Source: an uncultured Verrucomicrobiota bacterium (GTDB taxonomy: Bacteria > Verrucomicrobiota > Verrucomicrobiia > Limisphaerales > UBA8199). Taken from it: DNA of 64,000 nt. The translations under genes were made by a program, and so were the position numbers. The notes under the pieces were generated by a model. That model was not told the DNA's origin. It was given only the letters and a program-made list of their open reading frames with translations, and ran no database searches. The stretch lies in the NCBI GenBank assembly GCA_964653485.1, contig CAZZFF010000008.1, positions 6,557-70,556 of the forward strand, given 5' to 3'. Of this stretch, positions 1 through 64,000 are shown one piece after another. Within the stretch, counting starts at the first letter, position 1; each line of letters begins with the position of its first letter.

Positions 1-139
1 TTGAAGGCGCGGGTTTTTCAGCCATAAATCAATCTCGTTCTCGGGTCGGCCAACGCTATGGCTTGTTCGCATCACGATCAAGCCGTTTTAATGCGGGACA
101 CACCCCATTCCGACGAACCCGAGACGCGCCCCCCTCCCC

Positions 140-176
140 AAATAAAACGGGCGGCCTCCCACCAGAAGGCCGCCCG
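140..176 (-). terminator. Orphan intrinsic-terminator-like hairpin
   Basis: Perfect 10-bp stem CGGGCGGCCT / AGGCCGCCCG (148-157, 167-176) with a 9-nt loop. On the minus strand the stem is followed by TTTTATTT (147-140). No convincing minus-strand gene lies upstream of it. Confidence 0.3.
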
Positions 177-230
177 ACCTAAACTGACCATCTTTACGAC
201 GCACTCATTAAACCACAGGACAACGCCGAG

Positions 231-1172
231 GTGTATAGGGTGTTCACCCCAAAGCGGCGCGCATCCGCATCCAGCCGGCAACCCCGCCCCCCCGGCCAGT
301 TCTCTGTCGACAGGCCCGTCCTGGCCAAGCATCATCCGACCGTGCGTTTCTCGATTGTCACCCCGAGTTACCGCAGTTCCGCCTGGCTGAAGCTCTGCAT
401 CGCTTCGGTGGCTGACCAGCAGGTCGAGGTCGAGCATATCGTTCAGGACGCGGGTTCGGACGATGGCACGCTGGATTGGCTGCTCCAGGACCGGCGGGTC
501 AGGGCCTTTGTCGAGAAAGACCAGGGCATGTACGACGCCATCAACCGGGGTTTGGACCGCGCTCGAGGCGACGTCCTGGCTTTCCTGAACTGCGACGAGC
601 AGTACTTGCCCGGCGCGCTCGGCACGGTGGCCGCGTTTTTCGAGGGCCATCCGGCGGTTGACGTCGCCTTTGGCGACGTCGTCTTCGCCGGCTCCCAGGG
701 CCAGTACCTTTCCCATCGGAAGATGCAGACGCCCCTCAAATACCACACCTGGACCTGCCATTTATCCACCCTGAGCTGCGCCACCTTCTTCCGCCGGCGC
801 ATCATTGATGAAGAGCATTTGCTCTTTGACCCCCGCCTGCGCGACGGCGGGGACGGCAAATGGATGGTCAGCCTGCTCCGGCGCGCCATCCCCATGGCGG
901 CGCTGGGGCGGTTCACTTCGGTCTTCAGCTTTACCGGGGCCAACATGAGCGTAGGACCCAATGCCCGGCGCGAAAACCGGGCGCTCTGCCTGAGCGCCCC
1001 GGCCTGGGCCCGCCGGCTCCGCCCCCTGCTCATCCTCCACCACCGCCTGCGCCGGCTTTTCGGCGGACTCTATTTCCAGGGGCCCTTCGCCTACGACATC
1101 TTCACGCTGGCCCAGCCCGAAGCGAGGCGGCGGTTCCAAGTCGCCCGGCCCACCTGCCGGCTGCCGCGATGA
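231..1172 (+). CDS. Glycosyltransferase family 2 (GT-A fold)
   Basis: ORF 231..1172. N-terminal block RFSIVTPSYRSSAWLKLCIASV..DAGSDDGT..AFLNCDE is typical of GT2. The start is uncertain; an in-frame GTG at 342 would give MRFSIVTPSY. The stop overlaps the next start (ATGA at 1169-1172). Confidence 0.8.
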   Translation: MYRVFTPKRRASASSRQPRPPGQFSVDRPVLAKHHPTVRFSIVTPSYRSSAWLKLCIASVADQQVEVEHIVQDAGSDDGTLDWLLQDRRVRAFVEKDQGMYDAINRGLDRARGDVLAFLNCDEQYLPGALGTVAAFFEGHPAVDVAFGDVVFAGSQGQYLSHRKMQTPLKYHTWTCHLSTLSCATFFRRRIIDEEHLLFDPRLRDGGDGKWMVSLLRRAIPMAALGRFTSVFSFTGANMSVGPNARRENRALCLSAPAWARRLRPLLILHHRLRRLFGGLYFQGPFAYDIFTLAQPEARRRFQVARPTCRLPR

Positions 1173-2158
1173 AACCAAAACTCCTGGTCGTTGAATTGTG
1201 GGGCCTGGGGGACCTGATGATCGCGACGCCCTTTCTCCAGGCGGCCACCGACCACTACGCGGTGACGTTGCTCGCCAAACCCTATGCGCAGGACCTGCAA
1301 GCCCGCTTCTGGAGCCGGGTCAAGGTGGTCCCCTTCACCGCCCCCTGGACGGCCTTCACCCACAAGTACATGCTGTGGTCCTGGCCCTGGTGGGAAATAT
1401 TCCGCCTGCGAAGGACCCTCGCGGCGGAGCGGTTCGACTTCGGGGTCACCGCGCGCTGGGACCCCAGAAACCACCTCCTATTGCTCATCGTGCGCGCCAG
1501 GGCGCGGCTCGGCTTCCCGCGCATGGGCAGCCAACTGTTCTTGAACCGGCCCCTCGCCCGCCCGGAGCCTGGGGCGCATCAGTATGAGAAATGGCGCGTC
1601 CTGGCCCGCGCCCTGGGCTTCGAGTTGCCCCCTCGCGAAAAGCTCGCCCTGCGCCACAACCGGCCCGAGGGAGAAATCCTCATCCATACGGGCGCGGGCC
1701 AGCCGATCCGCGTCTGGCCCCTTGACCGCTACCGCGCCCTCGTGGCATGGCTTCGCCAGACCGGCCACCGCGTCCAGGTCGCCTGCGACCCCGACCAGCA
1801 CGATTGGTGGCTCGACGCGGGCGAAAAGTCCGTCGCCATGCCCCGTTCTGTCGCCGAGTTGCTCGCGCTCGTGGAACGGGCCGGGGCCTTCATCGGAAAC
1901 GACTCCGGCCCGGGCCACTTGGCCGCCTTCTGCGGCGTGCCCACCTTCACCGTTTTTGGCCCGCAACTGCCCGAGTGGTTCGCCCCCCTTCACCCTGCCT
2001 CCGACTGGCTCGAAGGCAAAGCCTGCCCCTACAAACCCTGCTCCGATTATTGCCGCTTTTCCTCGCCGTGTTGCATGCTCAATTCGGGCGACGAAGAGGT
2101 GCGCCATCGCGTCGCCGCCTTCTTGAGCCGCATCCACCAGGGAACCATACAGAAATAA
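1169..2158 (+). CDS. Glycosyltransferase family 9 (heptosyltransferase-like)
   Basis: In-frame ATG at 1169 within ORF 860..2158 gives MKPKLLVVELWGLGDLMIATPFL. The C-terminal GNDSGPGHLAA block is typical of GT9. The upstream extension is Pro/Ala-rich and overlaps the GT2 gene. Confidence 0.8.
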   Translation: MKPKLLVVELWGLGDLMIATPFLQAATDHYAVTLLAKPYAQDLQARFWSRVKVVPFTAPWTAFTHKYMLWSWPWWEIFRLRRTLAAERFDFGVTARWDPRNHLLLLIVRARARLGFPRMGSQLFLNRPLARPEPGAHQYEKWRVLARALGFELPPREKLALRHNRPEGEILIHTGAGQPIRVWPLDRYRALVAWLRQTGHRVQVACDPDQHDWWLDAGEKSVAMPRSVAELLALVERAGAFIGNDSGPGHLAAFCGVPTFTVFGPQLPEWFAPLHPASDWLEGKACPYKPCSDYCRFSSPCCMLNSGDEEVRHRVAAFLSRIHQGTIQK

Positions 2159-2167
2159 CGAAATGCC

Positions 2168-4411
2168 ATGACCGCAAAATCAAATACCAAACCGGCAGGC
2201 CCCATCGTGCTGGCGTGCGCTATCTGCGCGCTGGCCTTGCCCGCGCAGGGCGCCGGGACAGAGTCGAACCTCTGGTACGACAAGCCCGCCGCCAACTGGG
2301 AGACGCAGGCCCTGCCAATCGGCAACGGACGCCTCGGCGGCATGATCTTCGGCGGCGTCCAGCGCGAGCAAATCCAGTTCAATGAATCCAGCCTCTGGGT
2401 CGGCGACGAGACCGACACCGGGGCGTATCAGGGGTTCGGAGACCTGTTTATCGATCTCGGAGAAGGCGCCGCTCCCACCGCCTATCGGCGCGAACTCGAC
2501 CTCGCCCGGGCCGTTCACACCGTCTCCTACACCCGGGCCGGCGTGAATTACCGGCGCGAGTACTTCGCAAGCCACCCGGCCAACGTTATCGTGCTCCGCT
2601 TCACCGCGGACAAGCCGGGCGCTTACACGGGCTCCGTTCTGCTCACGGACCTGCACAAGGGCAAGGTCGAGGCTCAAACCAACCGCCTCACCTCCACCGG
2701 GTCGCTCGCCGGCTACAAGTATGAAGACAAAGGCCCGGACTATGCCTTTGCCTTGGATTACGAGGCCCAGGTCCTCGTGCTCAACGACGGCGGCTCCGTC
2801 ACGTCCTCCGATGGCCGAATCAATTTCCAAGGCGCCGACAGCCTCACCATTCTCCTCAACGCCGGCACCGATTTCGTCAACCAGCGCAGCCGCGGCTGGC
2901 GCGCCGGGCATCCGCGCGCGCGCATCGCCGCCCAACTCGATGCCGCCGCCCGCACGCCCTTCCCGGCCTTGCTCGCGGCCCATGTCGCCGACTACCAGGC
3001 GCTCTTCAATCGTGTGACGCTCCAGCTCGCCCCCTCCGCCGCCTCCCTCGAAACCGGCCGGCAGTCACCTCCCGGCGCGGAACCCCTCGCCAGCCAGTTG
3101 CCCACCGACCTGCGCCTCTTGAAATGCTCCCAGGCCGCGCGCGACCCGGCCCTCGAGGCCCTCGTCTTCCAATACGGCCGCTACATGATGATCGCCTCCT
3201 CACGCGACGCCTTGCCGGCCAATTTGCAAGGCCTGTGGAACAACTCCCTCAAACCCCCGTGGCGCTCCGATTATCACACGGACGTCAACGTCCAGATGAA
3301 CTACTGGATGGCCGACGAAGCCAATTTGGGCGAGTGCTTCATGCCCTACGCCGCGTGGCTCAACTCCATCCGTGAAGTCCGCAAAGCGGCCACCACCCAG
3401 GCCTTCAACACCCGCGGCTGGACTATGCGCGCCGAAAACGGCATCTTCGGAGGCTCAACCTGGGAATGGGTCGAATCCGGCAGCGCCTGGTGCATGCAGA
3501 ACATCTGGGACCATTACGCCTTTACCGGCGACAAAGAATACCTCCGCACCCTCGCCTACCCCATGATGAAAGAGGTCTGCGAATTCTGGCTCGACCGCCT
3601 CAAACCCCTGCCCGACGGCGCCCTCGTCGCGCCCAACGGCTACTCCCCCGAACACGGCCCGCGCGAAGACGGCGTCTCCCATGACCAACAACTCATCTGG
3701 GACCTCTTCAACAACACCGTTCAGGCCGCCGACGCCCTCGGCATCGACCGCCCGTTCCGCGACACCCTCGCCGCCAAGCGCGATAAACTCCTCGGCCCGA
3801 AGATCGGCAAATGGGGCCAGTTGCAGGAATGGATGGTGGACCGCGACGATCCCAAAGACACCCATCGCCACCTCTCCCACCTCGTCGCCGTCTATCCCGG
3901 ACGCCAGATCACCCCGTGGACAACCCCCGAGCTAGCCAGCGCCGCGCGGGTCTCCCTCAACGCCCGCGGCGACGTCAGCACCGGCTGGAGCACCGCCTGG
4001 AAGATCAACCTCTGGGCCAGACTCCTCGACGGCGATCGCGCCTACAAACTCATGGGCAACCTCCTCCGCCTCGTCGGCGACACCCGCGTCAACTACAGCG
4101 AGGGCGGCGGCCTCTATCCCAACCTCTTCGACGCCCACCCCCCCTTCCAGATCGATGGCAACTTCGGCTACACCGCCGGCGTCTGCGAAATGCTCCTCCA
4201 AAGTCACACCGGCCAAATCCAGCTCCTGCCGGCCCTGCCCAAGGCCTGGCCCGCGGGCAAAGTGACCGGCCTCCGCGCCCGCGGCGGCTTCACCGTCGAC
4301 ATCGAATGGAACGACGGCAAACTCACCCGCTACCGCATTGCCTCCCCCAGCCCTCGCGAAGTCCAGGTCCGCGTTGGCGGCGAGGTCAAGACCATCATGG
4401 CCGAACATTAA
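2168..4411 (+). CDS. Glycoside hydrolase family 95 (alpha-L-fucosidase type), secreted
   Basis: Signal peptide, then [41 protein letters not shown], the characteristic GH95 N-terminal signature. The 747-aa length fits the family. Confidence 0.85.
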
Positions 4412-4495
4412 CCAATTCTCGATTTTCAATTCTCAATTCCCGATCAGCCTCTTCCAAACGCTTCCCTCCCGGAAGAATCCAAGAACCGCCGCTCC

Positions 4496-5620
4496 TCACC
4501 CCTCGGGTGTGCCGGGGAACATCGCCTCGGTCGGGAGCGTCTGCGGGCCGTCTTCCGTGCAGAGCGCGTAGCTCGACCGCTCCTTGCCGGCGAACTCGTA
4601 AAGGGACACCACGGCGTGTTCGCCCTTGGTGTTCAGCGCGTAATAAACCACGCCAAAGTTGGGCTTGCCTCGCGCGTTGAGCAGGCGCTTCTCGACCGTG
4701 TTGGCCACCACCCGCTCCAGCGCCGCCATGCAGGCGTCCTTCGGGGACTTTCCCTGGCGCATCGCTTCGACCACCAGGAACGAACCCAGCGAAAACAGGT
4801 TCGCCTCGCCCCGCCCCGTCGAGCCGGCCGCGCCGATTTCCCCATCCACATACAGCCCCGCCCCCAGGATCGGCGAATCCCCAACCCGTCCGGGAATCTT
4901 CCATGCCAGCCCGCTCGTGGTGGTGACCCCGGCCACCTCCCCTTTGGCGTTGATCCCGTTGCAATTGATGGTGCCGTAGAAATGAGCCGGGTCGATCAAC
5001 CCCTCCGCCATCATGGCCAGCGCCGCCCGGCGCCTCCCCGCCGCGCGCTCCTTCGGCCCCGGATAATGCTCCCCGTCCGTCCGCCGCTTCCACTCCAGCC
5101 AGAGCCGGCGTGACTTTTCCGTGTTCAAGTCCCTCTCGATCTTGAACCCCATGTTCCGCGCGAACCGTTGCGCGTCTTTGCCGACCAGCAGGTGGTTGTC
5201 GGTCTCCTCCATCACCTTCACGGCCACCAACGACGGCGTGCGCACTCCCTCCAGGCACCCAACCGCCCCGGCGCGCTTCCGAGGACCATGCATCACCGAG
5301 GCATCCAGTTGGACCACCCCGTCCGCGTTGGGCAACCCCCCGTACCCCACGCTCGTGTCCTCCGGGTCCAACTCCACGATGTTCACCCCCGCGACCACCG
5401 CATCCAGCACGTCCGCGCCCGCCGTCAGCATCCGGTAAGCCTTCGCCACACACGTCAACCCCTCCGCGTCCCGCGACTTATTCCCGTTCGCCGCCGACAT
5501 TACCAGCGGCCGCGGACCCCGCCTCACCACTGCCGGAGCCTGGGCCAAAAGCGATGGACCGGCCAGCGCGCCCAAGCCGGCGGCGGCCACAAATTCACGG
5601 CGGCTAATCTGTGTGTGCAT
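4496..5620 (-). CDS. Ntn-hydrolase, glycosylasparaginase / isoaspartyl peptidase family, Tat-exported
   Basis: In-frame ATG at 5620 gives MHTQISRREFVAAAGLGALA, a twin-arginine motif. Conserved blocks: GTINCNG..GVTTTSGLAWKIPGRVGDSPILGAGLYVD. The longer ORF to 5728 has an implausible N-terminus. Confidence 0.85.
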   Translation of the reverse strand: MHTQISRREFVAAAGLGALAGPSLLAQAPAVVRRGPRPLVMSAANGNKSRDAEGLTCVAKAYRMLTAGADVLDAVVAGVNIVELDPEDTSVGYGGLPNADGVVQLDASVMHGPRKRAGAVGCLEGVRTPSLVAVKVMEETDNHLLVGKDAQRFARNMGFKIERDLNTEKSRRLWLEWKRRTDGEHYPGPKERAAGRRRAALAMMAEGLIDPAHFYGTINCNGINAKGEVAGVTTTSGLAWKIPGRVGDSPILGAGLYVDGEIGAAGSTGRGEANLFSLGSFLVVEAMRQGKSPKDACMAALERVVANTVEKRLLNARGKPNFGVVYYALNTKGEHAVVSLYEFAGKERSSYALCTEDGPQTLPTEAMFPGTPEG

Positions 5621-5776
5621 ATTAACGCCAAACTTGCACCCCCTCCGCCCCAAAGGCAAGCCCTTCGGACCCCTCACAAAACGGCGAAGCGCCGCTGCCC
5701 GGCTTCGCGCCGCAACGGAACAAGACATTCTCTTTTACTCTCTGGACCCCGGGATTGCTGATGAAAGTCGCTCTTC

Positions 5777-6601
5777 TCACAGCGGCAAGTCGCGGCGTTG
5801 CCAAACCACGCCGCCGATCACGGATGCGGCCAGGATGACCAGCACCAACACGCCCATGTTCTCCACGGGCCACCCCCGGGCCAGCTTGGGCCCGCTGGAG
5901 TAGTAGAACAAGGTCGCCGGCTTTAGGAAGCCGAGGCGGGGCCACCATTGGCTCACGATCCAGGCGAAATAGTCCAATACCAGCACGGCGACTGTGACCC
6001 CCACCGCCCGGCTGCGACCAGCGAGCACCCCGGCGGCCAACAGCGCGATGGCCCCCGCCGCCCCGGCCACCAAGCCGCCGTTCACGGCAATGCGGAAGAA
6101 GAGATCCAGCGGAACCGGCTGGCCGAAATCGTAGAGCCGGGTGGCCGCAACCGTCCCGAGGAACATCACCAGTACCAGGGCGAACATGCCCGCCATGGTC
6201 AACGTGCCGGCACAAACATAAACCTGCGTCTTTGTCGCGGGCCGGCTGAGGATCAACTCCATGGCCCCGCTCTGCACCTCCCCCGTAAGCAGCGTGGTGG
6301 GAGCGCCCACGGCAAAGAGCAAAAAGAGAAACAACACCAGGGGGTGTTGGTAGCCGATCAGAATCAGTCCAGGGACATTTCCCGCCTGCAGCATCTCGCC
6401 ACCCAGCGCCGTCTTGATGAACGGCGGCAGCACATCGAGGAACTTGAGAAAAGTCTGGACACTCGCATTGTCATGCACGATCGCGCACACCGCGATTTGC
6501 ACCAGGAAGACGACCAACCCGATGAACCCCCACATCGGCAGGAGGCGCCCGGCCCAAAAACCGAGCAGTGCGAAGGGGAAAGGAACGCGATGGGGCTTCA
6601 T
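5777..6601 (-). CDS. ABC-2 type transporter permease
   Basis: ATG at 6601 (MKPHRVPFPFALLGFWAG..) overlaps the stop of the upstream ATPase (ATGA at 6598-6601). Multiple hydrophobic segments. The ELILSRPATK block is typical of ABC-2 permeases. Confidence 0.8.
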   Translation of the reverse strand: MKPHRVPFPFALLGFWAGRLLPMWGFIGLVVFLVQIAVCAIVHDNASVQTFLKFLDVLPPFIKTALGGEMLQAGNVPGLILIGYQHPLVLFLFLLFAVGAPTTLLTGEVQSGAMELILSRPATKTQVYVCAGTLTMAGMFALVLVMFLGTVAATRLYDFGQPVPLDLFFRIAVNGGLVAGAAGAIALLAAGVLAGRSRAVGVTVAVLVLDYFAWIVSQWWPRLGFLKPATLFYYSSGPKLARGWPVENMGVLVLVILAASVIGGVVWQRRDLPL

Positions 6602-7542
6602 GAGTCTGCCCGGGAAGTCGAATCGGCTTCGACCGCCGGCCCCGCGCCCGGCCCCGCTTTGTAATACTCGATGAATGCCTCCTCGAGTGAAGTCTGGGGA
6701 GTGGCGATGCGCTCCACAGGATATTGCGCGACCCATCGGAGAACGGCCCCGCAGGCGCCTTGGTAGGCCAAGTCGAGCAGGCCGGGCCGTTGCTCGATCA
6801 CGCGGACGCCCGGCAACCGGCCAAGCGGCACCGGCGGCTCGATCGCGCCTCCCACGAACCAGACCTTCAGGCGGTGTTCGCTGCCCTGGACGATCCTCGA
6901 GACCGGCGCCATCTCGACCAGGCGTCCGGCGCGCACAATGGCAACCCGCTCGCAGACGGCCGCGACTTCGCTCAAGTCGTGCGAGGAGAGCAACACCGTG
7001 GCCCCTTCGCGGGCGGCCTCCCGTATCAGGTCCAGCACCGTCTGCCGGACTAACGGGTCGAGACCGCTGGTCGGTTCGTCGAGGATGAGCAGTTCGGGTT
7101 GCTGTTGAAAGGCGTAAACCACGGCGGCCTTCTGCCGGTTGCCCTTAGAGAGTTCACCCACAGCACGGTCCAGGTTCAGCTCCAATCGCTCGGCCAATTG
7201 ACGGCGCCGCTCCTCCGCGCCGTCGCCCGCGCCCAGCGAAGCCAGGACCCGCAAGGAGCGGCGCGCGCAAAATCCCGGCCAAAGGCGAAACTCCCCCGGC
7301 AGGTAGCCAATACGATCGTGCTGCGTTGCCCGCCCGGCCACCACCGGCTCTCCCAGGACAAGAACCTCGCCGCCCTCCGGCCGAATCAGGCCCATGATGC
7401 ACCGCAGAGTCGTGGTCTTGCCGGCGCCGTTAGGCCCCAGGTAACCGAAGATTTCACCCCGTTCGAGGGTAAAACTCACCCCTTCGATCCCGCGGACCGG
7501 ACCGTACCACTTCGTGAGGGACCGCACTTCGAGGGTTGCCAT
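6598..7542 (-). CDS. ABC transporter ATP-binding protein
   Basis: Walker A GPNGAGKTT, signature LSKGNRQK, Walker B LLILDEPTSGLD, and the H-loop SSHDL. Confidence 0.92.
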   Translation of the reverse strand: MATLEVRSLTKWYGPVRGIEGVSFTLERGEIFGYLGPNGAGKTTTLRCIMGLIRPEGGEVLVLGEPVVAGRATQHDRIGYLPGEFRLWPGFCARRSLRVLASLGAGDGAEERRRQLAERLELNLDRAVGELSKGNRQKAAVVYAFQQQPELLILDEPTSGLDPLVRQTVLDLIREAAREGATVLLSSHDLSEVAAVCERVAIVRAGRLVEMAPVSRIVQGSEHRLKVWFVGGAIEPPVPLGRLPGVRVIEQRPGLLDLAYQGACGAVLRWVAQYPVERIATPQTSLEEAFIEYYKAGPGAGPAVEADSTSRADS

Positions 7543-7667
7543 GTCTTGATATTGGCGGACTCTTGCTTTTGCCAGGTCATCCTATCCAGCGCAGCCGTCG
7601 AACACAAGCCTCGGTGCCGCGCCAGAGGCCTCCGTCCAGGAGCGGGATGACACTCTGCTCCCGCGCC

Positions 7668-8795
7668 TCACTTGTCCACGCCGGCAAACCGGTGAGTCGG
7701 AGTCGGTTTGCCCGGACGGAAGTGCTCCAGGTGGTCCAAGGTGGTGCGCAAGGTGGAGAACGTCCGGGCGGTCGCGTCAAGCGCATCCCTGACAGCGGCT
7801 CCGAGCACATCGGGAGCCGCTTCGGCCCTGAGGTTGATGATCAATTGCCCGCTTCCGACGGGCTCATCGAGGGTGAAGGCAAGCTCCGGCACGAAATCGT
7901 TGCGCACGAGGTTGACCACGCCAATCTCGCCAAGGCCGGCATCGGGGCTGAGCGTCATCTTCAAATGGGCCACCTCCGCCCCTCGAAGGCGTTTCTGGAT
8001 GTCCCGGGCCAGCTCGCTGAGGAATTTGTCGGCGTCGAAGGCCTTCTCCGCCGCAAGCTGCACCGTGCAGTTGAGCCAGCCGAGCAGGGCCTCGCCTTCG
8101 GCATAAACCTGGTAATCGACCTCCATCGCTGTCCGCGCCACCTGCTCCGAGCTGGTGATCCGGGCAAACCACCCATCCAGGTTCGCGCCATTGCGGGCGG
8201 AGACGGCGAGAATCTCCTTGCCGGGAAACCGCGCGGCGATGGCTTGCCGCAAAGAGTCCAGCCGCCCCTCATCCACCAGGTCGCTCTTGCTGATGACGGC
8301 CAGGTCGGCCTCCTCGATCTGCTTGAGATAAATGTAGAGCACCTTTCGGGAGAAGCTGCCCCCCTGCTCAAGGCCGAACACGCGCAGGCCGCGAACCGGG
8401 TCCACCAGGACGCTGACCGGCGCCACGGTGAAATTGTCGCCGTAGAGCCGCCGCAGAGGATAGGTCACCGTGGCCGCCAGGTCCGTGCAACTGCCCACCG
8501 GCTCGGCGATGAAAACATCCGGGCGGCTTCGCTCGGTCAGCTTGGCGGCGGCATCCACCAATGAATTGAACCGGCAGCAGAAGCAGCCGCCGGGAATTTC
8601 CTCCGTCGCGAATCCCTGTGCCCGGAGCATGGCGGTGTCCACCAGGTTCCGCCCCTGGTCGTTGGTGATGAGACCCACGCGCAGGCCCCGGCCGGCCAGC
8701 CGTTGCGCCAACTTGCCCAGGGCCGTGGTCTTCCCGGCGCCGAGAAAGCCGCCGATCATGATGTAGCGCGCCTTCGGCTTTGCTTCCGCACTCAT
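7668..8795 (-). CDS. G3E-family P-loop GTPase, COG0523-like (GCxCC motif) with a divergent C-terminal domain
   Basis: In-frame ATG at 8795 (MSAEAKPKARYIMIGGFLGAGKTT) overlaps the stop of the upstream gene (ATGA at 8792-8795). It has Walker A, ITNDQG, a GGCFCC metal-binding-type motif, EPVGSCTD, and SKSDL (NKxD-like). The 635-aa ORF in the track is an out-of-gene N-terminal extension. Confidence 0.8.
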   Translation of the reverse strand: MSAEAKPKARYIMIGGFLGAGKTTALGKLAQRLAGRGLRVGLITNDQGRNLVDTAMLRAQGFATEEIPGGCFCCRFNSLVDAAAKLTERSRPDVFIAEPVGSCTDLAATVTYPLRRLYGDNFTVAPVSVLVDPVRGLRVFGLEQGGSFSRKVLYIYLKQIEEADLAVISKSDLVDEGRLDSLRQAIAARFPGKEILAVSARNGANLDGWFARITSSEQVARTAMEVDYQVYAEGEALLGWLNCTVQLAAEKAFDADKFLSELARDIQKRLRGAEVAHLKMTLSPDAGLGEIGVVNLVRNDFVPELAFTLDEPVGSGQLIINLRAEAAPDVLGAAVRDALDATARTFSTLRTTLDHLEHFRPGKPTPTHRFAGVDK

Positions 8796-10780
8796 TGCGA
8801 CTCCGGTTTTCGGGTCAGAACCCAGATGTGGTTGCGAATGGCTTGCACCAGCAAGTCCGCGTCGGTCTGGTCCAGGCGGCGAAGGACTTTCTCCCACCTG
8901 TAGGCGAAGCTGCCGGCGGGGTCGTATTTGCAATGTTTGAACAGCGTGTCGAAGGCGCGACGGCGTTTGCGATAATCTTCCTGGATGTGAAGGAACCGCT
9001 CGCGAAATCCCGCGAGGTAGGCGGTCGCGAATCGGGCGCCGTTGGACAGCAGTTTGGCGCGGGTGTTCACGGGCCGGGCGTAATGTTCGGCAAAGGTGTC
9101 CAAGGGACGGGCGTATTCGCCGAAAGCGCCGCTGTGGTCGCTTACAAGCAGTTCCGCCGGCAGCCCATCCTCGCCTTCGCGGATGACCTCGTCGCCATCG
9201 TCGAACACGGGCCAGGTCCCCTCGTAGAGCGCGCGCCCCACAATGATGCTCGGCGCGGCGGCCCTGCCGAGGAGGCTGGCAAGCCTCAGGGCGTAGTCGG
9301 CCCGCACCAGTTTCTCCATGGGCACTTTGTCGCTGGCAATGCCTCCCAGGTAGTCGCGCTCGAAGTAGGTCGTACGAATGAGCTGGCCCCGATACCCTGC
9401 GGCGCGGCCCTTGTAAATCTCGCTCACGCGCCGCATGATGACGTGGGAGAGAAGGTTCATGCCCAACTGGCTGCAGCCCAGCCTTCGATCCAGCCAGTAA
9501 TCGATATAATCCTCGCTCTCCTCGATGGATTGAAGCAGTTCCTTGCCCTCGTCCAAATGCTCCCACACGCCCCACTTGAGCAGGCGCATGAACCGCTTGA
9601 CAGGCTGGTGCTCGCTCCGGGACCGCAGCTCGGCAAGGTACACCCCGCGCCGGCCCACTTTTTGCGGCCGTCCCTTCGAGAGTGATTCCGGGAGCCGGCC
9701 CAGATTGATGTACTCGATGTCTCCGTATTCCCGGATGAGGTTGAAGATGATGCCTTTGGCGCGCGGGTCCAGGAGCTTCTGGAGCGCCGGATCCTCGGGG
9801 TGGTTGGCGGCCTCGTCCAGAAGCGGGTCCAGGAGAAACTCACCCTCCTCGAAGCGGCCGCCAGGCAGCCAATCGACGTGCAGATAGAATTCGGGACTCA
9901 GCCCGCCCAGTATCTGGTCCGTTTGGGTCTCGCTGCCGTCCAGAAACAGGGTCCCTATCATCCGGTGGCACCACGCATCGTTGGTCGGATCATCGCGCCG
10001 GAAGGCCTCATGCACGGCGGAAACGAAATGTTGCTTGAGCCCCTCGTATTTCTCGCGCAATTCGCCGGCGGCGAGTTGGCGGAACGCGACCCCGGCAAAG
10101 AGGGCCGGGCCGCAATGCCGCAAATCGGCGGCGAAGAAGTCGAGTTCCGGACGGCCAAGATGGTTGCGGCGAATGGAGTAGTCGGCGATTTCCTGAAGCT
10201 GCCTGGCCAGCGCTGCGTCATCAAGTGTGCCCAGGTTCACAAATTCCTGGCACGTCAGCCAACGGGTGCCCGTGAGCCGGTTGTAGTAATAGACGGGAAG
10301 CTCCTGAATCGCCACCTTGGAACTGAAGATCAGCTTGGCTTTCTCCTCCTTGGTTGTCGGGATTGCACTGAGCCTCCAACACTCCCCCCGCCGCTTGATC
10401 GCCTCGCGCACACGCCGGTCCGAGACCGAAAGGAACACAATCCGCAGCTTGGAAACCAGCTCCTGCAACAACTCATCGCCCGCGAACGCCAAATCCATCC
10501 GCTCGGGATTCGGGCGGATGAGGATGTGGGCGTCCTCGAAGATCAGGTCCACGGAATTGCGGCAAATCCTCTCCTCCTCCTCCAGCGTAAGCGGGCCTTC
10601 CTTCCCTCCGGCGCGCCGGCTGTTGAGTGACTCTATGAAAGCCGACCGCTGCCAGGCATGGACGCCCGGCGGCAGCGTGTAAAGCGCCTTGTGGTCCAGG
10701 AAGAGAGTCCCAATCCGCGTCTTCTGCCGGCCCTGCTCGTCCCGCTCGAACGGATGGGGGCCAATGAGTTCCAAGTCCAT
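8792..10780 (-). CDS. Hypothetical 662-aa cytoplasmic protein, no domain recognised
   Basis: Long ORF with normal protein-like composition. GAGAGG lies about 6 nt upstream of the ATG at 10780, 21 nt after the stop of the upstream gene, and there is a 4-nt overlap with the downstream GTPase. No signal peptide, P-loop or other motif that I can name. Confidence 0.75.
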   Translation of the reverse strand: MDLELIGPHPFERDEQGRQKTRIGTLFLDHKALYTLPPGVHAWQRSAFIESLNSRRAGGKEGPLTLEEEERICRNSVDLIFEDAHILIRPNPERMDLAFAGDELLQELVSKLRIVFLSVSDRRVREAIKRRGECWRLSAIPTTKEEKAKLIFSSKVAIQELPVYYYNRLTGTRWLTCQEFVNLGTLDDAALARQLQEIADYSIRRNHLGRPELDFFAADLRHCGPALFAGVAFRQLAAGELREKYEGLKQHFVSAVHEAFRRDDPTNDAWCHRMIGTLFLDGSETQTDQILGGLSPEFYLHVDWLPGGRFEEGEFLLDPLLDEAANHPEDPALQKLLDPRAKGIIFNLIREYGDIEYINLGRLPESLSKGRPQKVGRRGVYLAELRSRSEHQPVKRFMRLLKWGVWEHLDEGKELLQSIEESEDYIDYWLDRRLGCSQLGMNLLSHVIMRRVSEIYKGRAAGYRGQLIRTTYFERDYLGGIASDKVPMEKLVRADYALRLASLLGRAAAPSIIVGRALYEGTWPVFDDGDEVIREGEDGLPAELLVSDHSGAFGEYARPLDTFAEHYARPVNTRAKLLSNGARFATAYLAGFRERFLHIQEDYRKRRRAFDTLFKHCKYDPAGSFAYRWEKVLRRLDQTDADLLVQAIRNHIWVLTRKPESQ

Positions 10781-10801
10781 AGTTGCCTCTCAGTTGGAAT
10801 C

Positions 10802-11512
10802 TCAAGCCGGATAGCCCACAGTCTGCGCAAACAGCACGCGCTGTCCCGGCCGAAGTTTGAGGTCCCTTGCCGCGGCGTCCTTGTTGCAGTTGTGGAACCA
10901 TGCCGCCAGCCCTTGCGAGGCGGCGAACAGATAGACGTTCCCCGCTATGAGGCCCGTGTCGGTGTAGTAGTACGACTTCTGGACCTCCGGGTTGCCTATG
11001 TTCCGGTCTGGCTGACCGGGTCCCGTGTCGTACCGGGCAAGGTCCACCACGTAGAAGATGTTCACCGGAGCGGACGCCGCCGCGCCTCGCCCGGCCCGTC
11101 CGCGCAGGTCTCCGCCCACAACCGGCGTCAACCGGTGAGGGACGGCCTCATACAAATAGACCCCCGCGGGAAGGGCCACGTAGAGGTCGATCTCCTGCGA
11201 GTTGCTGGCCGAAGCCGCGGTCCGGCCCGGCTTGCCGAATGCGCCGGTCTCCCGGTTTACCCCGAAGGCGGCCCAAAGCAAATTGGACAGGACCTGCGGA
11301 GGAAGTTCCCTCGCGCTAATGTTGCGTGTGGTCCTTCGCTCCTTGATGGCCGCCAGAACCGACTTGCCCCCGTCTGTCTCGGGTTTGGGAAGCGCGATCG
11401 GTTTCAGGTCCGGGCTGGAGACAGCCGCGTCCTGGGCCCGGGCCAGTCCGGCGGCGCCGCCGGCCAGCAAAGTCAGAGCGGGCAAGGTCTTTACGAATGT
11501 TCTCCGGTTCAT
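10802..11512 (-). CDS. Nitroreductase-family flavoprotein with Tat signal
   Basis: ATG at 11512 is preceded by GGAGGA and gives MNRRTFVKTLPALTLLAGGAAGLARA. The body (ERRTTRNISARELPPQVLSNLLWAAFGVNR..) resembles the nitroreductase / SagB-type dehydrogenase fold. Alternative ATG at 11536. Confidence 0.7.
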   Translation of the reverse strand: MNRRTFVKTLPALTLLAGGAAGLARAQDAAVSSPDLKPIALPKPETDGGKSVLAAIKERRTTRNISARELPPQVLSNLLWAAFGVNRETGAFGKPGRTAASASNSQEIDLYVALPAGVYLYEAVPHRLTPVVGGDLRGRAGRGAAASAPVNIFYVVDLARYDTGPGQPDRNIGNPEVQKSYYYTDTGLIAGNVYLFAASQGLAAWFHNCNKDAAARDLKLRPGQRVLFAQTVGYPA

Positions 11513-11651
11513 TGAATCCTCCGGTTTGGTTGGCATAGTTCTTCCCCCATACGGGTTGGTCAGCAACACTAAACCACCCTTCCTCGATTTGACCAGGAGC
11601 AAATCTGTCGAATGCCTTTGCGCCTGGCGGCGGATTGACTATGGTGCCCCC

Positions 11652-13919
11652 GTGACAACGAACCGCTTGCCCTGTTTTCTGGCCCTCTCTCTCTTGCTCC
11701 CGGCCGGCCTCGGCCGGGCCGCCGCCGCATCGGCTTGGGAGCCTGTCGGCTTGTCCGGCGGGGGCGGCATGTTCGCCCCGGCGGTTTCCGCGGCGGACCC
11801 GGACTTGATGATGATCAACTGCGACATGAGCGGCGCCTACATCTCCCAGGACGGCGGCCACACCTGGCGCATGATCAACCAGGCCCAGCTTCGCAGCGAT
11901 ACCCGCTGCCGGCCCGCCTTTCATCCGTCCAATCCCGACATCATCTACGCCTCCTCCGGCGGCCAGCTTCGACTCAGCCGCGACCGCGGCCGGACCTTCT
12001 CCCCCCTGGGCGACCTGAACGAAGCGCCGGACGGGGAAATCGCCATCAACCCCGCCGACCCCCGGTTGATGCTCACCAGCACCCGCAACGGCCGCTGCTC
12101 CCTCTCCCGCGATGCAGGCAACACGTGGTCCCCTTGCAATGGACCGGCCGGCCCCCTCATCGGGTTTCACTTCGACCGCACCGCTCCGGGCCGCGTCCTC
12201 TTCGCCGCCACCGAAAAGGGCGTCTGGCGTTCGGACGACGGCGGCCAAACCTGGGCGGACAAAACGCAGGGCCTCCCTTGGAAGGAAATCCAGGGGTTCG
12301 CCGGCGGTTCCGAGCCTTCCGGCCAACGGGTCATGCTCTATTGTTCGGTCCGCAGCCGCATCGAGGGCGGGGCCTTCAAGGGCGGTCTCTACCGTTCGCG
12401 CGACCGCGGGGAAACCTGGGAATCGGCGATGGGGCGCGGCCTCAACACTGAAACCAAGGAAGCCGACCCGTGGGCTTGCGGCCCCATCTCCCAGTACCAG
12501 CAACTCCTCGCGACGGATGCCAGGCCCCTCACGGTGTACGCCTTCAACACCAGCACCGGCTTCCATCCACCCCACAGCGATACCGTCTATCGCAGCGATG
12601 ACGGCGGCGAAAGCTGGCGGGCGGCCTACTTCATGGACCCGCGGTTCGACCGCTACAACGTGGCGCCCGACTACGTCACCGCATCCACCGGCCAGTCCTT
12701 CAAAGGGGGCGAGGCGCCGTTCGGAGTCGCGATATGCAATACCGACCCCGACCGCCTCATCCTGCTCCGCAACGAGTGCCACATCACCCACAACGGCGGC
12801 GAAACCTGGTTCGCGGGCCACACCTTCCCGGCGCCAGGGCAAAAGCCGGGACCCGGTTCCGCCTGGGCGTGCAACGGGCTCGTCGTGACCACAACCTGGC
12901 ATTACTACATTGACCCGTTCCAGACCAACCGCCATTACATCGCCTACACGGACCTCGGTTTGGCCCGCTCTCTCGACGGCGGCCTAAACTGGACCTGGTG
13001 GGACCCCAAGTCTTGGGCGCCTTGGCGAAACACCTGTTATGAAATGGCCTTCGACCCGGACATCCCCGGGAAAATCTGGGGCGCGTTCTCCGATGTCCAT
13101 GACATCCCCAATGACAATATCATCTCGGAGCGCCACGGCCATGAGCGCCCGGGCGGGGTCTGCCTTTCCCTGGACTTCGCCGCCTCGTGGAAAGCCCAGG
13201 CCCGCGGCCTGCCCCTCAAGGCCGTGACCTCCGTCGTGCTCGACCCCAAGAGCCCCCGCGATTCGCGCACCCTCTACGCGGGGGTCTTTTCCCAAGGGGT
13301 CTTCAAGACAACCGACGATGGCCGGACCTGGACCCCCAGGAACCAGGGCCTCGGCCATCCGGACAATATGCGGGTCTCCCGCGTGTTCCTCCACCGGGAC
13401 GGCACGCTCTACGCCATGGTCTGCGCCCGGCGCCCGGCGCCTCGCAAACCCCTGGCCCCGGAAGGTGTCGGACTTTATCTCTCCCGCAACGGGGGCGACA
13501 CCTGGCAGTGCCTCAACCCTCCTCACCCTTGGTTGTACCCCAAGGACTTCTCGGTCCATCCCCAGGACAGCAACCGCATCCTGGTGGGCGCCTGCGACTC
13601 GGATTGGGAAGACCGGTCCGGCGGCTTGTACAGCACCCTGGACGGCGGCAAAACCTGGCAACGCATCGGCAGGCAAGGCCCCCAAACATTCGGGGGCTAC
13701 TTTCATCCGGCACACCCGGGGTGGATTTACATGACGCTCACCGAGGGCGCTCCCGGGGCCGGTTTATGGCTCAGCCGCGACCAAGGCCAGTCGTGGCGCA
13801 GCTTCGACGAGTTGCCCTTCGCGAACATCCAGCGGGTCGAGTTCGATCCCTCCAACGACGCCACCCTCCGCCTCGCCACCTTCGGCGGCAGCATTTGGAT
13901 GGGACCGGCGACGCCTTAA
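11652..13919 (+). CDS. Secreted BNR/Asp-box repeat protein (GH74-like or sortilin-like double beta-propeller)
   Basis: About 12 Asp-box motifs (SQDGGHTW, SRDAGNTW, SDDGGQTW, SRDRGETW, SDDGGESW, SRNGGDTW, TLDGGKTW, SRDQGQSW and others). The GTG at 11652 gives the signal peptide VTTNRLPCFLALSLLLPAGLGRAAA. The track ORF start at 11202 overlaps the divergent nitroreductase gene. Confidence 0.75.
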   Translation: MTTNRLPCFLALSLLLPAGLGRAAAASAWEPVGLSGGGGMFAPAVSAADPDLMMINCDMSGAYISQDGGHTWRMINQAQLRSDTRCRPAFHPSNPDIIYASSGGQLRLSRDRGRTFSPLGDLNEAPDGEIAINPADPRLMLTSTRNGRCSLSRDAGNTWSPCNGPAGPLIGFHFDRTAPGRVLFAATEKGVWRSDDGGQTWADKTQGLPWKEIQGFAGGSEPSGQRVMLYCSVRSRIEGGAFKGGLYRSRDRGETWESAMGRGLNTETKEADPWACGPISQYQQLLATDARPLTVYAFNTSTGFHPPHSDTVYRSDDGGESWRAAYFMDPRFDRYNVAPDYVTASTGQSFKGGEAPFGVAICNTDPDRLILLRNECHITHNGGETWFAGHTFPAPGQKPGPGSAWACNGLVVTTTWHYYIDPFQTNRHYIAYTDLGLARSLDGGLNWTWWDPKSWAPWRNTCYEMAFDPDIPGKIWGAFSDVHDIPNDNIISERHGHERPGGVCLSLDFAASWKAQARGLPLKAVTSVVLDPKSPRDSRTLYAGVFSQGVFKTTDDGRTWTPRNQGLGHPDNMRVSRVFLHRDGTLYAMVCARRPAPRKPLAPEGVGLYLSRNGGDTWQCLNPPHPWLYPKDFSVHPQDSNRILVGACDSDWEDRSGGLYSTLDGGKTWQRIGRQGPQTFGGYFHPAHPGWIYMTLTEGAPGAGLWLSRDQGQSWRSFDELPFANIQRVEFDPSNDATLRLATFGGSIWMGPATP

Positions 13920-14002
13920 AAAATCGTGTCGCAGCGTGAAGCCGCGGTGCGTCCACGCACCCGCCATGCGCCCACGCCCCCGGCCGCCGGGCAAAGCTCG
14001 GG

Positions 14003-14218
14003 TCAATAACCCCGCTTCAGGAGATAATAGACGGCGTATATAAGGCCGGCGCAAAGCACGGACATCAGGAGGGGGGAACTGATGAAGTAGGATGCGACCA
14101 TCATCAGCGCCCCGCCAACCATGGGCAGCCACGAACCCTCCTTCTTGCCGTAGATGAAATATCCCAGCCCGACCGATCCCCAAAACAGCGAGGCGAACAG
14201 GAAACTCGTGTTGAACAT
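14003..14218 (-). CDS. Small hydrophobic membrane protein (71 aa, 2-3 TM)
   Basis: Strongly hydrophobic, non-repetitive ORF, MFNTSFLFASLFWGSVGLGYFIYGKKEGSWLPMVGGALMMVASYF.., in an otherwise empty interval. Confidence 0.5.
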   Translation of the reverse strand: MFNTSFLFASLFWGSVGLGYFIYGKKEGSWLPMVGGALMMVASYFISSPLLMSVLCAGLIYAVYYLLKRGY

Positions 14219-14358
14219 GTTCTCGCTTTAAGATAGCACCTTGCGCCATCGCTCGCGCGGCGAGCCCCCACGGGCGCGTCGGGCACGGCGGCCATCTTGG
14301 CGGTCATGAGTCAGGGCCAGTGACAAAGTCCGTCGGAAGGTCCCGGGTAGGCCGTCTC

Positions 14359-14396
14359 GGAGTGCGGTGGCAAGCGAAGCGCGACACCGCTTTGGC
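14359..14396 (-). repeat. REP-like hairpin element, copy 1 (38-nt exact match to 51596-51633 in opposite orientation)
   Basis: The reverse complement, GCCAAAGCGGTGTCGCGCTTCGCTTGCCACCGCACTCC, is identical to 51596-51633. Stem GCGGTG / CACCGC around the loop TCGCGCTTCGCTTGC. Confidence 0.75.
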
Positions 14397-14431
14397 TCAG
14401 GTAGCCCCTGGCGTGTCGGATGTCCCTCGCG

Positions 14432-14470
14432 GCCGAAGGCGCCGTCGCCGCTTCGCTCTGCCGGCGCTCC
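14432..14470 (+). repeat. REP-like hairpin element, copy 2 (paralogous, compensatory stem)
   Basis: GCCGAAGGCGCCGTCGCCGCTTCGCTCTGCCGGCGCTCC has the same flanks and loop core (TCGCCGCTTCGCTCTGC) as copy 1. The stem is changed to GGCGCCG / CGGCGCT. It is in inverted orientation relative to copy 1, 36 nt away. Confidence 0.65.
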
Positions 14471-14562
14471 AGAATACCACTCTGTCCACCGCCCCTGGTC
14501 ATGAGTCGGGCCGCCTCACTTTGAACTTTGAAGTTCATCGGCCTGGCCGTATAAAGGAGCGT

Positions 14563-15186
14563 ATGCCAACTTTCCCGGTATTGTTAGCCAAAGGCGGCCT
14601 GGTGCTGTGGCTGATTCTGCTCGTCAGCGCCGTCGCGGTGGTCGTGTTTGTCGAGCGGTTCCTGCATTTTCATCGGGCTCAGATTGACTCGCTGGAGTTT
14701 CTCAACGGCGTGCGGACGGTGCTCAGGAGGAACAACGTGGTCGAGGCCCTCTCGATTTGCGAGGCCACGCCGGGACCGGTGGCGCGGCTCGTCAGGACCG
14801 CCATCCTCAGCCGGGACCAGGGCCGGGAACGAGTGCGCGAGGCCCTCGAAGACGCCGGCTTGGCCGAGGTTCCGCGCCTGGAAGAGAGGTTGAACCTCCT
14901 GGCGACCCTTGCCCAGTTGGCCCCGCTCCTGGGCCTCCTGGGGACAGTGCTCGGGTTTATCCAGACCTTTTACCGAATGACCGAGGCCGGCCTGCACGCC
15001 CATGTGGGGCTTCTTGCCGACGGCATTTGGAAGTCCCTGATTTGCGCCGCCGCGGGCCTGGCCGTCGCCATCCCCGCCCACGCGGGCTATAATTACCTGG
15101 TCAGCCGCGTCAATTCCATCGTCCTGGACATGGAACGGACCGCGACCGAGATCGTCAATATCGTCACGGAAGGAACCAAGTCGTGA
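14563..15186 (+). CDS. exbB: MotA/TolQ/ExbB proton-channel protein
   Basis: ATG at 14563 is preceded by AAGGAG (14554-14559) and gives MPTFPVLLAKGGLVLWLILLVS. The LAPLLGLLGTVLG block is typical of ExbB/TolQ. The longer track ORF covers the REP elements. Confidence 0.85.
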   Translation: MPTFPVLLAKGGLVLWLILLVSAVAVVVFVERFLHFHRAQIDSLEFLNGVRTVLRRNNVVEALSICEATPGPVARLVRTAILSRDQGRERVREALEDAGLAEVPRLEERLNLLATLAQLAPLLGLLGTVLGFIQTFYRMTEAGLHAHVGLLADGIWKSLICAAAGLAVAIPAHAGYNYLVSRVNSIVLDMERTATEIVNIVTEGTKS

Positions 15187-15626
15187 AACTCCCTCGCAAC
15201 GCTCGCATCTTTCGAGGCCGGCTCGATGCGGCCCCCTTCGCAACCGTGCTATTCTTGCTCCTCCTCTTCATGATGCTCGCCTCGCTGGTCTATACCCCGG
15301 GCATCCTGGTGCCCTTGGACCTGCCCACAGCCGAGGACCTCCCGGGGACCGACAAGCTCACTGTCGCGGTCGCCGTTGACGCCAACGGACAGCTCTATTT
15401 CGAGAACCAATCTATCCAGGAACCCGCGCTCAAAGCCCGGCTGCTCAAGGCCGTGGCTAACAATGGCCGGCAACCACTCACCCTCGTCGCGCAGGCGGAC
15501 AAGGCGGTGAGATATGAAATGCTCATCCGCCTCAGATTGCTGGCCCGCGATGCCGGCATCAAAGAGATGTGGCTGGAGACCCTCCCGCGCCCCTTCGCCT
15601 CAGCCGGGCCTGGCTCGCCGCGATAG
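15183..15626 (+). CDS. exbD: ExbD/TolR biopolymer transport protein
   Basis: GTG start overlaps the exbB stop (GTGA at 15183-15186). Single N-terminal TM, then the ExbD-like periplasmic domain (LTVAVAVDANGQLYFENQ..ADKAVRYEMLIRL). Confidence 0.8.
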   Translation: MKLPRNARIFRGRLDAAPFATVLFLLLLFMMLASLVYTPGILVPLDLPTAEDLPGTDKLTVAVAVDANGQLYFENQSIQEPALKARLLKAVANNGRQPLTLVAQADKAVRYEMLIRLRLLARDAGIKEMWLETLPRPFASAGPGSPR

Positions 15627-15661
15627 GCTCCTGGCCCCGGCCGCCGCCCGCCTGGCCGCCA

Positions 15662-16471
15662 ATGCAAACGCCCCTTACCATGTCTTCCCAGGTCCAGGAC
15701 TCCCGCTGGCCGTTCCGCCGGTGGGTGGTGGCCGTCACTGTGGTCTTCGCCGCCCAGGCCGGCCTGATCCTCTGGCTGGGCGAGCGCGGCCCCGTGCGTT
15801 CCCGCCCGCCGGGGCCAACCCCGGCGCTTCGGCTCGCCGGGGGAATTTCCGCCGAGGCGCTCGCCCTCCAGGACCCGACGCTCTTCGTGCTCCCGCATCT
15901 CCAGGGCTATTCCGGACCGGCCTGGCTCAAAGTGACGCCCGTTCCCAACCGCCCCTCCGATTGGTGGGAGGAGCCTCGGACCCTCCCGCTTTGCGTGACA
16001 CGGTTGGGTGCCCCCCTCTCCCAGCAGCTTGAGACCAATCGCATGGCCCCGCTCGGCCTTGCGCCCGCCCTGGAGCCCGGACGCTCACTCCCGGACCCGC
16101 TTCCCCTTCCGCTTTCCCCCGAACAATCCCGCCTGCGAATCGAAGGCGACCTGGCCGGATACCGGTTGCTGACCACGCTGGACTTGCCCTCCTGGCAGTA
16201 TGACGATGTCTTGACGAACACCGGCGTCGAGATGGTCGTCGACGCCGAGGGACGGCCCTGCGCCGCCACCGTCCTCTTCAGCAGCGGGTATCCGAAAGCC
16301 GATGACCACGCCCTGGCTCAGGCGAGAACGGCCCGATTCGACATACCCGCGCCCCCGCCCGGCCAAGGGCCTGCCCCCTCCACCTCCGAGGCGCGCCTGA
16401 TTCGGGGCCTCTTGCTCTTCGATTGGCACACAGTGCCTCTGCCGCCAACCAATGCGCCGCCAACCAAATAA
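15662..16471 (+). CDS. TonB-like energy transducer (divergent)
   Basis: ATG at 15662. N-terminal TM (WVVAVTVVFAAQAGLILWL), a Pro-rich linker, and a C-terminal domain (VEMVVDAEGRPCAATVLFSSGYPKADDHALAQARTARF) resembling the TonB C-terminal fold. It follows exbBD. Confidence 0.55.
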   Translation: MQTPLTMSSQVQDSRWPFRRWVVAVTVVFAAQAGLILWLGERGPVRSRPPGPTPALRLAGGISAEALALQDPTLFVLPHLQGYSGPAWLKVTPVPNRPSDWWEEPRTLPLCVTRLGAPLSQQLETNRMAPLGLAPALEPGRSLPDPLPLPLSPEQSRLRIEGDLAGYRLLTTLDLPSWQYDDVLTNTGVEMVVDAEGRPCAATVLFSSGYPKADDHALAQARTARFDIPAPPPGQGPAPSTSEARLIRGLLLFDWHTVPLPPTNAPPTK

Positions 16472-16480
16472 AATGCGGTT

Positions 16481-16705
16481 ATGTCCACTTCAAACCTCAT
16501 TCTCACTTACGTCGTGGTCCTGTTGACCGGCCTTTCGGGCGCGGCTATCTACTCCGAGTTGCGCCGCCGGAGCTTCGGGCCGGCCCCCAGCAAAGACCGG
16601 ATTTTCCGGTGCGGACGCTGCGGGTACGTCTATACAGACGACTCGGACGTGGACCGCTCACGCTGCTCCCAATGCGGCCAAACCAACGAAGCGATGCAGT
16701 TTTAG
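16481..16705 (+). CDS. Membrane-anchored zinc-ribbon protein (74 aa)
   Basis: N-terminal TM helix, then CGRCG..(16 aa)..CSQCG (two CxxC pairs). It starts 10 nt after the TonB-like stop. Confidence 0.55.
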   Translation: MSTSNLILTYVVVLLTGLSGAAIYSELRRRSFGPAPSKDRIFRCGRCGYVYTDDSDVDRSRCSQCGQTNEAMQF

Positions 16706-16709
16706 CTCG

Positions 16710-18275
16710 TCAGTTCCCAGTCTTCAACTCGACAACGTCGTGGGGGGCCGCTTCGCGCTGGCCGGCGGGGCTGACGCGGATGAACCGGGCCTTCTCGCGC
16801 AGTTGAGACAGGTTGGCCGCGCCCAGGTAGCCCATGCCTGATTGGATGCCGCCAATGAGCTGAGCCAGGACGCGATCCACCGACCCGGAGACCTCCTTGA
16901 GGGCTTCGACGCCTTCGGGGGCCACCTTGCTCGTCGGATCGGCCGTGTGGCCGTAGCGGGCGGCGGAGCCGGCTTTCATGGCAGGCAGGCTGCCCATCCC
17001 GCGATAGCGCTTATAGAGTTTGCCGCTGATTTCGATCACCTCGCCGGGGGCCTCGGGACAGCCCGCAAAGAGGCCGCCGCACATCACAGCGTTCGCCAAA
17101 GTCAATGCCTTGACGATGTCGCCTGACTTGGTGATGCCGCCGTCCGCAATGATGCTCACGTGCATCTTGCGCGCCGCCTTCTCGGCCAGGTAGAGGGCGG
17201 TAAGCTGCGGAATCCCGACACCCGCGACGATGCGGGTGGTGCAAATCGAGCCCGGCCCCTGGCCCACCTTCACGGCATTGGCTCCGCAGCCCGCAAGAAA
17301 CTCGACCCCCGCCGCGCTCGTGACGTTGCCGGCGATGATCGGCAGTTTGGGAAAAGCCTCGCGCAGCATCCGGACCGTGTCACCCACCCCCCGGCTGTGC
17401 CCATGCGCGGTCGAGACCGCGACCACGTCCATTCCCCTTTCAACCAACCCGCCGACGTGCGCCAGGATGCGCTGGCGATCCAGCTCGCCAAACGCGTTGC
17501 GCGTGGCCGAGACCGCCGCCCCGCACAGCAGCCGGAACGAGCTGTCTCGCGCCGGTTTGAACTGCGCGTTGCGCTCCTGGATGATTCGCTCGATGTCGCT
17601 CATCGTGAACAGGCCCGCCAACCGGTCCTGGTCGTCCACCACCAGCAGCTTGTGTATCCCCGGGTGGTCGGTGAAGAACCGGTCCGCCGTGGCGATGGGG
17701 TCGTGGCCCAGGTCCTTCTTGTTCAGCGTGTGGACTTGGGCGCGCGGCGTCAGCGCCTCCGCCACTTTGCTGTTGGCGTAGCGGTGTTTCACGACGTGGC
17801 TTGGCAGCAAGCCCATCAGCTTCCCCTGGCCGTCCACCACGGGGAACGTGCTGAAGGCAAACCGCTTCTTCTCGATCAAACTCAGCATGTCTCCAATCAA
17901 CTGGTCCGGCGTCGCCCGGATCGGCTCTTGGATCAACCCGTGAACGTGGTTCTTGACCCGGCTCACCTCCGAGAGTTGCTCCCGCTCGGGCATGTTGTAA
18001 TGAATAAGCCCCAGCGCCCCGTTCAGCGCCATCGCAATGGCCATGCGCGATTCCGTGACCGTGTCCATGTCCGATGAAATCACCGGGATGTTCAGCGACA
18101 AACCCTCCGCCAGCGTCGCCCCAAGTTGTGTGTCCTTCGGCAAAACCTCCGAATAAAGTGTCGCCAGCGTTACGTCGTCGTACGTCAGGCCGATATGGCT
18201 GTATGCCCTGAAAAAGGCGTCCGCCGGTTTGTAAAACTGCTCGTCGAGACTGTCAGACTCTTTTGTTGCTGCCAT
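16710..18275 (-). CDS. guaB: IMP dehydrogenase with CBS pair
   Basis: GLTYDDVTL.., tandem CBS region, catalytic-loop context GPGSICTTR, and GGITKSGD. Start taken at the ATG at 18275 (MAATKESD..). Confidence 0.93.
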
Positions 18276-18385
18276 GCTGGAAAATGCCCGTTCCCCAACT
18301 CGTTTGGCAAGCAGAAACAGCGCCTTGAAGACCAAAGGGCTTTTTGCGATTGAGTCGTCCGCGCGCCGCTACTAGCCTCCATCTC

Positions 18386-19357
18386 ATGAATGTGTTTGTC
18401 ACTGGCGGCGCAGGTTATATCGGCTCCGTTTGCACCGAGGAGTTGCTCGATGCGGGATGCGAAGTCACGGTTTACGACGATTTGAGCGAGGGCCACCGTT
18501 CGGCGGTGGACTCAAGGGCCCGCTTCGTTCTGGGCCGGCCCGAGGAGCGGTACCACCTCCGGGACGCCGTCAAGGAGGCCCGGCCCGAGGCCATCCTCCA
18601 TTTCGCCGCCAACGCGCTCGTCGGGGAATCCATGGTCAACCCGGGCAAATACTTCCACAACAACGTCGCCAACGGCCACAAACTGCTCGAGGCCGCCATG
18701 GCCGCGGGCGTCAGGAAGTTCGTATTCAGTTCCACGTGCGCCACCTATGGCCCTCCCGATCGCGTTCCGATGGACGAGCAGTTGCCTCAACGGCCCATCA
18801 ATCCTTACGGCGAGTCCAAGCTGATGTTCGAGCGGATGCTCCATTGGTATCACGAGTTGCACGGGCTGGAGTTCGTGGCCTTCCGCTATTTCAACGCCGC
18901 CGGCGCCACCGCCAAATTTGGCGAGCATCATCGCATCGAGACCCATCTCATTCCCAACGTCCTCAAAGTGCCCCTCGGTCAGAAGCCCCATTGCGACATT
19001 TTCGGCGCCGACTACCCAACCCCCGACGGCACCTGCATCCGGGACTACATCCATATCGTTGACTTGGCCCAGGCGCACATCCTCGCCCTTAAGCCCGGCA
19101 GGCAAGGGTTCTACAACCTGGGCAATGGCGACGGCTATTCCGTGCGCGAGGTCATTCGAATGTGCGAGAAGGTGAGCGGCCAGGCCATTCCCGCCCACGA
19201 AAAACCCCGCCGCCCGGGCGACCCGCCCAAACTCGTCGCCTCCGCCCAAAAGGCCATCCGCGAGCTGGGTTGGAAACCAAAGGCCCCGAAGCTCGAAGAC
19301 ATCGTCGCATCAGCCTGGGCATGGCATAAGCAACACCCCAACGGTTATCCGGATTGA
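18386..19357 (+). CDS. galE: UDP-glucose 4-epimerase
   Basis: MNVFVTGGAGYIGS Rossmann motif, YGESK catalytic motif, about 323 aa. ATG at 18386 within ORF 18344..19357. Confidence 0.92.
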   Translation: MNVFVTGGAGYIGSVCTEELLDAGCEVTVYDDLSEGHRSAVDSRARFVLGRPEERYHLRDAVKEARPEAILHFAANALVGESMVNPGKYFHNNVANGHKLLEAAMAAGVRKFVFSSTCATYGPPDRVPMDEQLPQRPINPYGESKLMFERMLHWYHELHGLEFVAFRYFNAAGATAKFGEHHRIETHLIPNVLKVPLGQKPHCDIFGADYPTPDGTCIRDYIHIVDLAQAHILALKPGRQGFYNLGNGDGYSVREVIRMCEKVSGQAIPAHEKPRRPGDPPKLVASAQKAIRELGWKPKAPKLEDIVASAWAWHKQHPNGYPD

Positions 19358-19371
19358 CGGGAGCCAAGGGC

Positions 19372-20784
19372 TCAGCGGGTGCCCAGTGGAATGTAGAGCA
19401 GTCGCAGCCGCTTGCCGGCGGCACTGCTCTCGTGCTTGTAAAGGCCGAACAGGCAGGAAACGGTGGTGGATTTTGGCGTTTTCTGGCGGCGATAGAGGTT
19501 CCACAGCACGGACTGGCTGGCGGCGCCGGTCTTGGGGTTCTTTTCGGACCGCCACACGGAATAGACCGGGGCGTATTCGTGTTCGATGCTTGGGTTTTCG
19601 GGCAGGAACGGCTCGAAGCCCGCAAGCACCTGAAGCCGGCGGTTGCCTTCGAGACCCCGGTGCCAGGTGAACAAGGGCCACACGTCCACCCGCCGGCGTG
19701 AGGCCCCCGTCTCCGTGTTCTTGGCCGTCAGGTTGCAATACAGGAAAAAGAAGATGCGCGTGCGCTCGCTGTCAAGAGGGTCGGCGTGGATGCGTTTATA
19801 CTTGTACAAGGGCCAGCAATAAAAATTGTCGACGATGTTGGAATTGTAGGAATGGCTGTAGAAGGGCGTGACTCGAGTGGTGTGTTTGCCCAGGCCGCGC
19901 GCAAACTCGATAAAGGGCCAGGGGACCTGCCATTCGCGATATCCTTTCCCGCGGTCATCGATGCGCGAGAAGAAGGGCCACAGCACAGTGGTCGAATCCC
20001 GTTTGGGCGAACGGAGCGCGCTGTAGGCCGGCAGCGCGCCCACCTGGTGCTCCGGATTGTCGCTGCCAATGCCTGACCGCTGGCTAAAGAGGATGGGCCA
20101 CAGCGCGAAGCGTTTGTCGTGGCCCGGCACTGTCTCGACTTCTTTGAAGCCGTTGGTGCGGGTGGTAATGTCTTTGTGCTCGTGGCCGGCCAGAGGCCAG
20201 ACCTGCCAGCCATCCAGCCCGGGCCCATGCCGCAGGTGGACCACGGGAAAAAGATAGTTGTCCGTAATCGCATCTCCTTTGCGCGTCTGGCTGTACGCCG
20301 GAAACATGACATAGAAGATATCGTCGCGGAACAGCCGGTTCTTCAAATGGCCGTAAAACGGTCCGTAAGCAGTGTAACTCTGGCTGGGGTCCGAGGAGTG
20401 TTGACTGAAGAGAATCGGAAAGAGCGTAACCCGCTTGCGAGTCTTTTCCCCCTGGGAAGGGCCGCCGGCGAAGCTCAGGAGTTGCCCGAGTTGCCAACGA
20501 TACTGGCCTCCGTAACGAACATAGGACATGACGGGATAAACGAGCCTGAATTCGCTCGAGTCGGTTTGCGGGTCGCGTGTGCCCCAGAGCAGCGGCGGCA
20601 GGCCATAGGTCTCTCGGGATTCCTGCCACTCTTCAAAGAAAAGCGGGCCGGCCGCCTCGACCCGCCGGCCGGGTGCGAGGGTAAGGCTGAATTCGTCGAG
20701 GAGCGGACCCGCATCGAACGAGTCCTGGGCCAGGCCGCACAGCGGCAGGAGGAGCAGACTGAGACTGAGGAGTTGAGTCCTCAT
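19372..20784 (-). CDS. Secreted repeat protein of unknown function (WPxF/FPxxF repeats), co-transcribed with the MMPL exporter
   Basis: Signal peptide MRTQLLSLSLLLLPLCGLAQ. Recurrent short motifs (FPILFSQ, WPILFSQ, WPFFS, WPLF, WPLYKY). The start overlaps the MMPL stop by 4 nt (20781-20784). Confidence 0.7.
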   Translation of the reverse strand: MRTQLLSLSLLLLPLCGLAQDSFDAGPLLDEFSLTLAPGRRVEAAGPLFFEEWQESRETYGLPPLLWGTRDPQTDSSEFRLVYPVMSYVRYGGQYRWQLGQLLSFAGGPSQGEKTRKRVTLFPILFSQHSSDPSQSYTAYGPFYGHLKNRLFRDDIFYVMFPAYSQTRKGDAITDNYLFPVVHLRHGPGLDGWQVWPLAGHEHKDITTRTNGFKEVETVPGHDKRFALWPILFSQRSGIGSDNPEHQVGALPAYSALRSPKRDSTTVLWPFFSRIDDRGKGYREWQVPWPFIEFARGLGKHTTRVTPFYSHSYNSNIVDNFYCWPLYKYKRIHADPLDSERTRIFFFLYCNLTAKNTETGASRRRVDVWPLFTWHRGLEGNRRLQVLAGFEPFLPENPSIEHEYAPVYSVWRSEKNPKTGAASQSVLWNLYRRQKTPKSTTVSCLFGLYKHESSAAGKRLRLLYIPLGTR

Positions 20785-23666
20785 TGTTCTATTTTGGCTT
20801 CAGAGTTGAGGCTGGTGATCCCGGTTTCCCTCGGCACGGCCTCAAGCACGGGCTCTTGATGGCGTGTTGCTCTTTCTGGCCGGAGCGCAGCGCCCTTGCC
20901 AGGAATCAGGCTCAGGAGTGCGGGTAGAAACGCCAGGGCGGCTATCATGCACGTGGCCAGGCCGGTGGACATGACGTAGCCGAGGCTTTGGAGACCGCAG
21001 TGCTTGCCCAGTGTAAGACTGCCAAAGCCGGCGATGGTCGTCAGGCCCGAGACCAGCACCGCCTTCCCGGTGCTGCGGGTAAGGATGCTGGGGGTCTGCT
21101 CCTCCGCGTACCGGTTGAGGATGTGAATGCCGTTGGTGACGCCAATCCCAATAACGAGCGGCAGGGTCATGATATTCGCCGGGTTCAAAGGGATGTGAAA
21201 CAGGCCCATCAAACCGGCCAGCCATAGAGAACCGACCCCAACCGGGATCAACGCCAGCAGCACCGATGAAAAGCTCCTGAAATGGACCAGGACCAGGAAC
21301 ACGATGGCCACCAACGAGTACTCGGCGGCCTGCACATAGCTCTCTTTGAGCAAGTTCGTATATTCGTAGAGTTGCACCGGCGTCCCGGTGACCGTGGGAT
21401 CAACCCCGCGCAGTTGCTTGATGAAAACCTCCTGGTTCTCCCGCTTCCATAGGTCCTCCTTGGCGTTGACCATGAGGAGGTACTTGCCGGTAACGCCTAC
21501 AAAGCGATCATGGAGTGTTTGGGGAAGGTCCTGGACTCGCAATGGAGCCGAGTCATCCTGGCTCTGAAGACCCTTGAACGTGGATTGAATGTCATCGAAG
21601 AAGGCCCGCTGGAAGGCGGCCAGCTTGAGGGAATTCGCCTCCAGTTGCGCGGCGTCCCCGTGCAGCATCTCTTTGCGGAGGTCCGCCACCGCCTGGCGCA
21701 AAGAATCAACCTGTTTGCCCAGGACGGGCTGGTCGGCGGGCACTTCCTCGCGGACATTGCCCAGATAGCCTAGAAGATAATACAGAGTCGTGCTCAGCTC
21801 GGTGAGGTTCACCGGGTCCGGGGAGGATGGCGGAAAGTGGATCGAGGCCAGGTTCTTTTTGATGTCGGCGACCATCGCCAGTTTGCGCGTCTGGTTCTCG
21901 GCGAGGAACGGCGTAATGGAATCAATGCTCGCGACGGACGAGAGGTTGGTGATCTGCTGTTCCAGGACGATTGCGTGTTCAAGGTTGGTGGCGATGACGG
22001 CGGCGTAGAGAATCTGAATCTTGTGCTGTCCTCCGGATTCGGCACGGGGTTCGAGGTTGGTGGCGCCCACGGTCGCGACAACATCGGACATCTTGTTGGC
22101 GTCAATGAGCTTCTGCGAATACTCGACCGCCGGCAGGCCCTTGCTCTGGAGGTGGAGGAGGTCGTAATCGAAATAGACCTTATGGACCTGCGTGGCAGCC
22201 AGGCCGCACAGGACAAGGACGATTGCCGTGATGAGGAGCGGCCGCTTCAGCCAGAGGTTCTCGATCCGCGCCCGGCGCAACTCGATCTCGTGCTGGGCAT
22301 GGTCGATCGCGTTCTGCCGGCCGTGCAACAGGAGCACTGGCAGCAGCGTCATCATGGGGATAAAGCAGACCAGGAGACCGAAACCGCAGATCAGGCCCAT
22401 TTCCTGGATGCCTTTGAAGTTGGTGAGAACCATCGCCAGGAAGGCGCCGGCGGTCGTGAAGGCCCCGGTAAAGATGCCTTGGCCGGTGAAGATCATGGCC
22501 TTGGCCAAGGCGGCCTCCTGGTCGCGGCCGTGGCGCAATTCCTCTTCATAGCGCGAGATGAGATGCACGCCGTAATCGATCGCCAGACCGATGAGGATTG
22601 GCACGAAGGTGATCGTGAGGATGTTCAGATGCCCGACCGGCCAAGGCAGGAAAGTGAAGGCCAGCGTATACGCCAGGCCGAACAGGAGGCAAACAGTGGC
22701 CTTGACCGGGCGGCCCGTCTCCCTGTAGGCGTAAATGAACAGCAGAGCGCAGATGATCAGCGAGACGACGCTGGCCAAGGCGGCGTCCTTCTTAGACTGG
22801 GCCATCTGGTCGTGGTCCAAAACCGGTTCCCCGGTCAGCCCAACGTTCACCCCGGGAACCTCTATGCGGGTTTGCTCGACCAGGACGCGCAGCCGCTCCA
22901 CAGCCGCATCGTTGAGTTCTTCGACCGGGGCCTGGGCCGTCAGGAGGAAGATTCGTCCGTTGGCAAGGGTGATATAGACATCCTGTTCGGAAGCGTTGGT
23001 GGGGTTGAAAAGGGCGGTGACACCCGGAGAGGGCGGCGTGCCCGACCGGCGCATGCTATCTCGGGCCTGGTTCACGATTCGCTCCAGGGTAGGCAGGGCC
23101 TTCATCAACGACTGGTTCTCCGCGTTCTCCTCGCGCTTGGCCGTGCGGATTTGCGTGTTGATCATGGCGAAGAGCGAGACCAGGTTCGTCGTGTGGGTGA
23201 ATTGCTGGATGAAGGGACGGTAATCCACCAGGGCCTGCTTGAGCTCTCCAAGTTCCTTCTCCGGAACGAACAGCAGGGCCTTGGAGCCCAACATCGCCAG
23301 GTCCCCTTTGTAGAACACGTCGTGGAACAGATTGGTCTCAACCTCCAGTTTTGCGCCCAACCGCTCGACGAACTGCCGGTTCTTCTCCGTGCTCTCGCTC
23401 TCGACTACCACCGCAAGATCTGCCTGCGTCGGGAACTCTTTCTTGAACCGAAGAAAATTCTGGTGGTACTTCTTGTTGGCCCCCACAAGGTCGTCCTGGC
23501 GAAGGTCAAAAGCCGTGTCCGAGGCAAGGCTCCTGATGATAAAAGCCACGCACACAGCGCAGAGAAGGAGCTGCGAGCCGACAAAGAGCCACGGGCGGCG
23601 CATGACCACTCGAGCCAGCCAGCCCAGGGCGCGCGCGACAGGATTGTTGTCGGTGAGCTTCCTCAT
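20781..23666 (-). CDS. RND-superfamily / MMPL-type exporter (HpnN-like architecture)
   Basis: 961 aa with two bundles of about 6 TM helices, each preceded by a large soluble loop. The GxxVTNGIHILNRY and IDYGVHLISRY blocks resemble MMPL/SSD transporters. Confidence 0.8.
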   Translation of the reverse strand: MRKLTDNNPVARALGWLARVVMRRPWLFVGSQLLLCAVCVAFIIRSLASDTAFDLRQDDLVGANKKYHQNFLRFKKEFPTQADLAVVVESESTEKNRQFVERLGAKLEVETNLFHDVFYKGDLAMLGSKALLFVPEKELGELKQALVDYRPFIQQFTHTTNLVSLFAMINTQIRTAKREENAENQSLMKALPTLERIVNQARDSMRRSGTPPSPGVTALFNPTNASEQDVYITLANGRIFLLTAQAPVEELNDAAVERLRVLVEQTRIEVPGVNVGLTGEPVLDHDQMAQSKKDAALASVVSLIICALLFIYAYRETGRPVKATVCLLFGLAYTLAFTFLPWPVGHLNILTITFVPILIGLAIDYGVHLISRYEEELRHGRDQEAALAKAMIFTGQGIFTGAFTTAGAFLAMVLTNFKGIQEMGLICGFGLLVCFIPMMTLLPVLLLHGRQNAIDHAQHEIELRRARIENLWLKRPLLITAIVLVLCGLAATQVHKVYFDYDLLHLQSKGLPAVEYSQKLIDANKMSDVVATVGATNLEPRAESGGQHKIQILYAAVIATNLEHAIVLEQQITNLSSVASIDSITPFLAENQTRKLAMVADIKKNLASIHFPPSSPDPVNLTELSTTLYYLLGYLGNVREEVPADQPVLGKQVDSLRQAVADLRKEMLHGDAAQLEANSLKLAAFQRAFFDDIQSTFKGLQSQDDSAPLRVQDLPQTLHDRFVGVTGKYLLMVNAKEDLWKRENQEVFIKQLRGVDPTVTGTPVQLYEYTNLLKESYVQAAEYSLVAIVFLVLVHFRSFSSVLLALIPVGVGSLWLAGLMGLFHIPLNPANIMTLPLVIGIGVTNGIHILNRYAEEQTPSILTRSTGKAVLVSGLTTIAGFGSLTLGKHCGLQSLGYVMSTGLATCMIAALAFLPALLSLIPGKGAALRPERATRHQEPVLEAVPRETGITSLNSEAKIEQ

Positions 23667-23706
23667 CGAGGTCTTGGGAGCCGATGCAGAATTGTGCTGT
23701 TGCCCG

Positions 23707-24444
23707 TTATGTCAGCGCGTCGTCAGGAAATTCAGCGTTGGAATAGACCTCTTTCACGTCGTCGTGGTCCTCGAGCGCTTCAATCAGCCTGTTGAGAGCG
23801 GCGGCCGGCTCGCCCGCCAGGGGCACGGTAACGGTGGGCAGTTCCGTGATTTCAGCCGCATCGGCTTTGATGCCTTTGGCCTCCAGTTGCTTGTGGACGG
23901 CCTCGAAGTGGCCCGGTTCGGTAATGATTTCATAGCCCTCAGGCTCGGCCTTGAAGTCCTCGGCGCCGGCCTCCAGGGCCAGTTCCATAAGCTTGTCCTC
24001 CTCGGCCGCCTCGCGCGCCAGGATGATCTGCCCTTTCCGATGGAAGAGCCGCGAGACCGAGCCTTGAGTGGCCAGCGAGCCGCCGCTCTTGGTGACCAAG
24101 CTCCGGATTTCCGACGCCGTGCGGTTCCGGTTGTCGGTGCTGACCTCGACCAACAAGGCCACCCCATGAGGACCGAAGATTTCGTAGGTCAAATCCTCGT
24201 AATTGCTGGTCTGCCCGCCCCCGGTCCCCTTCTTGATGGCCCTCTCGATATTGTCGTTGGGCATGTTGGCCCCGCGGGACTTGAGCAGGACCATCCGCAG
24301 CCGCGGGTTCATTGCGGGGTCGCCGCCGCCAATCTTGGCGGCAATCGAGATTTCCTTGCTCAGCTTGGAAAAGATCTTCCCACGCTTTGCGTCCACCGCC
24401 CCTTTGAAGTGCTTAACTTTCGCCCATTTGCTATGTCCTGACAT
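23707..24444 (-). CDS. yebC: YebC/PmpR-family transcriptional regulator
   Basis: MSGHSKWAKVKHFKGAVDAKRGKIFSKLSKEI.. is the canonical YebC N-terminus; 245 aa. Confidence 0.93.
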   Translation of the reverse strand: MSGHSKWAKVKHFKGAVDAKRGKIFSKLSKEISIAAKIGGGDPAMNPRLRMVLLKSRGANMPNDNIERAIKKGTGGGQTSNYEDLTYEIFGPHGVALLVEVSTDNRNRTASEIRSLVTKSGGSLATQGSVSRLFHRKGQIILAREAAEEDKLMELALEAGAEDFKAEPEGYEIITEPGHFEAVHKQLEAKGIKADAAEITELPTVTVPLAGEPAAALNRLIEALEDHDDVKEVYSNAEFPDDALT

Positions 24445-24696
24445 GTTGTTGCTTGGTTAACCGATTAAACCTATCAAATTGAACAGGATTTTGCGCGGAA
24501 GAAAAAGGCTTATTTTTGCGCGCGAGGGCCCCTTCGGACATCGCCTCCGCGGTGGGCGGGGCCTGGAGCGTGTGCAGCGCCCCGAGTGGCGCGGACCTAT
24601 CGCCTTCATGCGCAATGGCTTTCGCACAATCCGAGGCCGGAGGACACACGCCCCGTCTTGCGCCCCCGCCCCGTGCCTGGCCGCCTGAATTGCAAA

Positions 24697-24733
24697 TTGA
24701 CAAATTGACAATTGCGAACCGAGAATTGCAAAT
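24697..24733 (+). promoter_or_regulatory. Possible sigma70-type promoter for tRNA-Leu
   Basis: TTGACA at 24697-24702, 18-nt spacer, GAGAAT at 24721-26. Alternatively TTGACA at 24705-10, 17 nt, GCAAAT. About 50 nt upstream of the tRNA. By-eye match only. Confidence 0.3.
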
Positions 24734-24781
24734 TCCCCGAGACCAGGAGACCTTGGGACGGCTTCGTGATAAAGCCGGGCT

Positions 24782-24866
24782 GGGCGCGTGGCGGAATTGG
24801 CAGACGCGAAGGACTTAGGATCCTTTGGAGTAATCCTTGCAGGTTCGACCCCTGTCGCGCCCACCA
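24782..24866 (+). tRNA. tRNA-Leu (anticodon TAG), class II with long variable arm, CCA encoded
   Basis: Acceptor GGGCGCG / CGCGCCC. D-arm GCG-GAATTGGCAGA-CGC. Anticodon stem AAGGA / TCCTT with loop CTTAGGA. Variable arm GGA-GTAA-TCC. T-arm GCAGG-TTCGACC-CCTGT. Discriminator A, then CCA. Confidence 0.9.
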
Positions 24867-25014
24867 TGGCCCGGTGAGCTTTGACGGGATTGACTTCCAA
24901 TCCCGGCCGAATAAACAATGGGTCCGCAGCGTCAAGACACCAATAGCCCCGGTCGTTTGCGGCTTGCATCCTGCCGGGACGCCCGTAAACCAACCCGAAC
25001 TTATGCGCCCAGAC

Positions 25015-25977
25015 ATGACTCGCCGCTCCTTCGTAAAAACAGCCCTCGTCTCCTCCGCCGGTCTGGCCCTGGCACCGGACGGCAAGGCCCAAGGTGAAAC
25101 CGCGGCCGCCCCCTCCGCGCCCGCTTCGGCCGGCTCTCTGCCCAAAGCAAGGATTGGCAAACTCCAGGTCAGCCGCCTGATCCTGGGCGGCAATCTCCTG
25201 ACCCATTTCACCCACAGCCGCGATTTAAGGTACGTCTATACGCTGGCGGCCCACTACAACACGGACGAGAAGATCATGGAGACCTTGGCATTGGCGGAGG
25301 CCAACGGCATCAACACCGTCTCGATGCACAACCCCCCGCACCCGATCTCCGTCCTGCGCCGCTACCGCAAGGAGCGCGGCGGCAAGATACAGTGGATCAT
25401 TTGCCCCACCGCCCCTGTCGAACCCGACATGGCCCAATACCGGCAGCACGTCGAGGAGTTGCTCAAGGACGGCTGCGAGGCGATCTACCTCTGGGGCGTC
25501 CACGCCGATTCCCTGGTCGCTCAAGGTAAGTTCGACCTCGTTGCCAAAGCGGTCGAGTTGCCCAAGGAATACGGCGTCCCCTCCGGCGTGGGCGGCCATT
25601 CCCTCGACGTCGTCAAGGCCTGCGAAACCCACGGCATCAAGGCGGACTTCTACATCAAGACCTTCCACCACCATAATTATCCTACCGGACCCAAGCCCGA
25701 GCAGTTGAAAGAGCCTTACAACGAGTTTCCCGGCTACTGGTGCCGGAACCCCGAGGAGACGGCCGAGTTCATGAAAACGGTCCAAAAACCGTGGCTCGCC
25801 TTCAAAGTCATGGCTGCCGGGGCTATTCCCCCTTCAAATGCCTTCCGCTTCGCTTTCGAGCACGGCGCCGATTGCGTCCTGGCAGGCATGTTCGACTACG
25901 AAATCGCCGAGGATGTCAAGCTGGCTTCCGAAGCCCTGGACCGTGCCAAGACTCGCGCGCGCCCCTGGGCCTGTTAG
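25015..25977 (+). CDS. Tat-exported protein of unknown function
   Basis: ATG at 25015 gives MTRRSFVKTALVSSAGLALA (alternative ATG at 25003). The 320-aa body has protein-like composition but no motif I recognise. The track ORF start at 24712 would run through the tRNA gene. Confidence 0.7.
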   Translation: MTRRSFVKTALVSSAGLALAPDGKAQGETAAAPSAPASAGSLPKARIGKLQVSRLILGGNLLTHFTHSRDLRYVYTLAAHYNTDEKIMETLALAEANGINTVSMHNPPHPISVLRRYRKERGGKIQWIICPTAPVEPDMAQYRQHVEELLKDGCEAIYLWGVHADSLVAQGKFDLVAKAVELPKEYGVPSGVGGHSLDVVKACETHGIKADFYIKTFHHHNYPTGPKPEQLKEPYNEFPGYWCRNPEETAEFMKTVQKPWLAFKVMAAGAIPPSNAFRFAFEHGADCVLAGMFDYEIAEDVKLASEALDRAKTRARPWAC

Positions 25978-26045
25978 TGTGGTGTTTCCCAAACCGCGAC
26001 AGGATTCGTGTCAGGCCCGGGATTCAACCGAAGAAGCATTTCCGC

Positions 26046-26807
26046 CTATAGGCCCGTGGGATAATCCAAAAAGGTCCACGGGATAGCGAAACGGCGGGCG
26101 AGCGTGGCCGCAAGGGCCTTGACGCCGAAGGTTTCGGTGGCGTAATGGCCGGCGTAAAAGACGTTCAAGCCCAGGTCCTGGGCCAGCGCGTATGTCCAAT
26201 GCGGCCCCTCCCCGGTAATGAAGGTGTCCGCGCCTTCGCCGGACGCCCGTTGGATTTCGTCTCCCGCCCCGCCGCTAACCACTCCGATGCGCCGGCAAAT
26301 CTCGGGGCCGCCCGGGATGACCAGCGGTTCGGTTCCGACCGCGCGGCTCAAGCGGGCTGCCAGCTCCGCGCGCCGAATCCGCACGCGGGCCTGGACGCCA
26401 ATGGGCTGGCCGTGCTCGAGGAAAAAGGGGCGCAGGTTTGTCAAACCCAGTGCGCGGGCCAATTGCGCGTTATTTCCGAGCGCAGGATGGGCGTCCAGCG
26501 GCAGGTGTGAGCTATAAACGGCCAGGTTATGGTCCAGCAGGCACCGCAACAACTCGTAACGCCTCCCCGTCCAGGGGTGCGTAGCGCCCCAAAACAGGCC
26601 GTGATGGATGAGCAGCAGATCGGCCTTGGCCGCCACGGCCAGCCGAACCGTCGAGAGGCTGCCGTCCACCGCCGCCGCCAAACGGCTCACCTTTCCGTTG
26701 TTCTCGACTTGCAGACCGTTGGCAGCGCGATCGAAGTCCCGTATCCGGGCGACGTGGAGCAGGCGATCACAATAGTGGACAATGGCCGATAGGGAGGCTT
26801 TTGACAT
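26046..26807 (-). CDS. Nif3-family dinuclear metal-centre protein (GTP cyclohydrolase 1 type 2 homologue)
   Basis: NGLQVENNGKVSRLAAAVD..ADLLLIHHGLFWG..SSHLPLDAHP..GHYATE blocks are typical of NIF3/YbgI. Confidence 0.85.
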   Translation of the reverse strand: MSKASLSAIVHYCDRLLHVARIRDFDRAANGLQVENNGKVSRLAAAVDGSLSTVRLAVAAKADLLLIHHGLFWGATHPWTGRRYELLRCLLDHNLAVYSSHLPLDAHPALGNNAQLARALGLTNLRPFFLEHGQPIGVQARVRIRRAELAARLSRAVGTEPLVIPGGPEICRRIGVVSGGAGDEIQRASGEGADTFITGEGPHWTYALAQDLGLNVFYAGHYATETFGVKALAATLARRFAIPWTFLDYPTGL

Positions 26808-26839
26808 GGCACTTGAAGCAAGGTAGCCTGTCCGTTCGC

Positions 26840-28075
26840 ATGGCGCAAAGGCTCAATGTGTTGATCTCCGCTTATGCTTGCGAACCTAACAGGGGTTCGG
26901 AGCCGGAGGTGGGCTGGCAATGGGCGCTACAAATGGCGCGGTTTCATGACGTGACCGTGCTAACGCGGGCCAACAACCGCGCGGCGATCGAGGCCGGCTT
27001 GGCAGCCGTGCGTGGCGGGCGGCCGCTGCCGGTTTTTGTCTATCATGATCGGCACGCGTTTCTGACGGGCATGAAACGGTGCTTCGGGGCCATCCAATTG
27101 TACTACCTTCTATGGCAGAAATCGGCCCGGAAGGTCATCGCGCGGCTGCACGCGGTTCATCCGTATGATTTGATGCACCACGTCACGTTCGCCGGTTTTC
27201 GCTACCCGGCGGCGGTCTGGGGCCATCGGGCGCCGTCCATCTGGGGGCCGGTTGGGGGCATCGAGTCCATCCCCGCCGGGCTGCTGCCTTGGCGCCACCC
27301 CGGCTCACTGGTTCGCGAGACGCTCCGCAACGGCAGCAACCTGCTGCACGCCACGGCGACATCCGCGCTTCCAAGGCGCGCGCGGGCGACGACCCTCGTT
27401 TTGGCCTCGACCCCGGAAATGCAGCGGACTTTTGCCCGATTGGGAGTGGAAAGCCGGCTGATGCCGACAATCGGATTGAACCCCGCGGAATTGCCGTATC
27501 GGGAGCACGTTCCGGACGGAGGACCGCTGAAGATGCTGTTTGTCGGCAACATGATTGCGCTCAAGGGCCTGGACCTGGCGCTCGAGGCCCTCAAGGCTGC
27601 CGGGGGCGACGCGACGTTGACCCTGATCGGCGACGGCAGTTATCTGCCGGCTGCCAAAGGGAAAACGGAGGCGCTGGGTCTGGCAGCGCGTGTGATTTTC
27701 AAAGGGCGGCTGCCACGGGAGCAAGTGCTGAGGCTCTACACGGAGTATGACCTCTTTTTCTTCCCCAGCCTGCATGACACAGGCGGCTGTGCCGTCATTG
27801 AGGCCATGTGCAGTGAACTGGCGGTCCTGTGCCTGGACTGTGGTGGGCCGGCCGTGGCGGTGCGCCAGGGCTGTGGCATCAAGGTGCCTCTGGGGCCGCG
27901 CGCGAGGGTGGTCGCCGGGCTGGCCGAGGGCATCCGCTTCTATGCGCTGAACCGCTCCATCCTGGCGGAGCACGGAAAGGCCGCCCGCCAAGCCATCCTG
28001 CGCGACTACGATTGGGACATGAAAGGGGAGCAGATGAATCAGTGCTACGAGGAAGCGGTGGCACGTTACGAGTAA
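26840..28075 (+). CDS. Glycosyltransferase family 4 (GT-B fold)
   Basis: MAQRLNVLISAYACEPNRGSEPEVGW.. N-terminus. The C-terminal FFFPSLHDTGGCAVIEAM block (E-x7-E region) is typical of GT4. Confidence 0.85.
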   Translation: MAQRLNVLISAYACEPNRGSEPEVGWQWALQMARFHDVTVLTRANNRAAIEAGLAAVRGGRPLPVFVYHDRHAFLTGMKRCFGAIQLYYLLWQKSARKVIARLHAVHPYDLMHHVTFAGFRYPAAVWGHRAPSIWGPVGGIESIPAGLLPWRHPGSLVRETLRNGSNLLHATATSALPRRARATTLVLASTPEMQRTFARLGVESRLMPTIGLNPAELPYREHVPDGGPLKMLFVGNMIALKGLDLALEALKAAGGDATLTLIGDGSYLPAAKGKTEALGLAARVIFKGRLPREQVLRLYTEYDLFFFPSLHDTGGCAVIEAMCSELAVLCLDCGGPAVAVRQGCGIKVPLGPRARVVAGLAEGIRFYALNRSILAEHGKAARQAILRDYDWDMKGEQMNQCYEEAVARYE

Positions 28076-28161
28076 CCACGTTGCGATCTTGTCCCGCCCC
28101 GGGCGGAGTCAAATATCAAATCCGAAATTGCAAACTTGCTGGGTTCGTGTTTTCTACCCGT

Positions 28162-29334
28162 ATGAAACTGCTCTACCACCTGTGGCTCGTTGGGCTTTTA
28201 CCTGCCGGCGGGCTTTTTTGTTGTGCCCTCGCGACCGCGGTGTCGGCTCCATCTGACGGGACCCTCTCTGCTTACATCGGGACCTACACCTCGGGCGATA
28301 AGAGCTTGGGCATTTACGTGGCGCCCTTCGATACGTCCACAGGGCGGCTCGGGGCCCCCGAACTGGCGGCCAAGACGACCAATCCCAGCTTCCTGGCGAC
28401 GCATCCGAACCGGCGCTTCCTTTACGCCGCCGGCGAGGTAGGCAACTTCGGGGGCAAACCAACGGGGATGGTGAGCGCGTTCAGCATCGCCGCCGATACC
28501 GGGAAACTGGCTATGATCAACCAGCAATCCTCCGGCGGGGCCGGGCCATGTCACCTGACCGTGGACCGGAGCGGGAAGTGGCTCTTGGTGGCCAACTATA
28601 ACAGTGGCAGCATTGCGGTGTTGCCTATCCGCCTGGACGGCGGCCTGGGCGAACCGGGCGCAATCGTCCAGCACCATGGCTCCAGCGTCAACCCGCAACG
28701 GCAGGAGGGGCCGCACGCGCATTTCATTACTCTCGACCCCACCGGCCGCTTCGTCCTGACGTGCGATTTAGGCTTGGATAAAGTGCTGGTTTACCGGCTC
28801 GATCCGGCCCAAGGGACCCTCGTCCCGAACGACCCGCCCTCGGTTTCGCTCAAGCCCGGCGTTGGCCCGCGGCATCTTGTCTTTCATCCCAACGGCCGCC
28901 TGGTCTTTGTCATCAGCGAGATGGGATCGAGCTTGACCTCATTTTCATGGGAAAGCCGGCGCGGCGCACTCAAAGAATTGGAGGCGGTTTCCACTCTCCC
29001 TGCGGGGTTCGCGGGCAACAGCACTTGCGCCGAGGTGCAGGTCCATCCTTCGGGCAAGTTCCTCTACGGCTCCAATCGCGGGCACGACAGCATCGCCGTG
29101 TTTGCCGTCGATTCAAGGACGGGCAAGCTCTCCCTCGTCGAGCACCAGCCCACCCAGGGGAAAAACCCGCGCCATTTCGCGATCGACCCCACCGGACGCT
29201 GGCTCCTGGCCGAAAACCAGGATTCCGACAACATCATCGTGTTCCGGATCGATGCCAAAACCGGGCGCCTGACTCCCTCCGGAGAGGAAGTCAAAGTCGG
29301 CAGCCCGGTCTGCGTCGAGTTCGTCCGCGACTAA
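28162..29334 (+). CDS. Secreted lactonase, 7-bladed beta-propeller (6-phosphogluconolactonase-like)
   Basis: Signal peptide. IGTYTS...[59 protein letters not shown] and [11 protein letters not shown] are typical of the Lactonase (3-carboxymuconate cycloisomerase-like) family. Confidence 0.85.
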
Positions 29335-30656
29335 ATAAACTCGTTGATCAGGTTCTCGAGGTACTCCTGGCGGCCGCTGCTGTTGGGGGCGGGTTCGCCC
29401 TTTTTGAGCATGTAGGCCTCGAGGTCCTTAAACGTGGCCTTGCCGGCCGAGATCTGGGCGCCGATGCCCGCGTCCCAGGAACTATAACGCTCCCGAACGA
29501 ATTGGGCCAGGCGTCCGTCTTTGCGGATGGCGGCGGCGGTCTTGAGGCCGCGCGCGAAGGCGTCCATGCCTCCGATATGGGCGTGGAACAGGTCCACGGG
29601 CTCGAAGCTCTCGCGCCGCACCTTCGCGTCGAAGTTGGTGCCGCCGGTTGAAAAGCCGCCCATCTTGAGGATGGAGAGCATCACTTCGGTCGTGAGATAA
29701 ACATCGGTCGGGAACTGGTCGGTGTCCCAGCCCAGGAGCATGTCGCCGGTGTTGGCGTCGATGGAGCCCAAGGCGTCGGCGGCGATGGCGACCTCCAGTT
29801 CATGCTGCATGGTATGGCCGGCCAGCGTGGCGTGATTGGCCTCGATGTTCAATTTAAGGTCGCCCACCAGCCCGTAGGAGCGCAGGAAGTTCAGGCAAGC
29901 CGCCGCGTCGGAGTCATATTGGTGCTTGGTCGGTTCTTTGGGCTTGGGCTCGATATAGAACTGGCCCTTGAAGCCGATCTCCTTCTTGTAGTCCACAGCC
30001 ATGTGGAGGAACCTGCCAAGCTGGTCCAACTCCCGCTTCAGATCGGTGTTCAGGAGCGTGCTGTAGCCTTCCCGTCCGCCCCAGAAGACGTAACCGGCGC
30101 CGTTCAACTCGTGGGTGACCTCGATGGCCTTTTTCACTTGCGCCGCGGCGTAGGCGAAGACGTCCGCATTGCAACTGGTGGCGGCGCCGTGCGCAAAGCG
30201 CGGATGCGCAAACAGGCAGGCGGTGCCCCAGAGCAACCGGACCCCTGTGCGCTGCTGCTCCTCCTTGAGGAGCTTGACAATGACATCGAGGTTCTGGTTG
30301 GTCTCCCGAAGGTCCTTGCCCTCCGGGGCAACATCGCGGTCGTGGAAAGCGTAAAACGGGGCGCCGAGCTTTTCGAGAAACTCGAAGGCCACGGCCACGC
30401 GCGTGCGGGCCATCTCCAGCGAATCGCTGCCGTCCTCCCAGGGCCGAACCGCCGTGCCCGAACCGAACATGTCGGACAACTTGCCGCGAATCGTGTGCCA
30501 ATACGTCACCGAGAACCGGAGGTGCTCCTTCATGGATTTGCCTTCGACCAGTTCATCCGGATTGTAATGTTTGAACGCCAGCGGGTTCTTCGACTTCGGA
30601 CCTTCGTACTGTATCTTAGAAATGCCGGGAAAGAATTCTTTCGATTGCTTTTTCAT
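29331..30656 (-). CDS. xylA: Xylose isomerase
   Basis: [55 protein letters not shown] canonical XylA blocks; 441 aa. Confidence 0.95.
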
Positions 30657-30901
30657 GTGCGCGTTACTGTTCGTCCGCGAGACTAAAGACCGGAACGGCG
30701 CAGCGCAAGCCGGAAGAGGAGCACATCCCGGTATGGGGAACGACTTTCGGAATGAGGGAGCCCAAGACCAAGGACGTTGACCAGGATTCTCCAGCCACCG
30801 ATTCAGTTTCGCCGCACCCCGGAGCGGCTTGCCGGAGACTTTCCGACGGACCCTTTTCGTAGCCGTTCGGATGACGGGTTTGCCCGCCCAAAAAAACCTT
30901 G

Positions 30902-30929
30902 TTGACTTGGCGGGGCTGTTTGGTAGTTT
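30902..30929 (+). promoter_or_regulatory. Possible promoter of rplM-rpsI
   Basis: TTGACT at 30902-07, 16-nt spacer, TAGTTT at 30924-29, preceded by an A-run. By-eye match only. Confidence 0.3.
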
Positions 30930-30955
30930 CCCTTCTCCTTTGATCGGGATTTGAG

Positions 30956-31390
30956 ATGAAAACGTATTTGCCGAAAGTCAACCTGGAAGAACGGAAATGG
31001 CACGTGATTGATGCCGACGGCGCGGTGTTAGGGCGCCTGGCAGCACAGGTCGCCAATATCCTGCGTGGTCGAAACAAGCCGATTTACACCCCGCATATGG
31101 ATGCCGGCGGTTTTGTCGTGGTCATTAACGCCGAGAAGGTCCGGGTCACCGGCAAGAAAGAGACCAACAAAAAATTCATGACCTATTCCGGCTGGAAAGG
31201 CGGGGAAAAATTCACCTCGGTGGCCCAGGTCCGCGCCAAGACTCCGGAGAAGCTCATTACCCATGCGGTGCGCGGCATGGTGCCCAAGAACCGCCTGGGT
31301 CGCGTTCTCATGACCAAGCTTAAAGTTTATAAGGGCAACCAGCACCCCCACGCCGCCCAGAAACCTGAACCCCTGGCCCCAGCCAAGTAA
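30956..31390 (+). CDS. rplM: 50S ribosomal protein L13
   Basis: [47 protein letters not shown].. canonical L13. Confidence 0.97.
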
Positions 31391-31427
31391 CCCCTCACTC
31401 CAACCTTAATTTTCAACTCCTAGCGGT

Positions 31428-31844
31428 ATGGCCGATATCAAAATCCCCGAAGTCAAAGCCCCCCAACATCTCGGCACAGGCCGGCGCAAGTCCGCTGTGG
31501 CGCGCGTGCGCCTGGTCGGCGGTTCCGGCAAAATACTGATCAATGGCCGGTCGTTTGAGAATTACTTTCCCCTCGAATCGCTCCGCGTCGTTGTTTCACA
31601 GCCCTTGACCGCCACGGGCACCGCTGAGAAATTCGATGCGATGGTTACCGTCTCGGGCGGCGGGCCCAATGGGCAAGCCGGAGCCGTCCGCCACGGTCTG
31701 GCCCGCGCTTTGTTGACCATCGACCCCAGTTTCCGCCCCGCCCTCAAGGCCGAGGGTCTGCTGACCCGCGACCCGCGCATGAGGGAGCGCAAAAAGTACG
31801 GCCAACCCGGCGCGCGCCGGCGCTTCCAGTACAGCAAGCGGTAA
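31428..31844 (+). CDS. rpsI: 30S ribosomal protein S9
   Basis: [14 protein letters not shown].., C-terminal [20 protein letters not shown]; canonical S9. Confidence 0.97.
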
Positions 31845-31872
31845 AGAGGTCGGTTGGACTGTCCGCCAAACG

Positions 31873-31900
31873 CCGCCGGCTCAACCCGGCGGTTTTTTTT
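31873..31900 (+). terminator. Rho-independent terminator after rpsI
   Basis: Stem CCGCCGG / CCGGCGG (31873-79, 31886-92), 6-nt loop, then T8 (31893-31900). Confidence 0.8.
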
Positions 31901-31917
31901 ACAGCCGTGAATCCTGA

Positions 31918-32985
31918 ATGGTCATGAAAACCAAGCCTGTCGGCATCGTCGGCGCTTCCGGCTACTCGGGCGAAGAACTGGTGCGGCTGCTGCTCTCGCA
32001 CCCGAACGTCCATTTGACCGCAGTAACCTCGCGGCAGTATGCCGGGCAGACCCTGGCCCATGTCTTTCCCAAATTCGCCCATCATCCGCGCGCCCGGACG
32101 CTTCGGTTCAGCGAGCCCAAGGCCGAGTTGCTCGCCAGGCAGGCCGAGGTGATCTTCCTGGCGCTGCCTCACGGAGTGGCGGCGGAGTTCGCGGTGCCAC
32201 TGCTCCAATCTGGTTGCCAAGTCATTGACTTGAGCGCCGACTTCCGGGTCAAGAGTGCTGCTGTCTATAAGGACTTTTACGGGCGCGAGCACCCGGCCCC
32301 CGAACTCCTGGCCCAAGCCGTCTATGGGTTGCCGGAGGTCTATCGCAATGAGATCAAATCCGGTTCGCTCATCGCTTCCCCGGGTTGCTACCCCACAAGC
32401 ATTTTGCTGCCCTGCATCCCCTTGCTGCGTGTGGGCCTGGTCAGGAGCGCGGGCATTATCGCCGATTCCCTGAGCGGGGTCAGCGGGGCCGGGCGCAAGG
32501 CGGAGCTGGATTACCTCTTCGTGGAATGCAACGAGAGCGTTCGGCCCTACGGCCTGCCCAAACACCGCCATCTTTCAGAAATCGAACAGGAACTCTCCCT
32601 GGCCGCCGGGACCCAGGTCACCCTCCAATTCACCCCACACCTAATCCCGGTCAACCGCGGTATCCTCACGACCTTGTACTTGGCGCCAACCGCCAGGGTC
32701 GAAAATGCGGACGACCTGGCTGGATTCGGTAAGAAAGTGGCGGCCTGTTACCAGGCGGCCTACGGTGACGAACCTTTCGTTCGGCTCCTGGAAGGCAAGG
32801 CCTTGCCCGACACTAAAAACGTCGTCGGAACCAACGTCCTCGAACTAGCTTGGCGCCTGGACCCGCGCACCGGGGCTCTCATCGTCATGAGCGCCGAAGA
32901 CAATCTCATCAAAGGCGCCAGCGGCCAAGCGGTCCAGAGCCTCAACCTGGTGTGCGGTTTCCCGGAAACCGCCGGCTTGCTCTAA
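31918..32985 (+). CDS. argC: N-acetyl-gamma-glutamyl-phosphate reductase
   Basis: VGIVGASGYSGEELVRLLLSHP.., active-site context SPGCYPTS, C-terminal NLIKGASGQAVQ. Confidence 0.93.
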   Translation: MVMKTKPVGIVGASGYSGEELVRLLLSHPNVHLTAVTSRQYAGQTLAHVFPKFAHHPRARTLRFSEPKAELLARQAEVIFLALPHGVAAEFAVPLLQSGCQVIDLSADFRVKSAAVYKDFYGREHPAPELLAQAVYGLPEVYRNEIKSGSLIASPGCYPTSILLPCIPLLRVGLVRSAGIIADSLSGVSGAGRKAELDYLFVECNESVRPYGLPKHRHLSEIEQELSLAAGTQVTLQFTPHLIPVNRGILTTLYLAPTARVENADDLAGFGKKVAACYQAAYGDEPFVRLLEGKALPDTKNVVGTNVLELAWRLDPRTGALIVMSAEDNLIKGASGQAVQSLNLVCGFPETAGLL

Positions 32986-33121
32986 GCCCGCATCGAACGA
33001 GGTTTGGCACCTCCCACGAAGGGCCCGAACGGGAAGGTGAGGACCCTCTTTATCATCGCTGGGTTTTGGTCTCTTTGACACCCTCGGCGGGAGTTCCTCG
33101 CAAATGGGCCGCGTGATCGGA

Positions 33122-33338
33122 GCAAAAAAAACCGGGCTAGTCAGTCAGGGGGTGACCGAAAAGCCCGGGGAATTTTCGAATTAGTACAACAGTAGGATTA
33201 CGGAGAAAATCGATCCGAGCCTGTACTCGGAACACGGATCGAAATCGTTTTCGGACTGACAAAGAACAAAAGCCATCAATCCCGCAAATCAAAGCCACGC
33301 GCTGCACCGACATCCGCAACCTACCAAGCGCGCCTGGA
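33122..33338 (-). ncRNA. Candidate ~215-nt small RNA (class unknown), divergent from glnB
   Basis: Minus strand: perfect -35 TTGACA (33373-33368), 17-nt spacer, TTAACT (33350-33345). About 215 nt downstream is the hairpin CCGGGC..GCCCGG (33168-33132) followed by T8 (33131-33124). The region is clearly less GC-rich than flanking genes. The only ORF (33137..33319) has atypically low third-position GC. A possible long-range helix joins GTAGGTTGCGG (5-prime part) and CCGTAATCCTAC (just before the terminator). Confidence 0.35.
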
Positions 33339-33400
33339 ACCCACAGTTAATCACGACGCCTAATCTTTGTCAACTGGCTTCCAGCAATTCTCTAACTTAG

Positions 33401-33919
<519 letters not shown>

Positions 33920-34015
33920 AAACCCGCTCGCCGGACCCTGGCCGGTGGCCTCGGCCCATGACAGCGGTTGGGCGGAAGTGAGAAAAAGTGCCTGATTTCA
34001 CGGCACAACAGGCCT

Positions 34016-34024
34016 GTGAATAAC
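34016..34024. promoter_or_regulatory. DnaA box (TGTGAATAA = TTATTCACA, fits TTATNCACA)
   Basis: Exact match to the 9-mer consensus TTATNCACA on the reverse strand. Confidence 0.5.
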
Positions 34025-34026
34025 TC

Positions 34027-34035
34027 GTGAATAAG
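34027..34035. promoter_or_regulatory. DnaA-box-like (CGTGAATAA)
   Basis: 8 of 9 match to TTATNCACA, 11 bp from the first box and in the same orientation. Confidence 0.4.
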
Positions 34036-34306
34036 AGTTAATATGTTGTCCTCGCAAGTTCGGTCTGGATTGCCTAAAAAGGTCGCCCGGATGGCGGTTC
34101 GGCTCGAGTGCATCAGGCTGCGAGTCATCGGCTCCTAAGCTGGCAGCTAGTTAGATCGTAAGTGATTGGTGATCAGCTACTTAGGTATTGCTTCAAATGT
34201 GTGAAATGCTAGAGCACCCGCGTTTTCTGGGGTTTTTGTCGTATGGGTCCGGTCCCGGTGGCCAGAGCAGGGCTGGATACAGTAGTGAAGCTGCGGTAAT
34301 CGGTCA

Positions 34307-34315
34307 GGTGAATAA
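34307..34315. promoter_or_regulatory. DnaA-box-like (GGTGAATAA)
   Basis: 8 of 9 match to TTATNCACA, 35 bp upstream of the dnaA start. This position would fit dnaA autoregulation. Confidence 0.4.
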
Positions 34316-34349
34316 ATCGCCCGTAATGCGGGCTTTTCGCTAATTAGAA

Positions 34350-35723
34350 ATGCAACCTTCCGCCGAGATAATTTGGGGTGCGGCGCAGGATCGCCTGCGC
34401 TCGATGCTCAGCATTGACACCTATAACCTTTGGTTTGCGCCGCTGCGGGCCTGCGGCGAGGAAAACGATTGCCTGACTCTCGAAGTGGCCAATGACTTTT
34501 GTGAGGTCTGGCTCAAGGACAACTACATGGGGCTGTTGCGGGATGTTGTCGCCCTGACGTGCGGGCAACAGTTGCAGATCAAGTTCAAGGTGGCGGCAAG
34601 CCAACCGTCGGCCCCGGTGCTACCCCCCGTCCCGGAACTTGATGCGCTCAAAGCCAACATCGTGGTTCAGCCGGGGGCGCAGCGAGGCAACGGAAATGCC
34701 GACCCGGAGGTCAATCCCAAGAACACGTTTGAGGCCTTTGTGGTTGGCAGCAACAACAATTTTGCATACGCCGCCGCGCTGGCGGTGGCCCAAGCGCCCG
34801 GCAAGTCGTACAACCCCCTCTTTCTCTATGGCGGTGTCGGCCTGGGCAAGACTCATCTGCTCCACGCCATCGGCCACCACGTGACTACCCATAAGAGGGG
34901 CGCGCGCGTTGCGTATATCTCCTCGGAGAAGTTTACCAACGAGTACATCGACGGCATCCAGAACAACCAGATCGCCAAGTTCCGCAAGAAGTACCGGCAG
35001 ACGGACGTGCTGCTGATCGATGACATTCAGTTCCTGGCGGGCAAGGAGCGAATCCAGGAAGAGTTCTTTCACACCTTCAACGCGCTGCATGAGGCCCACC
35101 ACCAGATCGTCCTGACCTGCGACCGTCCGGCCAGTGAGATACAGAACCTCGAACAGCGGTTGGTCTCGCGTTTCGAGTGGGGCCTGGTCACCGACCTGCA
35201 GCCGCCCGACGGGGAGATGCGCTTGGCGATTCTTCGGAAGAAGGCCCAACTGATGGGCGTCCAGTTGCCCGGGGAAATCATGGGTTTCCTGGCAAACCGC
35301 ATACGCACCAATGTTCGGAGGCTGGAGGGGGCCTTGATTCGAGTGGCCTCGTTCGCTTCCCTGACCGGCAAGGCCCTGAATCTCGAGGTGGTCGAGGGGT
35401 TGCTTCGGGAAATCCTTCACGAGGAGGGCCGCACCTCGGTCAACGTCGAGGTTATCCAGAAGAAGGTGGCTGAGCATTTCGACATCCGCCTCGCGGACAT
35501 GACGAGCAAGCGCCGGCCCGAGAACATCGCATTCCCGCGGCAAGTGGCCATGTATTTGGCGCGTGGCATGACCGGCAGCTCCCTCAGCGTCATTGGCGAG
35601 GCCTTTGGCGGACGCGACCACGGCACCGTTCTGCACGCCTGCCGGCTGGTCAAAGACCGCATGGAAGTCGATGCCAACGTCCGCCAAGTCGTTCAATACC
35701 TCGAAAAGGAACTTTCCAGGTAG
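34350..35723 (+). CDS. dnaA: Chromosomal replication initiator DnaA
   Basis: Walker A GGVGLGKTHLL, DVLLIDDIQFL, sensor/box VII region, and C-terminal DNA-binding domain (RPENIAFPRQVAMYLARGMT..SLSVIGEAFGGRDHGTVLHA). Confidence 0.97.
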   Translation: MQPSAEIIWGAAQDRLRSMLSIDTYNLWFAPLRACGEENDCLTLEVANDFCEVWLKDNYMGLLRDVVALTCGQQLQIKFKVAASQPSAPVLPPVPELDALKANIVVQPGAQRGNGNADPEVNPKNTFEAFVVGSNNNFAYAAALAVAQAPGKSYNPLFLYGGVGLGKTHLLHAIGHHVTTHKRGARVAYISSEKFTNEYIDGIQNNQIAKFRKKYRQTDVLLIDDIQFLAGKERIQEEFFHTFNALHEAHHQIVLTCDRPASEIQNLEQRLVSRFEWGLVTDLQPPDGEMRLAILRKKAQLMGVQLPGEIMGFLANRIRTNVRRLEGALIRVASFASLTGKALNLEVVEGLLREILHEEGRTSVNVEVIQKKVAEHFDIRLADMTSKRRPENIAFPRQVAMYLARGMTGSSLSVIGEAFGGRDHGTVLHACRLVKDRMEVDANVRQVVQYLEKELSR

Positions 35724-36697
35724 AGTTGCTTGGCCAGGCGGATTGCCGCCCGCATGCTCGATGCGTTAGCTTTGCCTTGGCCGGCGATGTCGTATGCGGT
35801 CCCGTGATCGGGGGACGTGCGGATAAAGGGAAGGCCGAGAGTCCAGTTCACGCCGGTATCGAAGCTCACCATTTTCAATGGCGCCAGACCCTGGTCGTGG
35901 TACATCGCCACGACGGCGTCATACTCTCCTCGGTACGCATGGTAGAACAAGGCGTCCGCGCTCAGGGGACCGACGGCGTCGAGTCCGCGGCGCTGCGCCG
36001 CCTGGACGGCCGGGGCGATGATGGTCTGCTCTTCAGTGCCCATGTTGCCGCCCTCGCCGGCATGAGGATTCAGGCCGCACACCGCAACGCGGGCGCGGGA
36101 CAGGCCCAGGTCGCGGCAGGCCCGGGAGGCCAGTTCGATGACGAGCTCGATCTTTGCCTGGGTCAGCCGTGTGGACACTTCCTTGAGCGGCAAATGGGTT
36201 GTAGCCAGGGCCACCCGTAGCCACCGACCGCGCTCATCCTGGCCGAGCAACATCATGGCGGTCTTCTCCGTTCCGGCGAGTTGGGAGAGCAACTCGGTCT
36301 GTCCCACGAAGGCCAGGCCCGAGCGGATGATGGCTTCCTTGTTCACCGGTGCTGTAACCAGGGCCTTGAGTTCCCCGCGCAAACAGCGCTGCGCTCCGTC
36401 GCGCAACCAAGCTACAGCGGCTTGGGCGGCAGCGGCCGAGCCCGCAGGCAGGCCTTCCGGCAGGGCGCCGGGGAGCGGGTTCAAGGCGGCTATCCAAGCT
36501 CGCTGTTCCGGCCCGGTGTAGGGTTGGAGCGGGAGGTTGAGGCCCAACCGCCGGTTGAGGGCTTGCGCGTGGTCCACGTCGCCCAGCAGCAGGTAGCGGG
36601 CGCCGTCAGAAGCGCCTTCGGCGGCAATGGCCTTGAGCGCCACTTCCGGGCCGACGCCGGTGATGTCCCCAAGGGAGATGCCCACCCAGCCAGTCAT
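35693..36697 (-). CDS. pdxA: 4-hydroxythreonine-4-phosphate dehydrogenase
   Basis: GISLGDITGVGPEV.., TTHLPLKEV, CGLNPHAGEGG, AMYHDQGL, RTSPDHGTA canonical PdxA blocks. Start taken at the ATG at 36697; the ORF extends to 36778 but would overlap the surA-like gene. The 3-prime end overlaps the dnaA 3-prime end by 31 nt (convergent). Confidence 0.9.
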   Translation of the reverse strand: MTGWVGISLGDITGVGPEVALKAIAAEGASDGARYLLLGDVDHAQALNRRLGLNLPLQPYTGPEQRAWIAALNPLPGALPEGLPAGSAAAAQAAVAWLRDGAQRCLRGELKALVTAPVNKEAIIRSGLAFVGQTELLSQLAGTEKTAMMLLGQDERGRWLRVALATTHLPLKEVSTRLTQAKIELVIELASRACRDLGLSRARVAVCGLNPHAGEGGNMGTEEQTIIAPAVQAAQRRGLDAVGPLSADALFYHAYRGEYDAVVAMYHDQGLAPLKMVSFDTGVNWTLGLPFIRTSPDHGTAYDIAGQGKANASSMRAAIRLAKQLYLESSFSRY

Positions 36698-36737
36698 AAG
36701 GGATGGCCTCGGCGCAGAACGGGAAGGCGCCGGGTTG

Positions 36738-37694
36738 TCAGTAATAGGCAACAAAGGTCTTTTTTCTGAGCTTGTCAATCCACTGCTTCTGCAGGCGGGT
36801 GCGCTCGCGATCCTGCAGGTCCTTTTCGATCTGAGCGCGGACCTCGCTCAAAGTGCTGTAATGAGCCGCTTCGACACCGTCGACCTGCACGAGGTAGCAG
36901 GCTTCCGGAGTGTCGATGACGGCGCTACGCTCGCCTGGCTTCAGGGTGAAGGCGGCGTCGTCGAGTTCCTTTCGGAGCTCGCCTTTCTTGACCCAACCCC
37001 TGTCCCCGCCCTGTTGGTGCATTTTGTCATCCGAGTACAGGGTTGCCATTTCGGCAAAGGACGCGCCGGCGTTGATCTTGGCCAGGATTTCATCGGCCAG
37101 TTTTCTGGCCTGCGGAGCGTCCGGGTCGTTCGATTTGTTCAGCACCATGAGCCGCAGCTTGACGCGGTCCGGCAACTTGTAAGTCTCATGGTGCTCCTGG
37201 TAGTAGGCCTCCACTTTGTGCGGTGAGATGATGATTTCGGAGGAAACGTTCTTTTCCCTCATCGCCCGCTCGATGTATCGGTCGCGAATCCCTTGACGAT
37301 AACGCTCCAGAGTTGTTCCTTGGGCTTCGAGGGTCCGAATGAACGTCATCCGATCGCCGTGAGAACGCACCTCGGCCGAAACCACGTCATCAATGACCTT
37401 CTCCGGCAGGTTGTAGCCGGCCGTTTTGAACTCATGGAGGATTAGCTGCCGCTCTGCCAAAAGCTCCAAATTGTCGCGCTCGGCCTGGGCGACCTTTGTC
37501 TGATAGACTTCGGGCTGGTCCTTGTAATCGCGCCACAATTCCCTCTCGGGTTTCAAGGTTTCTTCCGCGACATCCTGGCGCGTGATGACGGTATCGTGAA
37601 CAACCGCGTCAATCCCGTTGATCAACCCGGCCCGAAGTTGCACCGCCGCCCCAATCAGCGCAGCCGCAACGACTGTCATGCAAAGGAGTTTCAT
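36738..37694 (-). CDS. Periplasmic peptidyl-prolyl isomerase, SurA/PrsA-like (parvulin domain)
   Basis: Signal peptide. SurA-like N-terminal chaperone region. Parvulin domain (FAEMATLYSDDKMHQQGGDRGWVKKGEL..AFTLKPGERSAVIDTPEACYLVQV). Upstream of pdxA, as in the classical surA-pdxA arrangement. Confidence 0.85.
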   Translation of the reverse strand: MKLLCMTVVAAALIGAAVQLRAGLINGIDAVVHDTVITRQDVAEETLKPERELWRDYKDQPEVYQTKVAQAERDNLELLAERQLILHEFKTAGYNLPEKVIDDVVSAEVRSHGDRMTFIRTLEAQGTTLERYRQGIRDRYIERAMREKNVSSEIIISPHKVEAYYQEHHETYKLPDRVKLRLMVLNKSNDPDAPQARKLADEILAKINAGASFAEMATLYSDDKMHQQGGDRGWVKKGELRKELDDAAFTLKPGERSAVIDTPEACYLVQVDGVEAAHYSTLSEVRAQIEKDLQDRERTRLQKQWIDKLRKKTFVAYY

Positions 37695-37813
37695 TCGTTC
37701 GTGGCATGATTCTAATTGGCGTTGCCAGAGAGGTCAAGCGGGGGCCGCCTCAAAGGGTGCGGGAATCGACGCAAGGTCGTAGTCCCTGCGCTTTTGAAAA
37801 AGTGAGCGCGGTC

Positions 37814-39727
37814 TTACCGCTGGCTCGCGCGTTTGAGCCAAACCATTAGGATGCTGATGTCTGCCGGGGAAACGCCGGAGATGCGGGATGCCTGGCCGAG
37901 GGTGGCGGGGCGGATGTTGATGAACTTCTGGCGGGCCTCGTTGCGGAGGCTGGGGACTGACGTGTAGTCGAAGGCCGGCGGGATGTGTTTGTCCTCGATG
38001 TTTCTGAACTTGGCGACTTCGTTTTCCTGGCGTGAGATATAGCCGGCGTATTTGATGGCAATCTCGACCTGGCGGGCAACTTCCTCGGTCAGGTCGGGGG
38101 CGGGGTTGGGCAGGCGGCTGTAGTCCAACTCTGGGCGGCGGAGGAGTTGGGCCAGGGTTTCAGAGTTACAGCGTGTGGTCTCCAGGCGGAGGATTTCGGC
38201 GTCGATTCGTTCCTGCTTTTCGCGGACGAGGCGGGCCTTGTGGGCGGGAAGGAGGCCGATTGCGTGGCCGATAGCGGAGAGGCGCAAGTCGGCGTTATCC
38301 TGGCGCAGGAGCAGGCGATACTCGGCACGGGAGGTGAACATGCGGTAAGGCTCGATGGTGCCCTTGGTGACGAGGTCATCGATGAGGACGCCGATGTAGG
38401 CCTGGTCACGGCGGAGGGTTAGAGGCTCAAGGTCTTTGGCGCGTCGGGCGGCATTGATGCCGGCCATGAGTCCCTGGGCGGCGGCTTCTTCGTAGCCGGA
38501 GGTGCCGTTGATTTGGCCGGCGAGGAACAGGTTGCGGCAGGTTTTGGTCTCGAGGGAGGAATGGAGTTGGGTCGGGTAGGCGAAGTCGTATTCGACGGCG
38601 TAGGCGGGGCGGAGGATTTCGGCGTTCTCGCAGCCGATGATGGTTTTCACCATCGCGACTTGAATCTCGAAGGGGAGGGAGGTTGAGAAGCCGTTGACGT
38701 AGATTTCGTCGGTGGCGATGCCTTCCGGTTCGAGGAACAACTGTTGACGTTCCTTTTCGGGGAATTTGACGATTTTGTCTTCGATGGAGGGGCAATAGCG
38801 GGGGCCGATTCCTTGGATTATGCCGGAATAAAGCGGAGACTTGTCGAGGTTGCCGCGTATGATGCGGGCGGTGGCCTGGGTGGTGTAGGTGATGTAACAG
38901 GGGAGTTGGCCGTTGATGGCGGCGAGGATGGAGCCTGGGGGATAAACGGTAGAGGGGGTTGCGGAGTGTTCCACGTGGAACAAACCGGGTCGTGGTTTGG
39001 CGCATTGTTCCACGTGGAACAATTCGTCTTTCCAGTGGGTGAAGTATGGGACCGGCTCGTCTCCGGGCTGAATCTCGGTTTTGGAAAAGTCAATGGAGCG
39101 TCTGAGGAGGCGGGGTGGGGTGCCGGTCTTCAGGCGGCCCAACTCCAACCCGACCTCGATCAGGGAGGCCGATAGGCCGGTTGCGGCGGCCTCCCCGGCC
39201 CGCCCCCCGGACTGACGGTTCAGGCCGATGTGCATCAGGCCCTTTAGGAACGTGCCGGTCGTGACGATCACTGTCTTGCCCAGGTATTGAACTTCGAGCG
39301 CGGTCTCCACGCCATAGACAGTCCCGTCCCGGTGGAGCAGTTTGACGCATTGGGCCTGCCGGAGGTCGAGGTTGGGCTCGCGTTCACAGACCCACTTCAA
39401 CCTGAACTGGTATGCCTTCTTGTCGCATTGGGCCCGGGGAGCCCAGACGGCCGGCCCCTTACGGGTGTTCAGCATCCGAAACTGAAGCCCGGTCAGGTCC
39501 GTCGCGAAGCCCATTTCCCCGCCGAGGGCGTCTATTTCCCGCGCCAGATGGCCTTTGCCCAGCCCGCCGATGGCAGGATTGCAGGACATTTGGCCGATGG
39601 TATCCGCGTTGATGGTTAGCAGAAGGGTCTGGCAACCCATGCGCGCCGCCGCAAGCGCCGCTTCGATGCCGGCATGGCCCGCACCCAGGACGATGACATC
39701 ATACTTTTTCGGGAAGACGAACTCCAT
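37814..39727 (-). CDS. mnmG: tRNA uridine 5-carboxymethylaminomethyl modification enzyme MnmG (GidA)
   Basis: YDVIVLGAGHAGIEAA FAD motif, GPRYCPSIEDK, and GQINGTSGYEEAAAQG; 637 aa. It carries the parS pair in an apparently extended loop. Confidence 0.96.
   Translation of the reverse strand: MEFVFPKKYDVIVLGAGHAGIEAALAAARMGCQTLLLTINADTIGQMSCNPAIGGLGKGHLAREIDALGGEMGFATDLTGLQFRMLNTRKGPAVWAPRAQCDKKAYQFRLKWVCEREPNLDLRQAQCVKLLHRDGTVYGVETALEVQYLGKTVIVTTGTFLKGLMHIGLNRQSGGRAGEAAATGLSASLIEVGLELGRLKTGTPPRLLRRSIDFSKTEIQPGDEPVPYFTHWKDELFHVEQCAKPRPGLFHVEHSATPSTVYPPGSILAAINGQLPCYITYTTQATARIIRGNLDKSPLYSGIIQGIGPRYCPSIEDKIVKFPEKERQQLFLEPEGIATDEIYVNGFSTSLPFEIQVAMVKTIIGCENAEILRPAYAVEYDFAYPTQLHSSLETKTCRNLFLAGQINGTSGYEEAAAQGLMAGINAARRAKDLEPLTLRRDQAYIGVLIDDLVTKGTIEPYRMFTSRAEYRLLLRQDNADLRLSAIGHAIGLLPAHKARLVREKQERIDAEILRLETTRCNSETLAQLLRRPELDYSRLPNPAPDLTEEVARQVEIAIKYAGYISRQENEVAKFRNIEDKHIPPAFDYTSVPSLRNEARQKFINIRPATLGQASRISGVSPADISILMVWLKRASQR
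38967..38982. other. parS site (perfect palindrome TGTTCCACGTGGAACA), copy 1
   Basis: Exact 16-bp palindrome matching the GC-rich form of the ParB-binding consensus. It lies inside mnmG and encodes LFHVEH. Confidence 0.8.
39006..39021. other. parS site (perfect palindrome TGTTCCACGTGGAACA), copy 2
   Basis: Identical 16-mer 39 bp from copy 1. It lies inside mnmG and encodes LFHVEQ. Confidence 0.8.
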
Positions 39728-39741
39728 TCGGGGTTGGAGAT

Positions 39742-41340
39742 TTATTCGTGCGTGATGCGGTATTGGGCCTTGAATCGGGAGGGTCCTGCGGTCTTGCGGA
39801 GGCCACGGTCGGGGTTCGCCGAGAGGTGCTCGCAGATTTTGAAGATGGCCTCCGCCTCATCGTTAAGCCCGACCGCTGAGGCGATTTGATCCACGGTGGC
39901 GCCGCCGGGAACGCCGCGGAGGTAGTGGAGGACTGTTTTCTGGAGGTCGAGGATTCCCTGAGCGGCCTTCTTGCCTGCCTGCACTCCAGGCTGGTGATAG
40001 GCGTTCACGTTAATCAGTGAGGCATAGAAGCCAACCGCGCGTTCAAACAGGGCAATGAGCACTCCGACGTGAAACGGGGAGACATCGCGGATCGTTAACG
40101 TTACAGACTCTCTCCCGCTGTCAAAGAGGGCCGTTCTCGTGCCCAGCAACAACCCGCTGAGGTAATCGCCGGACGTTGCATTTTCGTCGACCATCACCTC
40201 CGGTTTCTTCCGGTCCCGAAGGACTTCGACGAACGTAACGAAGAAATTGTCCAGGCCGTCTCTAAGTTGCTGAACGTAGGAGTGCTGGTCGGTGGAGCCT
40301 TTGTTGCCGAGCACGGTGATGCCTTGGTGGACGACCTTCTTATCGAGGTCGAGGCATTTGCCCAAGGATTCCATGATCAACTGCTGAAGGTATTTGGAAA
40401 GGAGGTCCAACCGGTCTTTATAGGGCAAAATGACCATGTTTTTGCTTCCTTTACCGTTACCGGCGTGATACCACATCAAAGCCAAGAGAGCGGATGGGTT
40501 GGTTTGGGCATTCGTGGACCGTGTCGCCTCGTCGCAAGACTTGGCCCCTGCCAGAAGCCCGTCAATGTCAAACCCTTGCAAGGCGGCGGGCAGGAGTCCG
40601 ACGGCCGAGAGTTCACTGGTTCTTCCGCCGACCCAGTCCCACATTGGGAAACGGCGCAGCCATTTGCGGTCAATCGCATATTGGTCGAGCAGGCTTTTTT
40701 CCATTGTGACGGCGACGGCGTGGGCGGGGAACGCGAGGCCGGCCCGGGAGAAGGCGGCTTCGGCCTCGATCATTCCGTTTCGCGTTTCCGGGGTGGAGCC
40801 TGACTTGGAGACGACCAACACGAGGGTCTGCCCCAGGCCGGGGCCGATTTGAGCGAGGACCCGGTCGATCCCGTCCGGGTCGGTATTGTCGAAGGAGAAC
40901 AGGGTGAGTTTGTCTTCGCCTGGGCGCCCGAGGGCGCTCGCGACGAACTGCGGGCCGAGGGCGGAACCGCCAATTCCAATGAGGAGGAGGTTTTTGAACG
41001 GCCCGTTGGAGCCTTTCACGGAGCCGCTGTGAACCTGGGCCGCGAAGTCTTTGATTGCGGCCAGGGTGCGCTCGATTTCGTCTCGAATCGCAGCGGTGGG
41101 CGCGAGGGGCGGGTTGCGCAGCCAATAGTGGCCGACCATTCGATGCTCGTCAGGGTTGGCCTCGTCGCCCTTCTCGAGCTTGGCCATCGAGGCGAATGCC
41201 TGCGCCATCCGGGGCTGCATGGAGGAAAAGTAATCCTCGGGGAAATCCATGCGGCTCAGGTCCACAGCCAGGCCGAGTTCGGGATATTCAGGGCAGTATT
41301 GCTGAAACCGGTGCCAGAGTTGCGACTTAGAGTATTTCAT
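39742..41340 (-). CDS. pgi: Glucose-6-phosphate isomerase
   Basis: ATG at 41340 ([15 protein letters not shown]..). Blocks [24 protein letters not shown] and [17 protein letters not shown] are typical of PGI. Its stop is 14 nt upstream of the mnmG start. Confidence 0.92.
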
Positions 41341-41459
41341 AAAAGCGGAAGTAACTGTAACCCAATGCCAACGCGCCGCAATTGCAGAATATCGAGCGCG
41401 GGTTGCGGGACAGGGCTGCTCTGAGCTCGGGTTACCGGGGAGCACAAGCGCGCAGCCCT

Positions 41460-41491
41460 GAAATCCGAAATCCGAAATCCGAAATCCGAAA
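41460..41491. repeat. Heptanucleotide tandem repeat (GAAATCC) x4.5
   Basis: Four exact GAAATCC units plus GAAA in the pgi/ackA divergent intergenic region, immediately 3-prime of a 9-bp-stem hairpin (CAGGGCTGC..GCAGCCCTG, 41411-41460). Confidence 0.9.
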
Positions 41492-41774
41492 GCAGATGGT
41501 TGGCTGGGCTGCTCCAGTGCTGTGTGTTCGTGACGGCTCCTTAGCAGCGCTCTGCCGAGAGGCCGCTACGTTGGCGTTGGCTGCGCGGGGGATAATCGCC
41601 GTGGCCTGCCTGATACCTGAACAGTTACGTTTTGGATTGGGAATTGGTTATTGAGAAGTGGTTATTGGCACGTGAAGAAGTGTTGCTAATCTATTGACTT
41701 CGTTCTGGCAGAGGCTTATTCAGGGGACGGCGTGCCGCGGCGTGTGCGGCGGGCGTTGGAATTTCAACCCAAGC

Positions 41775-42974
41775 ATGAGCATCCTGGCGATCAATAGCGG
41801 GTCGAGCAGCCTGAAATTCGGGCTATTCGATGCCGGGGCTTGCGAGTTGCTCCTGGCGGGCGATATCGACTGGGCCCACGGGGACCGGGAGCGGGCGCAA
41901 CTGACCCTGCGGCCCCGGAACGGCCATCGCGCGAGTTCCGTGGTGTCGGTCCCGGACGATTTCGCGGCGGCCGAGCGCGCGGTGAGCGCGGTGCTCGGCT
42001 CAATTGCCGCCGGGGCGAAGGGGTTTTCGAGCATCACGCTGGCGGGCCACCGGGTGGTTCACGGAGGAGCGGAGTTTCGCGAGAGTGTGTTGATCGATGC
42101 GAGGGTGAAGGCGGCGATCGCGGGTCTGAGCCCGTTGGCCCCGCTGCACAACCCGCCCGCGCTGAAGGCGATCGAAGCGGTGGAATCGTTGCTGCCCGGG
42201 GTGCCGCAGGTGGCGGTTTTCGACACGGCGTTTTTCGCGGAGCTGCCGCCCAAGGCATATCTTTACCCACTTCCTTATGAGTATTATAAGTTGTGGGGCA
42301 TCCGGCGGTTTGGGTTCCATGGCCTGAGCCACGCTTATTGCGCCGTCCGGGCTTCCGAACTGCTGGGGCAAGGTGTTTCGGGGCCGCGTTTGATCAGTTG
42401 CCACCTGGGAGGGGGTTGTTCAGCCGCGGCGATTCGGGGAGGGGTCGCGGTCGCGACGACCACCGGGTTTAGCCCTTTGGAGGGTCTGATGATGGCGACG
42501 CGTTCCGGCTCGCTGGACCCGGGCATCCTCATCCATCTCCAGCGGGATCATGGCCTGAGGCTCGATGAAATTGACGATGCGCTGAACCGGTCTTCGGGGC
42601 TGTTGGGCATCTCGGGGGTGTCGTCTGACCTGGGGCACATTGAAGCCGCCGCGGCGCAGGGGAATCCGCGGGCTGGCCTGGCCTTCGACATGTTCGCCGA
42701 CCGGGTCCGCTCGGCCATCGGCGCCATGGCGGCAAGTCTTGGGGGGGTGGACGCGCTGGTTTTCACCGATCGAGTGGGGGAGGGTTCGCCGGCGCTGCGA
42801 GCCGCCGCGTGCGAGGGTCTCGAGTTCATGGGGCTACGCCTTGACAAGGAGCGCAATGCGAAGCTGGAGGCCGATGCCGATATTGCCCGGGACGATTCGC
42901 CGGCGCGCATCTTTGTCATCCATACCCGTGAGGAACTTATGGTCGCCCGTGAGGCTCGCCGGGTGGCGAAATAG
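41775..42974 (+). CDS. ackA: Acetate kinase
   Basis: MSILAINSGSSSLKFGLFD.., HRVVHGG, PLHNPPAL, FDTAFF, RRFGFHGLSH, EGLMMATRSGSLDPG canonical AckA blocks. ATG at 41775. Confidence 0.95.
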   Translation: MSILAINSGSSSLKFGLFDAGACELLLAGDIDWAHGDRERAQLTLRPRNGHRASSVVSVPDDFAAAERAVSAVLGSIAAGAKGFSSITLAGHRVVHGGAEFRESVLIDARVKAAIAGLSPLAPLHNPPALKAIEAVESLLPGVPQVAVFDTAFFAELPPKAYLYPLPYEYYKLWGIRRFGFHGLSHAYCAVRASELLGQGVSGPRLISCHLGGGCSAAAIRGGVAVATTTGFSPLEGLMMATRSGSLDPGILIHLQRDHGLRLDEIDDALNRSSGLLGISGVSSDLGHIEAAAAQGNPRAGLAFDMFADRVRSAIGAMAASLGGVDALVFTDRVGEGSPALRAAACEGLEFMGLRLDKERNAKLEADADIARDDSPARIFVIHTREELMVAREARRVAK

Positions 42975-43001
42975 CCAATAGCCAATAGACGATAGCCAAT
43001 A
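42971..43001. repeat. Heptanucleotide tandem repeat (ATAGCCA ATAGCCA ATAGACG ATAGCCA ATA)
   Basis: It begins inside the ackA stop codon (TAG at 42972-74) and is flanked by two copies of the ackA 3-prime coding end. Confidence 0.85.
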
Positions 43002-43039
43002 AGGAACTTATGGTCGCCCGTGAAGCATCGCCGGGTGGC
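43002..43039 (+). repeat. Duplicate of the ackA 3-prime terminus (copy 2 of 42931-42967)
   Basis: AGGAACTTATGGTCGCCCGTGA is identical in both copies, followed by near-identical ..CGCCGGGTGGC. Copy 2 would encode ELMVAREASPGGW. Confidence 0.85.
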
Positions 43040-43289
43040 TGGGTGAGCACAGGCGCCGGGGTCTGGAGGGTGTCGGCCTTCATTGGAAGATCATAGGCCG
43101 GTACCAGCCCAGGTGTGAATGCAGCTTACGGTTTCAGCCGCAGCAAAGGCTTGAGGCTCCGGAAAAGGGGCAGGTTGTGATGGGTTCTTTTTATCGCCTT
43201 TATGCTTGCAAATCAGGTCCGATTCTCTAGAGTCGCGCTGTTCCCAGAACGGAGTCTGCGCTCAAGAGCTGCTTCGTTGGAGAATCTGG

Positions 43290-44051
43290 ATGGCAATGAC
43301 GAACGCACAGGACAGCGCAACGACTGCGGCGGGGCAGGCTGCGTGGTTCACCACCACGCACTGGAGCATCGTCCTCAACGCCCAGAATCCCGCGTCACCC
43401 CAGGCCAGCGAAGCCTTGGAGAAGCTGTGCTGCTCTTACTGGTATCCTCTCTACGCCTTTGTGCGGCGGCAGGGCAACGACGAGTATACGGCGAAAGACC
43501 TGACTCAAGCCTTCTTCGCCCGGCTGCTGGAAAAGAACCGCCTCTTTCAAGCCGACCGCCAGCGCGGCAAGTTTCGATCTTTTCTCCTGGGGGCGCTCAA
43601 GCACTTCCTGGCCGATGAATGGGACAAGACCCAGGCCTGGAAGCGTGGCGGCGGCCGGATCATTTTGTCCCTTGACGATCAAGCGGCGGAGGACCGCTAC
43701 CACCTGGAGCCGACGGACGAGATGACTCCGGACAGAGTGTTCGACCGGCGCTGGGCGATGACGACGCTGGACCAGGCCGCCAACCGGCTCCGCAAGGAAT
43801 ACCAGGATACGGGCAAAGGGGCCCTGTTTGACCAGTTGCAGGAGTTCCTGTCCGGCGCTCTGGAAGGTGTCGGCTACGCTGCCGCGGCCGCCCGGCTCGG
43901 CATGACCGAGAACACCCTTAAGTCCTACGTCCGCCGCCTGCGACTGCGCAACCGTGAAATTCTCCGGGAAGTGATAGCGGATACAGTGGCGTCGCCGAGC
44001 CAAATTGATGAGGAATTGCGCGACCTGTTCGCGGCTGTGGCGGCGGCATGA
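43290..44051 (+). CDS. ECF-type RNA polymerase sigma factor (PVC-type, extended)
   Basis: ATG at 43290. WFTTTHWSIVLNA.., CCSYWYPLYAFVRRQG..AKDLTQAFFARLLE (region 2) and C-terminal ARLGMTENTLKSYVRRLRLRNREIL (region 4 HTH). No anti-sigma gene follows; a kinase does. Confidence 0.85.
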   Translation: MAMTNAQDSATTAAGQAAWFTTTHWSIVLNAQNPASPQASEALEKLCCSYWYPLYAFVRRQGNDEYTAKDLTQAFFARLLEKNRLFQADRQRGKFRSFLLGALKHFLADEWDKTQAWKRGGGRIILSLDDQAAEDRYHLEPTDEMTPDRVFDRRWAMTTLDQAANRLRKEYQDTGKGALFDQLQEFLSGALEGVGYAAAAARLGMTENTLKSYVRRLRLRNREILREVIADTVASPSQIDEELRDLFAAVAAA

Positions 44052-44094
44052 TCTTCTTTGCAACTCTGCGCCGGCGTTTCCTCAGTAGGCTAGC

Positions 44095-47000
44095 ATGACG
44101 AACGAACGAAAATGTCCCGACTGTGGCGGTCCCATTCCAGCGGGGGTGCCCGCAGGCTTTTGCCCGCGCTGCGAGATGGCCGGGGCCATCGAGCTAACGA
44201 GGCCCAGCGAGGCTGGGCCCTTTCCGGGCCGGACGCTGCGGTATTTTGGCGACTACGAACTGCTCGAGGAAATCGCCCGGGGCGGCATGGGGGTGGTGTA
44301 TAGGGCCCGGCAGGTCAGCCTGAACCGGATCGTGGCCGTCAAAATGATCCTCGACGGACGGTTAGCGGCGGCCGCGGAGGTCGGGCGCTTTCGCGCCGAG
44401 GCGCGCACCGCCGCCAGCCTGCAACACCCCAACATCGTGCCGATTTACGAGGTTGGCGACCAGGACGGGCAGAACTATTTCTCCATGGAGTTCGTGGACG
44501 GAGCGAACCTGGCCCAAGTCGTGCGGGAGAATCCCCTCCCCGCCGCCCGCGCTGCCGGTTACGTGCGAATCATCGCCGAGGCCATTCAGTATGCGCACGA
44601 GCGCGGGGTGCTGCACCGCGATCTCAAACCCTCCAACGTGCTCATTGATCCCTTCGATCAGCCGCGCGTCACCGATTTCGGGCTGGCCAAGAGCCTCGGC
44701 CGAGACTCGGAGTTGACGCAGACCGGCCAGGTCCTGGGGGCGCCCAGCTTCGTCCCGCCCGAGCAAGCGGCCGGCCGGAAGGAAGACGTGGGGCCGCACA
44801 GCGACGTGTATGCGCTGGGCGCCATTCTCTACCATCTGCTGACCGGACGCCCGCCCTTCGCCGCGGAAACTCTGGCGGCCACCCTCGCCCAGGTGCTCAA
44901 CAAGGAGCCGGTCGCCCCGCGCTCGCTCAACGCCACCATCCCCCGCGACCTGGAGACCATCTGCCTGAAGTGCCTGGAGAAAGACCCGCACCGCCGTTAC
45001 CCCACAGCAACGGAACTGGCGGAGGAACTGGGGCGATTCCAGCGCGGCGAGCCGATCCAGGCCCGCCCGGCCGGGCAGGTGGAGAGGGTCTGGCGTTGGT
45101 GCCGCCGGAATCCCGCGCTGGCCGGTTCGTTGGCCACTGCGGTGCTGCTGCTGTTTGCGGGGGTCGTTGCGAGCACCTTGGAGACGCGGCGCGCCAGGAC
45201 GGCGGAGCGTGACCAAACGGTTCTGCGCCAGCGCGCGGAGGTGGCCCTGACTCAACTGGAGCTGCAGCACGCCGAGGCTTTGTTCGCGGCCGGTGATGCA
45301 CCTCGCGCCGTTGCCCATCTTGCCAGTGTGCTGGCCAGTGGCCGCTCGAATCGGGTGGCGGCTGAACGATTGTTGTCGGCATTAACCTCTCGCAGCTTAC
45401 CTCTGCCCTTGGTCGATCTAATCGGGCATGAAGATGGAATCAACTCTGCCAAGTTCAGCCCGGACGGGCTCCGCGTGATTACCGCATCGGAGGACAAGAC
45501 GGCGCGGGTGTGGGATGCAAGGACCGGCAAGCCGCTGATCGAGCCGCTCCGGCATGAGGGATCGGTCGCGTCGGCCGAGTTCAGCCCGGATGGGCTGCGC
45601 GTGGCTACCGCATCCGACGACGATACGGCGCGGGTGTGGGATGCACAGACCGGCAAGCCGCTCACCGAGCCGCTCCGGCATGAGGCCATGGTTTCTTCTG
45701 CCCGTTTCAGCCCGGATGGGCTCCGGGTGCTCACGGCTTGCGCGAAGACCGCGCAAATATGGGACGCCCAGACCGGCAAGTTGGTCACGGAGCCGCTCCA
45801 CCACGACGCGGACGTCGTCTGTGCGCAATTCAGTCCGGACGGGCTCCGGGTAGTTACGGCCTGCGGCTCGCTGGACCAGTGGTTTGACGGATATGCCCGG
45901 GTCTGGGATGCGCAGACCGGCAAACCGGTCACCGAACCGCTCCGGCACGGGGGACCTCTCCTCTCTGCCCAATTCAGTCCGGACGGGCTCCGGGTAGTTA
46001 CGGCCTGCGGCTTACCCGACCGAGGGTATGACGGATATGCCCGGGTGTGGGATGCACGGACCGGTAAGCCACTCACCGAACCGCTCCGGCACGAGGGACC
46101 GGTCGCGTCGGCCGAGTTCAGCCCGGATGGGCTGCGAGTGCTGACTGCTTCTCCGGATGGAACGGCGCGGCTGTGGGATGCCCAGACCGGCAAACCGCTC
46201 GCCGAGCCGCTCAAAGACGAGACGCCGCTTGCCTCGGCCCACTTCAGCCAGGATGGGCTCCGAGTGCTTACGAGCTGCCTCATCCTAGGGACGCTACGGG
46301 TGTGGGATGCACGGACCGGCAAACCGCTCACCGAACCGCTCTCGAATGCACGTTACGAGGAAGATCATCCATCAAACAGCATGGATTGTTTGAGCTACAG
46401 CTCAGCCCAGTTCAGCCCCGATGGCCTGCGGGTGGTCACGTTCTTCGACAGCGCGGCGAGGGTTTGGGACGTGGGGACAGGAGAGTCGCTCACCGAGACG
46501 GTTCGGCATGGAGAGGACATCAAGTCTTCTCAGTTGAGCCCGGATGGTCTGCGGGTGCTCACGGTTTCCAGCGAGACGGCGCGGGTGTGGGATGCCCAGA
46601 CCGGCAAACCGCTGACGGAACCGCTCCGTCATGCACAGGGGCCTGCATCTGCCCGTTTCAGCCCGGATGGGCTGCGGGTCATTACGGTTTCCATCGCCGG
46701 GACCCTGCGGGCGTGGGATGCCCAGACCGGCAATGCGCTCACCGAGCCGCCTCGGCCTGAAACCGAGGTTCCCTTAGCGCTCCAGCTTCTAAGGGATCCT
46801 CCGGATCTCCTCAGCCCGGGTCGGGCGCGCGTGCTGGCCAGTCCGGATGGGTTGCGGGTGCTGACCGTATCCTCCAACCTCACGCGGGTGTGGGAAATGA
46901 GTTTTGGCCCAACGCCTGTGCCCCCGTGGCTGCCGGAACTGGCGGTGAGCGCGGTGGGCAAGAGGCTCACCGGAGCTGCCGTCCCTCAGCGGGTCCCGGC

Positions 47001-47391
47001 AGCAGAATTCCTGAAGCTCAAGGCGCAATTGCGCCTGGCTTCCCCTGCGAACCACTACACTCGCTGGGCAGAGTGGTTCTGTGCCGACCGTGGCACTCGC
47101 ACCATTTCTCCTTTCTCCAATATTACGGTGCCGGAGTATGTCCAACACCGCATCCAGGAGGACAGTCTGGAAAGCCTGAGAGAAGCCGCGCTACTGTCGC
47201 CCACGAACGGCCTGGCCTTTGCTCGACTGGCGCGCGCGGTTGTTGCCCAAGAGCGTCATGACAACCCGCATTGGCTTGGGGAGGCTGATTTCTACAGCCG
47301 CCATGCTGCCAGACTGTCGCCGAACGACACCGAGGTCCAAGAAATCCGAGGCGAGGTCGAGCAAGCGGTGAAAGGGGCCACCAAGCCATGA
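44095..47391 (+). CDS. Ser/Thr protein kinase with N-terminal zinc ribbon, one TM and 11 WD40-like repeats
   Basis: CPDCGG..CPRC. Kinase subdomains GGMGVVY, VAVKMI, HRDLKPSNVL, DFGLA, APSFVPPEQ. TM LAGSLATAVLLLFAGVVAS. Eleven units of ..FSPDGLRV.T....TARVWDAQTGKPLTEPLRHE... Confidence 0.9.
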   Translation: MTNERKCPDCGGPIPAGVPAGFCPRCEMAGAIELTRPSEAGPFPGRTLRYFGDYELLEEIARGGMGVVYRARQVSLNRIVAVKMILDGRLAAAAEVGRFRAEARTAASLQHPNIVPIYEVGDQDGQNYFSMEFVDGANLAQVVRENPLPAARAAGYVRIIAEAIQYAHERGVLHRDLKPSNVLIDPFDQPRVTDFGLAKSLGRDSELTQTGQVLGAPSFVPPEQAAGRKEDVGPHSDVYALGAILYHLLTGRPPFAAETLAATLAQVLNKEPVAPRSLNATIPRDLETICLKCLEKDPHRRYPTATELAEELGRFQRGEPIQARPAGQVERVWRWCRRNPALAGSLATAVLLLFAGVVASTLETRRARTAERDQTVLRQRAEVALTQLELQHAEALFAAGDAPRAVAHLASVLASGRSNRVAAERLLSALTSRSLPLPLVDLIGHEDGINSAKFSPDGLRVITASEDKTARVWDARTGKPLIEPLRHEGSVASAEFSPDGLRVATASDDDTARVWDAQTGKPLTEPLRHEAMVSSARFSPDGLRVLTACAKTAQIWDAQTGKLVTEPLHHDADVVCAQFSPDGLRVVTACGSLDQWFDGYARVWDAQTGKPVTEPLRHGGPLLSAQFSPDGLRVVTACGLPDRGYDGYARVWDARTGKPLTEPLRHEGPVASAEFSPDGLRVLTASPDGTARLWDAQTGKPLAEPLKDETPLASAHFSQDGLRVLTSCLILGTLRVWDARTGKPLTEPLSNARYEEDHPSNSMDCLSYSSAQFSPDGLRVVTFFDSAARVWDVGTGESLTETVRHGEDIKSSQLSPDGLRVLTVSSETARVWDAQTGKPLTEPLRHAQGPASARFSPDGLRVITVSIAGTLRAWDAQTGNALTEPPRPETEVPLALQLLRDPPDLLSPGRARVLASPDGLRVLTVSSNLTRVWEMSFGPTPVPPWLPELAVSAVGKRLTGAAVPQRVPAAEFLKLKAQLRLASPANHYTRWAEWFCADRGTRTISPFSNITVPEYVQHRIQEDSLESLREAALLSPTNGLAFARLARAVVAQERHDNPHWLGEADFYSRHAARLSPNDTEVQEIRGEVEQAVKGATKP
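45415..46890 (+). repeat. Internal WD40 repeat array with high nucleotide-level identity (units about 126-144 nt)
   Basis: Blocks such as GCGCGGGTGTGGGATGC.CAGACCGGCAA.CCGCT.ACCGA.CCGCTCCGGCA recur at least 8 times. A 43-nt exact duplicate lies at 45826-45868 and 45970-46012 (period 144 nt). Confidence 0.9.
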
Positions 47392-47588
47392 AGCCCCTGC
47401 GGTCCGCCAACAAAGCGGCATTCGGAAATCTCGCAATCGCGGGGGGACTGCCAGGACGGATCGACTTTACCACATATATGAGAAGAACATGGCCCTTCCT
47501 TTTAGGCTTCCTGCTGTGGGCGGCACCGGCAGCGCGAGCCCAATTCGATTACGACGCCACGGCGGCCATGAGTAGCACGCTTTGCTAG
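47388..47588 (+). CDS. Doubtful small ORF coupled to the kinase stop (contains an internal signal-peptide-like segment)
   Basis: ATGA overlap with the kinase stop (47388-47391). An internal MRRTWPFLLGFLLWAAPAARA-QFDYDATAAMSSTLC begins at 47478. It could be a remnant of a secreted-protein N-terminus. Confidence 0.2.
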   Translation: MKPLRSANKAAFGNLAIAGGLPGRIDFTTYMRRTWPFLLGFLLWAAPAARAQFDYDATAAMSSTLC

Positions 47589-47738
47589 AGAAGTTGCGCC
47601 TTCATATCATACGAACGCAAACGCTTCGAGACCGAAAGAACCCACCCGCGCAGCGTCAAAACCGCCGACGCGGCAAAAAGGCACATTCCTGCTATCAGTC
47701 GCGGCACAAAAGCAAATCAATCAGTATTGACAGACACC

Positions 47739-49649
47739 ATGAAAACACAAACTCATCACAAAATGATTACCTGGCTTGGCGCGCTGGCGCTGGCCGTCGC
47801 GTATGAACAGGCTCGCGCCGTGGATTTCCACGTCGCCACCGCGCAGGACCTCCAAAATGCCCTCACTCTGGCCGCCGGCAACAGCGCAGACAACAACATC
47901 TACCTGGCCGCCGGCTACTACGAGGGCAACTTCAATTACAACAGTTCCGAGGCAAACAACCTAACTCTGTTGCCGGAGCCAGGCATCACGAACACCGACA
48001 TCACCATCGACGGCGCGGGCGTCACAAGCGGCCTGTGCATTTCCAGTTCCGCCGTGAGCAACACTATCACCATCCAGGACATCAGTTTCGCGATTAACTG
48101 CGGCAACGTTAACACCTCCGCTGAGATCTCCGCATTGTGGGTTGCGGCTGGGAGTCAGGCGGCAATATCAGTTAGCGGTTGTGATTTTCTTGGAACTCCC
48201 GGAGGCAGCGGGGACGGCTTCCAGGTGGTCTCCGGCCTGAACCTGACCGTAAACGGATGCACTTTTGAGGGGGCGGGGTACGGTATTGACGATGGCGGAC
48301 TGGGTATGGTTGTTGGTGAGGCATCGGATTCTGAGAGCTTCAAGGGAGATATTACTGTGCAGAACTGTGCGTTCACAACGAATTATGTCGCAGGTCTTTC
48401 AATAGGATTTGCAAACTCGATCTCCATTTCAAACAACATTTTTAGCGGAAACGGGTGTTCAGGTTTCGGCGGAGGGGCCGCTGCGTCGATAAACGCATCC
48501 GCTAATACTTTCGACGGCAACGGTCATGGATTTCAGCCTAACGGGGGTGCTAATATTTGGAACACTCCCATAGTGGCCTTCACGGGCAACACCTTCACTA
48601 CGAACGCCGGCTCTGGCGGCCTTTCGGTTCACACGGCCATGGGCGTGACCCTCACCGGCAACACGTTCATAGGCAATGACGCATGGCCGGGATGCGGGGG
48701 TGCGGTTACCGTGGTCGGTCAAACTGACGGAGGTGGGGATTCCAGTGCGACCAATCTCACAGTTACGAGCAATGACTTCATTGGTAATTCAGCCGGCGCA
48801 GGTGGGGGCGCCGTTTACGCGCTTCTGGCCGGTGCGACTGTAAACATCCAGGCAAACACGTTCGAAGGGAACGTAGCCGGCGGTGCAGGTGGCGGAGCGC
48901 TTTACCTAACTGCCCCGATCGTGACGCTTTCGGATAATCTGCTGGCAGGGAATATCAACAGCAGCGATTCCTCGACCGGCGGAGGTATTTGGGTAAATCC
49001 GTGGTTGGAACTGTCCCTTATCAACAATACAATCACAGCCAACATCTCTGCCGACGGTGGTGGTGGCGTTGCGGTGGTGAGCGGTTCCGGGACGGTGCTG
49101 AACGTCTTCAACAACATCATCTGGGGTAATTCGGGCGGACCCGGCGCCGACGTTTGGATGGGCGGAACAGGGGGGGAACAGGTGTTCTCCAATAATGACG
49201 CTCATGACATCTTCGGGGTCTCGGATCTCTTCGGGAGCGGCCTTGATGTTAACCCTCAGTTCGTTGACCCGGAGAACGGAGATTACCATCTGCAAAGCGG
49301 CTCACCATGCATTGATGCCGGCACCAACGGCGCGCTCTTTTTACCCGCGGCGGATCTTGACGGCAATCCCCGCACTCTGGGCGGCATGGTGGACCTTGGC
49401 TGTTACGAACTCGGCGCAGCCACCCCGGCCCCGGTCGTCATAAGCCTGAGTGTATCTCCCGGGGGTGGGATCCTCCTCAGTTGGGCGAGCTCGGCTGGGG
49501 CTAGCTACACCGTCCAAAAGTCCTCCGATTTGAAGCAAGGTTTTCAGGACCTGATCTCTGCTCTGCCCTCAACTCCGCCCGTAAACACATATTCTGACGC
49601 CTTCGACGCGAGTGCGACCTGCGCGTTCTACCGGATCCTTGTTCAGTAG
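47739..49649 (+). CDS. Secreted right-handed parallel beta-helix repeat protein with C-terminal FYR module
   Basis: Signal peptide ([18 protein letters not shown]). Many NxxxGNxAxxGGGA-type beta-helix turns. [40 protein letters not shown] cap. ATG at 47739 (TTG at 47727 in the track). Confidence 0.85.
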
Positions 49650-49884
49650 CGCCAGGCCAGTTCAGGCGCGTAGTGGCCAAGGTCGTGTAAGAATCATTGC
49701 GCCGACTCACTTAGCGCCTGACCGAAAACAACTTACCGAAGTGCCCTGACCCATAAACCCAAGGAAGGCGCGACGAACAAGCTCTCCAGTGAAAAACGAC
49801 TGCCGCACTTTGTGGACGTTATCTGTGGACGGGCCCGTAGAAGACCCGGAAGAACCGGCAAGAAATACAAACAAGTAGCTTATC

Positions 49885-50451
49885 ATGAAAGCCATTACAC
49901 TGTCTCTGCTGGCGGCGCTTAACCCACTGACCGCTCGTGGCCTTGCGCTGCTCATGCCGGTCGCGATTCTCGCTTCAGGTTGCTCATCCTATGATGTTAC
50001 TAGGGAGGGGTTGATGCACAATCCACAAATCATCGCTATTCAAGGCCAAATGTCGGAAGAGAAGGCTTTGGCGGTCTTGCGCCGCCAGATTGATAGAGGA
50101 CAAGGAGCCGGGTTTCGAGCAAATGGATACTCCGTTTCGATGGGAGACAATGGATACTCCATTTCCGTCGACCGGTCCGGCTTTGTAATTAAGCGTGCTC
50201 TCCGAATACCCGATGGTACCGGCTTTACCTTTATTCCACTTCCCGCACTCGTTTCCCTTCACGTCCCCGGAACTCCCCTTCCCGACAGGACTGTTGCGTT
50301 CGCCGATGTCAAAAACGTCCACTTTTTGATTAAGTTCTACCACCTGTATGCGAGCGACGGTGTTTTTTGGGTGTTCAACTTGACCAGTAAAGATAAGAAT
50401 GAGTTTCTGGCCGCATTGTTTTTCCTTTGCCCGAATATCCAAGGCCATTGA
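49885..50451 (+). CDS. Probable lipoprotein of unknown function, in a lower-GC islet
   Basis: Signal peptide ending ILASGC (lipobox-like). The 188-aa product has AT-richer codon usage than its neighbours. Confidence 0.55.
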   Translation: MKAITLSLLAALNPLTARGLALLMPVAILASGCSSYDVTREGLMHNPQIIAIQGQMSEEKALAVLRRQIDRGQGAGFRANGYSVSMGDNGYSISVDRSGFVIKRALRIPDGTGFTFIPLPALVSLHVPGTPLPDRTVAFADVKNVHFLIKFYHLYASDGVFWVFNLTSKDKNEFLAALFFLCPNIQGH

Positions 50452-50601
50452 ACGCGATCCGGCATTCATTCCGGTTTATTATCTTGCAGGAAACGTTCAT
50501 TCCGCAGTCGCAACGCGACAAGGGGTCAGCCATGAATGGCGCTTTCAACAAAGGGTGACCTGCGTCCTTGCAGGGCGCAACAGGAGAATAGGGCGGGCTT
50601 T

Positions 50602-50634
50602 CCCAGGGCGGCGCTTCGCTTGCCGGGGCTGTGC
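50602..50634 (+). repeat. Degenerate member of the REP-like hairpin family
   Basis: CCCAGGGCGGCGCTTCGCTTGCCGGGGCTGTGC shares the loop core GCGCTTCGCTTGCC with 51596-51633, but the flanking arms are no longer complementary. It is followed by the small hairpin CAACCCC-TTT-GGGGTTG. Confidence 0.4.
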
Positions 50635-51053
50635 TACACAACCCCTTTGGGGTTGGGGCGGGGGGCTTCGCACGAGCTTGGGGCGCGTGAGGCGAGCAGG
50701 GTTTTCGACCGCGCAGGGCATCCGGCAACGCCGGAGGCCGCCCGAGGCAACGGGGCGTCGTGCGCCCGCCGTCGCTCGCGAGGGCGCGAGCCACGTCGCA
50801 GCCGACCTCGCCCCGCTCTGGTTTCGCCGAGTGAAACAGAAGCAGGCTCTGCTCAGGAGCAACCTGCCGATGGATAACTGGATGAGGGCGACGAAACGCC
50901 GTCGGCCAACGCCGGGGAGGGCAAGATCCTCCCGGGCCAATCGGGCAGACCCTGTTTCAGAGCCCTCTCACGGCTCAAAAGGATTCCCGAACGGTGCGCA
51001 AAAACAGCCCTGAAACCCCAATCACCCTTCCGCCAACCCGCCTTGCTCAGTCC

Positions 51054-51479
51054 TCAGGTCACTGCTTTCTTCACGAGCGCAACGATCCTTGCCTCTTCGG
51101 CGGCGGTCAACTTCTTGAGGGCGAAGGCGGTCGGCCACATGCCGCCTTCGTCCAGGTTTGCTTCGTGCATGAAGCCGAACGTGGCGTACCTCGTCTTGAA
51201 CTTCTGCGCGCTTTGGAAGAAGCAGACGATCTTGCCGTTCTTGGCATACGCGGGCATGCCGTACCAGAGTCTGGGCGAGAGGACTGGCGCGTTGGCTTTG
51301 ATGATCGCATGGAGCCGCTCGGCGATCGAGCGATCCGGTCCCGGCATCGTGGCAACCTTGGCGAGCAAGGCGCTTTCCCCGTCCGCCGTTTCCGCGTGCG
51401 GTCCGCGGCGGGGCGCCGCCTTCTTCGCGGCCGTCTTAGTGGTGCTCTTGGCACTTTGGATATTGTCGGTCATTGTCAT
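51054..51479 (-). CDS. DUF1801 / YdhG-like small protein
   Basis: ATG at 51479 ([11 protein letters not shown]..) is preceded by AAGGGA. The body [35 protein letters not shown] is typical of the YdhG-like family. The longer track ORF runs through a REP element. Confidence 0.7.
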
Positions 51480-51595
51480 TCCCTTTCGTTCATTAACGTT
51501 CCTTTTGTTGAATATGCCATCGAGCAAAGGCAAAGGAAACCGCGCCAATGAAGTCACCTTGGCGCGCGTGAGACGGAGTCGGGTTTTCGTCCGGG

Positions 51596-51633
51596 GCCAA
51601 AGCGGTGTCGCGCTTCGCTTGCCACCGCACTCC
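51596..51633 (+). repeat. REP-like hairpin element, copy 3 (exact 38-nt match to 14359-14396 reverse complement)
   Basis: GCCAAAGCGGTGTCGCGCTTCGCTTGCCACCGCACTCC, in the intergenic region between the DUF1801 gene and the 867-aa gene. Confidence 0.75.
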
Positions 51634-51739
51634 CTAGCAAATGGGCCGGCGCCACGGTCTCCTTGATCGAAAGCATCGCCTTTCCGGGGAGACTGGCTTA
51701 TAGTTCCCAGCATGAGGCCGAGCAACCTATAAGACGGGC

Positions 51740-54343
51740 ATGGATGCCAAGATTGGCGCCGATGCTCCAGCCAAGCAGGGGTTGGGCGATGGATACACAG
51801 TGCCGCGCCGAAACACCAAGGCGCGGGGGTTGCCAGGTATCCCTGGGGCGCTCGCGGTGCTCTTGTGGTTCGCTGGAATTCAAGGCGGGCCAGGGCAACC
51901 TCTCCGCATGGACACGCCGATCGGCTTTTTCACGGACACCGCGAACCGTCTGCTGGCGAATGCCGGCTACACCTTCGGCGTCAGCAACATCCAGGTCTGG
52001 CCCGTCAACCTCTATACGCCATCCGTCCATCGGATACTGCAAGTCGCGGCCAATCTTTGCGACGCGACCGGAGGCCTGGGACGGCAGGAGCGGTTCTTCC
52101 CGATCGTCCAGCCTGAGCTGGCGAGCGGCGGCTCTCCCAACTTGCCGTCGGTATTCCGGCCGGTGTTTGGACATGCCGGCCTCCAATCCAGTATCTACAT
52201 TGTCGGGTACGTCGAGGCTACGGATGCGAGCATGGCCGGCCTCGGGCCCGCGCCGGTCCCTGTGATGCGCGACCTTTGCTCGCCCCGTGATCGCGCGCTC
52301 TTGGGCGAGAACCGGAACGACATGGTCTATGGCTTGCCCGTGGTAATTGGCGCCCGGAAGGGATTCCCCAACTTCAACGAGTTCGCGATGGAAACGATGA
52401 TTCAACTCACCCGCGAGATCGAGTTTCGGCGGCCGGATGCTACCCCGTTGGCGCCGGTCAACCAGACCAACCAGATGTTCCTGCTCTGCATCTCGAACGT
52501 GTTTGGGATGGAGGCATGGAACTCCTACCAGGCCGCGTATCCGCGCGGCCTGCAGGTGACCGCTGCGGTGGATTCCTTCGCCACCCTCAGCAACGAGTTG
52601 GGCACCGTATTGATGAGCAACGTTATGACGCGCTCCTCGGCAACATACGTCTCCGCCAACACGTGGACGGGCTACATGGCCGGCGGGGCGTTAAAACTGC
52701 CGCTTGACCCCGCCACCAACAACTCCATTGTCCTCAACGGGGCGTACGTTCAGAGCACGGGCCAGTTTACGAATGCAGCCGCGCCCTTTGAAAGGGGCTT
52801 GGGCTTCCCGGTTCCGCACTTTTGGCTTTCGTTGCGCACGCGGGCGCGGTTCATCCTGGCGGACACCGGCGTCAGCCCTAATCGCATCATTGACTATGTC
52901 AACCTGGACTCGACGCAATCGCCGCTGGATATCACCCTCAAGGCAGGGACGAACGGGTTGTGCGAGGCCGTGTACATCCCCGACGGCGGCCCCGGCAGTC
53001 TGTGGTGTACCAACCGCCTAGTGAACGCGGATGCCTCACCCACCTACGGCGTGCTCAATCAGATCGGCATCTGCCTGGGGAGCATCCAGCCTGGGGCGAA
53101 CGCAGGCCGATGGAACAATGCGGCAAACGGGGTCATCGGGACCACCGCTGACGCTATCAACTACTTCCGCGGCCAGCTTTTCAACACCGCCTTGACGCAA
53201 ACCAACAAGTTCTACGCCCCTTACAACGCGACGCGGACGATGTTCTGGGAGACCTCATGGCAGGCCAATGATCCGCTCGTGCATTATACAGTTTCGGACC
53301 TCACCAGCCCGGCCCTGGCAACGAATTGCGTGCAGGTTGATTCGAGAGGGCTTGGCTCGACCATGAGCAACCTCGGCAGGATAAACGGCCGCTACCAGCC
53401 GTGGGGCACTCCGCCGGGGGAGACCCTGTCAGGCAGTGCCCAGGACACTTACAACCTGACCCTCAAGGATCCCCGGATAACAAGGTCCGACGACTGGGAT
53501 TTTCCGACCGCTGAGGCGCTGAGCCCTTCCTGGCTTGGGCGCGTTCATCGTGGGACGCCCTGGCAGACCGTTTACCTTAAATCCGCCCTTGTCGACTATG
53601 TTCGGTGGCGGCCATGGACGGGTAATATGCTGGTTGTGACTAATATGGGTCAAATCTCGACCAATCTAGTAGCCTTGTACAACGCGAACCTGCAAGATGT
53701 CTCGGAGTGGAGCGCCATGACCTACGACGCCTTGTTTACAAATCCTACCAATGACTGGCGGCTGGCGAGTCTTCTGGCGCCCCTGTTCAACACGGATGAT
53801 CCTCACACTCTATTTTCGGTTAACCAGCCGAGCGCTTCGGCCTGGGCCACGGTCCTGGATGGGCTTTCGGCCTTGACCAACGTATCCCCCGCAGAATGTG
53901 ACGCCGTGGTCATGTCCTCCAATTCCGTGCAGGCAGGCATTATCGCCTCAGCCATCAATGCGCGCCGCATTCTCTGGCCTGGGGGGCAATTTCGGGACAT
54001 CGGCGACGTTTTGCTCACGCCCGAGTTGGGTGTCGCTTCACCCTGGCTGAGCCAGAAGACGAACTTACTCACCGACGCCGCTTACGAGGCGCTCCCCGCA
54101 CAGTTACTGTCGCGGCTGCGCCCGGATTCGTTTGGCTCCGTTGCTCGGAGCGGCGAGGCCGCGCGGGTCGGCTTCACCGGCGCGGATGCCTATGGCTACA
54201 CGGTTCAGGTCTCCTCGAACCTCGTGGATTGGATGACAATCAGCACCAATTTCCCGATAAACGGGTCGTTCCAGCTTATCGAAGCCCTCCCGCCCGGCTC
54301 GCCGAAGGATTTCTATCGCACGGTCCTTTTGCCTTTGCCGTGA
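51740..54343 (+). CDS. Large (867 aa) exported or membrane-anchored protein of unknown function with C-terminal FYR module
   Basis: Long ORF with protein-like composition. N-terminal hydrophobic segment ([11 protein letters not shown]). No named domain recognised. C-terminus [29 protein letters not shown]. Start uncertain. Confidence 0.75.
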
Positions 54344-54475
54344 CGGTCCGCAGCTAAAGGGCTCTCAACCTGAACGGGGTCTTGGCCGGGGGGCAACGCG
54401 GGGGATTGGGTTTGCGGGCGCCGGCGCTGGTACAAGGCTTGCCATCGGACGCAGTGAAGTTATGCTCGGAGCAGA

Positions 54476-56827
54476 GTGAAAGGCGCCTCATATCTGCGGG
54501 GGGTTGGGCCCGGTCACGGCATAGGGAGATGGCTCGCCCGCGAGCGGGGTCGGCGCATCGGCGGCAAACTCGGCGGTTGGTTCAAGCGCGGCCGGGACGT
54601 GGGGTTCGCGGGCCGGATATGGGTTACCCTGGCCGGTTTGGGCCTCATCGGCGCGGTCGGCTGGGTCAGTTTTCAGGCGGCCCTGGGCCTGAGTTTCGAG
54701 TTTGTCTATCTCTTCATCTGCGCGCTCGTCGGTTGGATGGCGGGGACCCCTGCCGCGCTGCTGTGCGCGATCGAGTCGGGAAGTTTCCTGTTTTTTGGCG
54801 AATTGGCCGCGCGCGGGGCATCGCCGGCGGTTTTGGTTCCGGTCTGCAACGCGGTGGTGCGGCTGGGGGGTTTTGCGGGGATCGCCTGGCTTGCGGCCAA
54901 GGTCGGAGGAGAAGCCCGGGACCTCGAGCGGACATTGGCCCAACGGGCGGCCTCACTGGAGAAAGAGACCGAAGAGCACAAAGCGACCTCGGAGCTTCTG
55001 GGCGAGGCGATCCAGCTTTTCACGCAGGTCACGGAGAACATCGCCGATGTGTTTTGGGTGACCGATCCGTTGCGGCGGCAGTTCGAGCATGTGAGTCCGG
55101 GCTTCGAGACAATCTGGGGGAGGACATGCAATTCACTCTTTGCCTCGCCCAATGAGTGGCTCGATGGCATTCATCCGGAGGACCGCCAGCGCGTGGTCGC
55201 CAGCATGTCCCAGCAGACGCGGGGGGGATATGATGAAGAGTACCGGGTAGTGCGGCCGGACGGCTCGTTGCGGTGGGTCCATGATCGGGCTTTCCCGGTC
55301 AAGGACGAGCGTGGGGCGGTCCATCGCCTGGTGGGGATTGCGGAGGACATTACGGAACGCAAGCTGGGCGAGCAACTGCTGCAGGCAGAGCGGGACGTGG
55401 GCGCGGCGCTCAGTTCGACGAACGACCTGGGGGTTGCGTTGGCGCGGCTCCTGGAGACCGCGACGCAACTGGAGGGCATCGATTGCGGCGGGGTCTATCT
55501 CATGAACCCGGAAACGGGCGAGCTGAATCTGCAGGCCCACAGAGGGTTGTCCCCTTCATTCATCCGGCGGGTCTCGCATTACAAATCGGATGCCACGGAG
55601 GCGCGGTTGATTCGGGCGGGAAGAATCCTTTACGTGCGGCGGGAGGAGATTCCGCGCAGTTTGGAGGTGTTGTGGGGCAGCGAAGGACTGCGGGCGCTGG
55701 CCATCGTTCCGGTGCAGCATGAAGGGGGGGTGGTGGGGATGTTGAACCTGGGTTCCTACCGGCAGGATGATATTCCGCCCCGAACGCGGGTCGGTTTGGA
55801 GACAATTTCCTCGCAGGTGGCGGGCGCGATCTCGCGGATCGAGGCGCAGGAATCACGGCGGCGCAGCGAGGCGCACTTGCGGACGATCATCAACCTGGCG
55901 CCAATCGCGCTCATCGCGGTGGATGAGGGGGGCAAGATCACTTTCGAGGACGGACAGGCGCTGCCTGCGATGGGTGTGAAGCCGGGCGAGCATCTGGGCC
56001 GGCCGGCCGGCGAGATGTATGCGGACTTCCCCCTGATGCTGGAAAACATCCGGCGGGCCTCCGCGGGCGAGGAGTTTGGGTCGATCCTGGAGTTTGCGTC
56101 CACGGTGTTCGAGTGCCGCTTCACGCCTCTGGGCGACCGGAATGGAAACGGGGGAGGCTTTATCATCCTGGCTACGGACATTACCGAGCGTTCGCGCCTG
56201 CAACGGCAGGTGCTCGAGATTAGCGACCGCGAACAGGCCCGGATTGGGCAGGACATCCATGACGGGCTGTGCCAGCAGCTCATCGGGATGGCCTTTCAAG
56301 TCAACGCGCTGGAACAATGCCTGCGCTCGGGGGGGCATCCGGAGGCGGGCAGGGCCCAGAAAATGTGCGCGCTGCTCGATGAGGCTATTACCGAGTCGCG
56401 CCGCGTCTGCCGCGGCCTTTACCCGGTCAGGCTCAGCACCCACGGGCTTCTGCCGGCCCTTGAAGAATTGTCGGCCGGGGCGGCGGCGAAATACGGTATC
56501 GAGTGCTCGTGCGAACCGGACGGGGAGCCGCCCCCTTGCGACGTTGCCACGGCGACGCACCTTTACCGCATCGCGCAGGAGGCGGTCAACAATGCCCTCA
56601 AGCATAGCGGGGCGCGGCACATCCGCGTACACGTCACCCGCGTGGAGAGCGGGGTCGTCCTGGAGGTCAGGGATGACGGCAAGGGGCTTGGGCCTTCAGC
56701 GACGGGGCATTCGGGGATGGGCCTTCACATTATGGATTACCGCGCTCGGCTGATTGGGGGCAGGCTTGAGATCGAGAGCGGCCCCGCGGGCACCGTGGTG
56801 GCTTGCCGTGTGGCACAAACTCTATGA
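54476..56827 (+). CDS. Sensor histidine kinase (multi-TM, PAS-GAF-PAS, HisKA_3, HATPase_c)
   Basis: N-terminal TM bundle. PAS (ADVFWVTDP..GIHPEDR..YRVVRPDGSLRWV), GAF (GGVYLMNPETGELNL..), second PAS, H-box IHDGLCQQL, and an ATPase domain (NALKHSGA..DDGKG..GMGL). Start uncertain: GTG at 54476, or GTG at 54599. Confidence 0.88.
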   Translation: MKGASYLRGVGPGHGIGRWLARERGRRIGGKLGGWFKRGRDVGFAGRIWVTLAGLGLIGAVGWVSFQAALGLSFEFVYLFICALVGWMAGTPAALLCAIESGSFLFFGELAARGASPAVLVPVCNAVVRLGGFAGIAWLAAKVGGEARDLERTLAQRAASLEKETEEHKATSELLGEAIQLFTQVTENIADVFWVTDPLRRQFEHVSPGFETIWGRTCNSLFASPNEWLDGIHPEDRQRVVASMSQQTRGGYDEEYRVVRPDGSLRWVHDRAFPVKDERGAVHRLVGIAEDITERKLGEQLLQAERDVGAALSSTNDLGVALARLLETATQLEGIDCGGVYLMNPETGELNLQAHRGLSPSFIRRVSHYKSDATEARLIRAGRILYVRREEIPRSLEVLWGSEGLRALAIVPVQHEGGVVGMLNLGSYRQDDIPPRTRVGLETISSQVAGAISRIEAQESRRRSEAHLRTIINLAPIALIAVDEGGKITFEDGQALPAMGVKPGEHLGRPAGEMYADFPLMLENIRRASAGEEFGSILEFASTVFECRFTPLGDRNGNGGGFIILATDITERSRLQRQVLEISDREQARIGQDIHDGLCQQLIGMAFQVNALEQCLRSGGHPEAGRAQKMCALLDEAITESRRVCRGLYPVRLSTHGLLPALEELSAGAAAKYGIECSCEPDGEPPPCDVATATHLYRIAQEAVNNALKHSGARHIRVHVTRVESGVVLEVRDDGKGLGPSATGHSGMGLHIMDYRARLIGGRLEIESGPAGTVVACRVAQTL

Positions 56828-57504
56828 ATCCCGCCCCGGGCTCTCCTCACATCACGCGCATCGTCCTGGTCGAGGACCACCCGGTGGTCCGGGACGGTCT
56901 TTCCGAAGCCATCAACCGCGAACCGGACCTGGAGGTGTGCGGCGTCGCTGAAGCCCGCGACGAAGCCCTGCGCGTCGTCGAGACGACCGAGCCCGGGCTT
57001 GTCATTGTCGATCTTCTCTTGAAGCGTTCGAGCGGTCTCGAGTTGATCAAGGACCTCCATGCGCGTTGGCCGCGGCTGCTGATCCTGGTCGTCTCGATGC
57101 AGGACGAGAACCTGTATGCCGAGCGGGTCCTGCGCGCGGGGGCGCGGGGATATATCACCAAGCAGGAAGCGACGCGCACGATTCTGGCCGCCATTCGCAA
57201 GGTCCTGGATGGGGGCGTCTATTTGAGCGACACAATGGCCTCTTCGGTGTTGGCCCGGTTGATCGCCAGGCCTCAAGCGGCGTGCGAGTCGCTCACCGAC
57301 GGCTTGAGCGACCGCGAGATGCAGGTCTTCGAGTTGACCGGCTTCGGCCTCAGCACGCGGGAGATCGCCCAACGCCTGCACCTGGACCTCAAGACGGTCG
57401 AAAGCTATCGTGCCCGCCTCAAAGATAAACTCAAGCTCTCAAGCGGGAGTGAACTGCTGCAGTTGGCAATTCGCTGGAACCAGGATCGCCGCGAGAACCG
57501 TTAA
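56824..57504 (+). CDS. Response regulator, NarL/FixJ family (REC + LuxR HTH)
   Basis: ATG at 56824 overlaps the kinase stop (ATGA). IVLVEDHPVVRDGL, phospho-acceptor context LVIVDLLL, and a C-terminal LSDREMQVFELTGFGLSTREIAQRLHLDLKTVESYR HTH. Confidence 0.92.
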   Translation: MNPAPGSPHITRIVLVEDHPVVRDGLSEAINREPDLEVCGVAEARDEALRVVETTEPGLVIVDLLLKRSSGLELIKDLHARWPRLLILVVSMQDENLYAERVLRAGARGYITKQEATRTILAAIRKVLDGGVYLSDTMASSVLARLIARPQAACESLTDGLSDREMQVFELTGFGLSTREIAQRLHLDLKTVESYRARLKDKLKLSSGSELLQLAIRWNQDRRENR

Positions 57505-57622
57505 ACCCGGAGCGCGTAGTCTTTTACACTACAAGCGGGCTGGGGTTTCCCCCGGCAGACAAATTCGGCCCAAGGGCTATGATGAACGCGTTGGCAGGTT
57601 TGCCATTGAGCGATAAGACAAA

Positions 57623-60600
57623 ATGAGGCGTCATCTCCTTCCGAGGACAACTATGAAAACGACCTTTTTCCCCGGGCGCCGCTCGGTTCTGCTCCTGCTG
57701 GCCGCTGCCGCGGCGTTGTCGGCCTGGGCGGGACAGCCGCAACTGGTTTCCACCGTGGAGCCGGCCTTGGGGCCGGCCAGCGGCGGTGGAGGGGACTCGG
57801 CAACTCCGATCATCAGCCCCGACGGGCGCTTCGTGCTCTTTGCCAGCACGGCGAGCAACCTGGCGCTGGTCGGGACCAACCCGCTGCCCGCGCTCATTCC
57901 TCCCCCGCTGAACGTGTTCCTGCGGGACCGCCTCAACGGGACAACGACGCTGGTGAGCATCAATGCCGCGGGCACCGGGGGCGGCAACGGCGATTCGTTG
58001 CCGGCCGGGGTCTCGACCAACGGCCAGTTCGCGCTGTTCGAGAGCAGCGCCAGCGACCTTGTGGCGGGCGACACCAATAACGCCGCGGACATCTTCGTCC
58101 GCGATCTCGTCAACGGCGTCACCCTGCTCGTGAGCATCGGCACCAACGCGGTTAGCGCCAACGGGGTTTCACGCAGCCCGGTGATGACTCCGGACGGGCG
58201 GTATGTCGCCTTCGTGAGCGCCGCCAGCAACCTGGCGCCGGGTGATACCAACGGGATTGCGGACGTCTTCGTGCGCGACGTTCAGGCCGGGGTGACGCGG
58301 TTGGTGAGCGTGGGCGCCACCCTCAATCCGGCGTTCGGGTCGGCCACCAGCTCGGAGGCGCCGGAGATGACCCCGGACGGCCGTTACGCGGTCTTTTCCA
58401 GCACCGCGACCGGGCTGACGGCGGCGGCGGTGTCGAATGGCATCTATGTGTGCGACCTGGTGGGCGGCGGCACGGTGCTGGCCAGCCTCGCTCCGGCGAC
58501 GGTGCAGGCAACCTTCGGCAAGACGAACCCGGTCTTCTTCAACCACACCATCAGCGATGACGGCCAGTACGTCGTTTACGCCGCGAGCGCGTCTCCCGCC
58601 GTGAATTCGCTTGAGAACCCAGCCACCAGCGGCGTCGTCTTCCGTTACAATGTTCCGACCGGCAACACCGACGTGGTCCACACGAATGCATTCGCGCCCA
58701 CGTCCACCTACGAGGAATCGCGCAATCTGGACCTGACGCCCGATGGGCGGTTCCTCGCCTTCGTGGCGGTCGCGAACGACGCTTCCGGCAGTGACACTTG
58801 CATCCTGGTATGGGACGGGAAAACGGGGACGGCCACCTTGGCCAGCGGCGACCTGGACAACGCGGTGCCTGCCGGTTCCACTTGCAACTCGCCCGCGCTC
58901 GATTCCAGCGGCCGGTTCGTGCTCTTCCTGAGCAGCGGCGCCGGCCTGGTCACCAACGCGGTGCCCGCCGGTTTCCATGCCTATTTGCGCGACCTCCAGG
59001 CGGGGGTGACCACCCTCGTGGACGTTGGCCCGAATGGGGCCGGCTCGCCCCTTCAGCCGTTTGCGGTTCCGTCGTTCAGCGCCGACGGCCTCTATGCGGC
59101 CTTTGAAAGCCCGGACGGCCCGTTGGTTCCGGGCGACGACAACCGGGATTGCGACGTGTTCGTGCGCGAATTGTCAGCCGGGGCAACAGAGATGACCTCC
59201 GTCCGGGCGCCGTCGTTGCCCTCGCTGGCGGCCAACGGACCCAGCCTGCTTGCGGCATCGCCAGTCAGCACGGATGGCCGATGGATTGCGTTCGCCAGCG
59301 AAGCCGACAACCTGGTCGAGGGCGATACGAACGGCATGCGGGACGTGTTTGTGCGGGACCTGGCGGCAGGAACGACTCTGCTGGTGAGCCTGAGCACCAA
59401 CGGCGGGGCAGCCGATGGCGTGTCCGCCGAGCCGGCCATGAGCGCGGATGGCCGGTTTGTGGCCTTCACGAGCAGCGCGGATAACCTCGTGGCGGATGAC
59501 ACCAACCGCGCCGTGGACGTGTTCATCCGCGACCTCCAGGCGGGTTCCAACATGTTGGTCAGCGTCAACACCGCGGGAAACGGAAGCGGCAACGGGGCTT
59601 CGTATTCGCCCACCCTCAGTGCCGACGACCGATTCGTCCTGTTCCGCAGCAGGGCTACAAACCTGGCTCCCGGGACATTCGCCTCGGTGGACCCGTTCTT
59701 CCCGAACGAGAACCTCTTCTTGCGCGACCTGCAAACCGGGACGACTCGAGCCCTGACCACGACGGGCTTGGGCTGGAGTTCAACGAGTTTTGACGGGCGC
59801 TTCATCGCGGTGGTGGCGGCTCCTTTCTCGGGGAACGACACATTGTTCGTGTGGGATGCGCAGGCGGCCGCCAGTGTATATACGAACGGCGCCACGCAGG
59901 TGTCGGCGGCCGGAGTCGGACCCGGGGCCAACCGGCTCGCCTACTTCGACGGCGTCGGGCCTGCCGCCCAACTCTTCGTCGCGGACCGCCTCGCCAACAC
60001 GAACGGCGCGATTGCCTCAGGCCTCCCCGCCGCCAGGCCGGGGCTTCGCTTTAGCGCGGACGGACGGTTCCTGGCCTACGCTGCCGGGCCTCCCGCCAGC
60101 GCCGCGTCTCCCGCGACCAACCAGGTCTATCTTTACGACTTCCAGACCGGGACGAACCTGCTGGTGAGCCGGAGCCTTGTTTCGGGGGGCCGGGCCCAGG
60201 GGGACTCCGAGGCCCCGGATATCAGTCCGGATGGCCGTTTCGTGGCCTATCGGAGCGCGGCCACGGATTTGGTCCTCGGCGCCACGAACGCCCGCCCCAA
60301 GGTAGTTTTGTACGACCGCCTGGGCGGGTTTAACATGCTCTTGAGCCAGAGCAGCCTCGGCAATGGGGACGCCAACAACCAGTCCGGGGCTCCCGTTTTC
60401 AGCGGCAACGGCCAGGTGGTTGCCTTCGATAGCTGGGCTTCCGACCTGGCGCCCCAGGATTTCAACCAGTCCAGCGCGGTGTTTACGTTCGACCTTTACT
60501 CGCCGGGGGCTTTTCCCCTGTTTGCCGTTCAGATCGCAAACGGTGCGGCACCGGTCCAGCCACTCACGCTGACCTGGCCGGCGCAGCCCGGAAAGTCTTA

Positions 60601-60742
60601 CCGCGCGCAATTCAAGACAAACCTCACGGATGGCGCCTGGCAAGACATCGCTGGCGGCGTCAACCTCAACGGCGGCCAGGGCAGCTTTAGCGACCCCGCC
60701 CCTGCGGCCGAGCATAGGTTCTATCGCATCCTGTCCTATTGA
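57623..60742 (+). CDS. Giant secreted PD40/TolB-like beta-propeller repeat protein with C-terminal FYR module
   Basis: Signal peptide. About 15 or more units of the form S.DGRFV.F.S.A.NLV.GDTN...DVFVRDL..G.T.LVS. C-terminus SYRAQFKTNLTDGAWQDI..HRFYRILSY. Alternative ATG at 57653. Confidence 0.88.
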   Translation: MRRHLLPRTTMKTTFFPGRRSVLLLLAAAAALSAWAGQPQLVSTVEPALGPASGGGGDSATPIISPDGRFVLFASTASNLALVGTNPLPALIPPPLNVFLRDRLNGTTTLVSINAAGTGGGNGDSLPAGVSTNGQFALFESSASDLVAGDTNNAADIFVRDLVNGVTLLVSIGTNAVSANGVSRSPVMTPDGRYVAFVSAASNLAPGDTNGIADVFVRDVQAGVTRLVSVGATLNPAFGSATSSEAPEMTPDGRYAVFSSTATGLTAAAVSNGIYVCDLVGGGTVLASLAPATVQATFGKTNPVFFNHTISDDGQYVVYAASASPAVNSLENPATSGVVFRYNVPTGNTDVVHTNAFAPTSTYEESRNLDLTPDGRFLAFVAVANDASGSDTCILVWDGKTGTATLASGDLDNAVPAGSTCNSPALDSSGRFVLFLSSGAGLVTNAVPAGFHAYLRDLQAGVTTLVDVGPNGAGSPLQPFAVPSFSADGLYAAFESPDGPLVPGDDNRDCDVFVRELSAGATEMTSVRAPSLPSLAANGPSLLAASPVSTDGRWIAFASEADNLVEGDTNGMRDVFVRDLAAGTTLLVSLSTNGGAADGVSAEPAMSADGRFVAFTSSADNLVADDTNRAVDVFIRDLQAGSNMLVSVNTAGNGSGNGASYSPTLSADDRFVLFRSRATNLAPGTFASVDPFFPNENLFLRDLQTGTTRALTTTGLGWSSTSFDGRFIAVVAAPFSGNDTLFVWDAQAAASVYTNGATQVSAAGVGPGANRLAYFDGVGPAAQLFVADRLANTNGAIASGLPAARPGLRFSADGRFLAYAAGPPASAASPATNQVYLYDFQTGTNLLVSRSLVSGGRAQGDSEAPDISPDGRFVAYRSAATDLVLGATNARPKVVLYDRLGGFNMLLSQSSLGNGDANNQSGAPVFSGNGQVVAFDSWASDLAPQDFNQSSAVFTFDLYSPGAFPLFAVQIANGAAPVQPLTLTWPAQPGKSYRAQFKTNLTDGAWQDIAGGVNLNGGQGSFSDPAPAAEHRFYRILSY

Positions 60743-60763
60743 ACCCTCACATCTGTCACGGTT

Positions 60764-61750
60764 ATGAAATCAAGCGTTTCTTTCAGTGCCTCGGCGAGCA
60801 GAAGCGGCTTCGGGCGCCGCGAGGTTCGGGCCTTCACTGTTCTTGAGTTGTTGGCGGTCATCGCGGTTGTGTGTGCGGGCGCCCTGACTTTGGCGCCGGC
60901 CTTGGCGCGGACCAAACCCAACGTCCGCGCCTTCCAGTGTTTGGAGAACCTGCGTCGCCTTCAAGGCGCCTTGGCTATGTACAGCCATGACAACCACGAC
61001 CTCTTGCCCCCCAACCCGGATGACGGCAACACCCTGCCGGGCTACGAATGGGTCGCGGGTGACGTCTCGGGAGGCATGCCGCCGGGCAGTCCCGCTTTTG
61101 GCTCGGATATGACCAACCCCAACAATCTGACCGACCCCACGTTGGACCTGATAGGGAGCTATCTTGGCCGGAACCCCGCGCCCTTCAAATGCCCGGCTGA
61201 CCCGCGCTACGGCCTTTATCACGGCCCAAACCCCAGCCTGCGTGGCACCATCATCCCGGCGGTTCGCAGTGTTTCGATGAACCAGGGCGTCGGCACGATC
61301 GACGCGGAGTTCAGCGCCAGCGGCGCGGGTCACAGCGGCAAGCCGACACTTCCCACCAACGGCCCCTGGCTGACTGGCGACCACAGCGCCAACAGGGCGG
61401 GCACGGGGCCTTACGCCACGTTTGGCAGAATGACCGATTTCGGCTTCGCCAGCCCTGGGGCTATTTTCGTCCTGGTGGATGAAAACCCCTGGAGCATCAA
61501 CGACGCTTCCCTGGCGGTGATTGCCGGAGAATCGGAATTGATCGACTATCCCGCCTCCTATCACAACAATGGCGCCAGCTTCTCGTTTGCGGATGGACAT
61601 GTGGAGAGCCATCAATGGCTCTCGACGGTGATGGCGCTGGGCGGCGATGCTACTCTAACCTCTGCGCCGCCGGGCACCCTCGCCTATGAAGATTGGTACT
61701 GGCTGGCCTCACACGCGACAAAGAACCTGCGCACGGGCAACGTGCCATGA
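60764..61750 (+). CDS. Prepilin-type N-terminal cleavage/methylation protein with H-X9-DG domain
   Basis: RAFTVLELLAVIAVV pilin-like N-terminus. C-terminal SYHNNGASFSFADGHVE is an exact H-x9-DG. The family is characteristic of Planctomycetota and Verrucomicrobiota. Confidence 0.88.
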   Translation: MKSSVSFSASASRSGFGRREVRAFTVLELLAVIAVVCAGALTLAPALARTKPNVRAFQCLENLRRLQGALAMYSHDNHDLLPPNPDDGNTLPGYEWVAGDVSGGMPPGSPAFGSDMTNPNNLTDPTLDLIGSYLGRNPAPFKCPADPRYGLYHGPNPSLRGTIIPAVRSVSMNQGVGTIDAEFSASGAGHSGKPTLPTNGPWLTGDHSANRAGTGPYATFGRMTDFGFASPGAIFVLVDENPWSINDASLAVIAGESELIDYPASYHNNGASFSFADGHVESHQWLSTVMALGGDATLTSAPPGTLAYEDWYWLASHATKNLRTGNVP

Positions 61751-61768
61751 AAGACTGATGGAGTTGTT

Positions 61769-61876
61769 CTAGCATCGCGCCGCCCTGCGGAGTTGGTTTT
61801 CCGACAACCGGAGCCAAATGGGGTTGGCGGTTGCAATGTCCAGCAACACGTTGGTGTCGAAAAGAAATCCGCTCAT
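61769..61876 (-). pseudogene. Truncated PIN-domain toxin (vapC remnant, 35 codons)
   Basis: The ATG at 61876 overlaps the antitoxin stop (ATGA) and reads MSGFLFDTNVLLDIATANPIWLRLSENQLRRAARC-stop. FLFDTNVL is the classic VapC N-terminal acidic motif. The reading frame ends 19 nt before the convergent H-X9-DG gene stop, so there is no room for a full PIN domain. Confidence 0.7.
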
Positions 61877-62076
61877 TCCTCTTCCCGCGTAAGGGCGATC
61901 ACCTTCGCCGTGGTCTCGCCGGGAAGAGCGGCGCCGCGGGCGCGTTGCAACCAGCTTTCAACGGGCGGGGGCGTGGCCCGCTGCACGCGAAGCGTTTCGA
62001 GCCAGCCAGCCAACTCGCCCATCTGCGGAGGGGTCAGCTTTTCGATGGCATCTTCAATCTCACCGATGGTGCTCAT
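61873..62076 (-). CDS. Type II antitoxin-like small protein (addiction-module component type)
   Basis: 67 aa. N-terminal helical segment IEDAIEKLTPPQMGELAGWLETL and a C-terminal ..TTAKVIALTREEE tail, typical of small VapB-like partners of PIN toxins. It is followed by a 4-nt-overlapping vapC N-terminus. Confidence 0.65.
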   Translation of the reverse strand: MSTIGEIEDAIEKLTPPQMGELAGWLETLRVQRATPPPVESWLQRARGAALPGETTAKVIALTREEE

Positions 62077-62235
62077 GCCAGGAATCTAGTGTGGTGTCCC
62101 CGAAATAGCTACACATTTGTTGCGCCGCATTTGGGTTCTGGCCAGGCGCGGCGAGGGAGCATGTCCAACATGGACCTGTGACCGAGCCGACATTTTCCTT
62201 TTGCGACGGTTGACGATTTAGGGTTTCATCGCGCG

Positions 62236-63156
62236 ATGAACAAGATTCTTGTTTCCTGCCTTGTTTGGCTCTTAACGGCGATTGGGGCCGGGTCGCTTGG
62301 GTTCGGCGCCACTGTTTCGGAGCCGATTCCACTTTGGCCCAAGGGCGCGCCGGACGAGAAAGGGGATGTCGGGGAGGAGCATGACACGACCAAGGCGGAT
62401 GGCGGCCTGGTGGCCGGCCAACGGGTTATTCGTCTTGGCAACGTCAGCAAGCCGACCATCACGCTCTATCGCCCGGCAAAAGAGAAGGACACCGGCACGG
62501 CGGTGGTGGTGTGCCCCGGGGGCGGTTACAGCATCCTCGCGATGGACCTGGAAGGCACGGAAATCTGCGAGTGGTTCAATTCCATCGGCGTGACAGGGGT
62601 TTTGTTGAAATACCGGGTGCCGGCGCGCCCGGGCGACGACCAGCATATCCTGCCGTTGCAGGATGCGCAGCGCGCGCTGGGTCTTGTCCGCTTTCACGCC
62701 AAGGAATGGGACCTGAATCCCAAGCGCATCGGCGTCCTCGGATTCTCCGCCGGCGGGCATCTCACGGCGTATCTGAGCACCCATTTCGACAAGCGGGCAT
62801 ACCAGCCCGTGGACGACGCCGACGAGGTCAGTTGCCGTCCGGATTTCTCGATGCCGATCTATCCCGCGTATCTCGTTCTCAAGGAGCACGAGAACAAGCT
62901 TTCGCCTGGGATGAACGTGACCGCCAACACCCCGCCGACGTTCCTGATACAGGCCGAGGACGACGGGGTCCGAGTCGAGAACAGCCTGTTCTATTTCCTG
63001 GCGCTCAAAGAGGCCAAGGTGCCCGCGGAAATGCATCTTTACGCCAGCGGGGGCCATGGCTACGGGCTGCGCCCCTCGGCCAACACGATCACCACCTGGC
63101 CCAAGCGCGCCGAGGAATGGATGCGGGGCCTCGGCCTGCTCACCGGAAGGAACTGA
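62236..63156 (+). CDS. Secreted alpha/beta-hydrolase (esterase / carbohydrate-esterase-like)
   Basis: Signal peptide. VVCPGGGYSILA oxyanion region, nucleophile elbow GFSAGGH, and a C-terminal GGHGYG region. Confidence 0.85.
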   Translation: MNKILVSCLVWLLTAIGAGSLGFGATVSEPIPLWPKGAPDEKGDVGEEHDTTKADGGLVAGQRVIRLGNVSKPTITLYRPAKEKDTGTAVVVCPGGGYSILAMDLEGTEICEWFNSIGVTGVLLKYRVPARPGDDQHILPLQDAQRALGLVRFHAKEWDLNPKRIGVLGFSAGGHLTAYLSTHFDKRAYQPVDDADEVSCRPDFSMPIYPAYLVLKEHENKLSPGMNVTANTPPTFLIQAEDDGVRVENSLFYFLALKEAKVPAEMHLYASGGHGYGLRPSANTITTWPKRAEEWMRGLGLLTGRN

Positions 63157-64000
63157 TGAAGCACAGGAATGGCCTGGCATTGGCCCTCATACTGGCCGCG
63201 ATTGCCTTGGCGACGGCGCATACTAACGCGCAATCGACTTACACACCCTATACCTTCATGACGCTTGCCGGGAGCACCGGCTACGGCAGCGCGGACGGGA
63301 CCGGGAGCGCCGCCCGGTTCGCGCATCCCGCCGGCCTTGCGGCGGACGGGGAGGGCAACGTGTATGTGGCGGACACGATGAACAACACGGTCCGCAAGGT
63401 GACGCCGGCGGGCGTGGTGACGACTCTGGCGGGCCTGGCGGGCAGTTTTGGCAGCGCGGACGGGATCGGGAGCGCCGCTCGGTTTGACGATCCTGAGGAC
63501 GTGGCCGTGGACAGGGCGGGCAACCTCTACGTGGCGGACTGCGGCAACAATACGATCCGCAAACTGACGCCCGTTGGTTCAGAGTGGGTCGTCACGACCC
63601 TGGCCGGATTGGCGGGGGTTTCCGGCGGTGCGGATGGGACGAACAGCGCCGCGCAGTTCAACAGTCCTTACGGCGTGGCGGTGGACAGCGCAGGCAATGT
63701 CTATGTGGCGGACTTTGGCAACAACACGATACGGAAACTGACGCCGCTCGGAACGGATTGGGTGGTCACGACCCTGGCCGGAGAGGCGGGGAGCTCGGAC
63801 GGCGGGGGAGGGACGAATGGGGCCGCGCAGTTTAATGAACCTGCCAGCGTGGCGGTGGACATGGCGGGGAACGTCTATGTGGCGGACTTCGGCAACGACA
63901 CAATCCGCAAAGTCACGCCGTCAGGCGTTGTGACGACCCTGGCCGGGATGGAGGGCGTTTCGGGCAGCGCGGACGGGATTGGGAGCGCGGCGAGGTTCAA
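63156..64000 (+). CDS. Secreted NHL-repeat protein (partial, runs off the window)
   Basis: Not in the ORF track because there is no stop in the window. The ATG at 63156 overlaps the esterase stop by 1 nt (TGATG). Signal peptide MKHRNGLALALILAAIALATAHTNA, then at least 5 units of TLAG..G..GSADG.GSAARF..P.GVAVD.AGNVYVAD.GNNTIRKVTP.G. Confidence 0.85.
   Translation, partial: MKHRNGLALALILAAIALATAHTNAQSTYTPYTFMTLAGSTGYGSADGTGSAARFAHPAGLAADGEGNVYVADTMNNTVRKVTPAGVVTTLAGLAGSFGSADGIGSAARFDDPEDVAVDRAGNLYVADCGNNTIRKLTPVGSEWVVTTLAGLAGVSGGADGTNSAAQFNSPYGVAVDSAGNVYVADFGNNTIRKLTPLGTDWVVTTLAGEAGSSDGGGGTNGAAQFNEPASVAVDMAGNVYVADFGNDTIRKVTPSGVVTTLAGMEGVSGSADGIGSAARF

Follow-up and report, generated by a model that had tools for sequence, protein, structure and literature searches.

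A predicted protein-kinase-like family of PVC bacteria in a gene string with a divergent COG0523-type GTPase

AceK (IDHK; Pfam AceK_kinase plus AceK_regulatory) is a cytoplasmic protein of ~600 aa in which an N-terminal non-kinase domain is followed by a C-terminal atypical protein-kinase-like (PKL) domain. The PI3K/PI4K lipid kinases also carry a bilobal kinase domain behind a large accessory domain. SelO-type AMPylating 'pseudokinases' have the kinase fold with replaced key residues and strong conservation around the nucleotide site, and non-canonical PKLs of the choline-kinase/FadE type (K72-to-R) likewise keep the fold and a conserved nucleotide site with key residues substituted. The COG0523 G3E GTPases (YjiA, ZigA, CobW, YeiR) share a GxxGxGKT P-loop and the motifs GCxCC, ExxG (EPVG) and (S/N)KxD. 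Here we describe a locus in a 64,000-nt stretch of DNA (the window) from an uncultured Verrucomicrobiota bacterium. In it, a 662-aa protein (X662) with a predicted layout like that of AceK and the lipid kinases is encoded immediately before a GTPase bearing the COG0523 motifs; X662 would resemble the SelO and choline-kinase/FadE types in having a kinase fold with substituted key residues.

As read from the sequence, the genes run on the minus strand in the order nitroreductase, X662, G3E GTPase, ABC-2 transporter. The nitroreductase ORF stops with TGA at 10804-10802, and a 21-nt spacer (10781-10801, minus strand) with a Shine-Dalgarno-like GAGAGG at 10791-10786 ends 5 nt after this motif at the X662 ATG (10780). 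The X662 ORF (10780-8792) overlaps the start of the GTPase ORF (8795-7668) in an ATGA at 8795-8792, and 125 nt separate the GTPase from the ATG of the ABC ATPase (7542). When all of these were rechecked in the sequence, the gene calls, coordinates and spacing of an earlier note on this DNA were correct to the base. No promoter-like or terminator-like sites were seen between the genes, and co-transcription of the string in this organism is therefore plausible. A 4-nt overlap is not above chance expectation for same-strand bacterial genes; a further ATGA, at 6601-6598, links the ABC ATPase gene to that of the permease.

X662 (8792-10780, minus strand) gave no match in Pfam, NCBIfam or PDB sequences, its profile included; the earlier note likewise could not assign it to a named family. 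The same note's description of it as an orphan has to be abandoned: homologue counts place it in a large, widespread, strongly conserved and unannotated family, which comprises more than 1,091 clusters when grouped at 90% identity (491 when grouped at 50%) and is present in at least 246 species genomes. Members come mainly from Verrucomicrobiota, Planctomycetota, Lentisphaerota and Kiritimatiellota (PVC superphylum), and have a single architecture and no conserved neighbours. X662 is a cytoplasmic, usually monocistronic protein. In one subclade, kdsB (CMP-Kdo synthetase) and pyrG adjoin the X662 gene divergently.

The AF2 model of X662 (pLDDT 90.5, pTM 0.83) divides into an N-terminal alpha/beta region (residues 1 to about 300; 9881-10780, minus strand), delimited by model secondary structure and conservation in 98 sequences, and a C-terminal half (residues about 300-662; 8792-9880, minus strand) that is predicted from Foldseek and hhalign to adopt a PKL fold. 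The proposed kinase elements are beta1-3 (355-400), a long alphaC (415-438), beta4-5 (447-476) and alphaE (494-513). The best 50 Foldseek matches in the PDB were all kinases, including Vps34 (E 8.8e-4, prob 0.99), PI3Kgamma, PI4KIIIbeta, Rio1, PINK1 and ePKs, and were globally weak (TM 0.15-0.38, high rmsd, E around 1e-3). Against BFVD, about 43 of the 50 listed matches were annotated as kinases; the remainder were unnamed or uncharacterised, except for two low-scoring non-kinases towards the end of the list. The alignment with the PI3K/PI4K enzymes (Drosophila Vps34, PDB 2x6f) covers about 620 columns, but at 10% identity and TM 0.27-0.31, with no similarity at the sequence level.

At the level of profiles, the closest detectable relative of X662 appears to be the AceK (IDHK) kinase core. 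The 98-sequence X662 profile aligned residues 416-536 to AceK 366-483 with an hhalign score of 39.3 (P 3.8e-4, Prob 36%), whereas 26 other E. coli proteins, including the PKLs UbiB and SrkA, scored 12-23 (P 0.04-0.7); a shallow, four-sequence AceK profile gave Prob 38.5%. The resemblance to AceK-type kinases, which the earlier note had called speculative, thus did better than expected, since AceK alone among 27 E. coli proteins rose above the null. In this alignment alphaC is shared, the hinge YFER of X662 matches YIER of AceK, LLGxAAAxN in alphaE matches IRQLAAAN, and FDDGDE matches FYDYDE. The AceK sequences compared are all from Gammaproteobacteria (E. coli, Klebsiella, Proteus, Aeromonas), whereas X662 occurs in PVC bacteria.

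We next consider conservation in the 98 family sequences, which reach down to 25% identity. H41, N359 and E531 are invariant (98/98), and R516, R475, R432, R399, D527, G529 and D530 are conserved in at least 90%. The N-terminal region has its own near-invariant residues (H41, R89, D102, R136, G171, R173, E197, N206, E212). A putative catalytic segment, G515-R516 ... F526-D527-x-G529-D530-E531 (9188-9238, minus strand), was delimited by the hhalign alignment to AceK; in it, R516 (96 of 98, K in 2) aligns to the catalytic-loop Asp457 of AceK, and D527-x-G529 (92 and 97 of 98) is DFG-like, followed by D530 (90) and E531. The assignment of motifs to kinase subdomains comes from secondary-structure order and one profile alignment, and the register around FDDGDE could be off by one residue. 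In the 98 sequences we could identify neither an alphaC Glu nor a catalytic Asp or Asn with strong conservation.

The GTPase (375 aa; 7668-8795, minus strand) matches Pfam cobW over residues 12-190 (E 3.2e-23). Its G-domain (about residues 1-195; 8795-8211, minus strand) has the Walker A motif GGFLGAGKTT at 8753-8724 and a GGCFCC at 8574-8591, both on the minus strand; the latter is the CxCC metal-binding signature of COG0523-type GTPases and is invariant in 22 homologues. YjiA was the top PDB sequence match, and hhalign against E. coli YjiA gave Prob 97.5% over the G-domain only, with GCFCC aligned to GCICC. CobW-type NCBIfam models ranked above HypB and MeaB, which upholds the earlier assignment to COG0523, and all NCBIfam equivalogs scored far under their cut-offs (best, CobW-related selenoprotein, 67.8 vs 180; ZigA, 44 vs 600). 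The C-terminal domain (about residues 196-375; 8210-7668, minus strand) differs from other COG0523 GTPases: its ~180 aa matched neither CobW_C nor any other Pfam family, hhalign to the YjiA C-terminal domain gave Prob 0.1%, and it ends in an invariant, family-specific HLEHFRPGKPxPTHR. The dissimilarity to CobW_C had been noticed correctly from the sequence. The protein is a divergent COG0523-type metal-binding GTPase, and its partner, if any, is probably not X662.

Of the two flanking genes, the first encodes a nitroreductase-family flavoprotein of 236 aa (10802-11512, minus strand; Pfam PF00881, E 1.4e-14; PDB matches 8cqs, 3hoi and 3hj9, E 3e-25 to 1e-23). By eye, its N-terminus (NRRTFVK...ARA/Q) fits a Tat signal; with the alternative in-frame ATG at 11536, which follows GGGGGAAG, as start the protein would have 244 aa, and homologues in L169-171 are called at either length. 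Adjacency of this gene to X662 is kept only in these closest relatives (X662 89% identical); among the 80 X662 species it was found once, 3.7 kb off. The ABC-2 type transporter (5777-7542, minus strand) consists of an ATPase (7542-6598; ABC_tran, E 6e-27) and a permease (6601-5777; ABC2_membrane_2, E 2.6e-8). It is not conserved beside X662 (80 loci) or the GTPase relatives (87 loci), and the suggestion that the exporter belongs to the same unit is not borne out.

The earlier note had taken the coupling of X662 and GTPase, within an operon that starts with the nitroreductase, to suggest a dedicated metallochaperone-client pair. Worked out in full, such a model would have the GTPase load metal into X662 as a GTP-dependent metallochaperone, with the ratio of the two set by translational coupling, and would place the nitroreductase and the ABC exporter in the same pathway. 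The same-strand ATGA overlap without an intervening terminator-like site would suit such a pair, as would the intact, invariant CxCC of the GTPase; in X662, the invariant H41 and the (near-)invariant acidic residues could bind metal, but no Cys of the protein is conserved, and H41, the one invariant His, lies far in sequence from the conserved acidic cluster. The gene neighbourhoods point elsewhere. In 80 X662 loci from 80 other species (910 kb), tblastn with the window GTPase found no G3E GTPase within 6 kb of X662 (0/80 with either cut-off, E ≤ 1e-5 or E ≤ 0.05), a second query, E. coli YjiA, gave 0 matches, and X662 was absent from all 87 loci of GTPase relatives. No neighbouring gene family recurs beyond 5 of the 80 X662 loci. 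In L169-171, where the nitroreductase is kept, a DNA methyltransferase gene lies 365 nt after X662, with no GTPase downstream. GTPases at 87-89% identity follow a cellulase-like gene with the same 4-nt ATGA overlap (L172-175), lie beside a WXG100 gene or follow a 276-aa gene, and elsewhere the recurrent partners are a MIP channel/ArsR regulator or a GcvH-like/Cys-rich/ferredoxin set. The three genes are therefore not kept as neighbours in related genomes, the very outcome that the earlier note had named as speaking against its proposal. The overlap itself falls on a rearrangement junction (8778-8795, minus strand) comprising the ATGA and the first six GTPase codons (MSAEAK), as located by blastn and alignment with L187 and L169. 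DNA homology to the window breaks off 10 nt past the stop codon of X662 and is regained 17 nt inside the GTPase ORF, and the overlap with codons 1-6 is homologous to the X662 3' flank of relatives, not to the GTPase gene. The first 12 GTPase residues are unconserved, and in several homologues the gene call begins at the invariant Met13 (ATG 8759), a start that would leave a 32-nt gap to X662 and no overlap. Two observations favour some association: the junction recurs in a second sample (L186), and in the sister lineage L187 the two genes lie 6.1 kb apart on the same strand, with five genes between the two breakpoints (a HisKA kinase, a PhdYeFM/ParE pair and two others). X662 and the GTPase may thus have a loose functional link within the small clade of the window and L187 (~6 kb apart in the latter). 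We regard the metallochaperone-client pair as very improbable.

What X662 itself does admits several readings. Since no conserved alphaC Glu, catalytic Asp or catalytic Asn was identified, X662 could, though this is unlikely, be a catalytically dead pseudokinase and use its kinase fold as a scaffold that binds a nucleotide or other ligand, or as an allosteric regulator. Neither PKA D166 nor N171 has a conserved counterpart, R516 sits at the Asp position, no Lys is invariant in the family, and E421, the candidate for the alphaC Glu, is conserved in only 56%; yet the constancy of N359, E531, G529, R516 and D527 fits a working centre better than a relic. Moreover, PKL families replace almost any key residue and yet stay active, and CAK-type PKLs retain function with K72 substituted by R (PMC1821047). 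A small-molecule kinase for lipid, sugar or inositol phosphate, of the PI3K/PI4K or Kdo-kinase kind, seems somewhat less probable again. The top structural matches (Vps34, PI3Kgamma, PI3KC2alpha, PI4KIIIbeta) and a near-invariant Arg cluster (R399, R432, R475, R516, R635) suited to an anionic small substrate argue for it, as does the divergent arrangement with kdsB and pyrG. However, kdsB adjoins X662 in only about 5 of 80 loci, Foldseek scores cannot tell lipid from protein kinases, and the PI3K-type catalytic loop (GDRHxxN) is missing. We consider it doubtful, more so than the preceding reading, that X662 is an AceK analogue or orthologue, a bifunctional kinase/phosphatase that would use phosphorylation to switch an enzyme of central metabolism, for example isocitrate dehydrogenase. 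Among 27 E. coli proteins AceK was the sole pick of the X662 profile, with an alignment from alphaC to the DFG region; size and two-domain layout (N-terminal ~300 aa plus kinase domain) are similar, and the gene is stand-alone and strongly conserved, with a cytoplasmic product. Set against this, Pfam AceK matched none of 26 diverse family members at E ≤ 1, AceK was absent from the best 50 Foldseek PDB matches, Asp457 aligns to Arg, Asn462 has no counterpart and an Arg stands for the beta3 Lys, the N-terminal domains are unalignable, and no aceA, aceB or icd recurs beside X662.

We favour, at a probability of roughly 0.7, the reading that the string consists of unrelated genes brought together recently and in this lineage only, that it is no functional module, and that X662 is a PKL-fold protein and likely an atypical enzyme. 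A deletion or rearrangement would have created the overlap by fusing the X662 3' flank to about GTPase codon 7, and the GTPase gene would move about independently in related genomes. X662 would bind Mg-nucleotide through the DFG-like D527-x-G529 and the D530/E531 pair, with R399 probably replacing the beta3 lysine, as in choline-kinase-type PKLs. Because the near-invariant R516 takes the place of the catalytic-loop Asp and the Asn has no counterpart, an atypical enzyme is most likely; X662 would then be a phosphotransfer or nucleotidyl-transfer enzyme or an ATPase acting on an anionic (phosphorylated) substrate, rather than a canonical Ser/Thr kinase. Recognition of the substrate or of an effector may fall to the conserved N-terminal domain, by analogy with AceK. 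In this organism the string is probably co-transcribed, which may couple the regulation of its genes in this lineage, and X662 is the notable gene of the locus.

The genes under study form a minus-strand string at 4.5-11.6 kb, made up of a nitroreductase-family gene (11512-10802), the 662-aa gene that we call X662 (10780-8792), a 375-aa COG0523-like G3E GTPase gene (8795-7668), an ABC ATPase gene (7542-6598), an ABC-2 permease gene (6601-5777) and, after the permease, an Asparaginase_2 family gene (Pfam PF01112). The layout described in the earlier note was borne out by the sequence: the 21-nt spacer ahead of X662 carries GAGAGG, with five bases between it and the start ATG at 10780, X662 and the GTPase share an ATGA at 8795-8792, and 125 nt separate the GTPase from the ABC ATPase. 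The ABC ATPase and permease genes have an ATGA overlap of their own (6601-6598). Judged from the sequence, co-transcription of the string is plausible. A scan of 5600-11900 found no promoter-like or terminator-like site between X662, the GTPase and their neighbours, and was uninformative, with 0 promoter-like sites overall and no more terminator-like sites than expected from shuffled sequence.

Antisense or shadow ORFs as long as 635 aa are numerous on both strands across 4400-14300 (for example 7668-9575, from a GTG start, and 11316-12935) because the G+C content is high, and a naive longest-ORF caller chose the antisense ORF of X662 in 15 of 80 related loci. A long plus-strand ORF at about 11700-13919, divergent from the nitroreductase gene, shows around twelve Asp-box/BNR-like repeats when read by eye (DGGxTW, DRGxTW and DDGGxSW), pointing to a beta-propeller glycosidase or a protein like sortilin. 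The start listed for it, 11202, makes it overlap the nitroreductase gene and probably lies too far upstream.

The nitroreductase gene had been described as Tat-exported and nitroreductase-like, and we agree. Its fold was recognized by Pfam (PF00881, E 1.4e-14) and by matches at E of about 1e-24 to PDB entries 8cqs, 3hoi and 3hj9, the best being 8cqs (E 3e-25, residues 33-234). The N-terminus, read by eye, runs from NRRTFVK through a hydrophobic stretch to ARA and fits a twin-arginine signal. An in-frame ATG lies upstream at 11536 with GGGGGAAG ahead of it; a start there would extend the protein by MPTKPEDS ahead of its twin-arginine motif, and homologues are called at either 236 or 244 aa.

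The central inference of the earlier note was that this GTPase and X662 are a dedicated chaperone-client pair within a tightly coupled three-gene operon. Known metallochaperone-client operons include UreG with urease, HypB with hydrogenase and Nha3 with nitrile hydratase. From 80 genomes, each representing a species, we collected X662 together with flanks of 6 kb (910 kb in all). The window GTPase was absent from all 80 loci (tblastn, E ≤ 1e-5), and the count remained 0 of 80 across the 910 kb when the threshold was relaxed to E ≤ 0.05 and E. coli YjiA was added as a generic COG0523 query. A nitroreductase gene was found near X662 in a single locus, 3.7 kb away, and clustering of all ORFs yielded no neighbour family shared by more than 5 loci out of 80. 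By Pfam, X662 is divergent from kdsB (CMP-Kdo synthetase), pyrG and folC in one Verrucomicrobiae subclade, about 5 of the 80 loci (for example L184:4090-7028 and L185:3662-6971), and neighbours LysR/purF or a radical SAM gene elsewhere. Kdo kinases are kinase-fold enzymes. The reciprocal set, 87 loci centred on relatives of the GTPase (63-89% identity), contained neither X662 nor the nitroreductase in any locus, and an ABC ATPase homologue in only one. Absence of conserved adjacency, which the earlier note had set beforehand as grounds for refutation, is thus what the neighbourhoods gave.

The junction itself revealed how the two genes came to overlap. In three close loci (L169-171), X662 at 89% identity keeps the nitroreductase 17 nt upstream, but the next gene, 365 nt downstream, encodes a DNA methyltransferase in place of the GTPase. 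GTPase homologues at 87-89% identity to that of the window have other partners: in L172-175 the gene shares 4 nt with an unrelated cellulase-like gene, in L176-178 it adjoins a WXG100 gene, and in L187-190 it is preceded by a 276-aa gene. The sister locus L187 is decisive: there the 3' end of X662 (88% amino acid identity) shares a strand with the GTPase (89%) at a distance of 6.1 kb. At the DNA level the window and L187 match across X662 and for 10 nt beyond its stop; the match then breaks, restarts 17 nt inside the window GTPase ORF and continues to the GTPase stop. The 6.1-kb block (L187:865-7001), which encodes a HisKA sensor kinase, a PhdYeFM/ParE toxin-antitoxin pair, a 675-aa gene and the 276-aa gene, lies exactly between the two breakpoints. 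The ATG and first six codons of the window GTPase (MSAEAK) match the sequence 3' of X662 in L187 and L169, and GTPase homology in the aligned junction starts at ...AAGGCGCGCTACATCATGATC. The alignment with L187 and L169 therefore traces the 4-nt overlap to a deletion or rearrangement, which we infer took place in the window lineage. A second sample of the same species (L186) has an identical junction. Conservation does not extend to the N-terminus of the GTPase, and the start called in several homologues is the invariant Met13 (ATG 8759).

In L169 the asparaginase gene lies on the opposite side of X662 and is inverted (window 4496-7542 versus L169:2285-3406), so the whole region is rearrangement-prone and has been repeatedly reshuffled among close relatives. 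An ATGA overlap alone is no evidence of functional pairing, because the true ABC ATPase-permease pair and the fortuitous cellulase-GTPase pair both have one. With 0 of 80 and 0 of 87 loci, a sister lineage in which the genes stand 6.1 kb apart and a recent junction, the proposed chaperone-client operon is refuted by the earlier note's own test, and on this synteny X662 is not the client of the GTPase. Genome miners should take note: when a gene overlaps that of a metallochaperone-type GTPase by 4 nt, this resembles strong chaperone-client evidence, and here it is a rearrangement scar.

The assignment of the GTPase to the COG0523 branch, by comparison, held. Walker A GGFLGAGKTT and GGCFCC were both read in the sequence as the earlier note reported, and the other G3E motifs, AEPVG (ExxG) and SKSD ((N/S/T)KxD), were also present. 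GCFCC was invariant in 22 homologues and aligned to YjiA GCICC. The G-domain matched Pfam cobW (residues 12-190, E 3.2e-23) and YjiA (hhalign Prob 97.5%). NCBIfam bit scores placed CobW-type models first (CobW-related 67.8, CobW 47.6, ZigA 44.3, HypB 34.9, MeaB 19.9; UreG was not listed), a ranking of HMM scores all far below their cut-offs rather than a phylogeny. The C-terminal half (window 7668-8210, residues about 196-375), 180 residues long, extremely conserved and ending in the invariant HLEHFRPGKPxPTHR, is indeed unlike CobW_C: the GTPase had no PF07683 match, the domain alone had no Pfam match, and it aligned to the YjiA C-terminal domain with an hhalign Prob of 0.1%. A diverged CobW_C domain is accordingly rejected at the sequence level.

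This family is very large (more than 8,000 matches) and unusually conserved (mean column identity 80%), and two gene contexts recur around its members (loci L081-L084 and L089-L168). One, in 27 of the 87 loci, places the GTPase before a translationally coupled MIP/aquaporin-family channel, with ArsR ahead of it in 10. The other, in about 21 loci, has a cysteine desulfurase and a GcvH-like gene on the upstream side and, after the GTPase, a 140-aa Cys-rich protein without a Pfam match, a 4Fe-4S ferredoxin-domain protein, a radical SAM protein and a polyprenyl synthase/SHC-like protein. None of these partners is encoded within the 64-kb window. In the literature that we searched, which was of limited coverage, there was no COG0523-MIP pairing and no description of the family. 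The GTPase is a divergent COG0523-like protein whose client, if it has one, would be other than X662. Its family offers a second lead, being an uncharacterised branch of COG0523 whose C-terminal domain is new and whose recurrent partners are MIP channels or GcvH-like proteins.

X662 had been called an orphan, a label that did not survive wider searching. A word-indexed search returned more than 1,091 clusters at 90% identity, with the 120th match still at 66% identity, and HMMER, run exhaustively over 1.84 billion representatives, returned 491 clusters at 50% identity. Full-length members all share one architecture and a length of about 650 aa, even at identities as low as about 25%. The gene is present in more than 246 species, nearly all of them Verrucomicrobiota, Planctomycetota, Lentisphaerota or Kiritimatiellota (members of the PVC superphylum), phyla that abound in soil, peat and freshwater habitats and in which the protein is strongly conserved. 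Every relative with a name is a 'hypothetical protein'. The window protein had no Pfam or NCBIfam match, 26 diverse members had no Pfam match, and neither phmmer nor the family profile matched any PDB sequence. A phage or viral origin was rejected on a tblastn search of 50,697 phage records and an IMG/VR scan, both empty of X662 relatives. A literature search, again of limited coverage, contained no description of the family. X662 is in this sense a large piece of the 'dark' proteome, unseen by sequence-based annotation.

Structure prediction offered a lead. An AF2 model from 30 sequences at 66-89% identity was poor (pLDDT 62.8, pTM 0.34) and was discarded, and one from 98 sequences, extending down to 25% identity, reached pLDDT 90.5 and pTM 0.83; the difference reflects alignment diversity. 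Foldseek searches of PDB and BFVD with the second model returned nearly all kinases, consistent with a bilobal kinase fold (subdomains I-IX). The top PDB match was Vps34 PI3K (E 8.8e-4, prob 0.99), followed by EphA2, JAK2-JH2, PI3Kgamma, PI4KIIIbeta, Rio1, PINK1, PKR and others. Scores were modest (E about 1e-3 to 1e-5; global TM 0.15-0.38 for the full-length query), and the low global TM-scores are expected because the query is a two-domain protein of 662 aa. The best BFVD match, over about 610 aligned columns, was A0A6J5SGR0 (E 1.2e-5), and the remaining BFVD matches were mostly giant-virus Ser/Thr kinases. A0A6J5SGR0, 973 aa long and uncharacterised, comes from an uncultured Caudovirales phage and outscores every solved kinase.

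A by-eye resemblance to AceK in the earlier note turned out to be largely right. With hhalign, the X662 profile aligned residues 416-536 to E. coli AceK 366-483, from alphaC through the hinge to FDDGDE/FYDYDE; the Prob rose from 17% with 26 sequences to 36% with 98 (P 3.8e-4), and the score of 39.3 compared with 12-23 (P 0.04-0.7) for 26 other E. coli proteins against the same profile. UbiB and SrkA, kinase-fold proteins that were among these 26 and were considered as alternative relatives, did not rise above this null. An AceK profile built from four species gave a Prob of 38.5%. This signal, at the catalytic core, is independent of the fold match and falls on the same core, and therefore the assignment of X662 to the protein-kinase-like superfamily is well supported; we put its probability at roughly 85%. 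That AceK is the nearest known family is possible on the profile evidence, at somewhat less than even odds. The profile-profile signal is sub-threshold (Prob 36-38%), and the AceK Pfam models, kinase and regulatory, matched neither the window protein nor 25 diverse relatives at E ≤ 1. The AceK catalytic residues D457, N462, D475 and D477 (E. coli numbering) are not retained as a set in X662: in the hhalign alignment R516 stands opposite D457, a non-conserved position opposite N462, and D528/D530 (or D527/G529, if the register moves by one residue) opposite D475/D477. In contrast to AceK, which is linked to the glyoxylate-bypass genes aceB/aceA, X662 has no neighbour family in more than 5 of 80 loci.

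The predicted active site is atypical. Among 98 family sequences, H41, N359 and E531 are invariant, and R136, G529, R432, R475, R516, R399, D527 and D530 are conserved at 90% or above. Kinase elements were mapped from the secondary-structure order of the model together with the AceK alignment. On this mapping N359-x-G361 would lie in the beta1-beta2 loop, and R399, with K402, would occupy the position on beta3 (strand 394-400) of PKA K72, the lysine that contacts the ATP phosphates; the family has no invariant Lys, residue 399 being Arg in 93 sequences and Lys in 3, and residue 402 Lys in 84 and Arg in 10. D527-x-G529 appears to be the equivalent of DFG, whose Asp (PKA D184) binds Mg, F526-D527-x-G529 following a short hairpin past alphaE (D527 in 92 of 98, G529 in 97, D530 in 90), an assignment by position and AceK alignment with a register uncertain by one residue. 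G515-R516 would take the place of AceK G-D457 and of the HRD motif of ePKs, so that the residue aligned to the catalytic-loop Asp (D166 in PKA) is Arg in 96 sequences and Lys in 2. No conserved Asn equivalent to N171 was found in 517-525, a region variable with indels.

Nearly every key kinase residue is replaced in some active family, including K72-to-R, which is found in active CAK-type families (Kannan et al., PMC1821047). On our reading the site would still bind Mg-nucleotide and its chemistry or substrate would depart from that of standard protein kinases, the arginine cluster suggesting an anionic substrate; a pseudokinase role is possible but less likely. Candidate reactions would be nucleotidyl transfer, AceK-like phosphatase/ATPase cycling or phosphorylation of an anionic metabolite. 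The fullest form of this proposal is that X662 founds an undescribed PVC-specific kinase-fold enzyme family, with Arg for the catalytic Asp and the beta3 Lys and the metal-binding D-x-G-D-E kept, which would act on a conserved housekeeping target through a reaction that is non-canonical; taken as a whole we regard it as tentative and rather unlikely.

X662 is a new, large, PVC-restricted family with a predicted kinase fold and a putatively atypical centre. A deep and diverse alignment gave a confident kinase-fold model and a testable nucleotide-binding hypothesis where a functional lead was lacking, and the family would join AceK in the catalogue of atypical bacterial kinase-like proteins. If the fuller proposal is true, X662 would be a PVC-specific regulatory switch invisible to every current annotation pipeline.

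Follow-up and report, generated by a model that had tools for sequence, protein, structure and literature searches.

Putative chromosomal parS sites conserved inside a length-variable loop of MnmG in uncultured Verrucomicrobiota

The mnmG locus and its palindromic doublet

The window, that is, the whole 64-kb stretch of DNA analysed here, carries the mnmG (gidA) gene for the tRNA U34 carboxymethylaminomethyl modification enzyme, with dnaA, pdxA, pgi, ackA and a gene for a SurA-like PPIase as its neighbours (Table 1). The mnmG product matches the Pfam families GIDA (E=4e-156), GIDA_C_1st and SAM_GIDA_C, as well as Escherichia coli MnmG (3CES) with E=2e-197. It is a full-length MnmG/GidA, with both the FAD-binding GIDA domain and the C-terminal helical domains. 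Within the gene lie two exact copies of the 16-mer TGTTCCACGTGGAACA, both of them perfect palindromes, which are spaced 39 bp from centre to centre and are the only exact copies in the window. An earlier sequence-only reading of this DNA had claimed the pair, with its positions and its spacing, and had translated the two copies in the mnmG frame as LFHVEQ and LFHVEH; exact matches were found at both places, and the translation of the open reading frame agrees with both peptides.

Table 1. Features of the mnmG-dnaA region and their positions in the 64-kb window
Feature	Position	Strand	Remarks
mnmG (gidA)	37814..39727	-	Intact, 637 aa
MnmG residues 240-273, an insertion that E. coli MnmG lacks	38909..39010	-	HMMER alignment with 3CES/3CP2 interrupted at 239|274
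Putative parS copy 1, gene-upstream, ancestral	39006..39021	.	Exact match; mnmG translation (L)FHVE(Q)
Putative parS copy 2, apparently a younger in-frame duplicate	38967..38982	.	Exact match; read in mnmG as (L)FHVE(H)
23-bp spacer between the copies	38983..39005	-	Peptide CAKPRPG; holds the CAAACC/GGTTTG inverted repeat
dnaA	34350..35723	+	Pfam Bac_DnaA, DnaA_N and Bac_DnaA_C
Three GTGAATAA (TTATTCAC, DnaA-box-like) motifs	34016..34315	+	Putative oriC/dnaA control region

The doublet is far from a chance expectation. When the whole window was shuffled 100 times with its dinucleotide composition preserved, TGTTCCACGTGGAACA was matched at up to two mismatches 0.02 times on average, and two or more matches occurred in none of the 100 shuffles. 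No further copy exists elsewhere in the 64-kb window even at up to three mismatches, and no extra copy was found in the approximately 16 kb of contig sequence past both window ends (around 80 kb in total), the contig, JGI Ga0455670_0000374 (204 kb), ending 6.6 kb beyond the left window edge. In these 80 kb, as in the mnmG flanks of the relatives described below, the 16-mer is rare and clustered rather than dispersed, as parS sites are.

Two further features of the doublet were considered and set aside. The inverted repeat CAAACC..GGTTTG, which had been pointed out between the copies, is indeed present, but it is not conserved: none of the relatives with a doublet shares it, and we attribute it to chance. 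The spacers of relatives with an equal 39-bp spacing are unrelated in sequence, and inverted repeats of 4-6 bp arise by chance in other relatives' spacers. At the mRNA level the two copies pair as a 17-bp hairpin (dG -33.4 kcal/mol, z -5.1). This was not counted as evidence for an RNA element, because two identical palindromes give such pairing automatically.

The insertion in MnmG

Compared with the MnmG structures of E. coli, Aquifex and Chlorobium, the protein encoded in the window contains an insertion of 33 residues immediately before the conserved PCYIT motif, and the Pfam GIDA match is likewise split at residue 241. The segment had been estimated from the sequence alone to be about 25-30 residues that E. 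coli MnmG lacks, and the alignment agrees in substance while giving a slightly larger figure. Residues ~241-261 of the insertion are hypervariable, whereas the YPPGSILAAINGQ segment that ends it is conserved across the clade; among relatives the insert varies from 29 to 125 aa. The AlphaFold model of MnmG (mean pLDDT 69.5), which was computed from a shallow alignment of 60 close homologues and has low pLDDT in several conserved segments also, gives residues 221-257 as coil with pLDDT <50. The insertion that bears the palindromes is probably a tolerant, disordered surface loop, as far as this model can be relied upon.

Identity and origin proximity of the 16-mer

TGTTCCACGTGGAACA is identical at 16 of 16 positions to parS2 and parS3 of Pseudomonas aeruginosa (PMC4368675); it is also the parS sequence of P. 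putida, and differs by one base from that of Myxococcus (PMC4368675, PMC7022226). Both copies in the window are 16-bp palindromes matching tGTTNCACGTGAAACa, as chromosomal parS sites do, and the view that the 16-mer is the perfect-palindrome form of the parS consensus is upheld by its identity to the two P. aeruginosa sites. A position within a gene is not foreign to parS: nine of the 10 parS sites of strain PAO1 are inside coding sequences (PMC4368675). The CC/GG form of parS is free of stop codons in all frames, whereas TGTTTCACGTGAAACA has TGA in one frame. An array of the CC/GG form inside mnmG is therefore possible.

The doublet is 3.2 kb from dnaA, close to the 3.3 kb previously suggested. 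The GTGAATAA motifs, of which there are only three in 64 kb, are all within 300 bp of one another in a 430-bp region upstream of dnaA, and this DnaA-box-like cluster is approximately 4.7 kb from the doublet. The cumulative GC skew reaches its minimum at around 18-34 kb in the window, and the doublet sits just past this low plateau, where the skew turns positive. Because dnaA, the GC-skew minimum and the DnaA-box-like motifs are all nearby, the doublet is placed around 3-5 kb from the likely origin, and in this genome it is origin-proximal in the manner of chromosomal parS. Adjacency of mnmG and dnaA throughout the clade was ruled out, since dnaA is found less than 10 kb from mnmG in only two of 80 relatives (L001 and L013).

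Judging from these sequence features and from the conservation presented below, we consider that the two 16-mers are very probably (with a probability of about 0.85) chromosomal parS centromere sites, that is, ParB loading sites inside the mnmG loop near dnaA and oriC. By analogy with established ParABS biology, a ParB dimer would bind each palindrome; the bound ParB would close as a CTP-dependent clamp and slide onto the flanking DNA, and such spreading would produce an origin-proximal partition complex to be acted on by ParA and SMC.

Conservation of the 16-mer as DNA

The clade to which the window belongs (clade A) consists of Limisphaerales/Pedosphaera-like MAGs of the Verrucomicrobiota. 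We fetched 80 species-representative genomes (GTDB) whose MnmG is 71-86% identical to that of the window, and additionally used a set of the 120 nearest MnmG proteins (74-98% identity). A parS-like site, with at most two mismatches and mostly exact, is present at the same mnmG codons in all 80 species-level relatives. Almost all of the 120 closest homologues have an insert 40-125 residues long that contains two [LMV]FHVE[HQ] peptides and is otherwise hypervariable. Translating NTG TTC CAC GTG GAA CAN gives exactly this peptide, whose variable residues, [LMV] and [HQ], fall on codon bases outside the 16-mer. The presence of the parS sequence in the mnmG loop is common to hundreds of related uncultured bacteria.

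Codon choice at the site departs strongly from that in the rest of mnmG. Phenylalanine is encoded by TTC and glutamate by GAA in 80 of 80 relatives (against backgrounds of 54% and 53%, respectively), every one of the 63 valine codons is GTG (background 32%), and histidine is encoded by CAC in 75 of 80 (background 49%); the preceding leucine is TTG in 74 of the 80. Among the 80 relatives, each base of the 16-mer is 95-100% identical apart from the central CpG, one base of which is at 77%; by comparison, identity is 47-73% at the third positions of conserved codons in the flanks and 31-56% in the downstream loop. The exceptions are concentrated in the core. A methionine codon replaces valine (CACATG, giving FHME) in 17 of the 80 relatives and CAT is used for histidine (CATGTG) in five, both being CpG-to-TpG changes in the central core. 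In P. aeruginosa, changes in the central core of parS lower the affinity of ParB (PMC4368675). By these measures the 16-mer is conserved as DNA, independently of its coding. The proposal that the DNA site constrains the protein, made before any relatives were compared, is thus well supported, with synonymous positions frozen and the codons kept in 80 of 80 species.

The site is also confined to this gene. At one mismatch or fewer, 94 matches in the 80 relatives are inside mnmG and eight lie no more than 2 kb from the gene; the 837 kb of flanking sequence beyond that distance has none. These counts bear on the idea that the 16-mer belongs to a selfish palindromic mini-element which, like the Rickettsia palindromic elements, inserts in frame. 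A palindromic insert in a coding region, varying in both copy number and loop length, is what such an element would look like. Its copies should be dispersed, however, and none occurs in the 837 kb of flanks nor, apart from the doublet, in the 80 kb examined around the window; the 80 species have the site at orthologous positions, and it is the 16-mer alone that is conserved, its flanks and spacers being unrelated. We regard a selfish element as very unlikely.

A second MnmG clade and the three reading frames

To place the insertion among MnmG proteins in general, representatives of 50%-identity clusters were surveyed, 109 of which have recognisable anchors. Both the insert and the parS translation are absent from 95 of these 109 diverse MnmGs. 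The other 14 have an insert of 10 residues or more at this position, and nine of them carry parS translations; thus the insert and parS go together. The check that the sequence-only reading had proposed, namely an alignment of orthologues to see whether the insert exists only where parS is present, therefore turned out in its favour, 95 proteins having neither and nine of 14 inserts having both, and the loop insertion is lineage-specific as had been supposed.

A second clade of MnmG proteins came to light in this survey; the single taxonomic label attached to it, 'Bacteroidales' on an NCBI MAG, is probably unreliable. In all 119 homologues of its member P0233, one to six copies of the 16-mer are located in the equivalent loop, and single proteins of this clade mix the peptides FHVE, CSTWN and VPRGT, which are the three frames of one and the same 16-mer. 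Locus L081 has five exact copies in the mnmG loop, with dnaA-dnaN 1.2 kb away, and L082/L083 have three exact copies and one copy with a single mismatch in an insert of 409 residues, with dnaA adjacent. L085 has one loop copy and a variant at the mnmG stop codon. In L084 (38% GC), three copies of a variant palindrome, TGTGCCACGTGGCACA, are present in two frames, and dnaA is immediately downstream. The concerted change to TGTGCCACGTGGCACA in L084 implies that a reader protein has co-evolved with its sites.

The use of all three frames decides against a reading in which FHVE[HQ] serves MnmG as a functional motif at the peptide level and resembles parS only incidentally. The adjoining WKDD and YPPGSIL segments are conserved at the protein level in clade A, as such a motif would be. 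On the other hand, the synonymous positions of the site are frozen while neighbouring codons vary, the change from valine to methionine (CACATG) is tolerated in 17 species, and the motif is missing from 95 of 109 diverse MnmGs. Above all, copies are found in three frames within single proteins of the second clade, which essentially refutes a peptide motif: selection must therefore act on the DNA, and selection on the peptide is excluded. We accordingly hold this alternative to be extremely improbable. The peptide seen in MnmG is simply the outcome of whichever frame the 16-mer happens to occupy, selection being on the DNA.

Close doublets elsewhere and the search for parAB

The doublet in the window had been thought unusual as a compact ParB-loading platform. 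We scanned JGI metagenome contigs for two exact copies spaced 33-63 bp, and analysed 80 loci among the matches listed. Among these matches, at least nine doublets are inside mnmG at the same loop (residues ~239-263 of the query), at least 12 are within 150 bp of an mnmG end, and at least five show the order mnmG-rsmG-[parS]-parA-parB. A parA or parB homologue is present on the doublet's own locus in 35 of the 80 loci among the matches listed, mostly within a few hundred bp. Close parS doublets are thus common in metagenome contigs and, among the matches listed, are mostly just upstream of parAB, so the supposed rarity of the arrangement does not stand. That parS should be associated with mnmG follows generally from the old origin cluster of gidAB and parAB.

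The surroundings of mnmG in this genome and in its clade contain neither rsmG nor parAB. ParA and ParB were sought with motif regular expressions and with tblastn, using approximate Spo0J and Soj query sequences. Neither parA nor parB was detected in the window, its contig extension of around 16 kb or the 85 mnmG loci L001-L085 (approximately 1.47 Mb together), the sole exception being one weak Soj-like match in L004. These queries do find ParA/ParB in the metagenome loci, at 34-73% identity, so that the lack of ParAB near mnmG is genuine. ParABS homologues have been reported within the same phylum, in Akkermansia muciniphila (PMC10197239), and we infer that the genome studied here encodes a ParB.

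That parAB is not seen near the site is one reason to consider that the palindromes are read instead by a ParB-family paralogue, or by some other protein recognizing CACGTG palindromes, in a local role such as a roadblock or silencer of mnmG or a marking of the nucleoid-occlusion type. The sites are inside a transcribed gene, and the lineage with the variant palindrome shows that the specificity of the reader can drift, both of which would suit a local reader. Yet the sequence is exactly that of high-affinity chromosomal parS sites in model bacteria, equivalent doublets adjoin parAB and mnmG-rsmG in other bacteria, and in this genome the site is origin-proximal. A paralogue or local reader is unlikely on this evidence, although we rate it above the other alternatives considered here.

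History and spacing of the doublet

Of the 80 GTDB relatives, 16 have a second copy; the 120 closest homologues comprise 99 non-redundant sequences, and 93 of these have one too. The neighbour-joining tree places the single upstream copy (copy 1 in Table 1) as ancestral. The doublet marks the subclade of the window, yet it is missing from the two nearest species representatives, which we read as loss, and it re-arose at least once or twice elsewhere in the tree. From this distribution the upstream copy, which is the one kept in all 80 relatives, is ancient in clade A, and the other copy appears to be a younger in-frame duplicate.

The modal spacing is 39 bp, found in 57 of the 93 doublets of the non-redundant close homologues and in nine of the 16 doublets of the GTDB loci, and the minimum doublet spacing is 36 bp. 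A minimum of around 36-39 bp may reflect independent occupancy of the two sites by two ParB dimers.

This history also bears on whether the sites could be decaying, non-functional relics of an ancestral gidA-gidB-parS-parAB cluster. The parAB genes are no longer adjacent, and some lineages have core variants with one mismatch, as would be expected of relics. However, the site has been kept across species whose mnmG products are 71-86% identical, while the adjoining loop is saturated with change, and the copy number has been raised repeatedly. Neutral decay would let the 16-mer change as fast as synonymous sites in its flanks, and the opposite is seen. Decay is scarcely credible as an explanation of this pattern.

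Relation to known systems

parS itself, parS within genes and parS near gidA are already known. The sites described here resemble the parS sites of ParABS systems, such as Spo0J/parS of Bacillus subtilis and parS1-4 of P. aeruginosa, in the identity of the palindrome, in origin-proximal clustering and in that sites inside genes are possible. They differ in that, in at least 80 species, they occupy a single conserved gene at a codon position that does not change, within a length-variable, lineage-specific loop that holds one to six copies, and in that parAB is not nearby. The physical tie of parS to mnmG recalls the gidA(mnmG)-gidB(rsmG)-parA-parB origin cluster, as in the gidAB-parAB operon of P. 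aeruginosa (PMC13438810), but here the sites are inside mnmG itself and parAB is elsewhere.

Both Rickettsia palindromic elements and DNA uptake sequences occur scattered through many genes and are either selfish or related to uptake. The mnmG sites share with them a DNA element that travels through translation as a passenger peptide where the protein tolerates it. This situation is different, however, in that the element is confined to one gene and would be bound by segregation machinery that is the host's own.

If our interpretation of the sites as parS is correct, the loop would serve as an expandable and tolerant harbour with one to six parS copies according to lineage, to which extra copies would be added by in-frame duplication. 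A broader proposal, which we advance tentatively and at slightly less than even odds, is that in large uncultured PVC-type lineages (the Limisphaerales-like Verrucomicrobiota and the second MnmG clade) the main or only centromere array is this frame-neutral, expandable mnmG loop, its copy number changing by in-frame duplication and its loss damaging the gene. In the literature that we searched, no parS array is described as conserved inside a length-variable MnmG insertion across large uncultured lineages, and there is no account of the placement of parS in uncultured Verrucomicrobiota or allied lineages.

The mnmG loop would represent a very clear example from nature of a DNA-binding site that writes protein sequence. 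It predicts the place of ParB loading for a large share of the Verrucomicrobiota and allied lineages that has not been cultured, where mnmG could be used as a one-gene centromere marker for metagenome bins. It also raises the questions of how ParB loads inside a transcribed gene, what sets the minimum spacing of sites and how the specificity of ParB may have co-evolved in the TGTGCCACGTGGCACA lineage. As regards annotation, the translated palindromes account for the odd variation in MnmG length and for the FHVEH, CSTWN and VPRGT peptides.

Architecture of the parS doublet

The two palindromes of the mnmG loop (38967-39021 in the window) most often lie 39 bp apart (57 of the 93 doublets in non-redundant close homologues) and never closer than 36 bp; the 39-bp spacing is seen in two distinct subclades, and the spacer sequence shows no relatedness from species to species. 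On the minus strand, that of the mnmG mRNA, the palindromes of the window pair together in a predicted 17-bp hairpin (-33.4 kcal/mol, z -5.1), which, if it forms, might affect translation through the loop. In three MnmG homologues (P0011, P0013 and P0014) the insert region carries tandem PHSALRT/PHSPLP-like peptide repeats, which suggest that the insert grows by slippage, independently of the parS copies.

parS copies beyond the loop

In some relatives additional parS copies occur directly beyond the borders of mnmG, either downstream, where up to three were found within 600 bp in L062, or approximately 60-800 bp upstream in others, and in these relatives the parS cluster spills across the gene borders. 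The parS translation also appears at the annotated N-terminus (MFHVEQ...) in other MnmG lineages (P0135, P0145, P0157, P0144 and P0121), probably through the choice by gene callers of an ATG within an upstream parS. P0239, P0225, P0145 and P0169 have further parS translations at residues ~460-540, where the C-terminal domain has its variable linker.

Positions of the features in the window, in mnmG loci of relatives (L001-L080), in the second-clade locus L084 and in the contig extension L087
Locus	Position	Feature
L062	3031-3556	parS outside mnmG
L063	12104	parS outside mnmG
L065	6439	parS outside mnmG
L074	3454	parS outside mnmG
L079	12061	parS outside mnmG
L011	2450	parS outside mnmG
L046	429	parS outside mnmG
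L075	864	parS outside mnmG
L015, L021, L022, L028, L032, L035, L036, L038, L043, L045, L049, L058, L060, L064, L066, L069 and others	~10701	core variant
L084	1882-2082	TGTGCCACGTGGCACA palindromes
Window	34016-34315	GTGAATAA motifs
Window	38940-39050	predicted hairpin
Window	43206-47391	sigma factor and kinase genes
L087	1130-1851	toxin-antitoxin pair

Core changes and a variant palindrome

At the mnmG site, the Val position is a Met codon (CACATG, peptide FHME) in 17 of the 80 relatives, and His is encoded by CAT (CATGTG) in five; both variants are CpG-to-TpG changes of the parS core. In P. aeruginosa, core changes of this kind reduce ParB affinity (PMC4368675). No exact parS copy was found within 10 kb in the core-variant loci examined.

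In L084 (a Logan SRR29277969 contig, GC 38%) the same loop of mnmG holds another perfect palindrome, TGTGCCACGTGGCACA, in three copies, translated twice as CATWH and once as VPRGT, with dnaA directly downstream. In this lineage parS and ParB specificity look to have shifted in concert.

Origin region and neighboring genes

The 64-kb window has just three GTGAATAA (TTATTCAC) motifs, each of them in the intergenic region upstream of dnaA; a canonical cluster of TTATCCACA boxes did not turn up at any position. A dnaA gene accompanies mnmG at a distance of up to 10 kb in the window, in L001 and L013 and in the second-clade loci, and in no others; across the rest of L001-L080 the mnmG-parS locus is not adjacent to dnaA.

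Elsewhere in the window, the gene for an ECF-type sigma factor precedes one encoding a Ser/Thr kinase of 1098 aa that bears a long WD40-like repeat array (FSPDGLRV units). L087, the stretch of contig past the left edge of the window, has a PIN-domain/PhdYeFM toxin-antitoxin pair close to the contig end, together with several small ORFs that lack annotation.

Nine GTDB entries (L003, L008, L016, L018, L023, L051, L060, L065 and L079) contain a Verrucomicrobiota-type mnmG under other taxon labels (Binatia, Acidoferrum, Methylomirabilota, Bifidobacteriaceae, Akkermansia muciniphila and Klebsiella pneumoniae), and these MAGs are probably mislabelled or contaminated bins.
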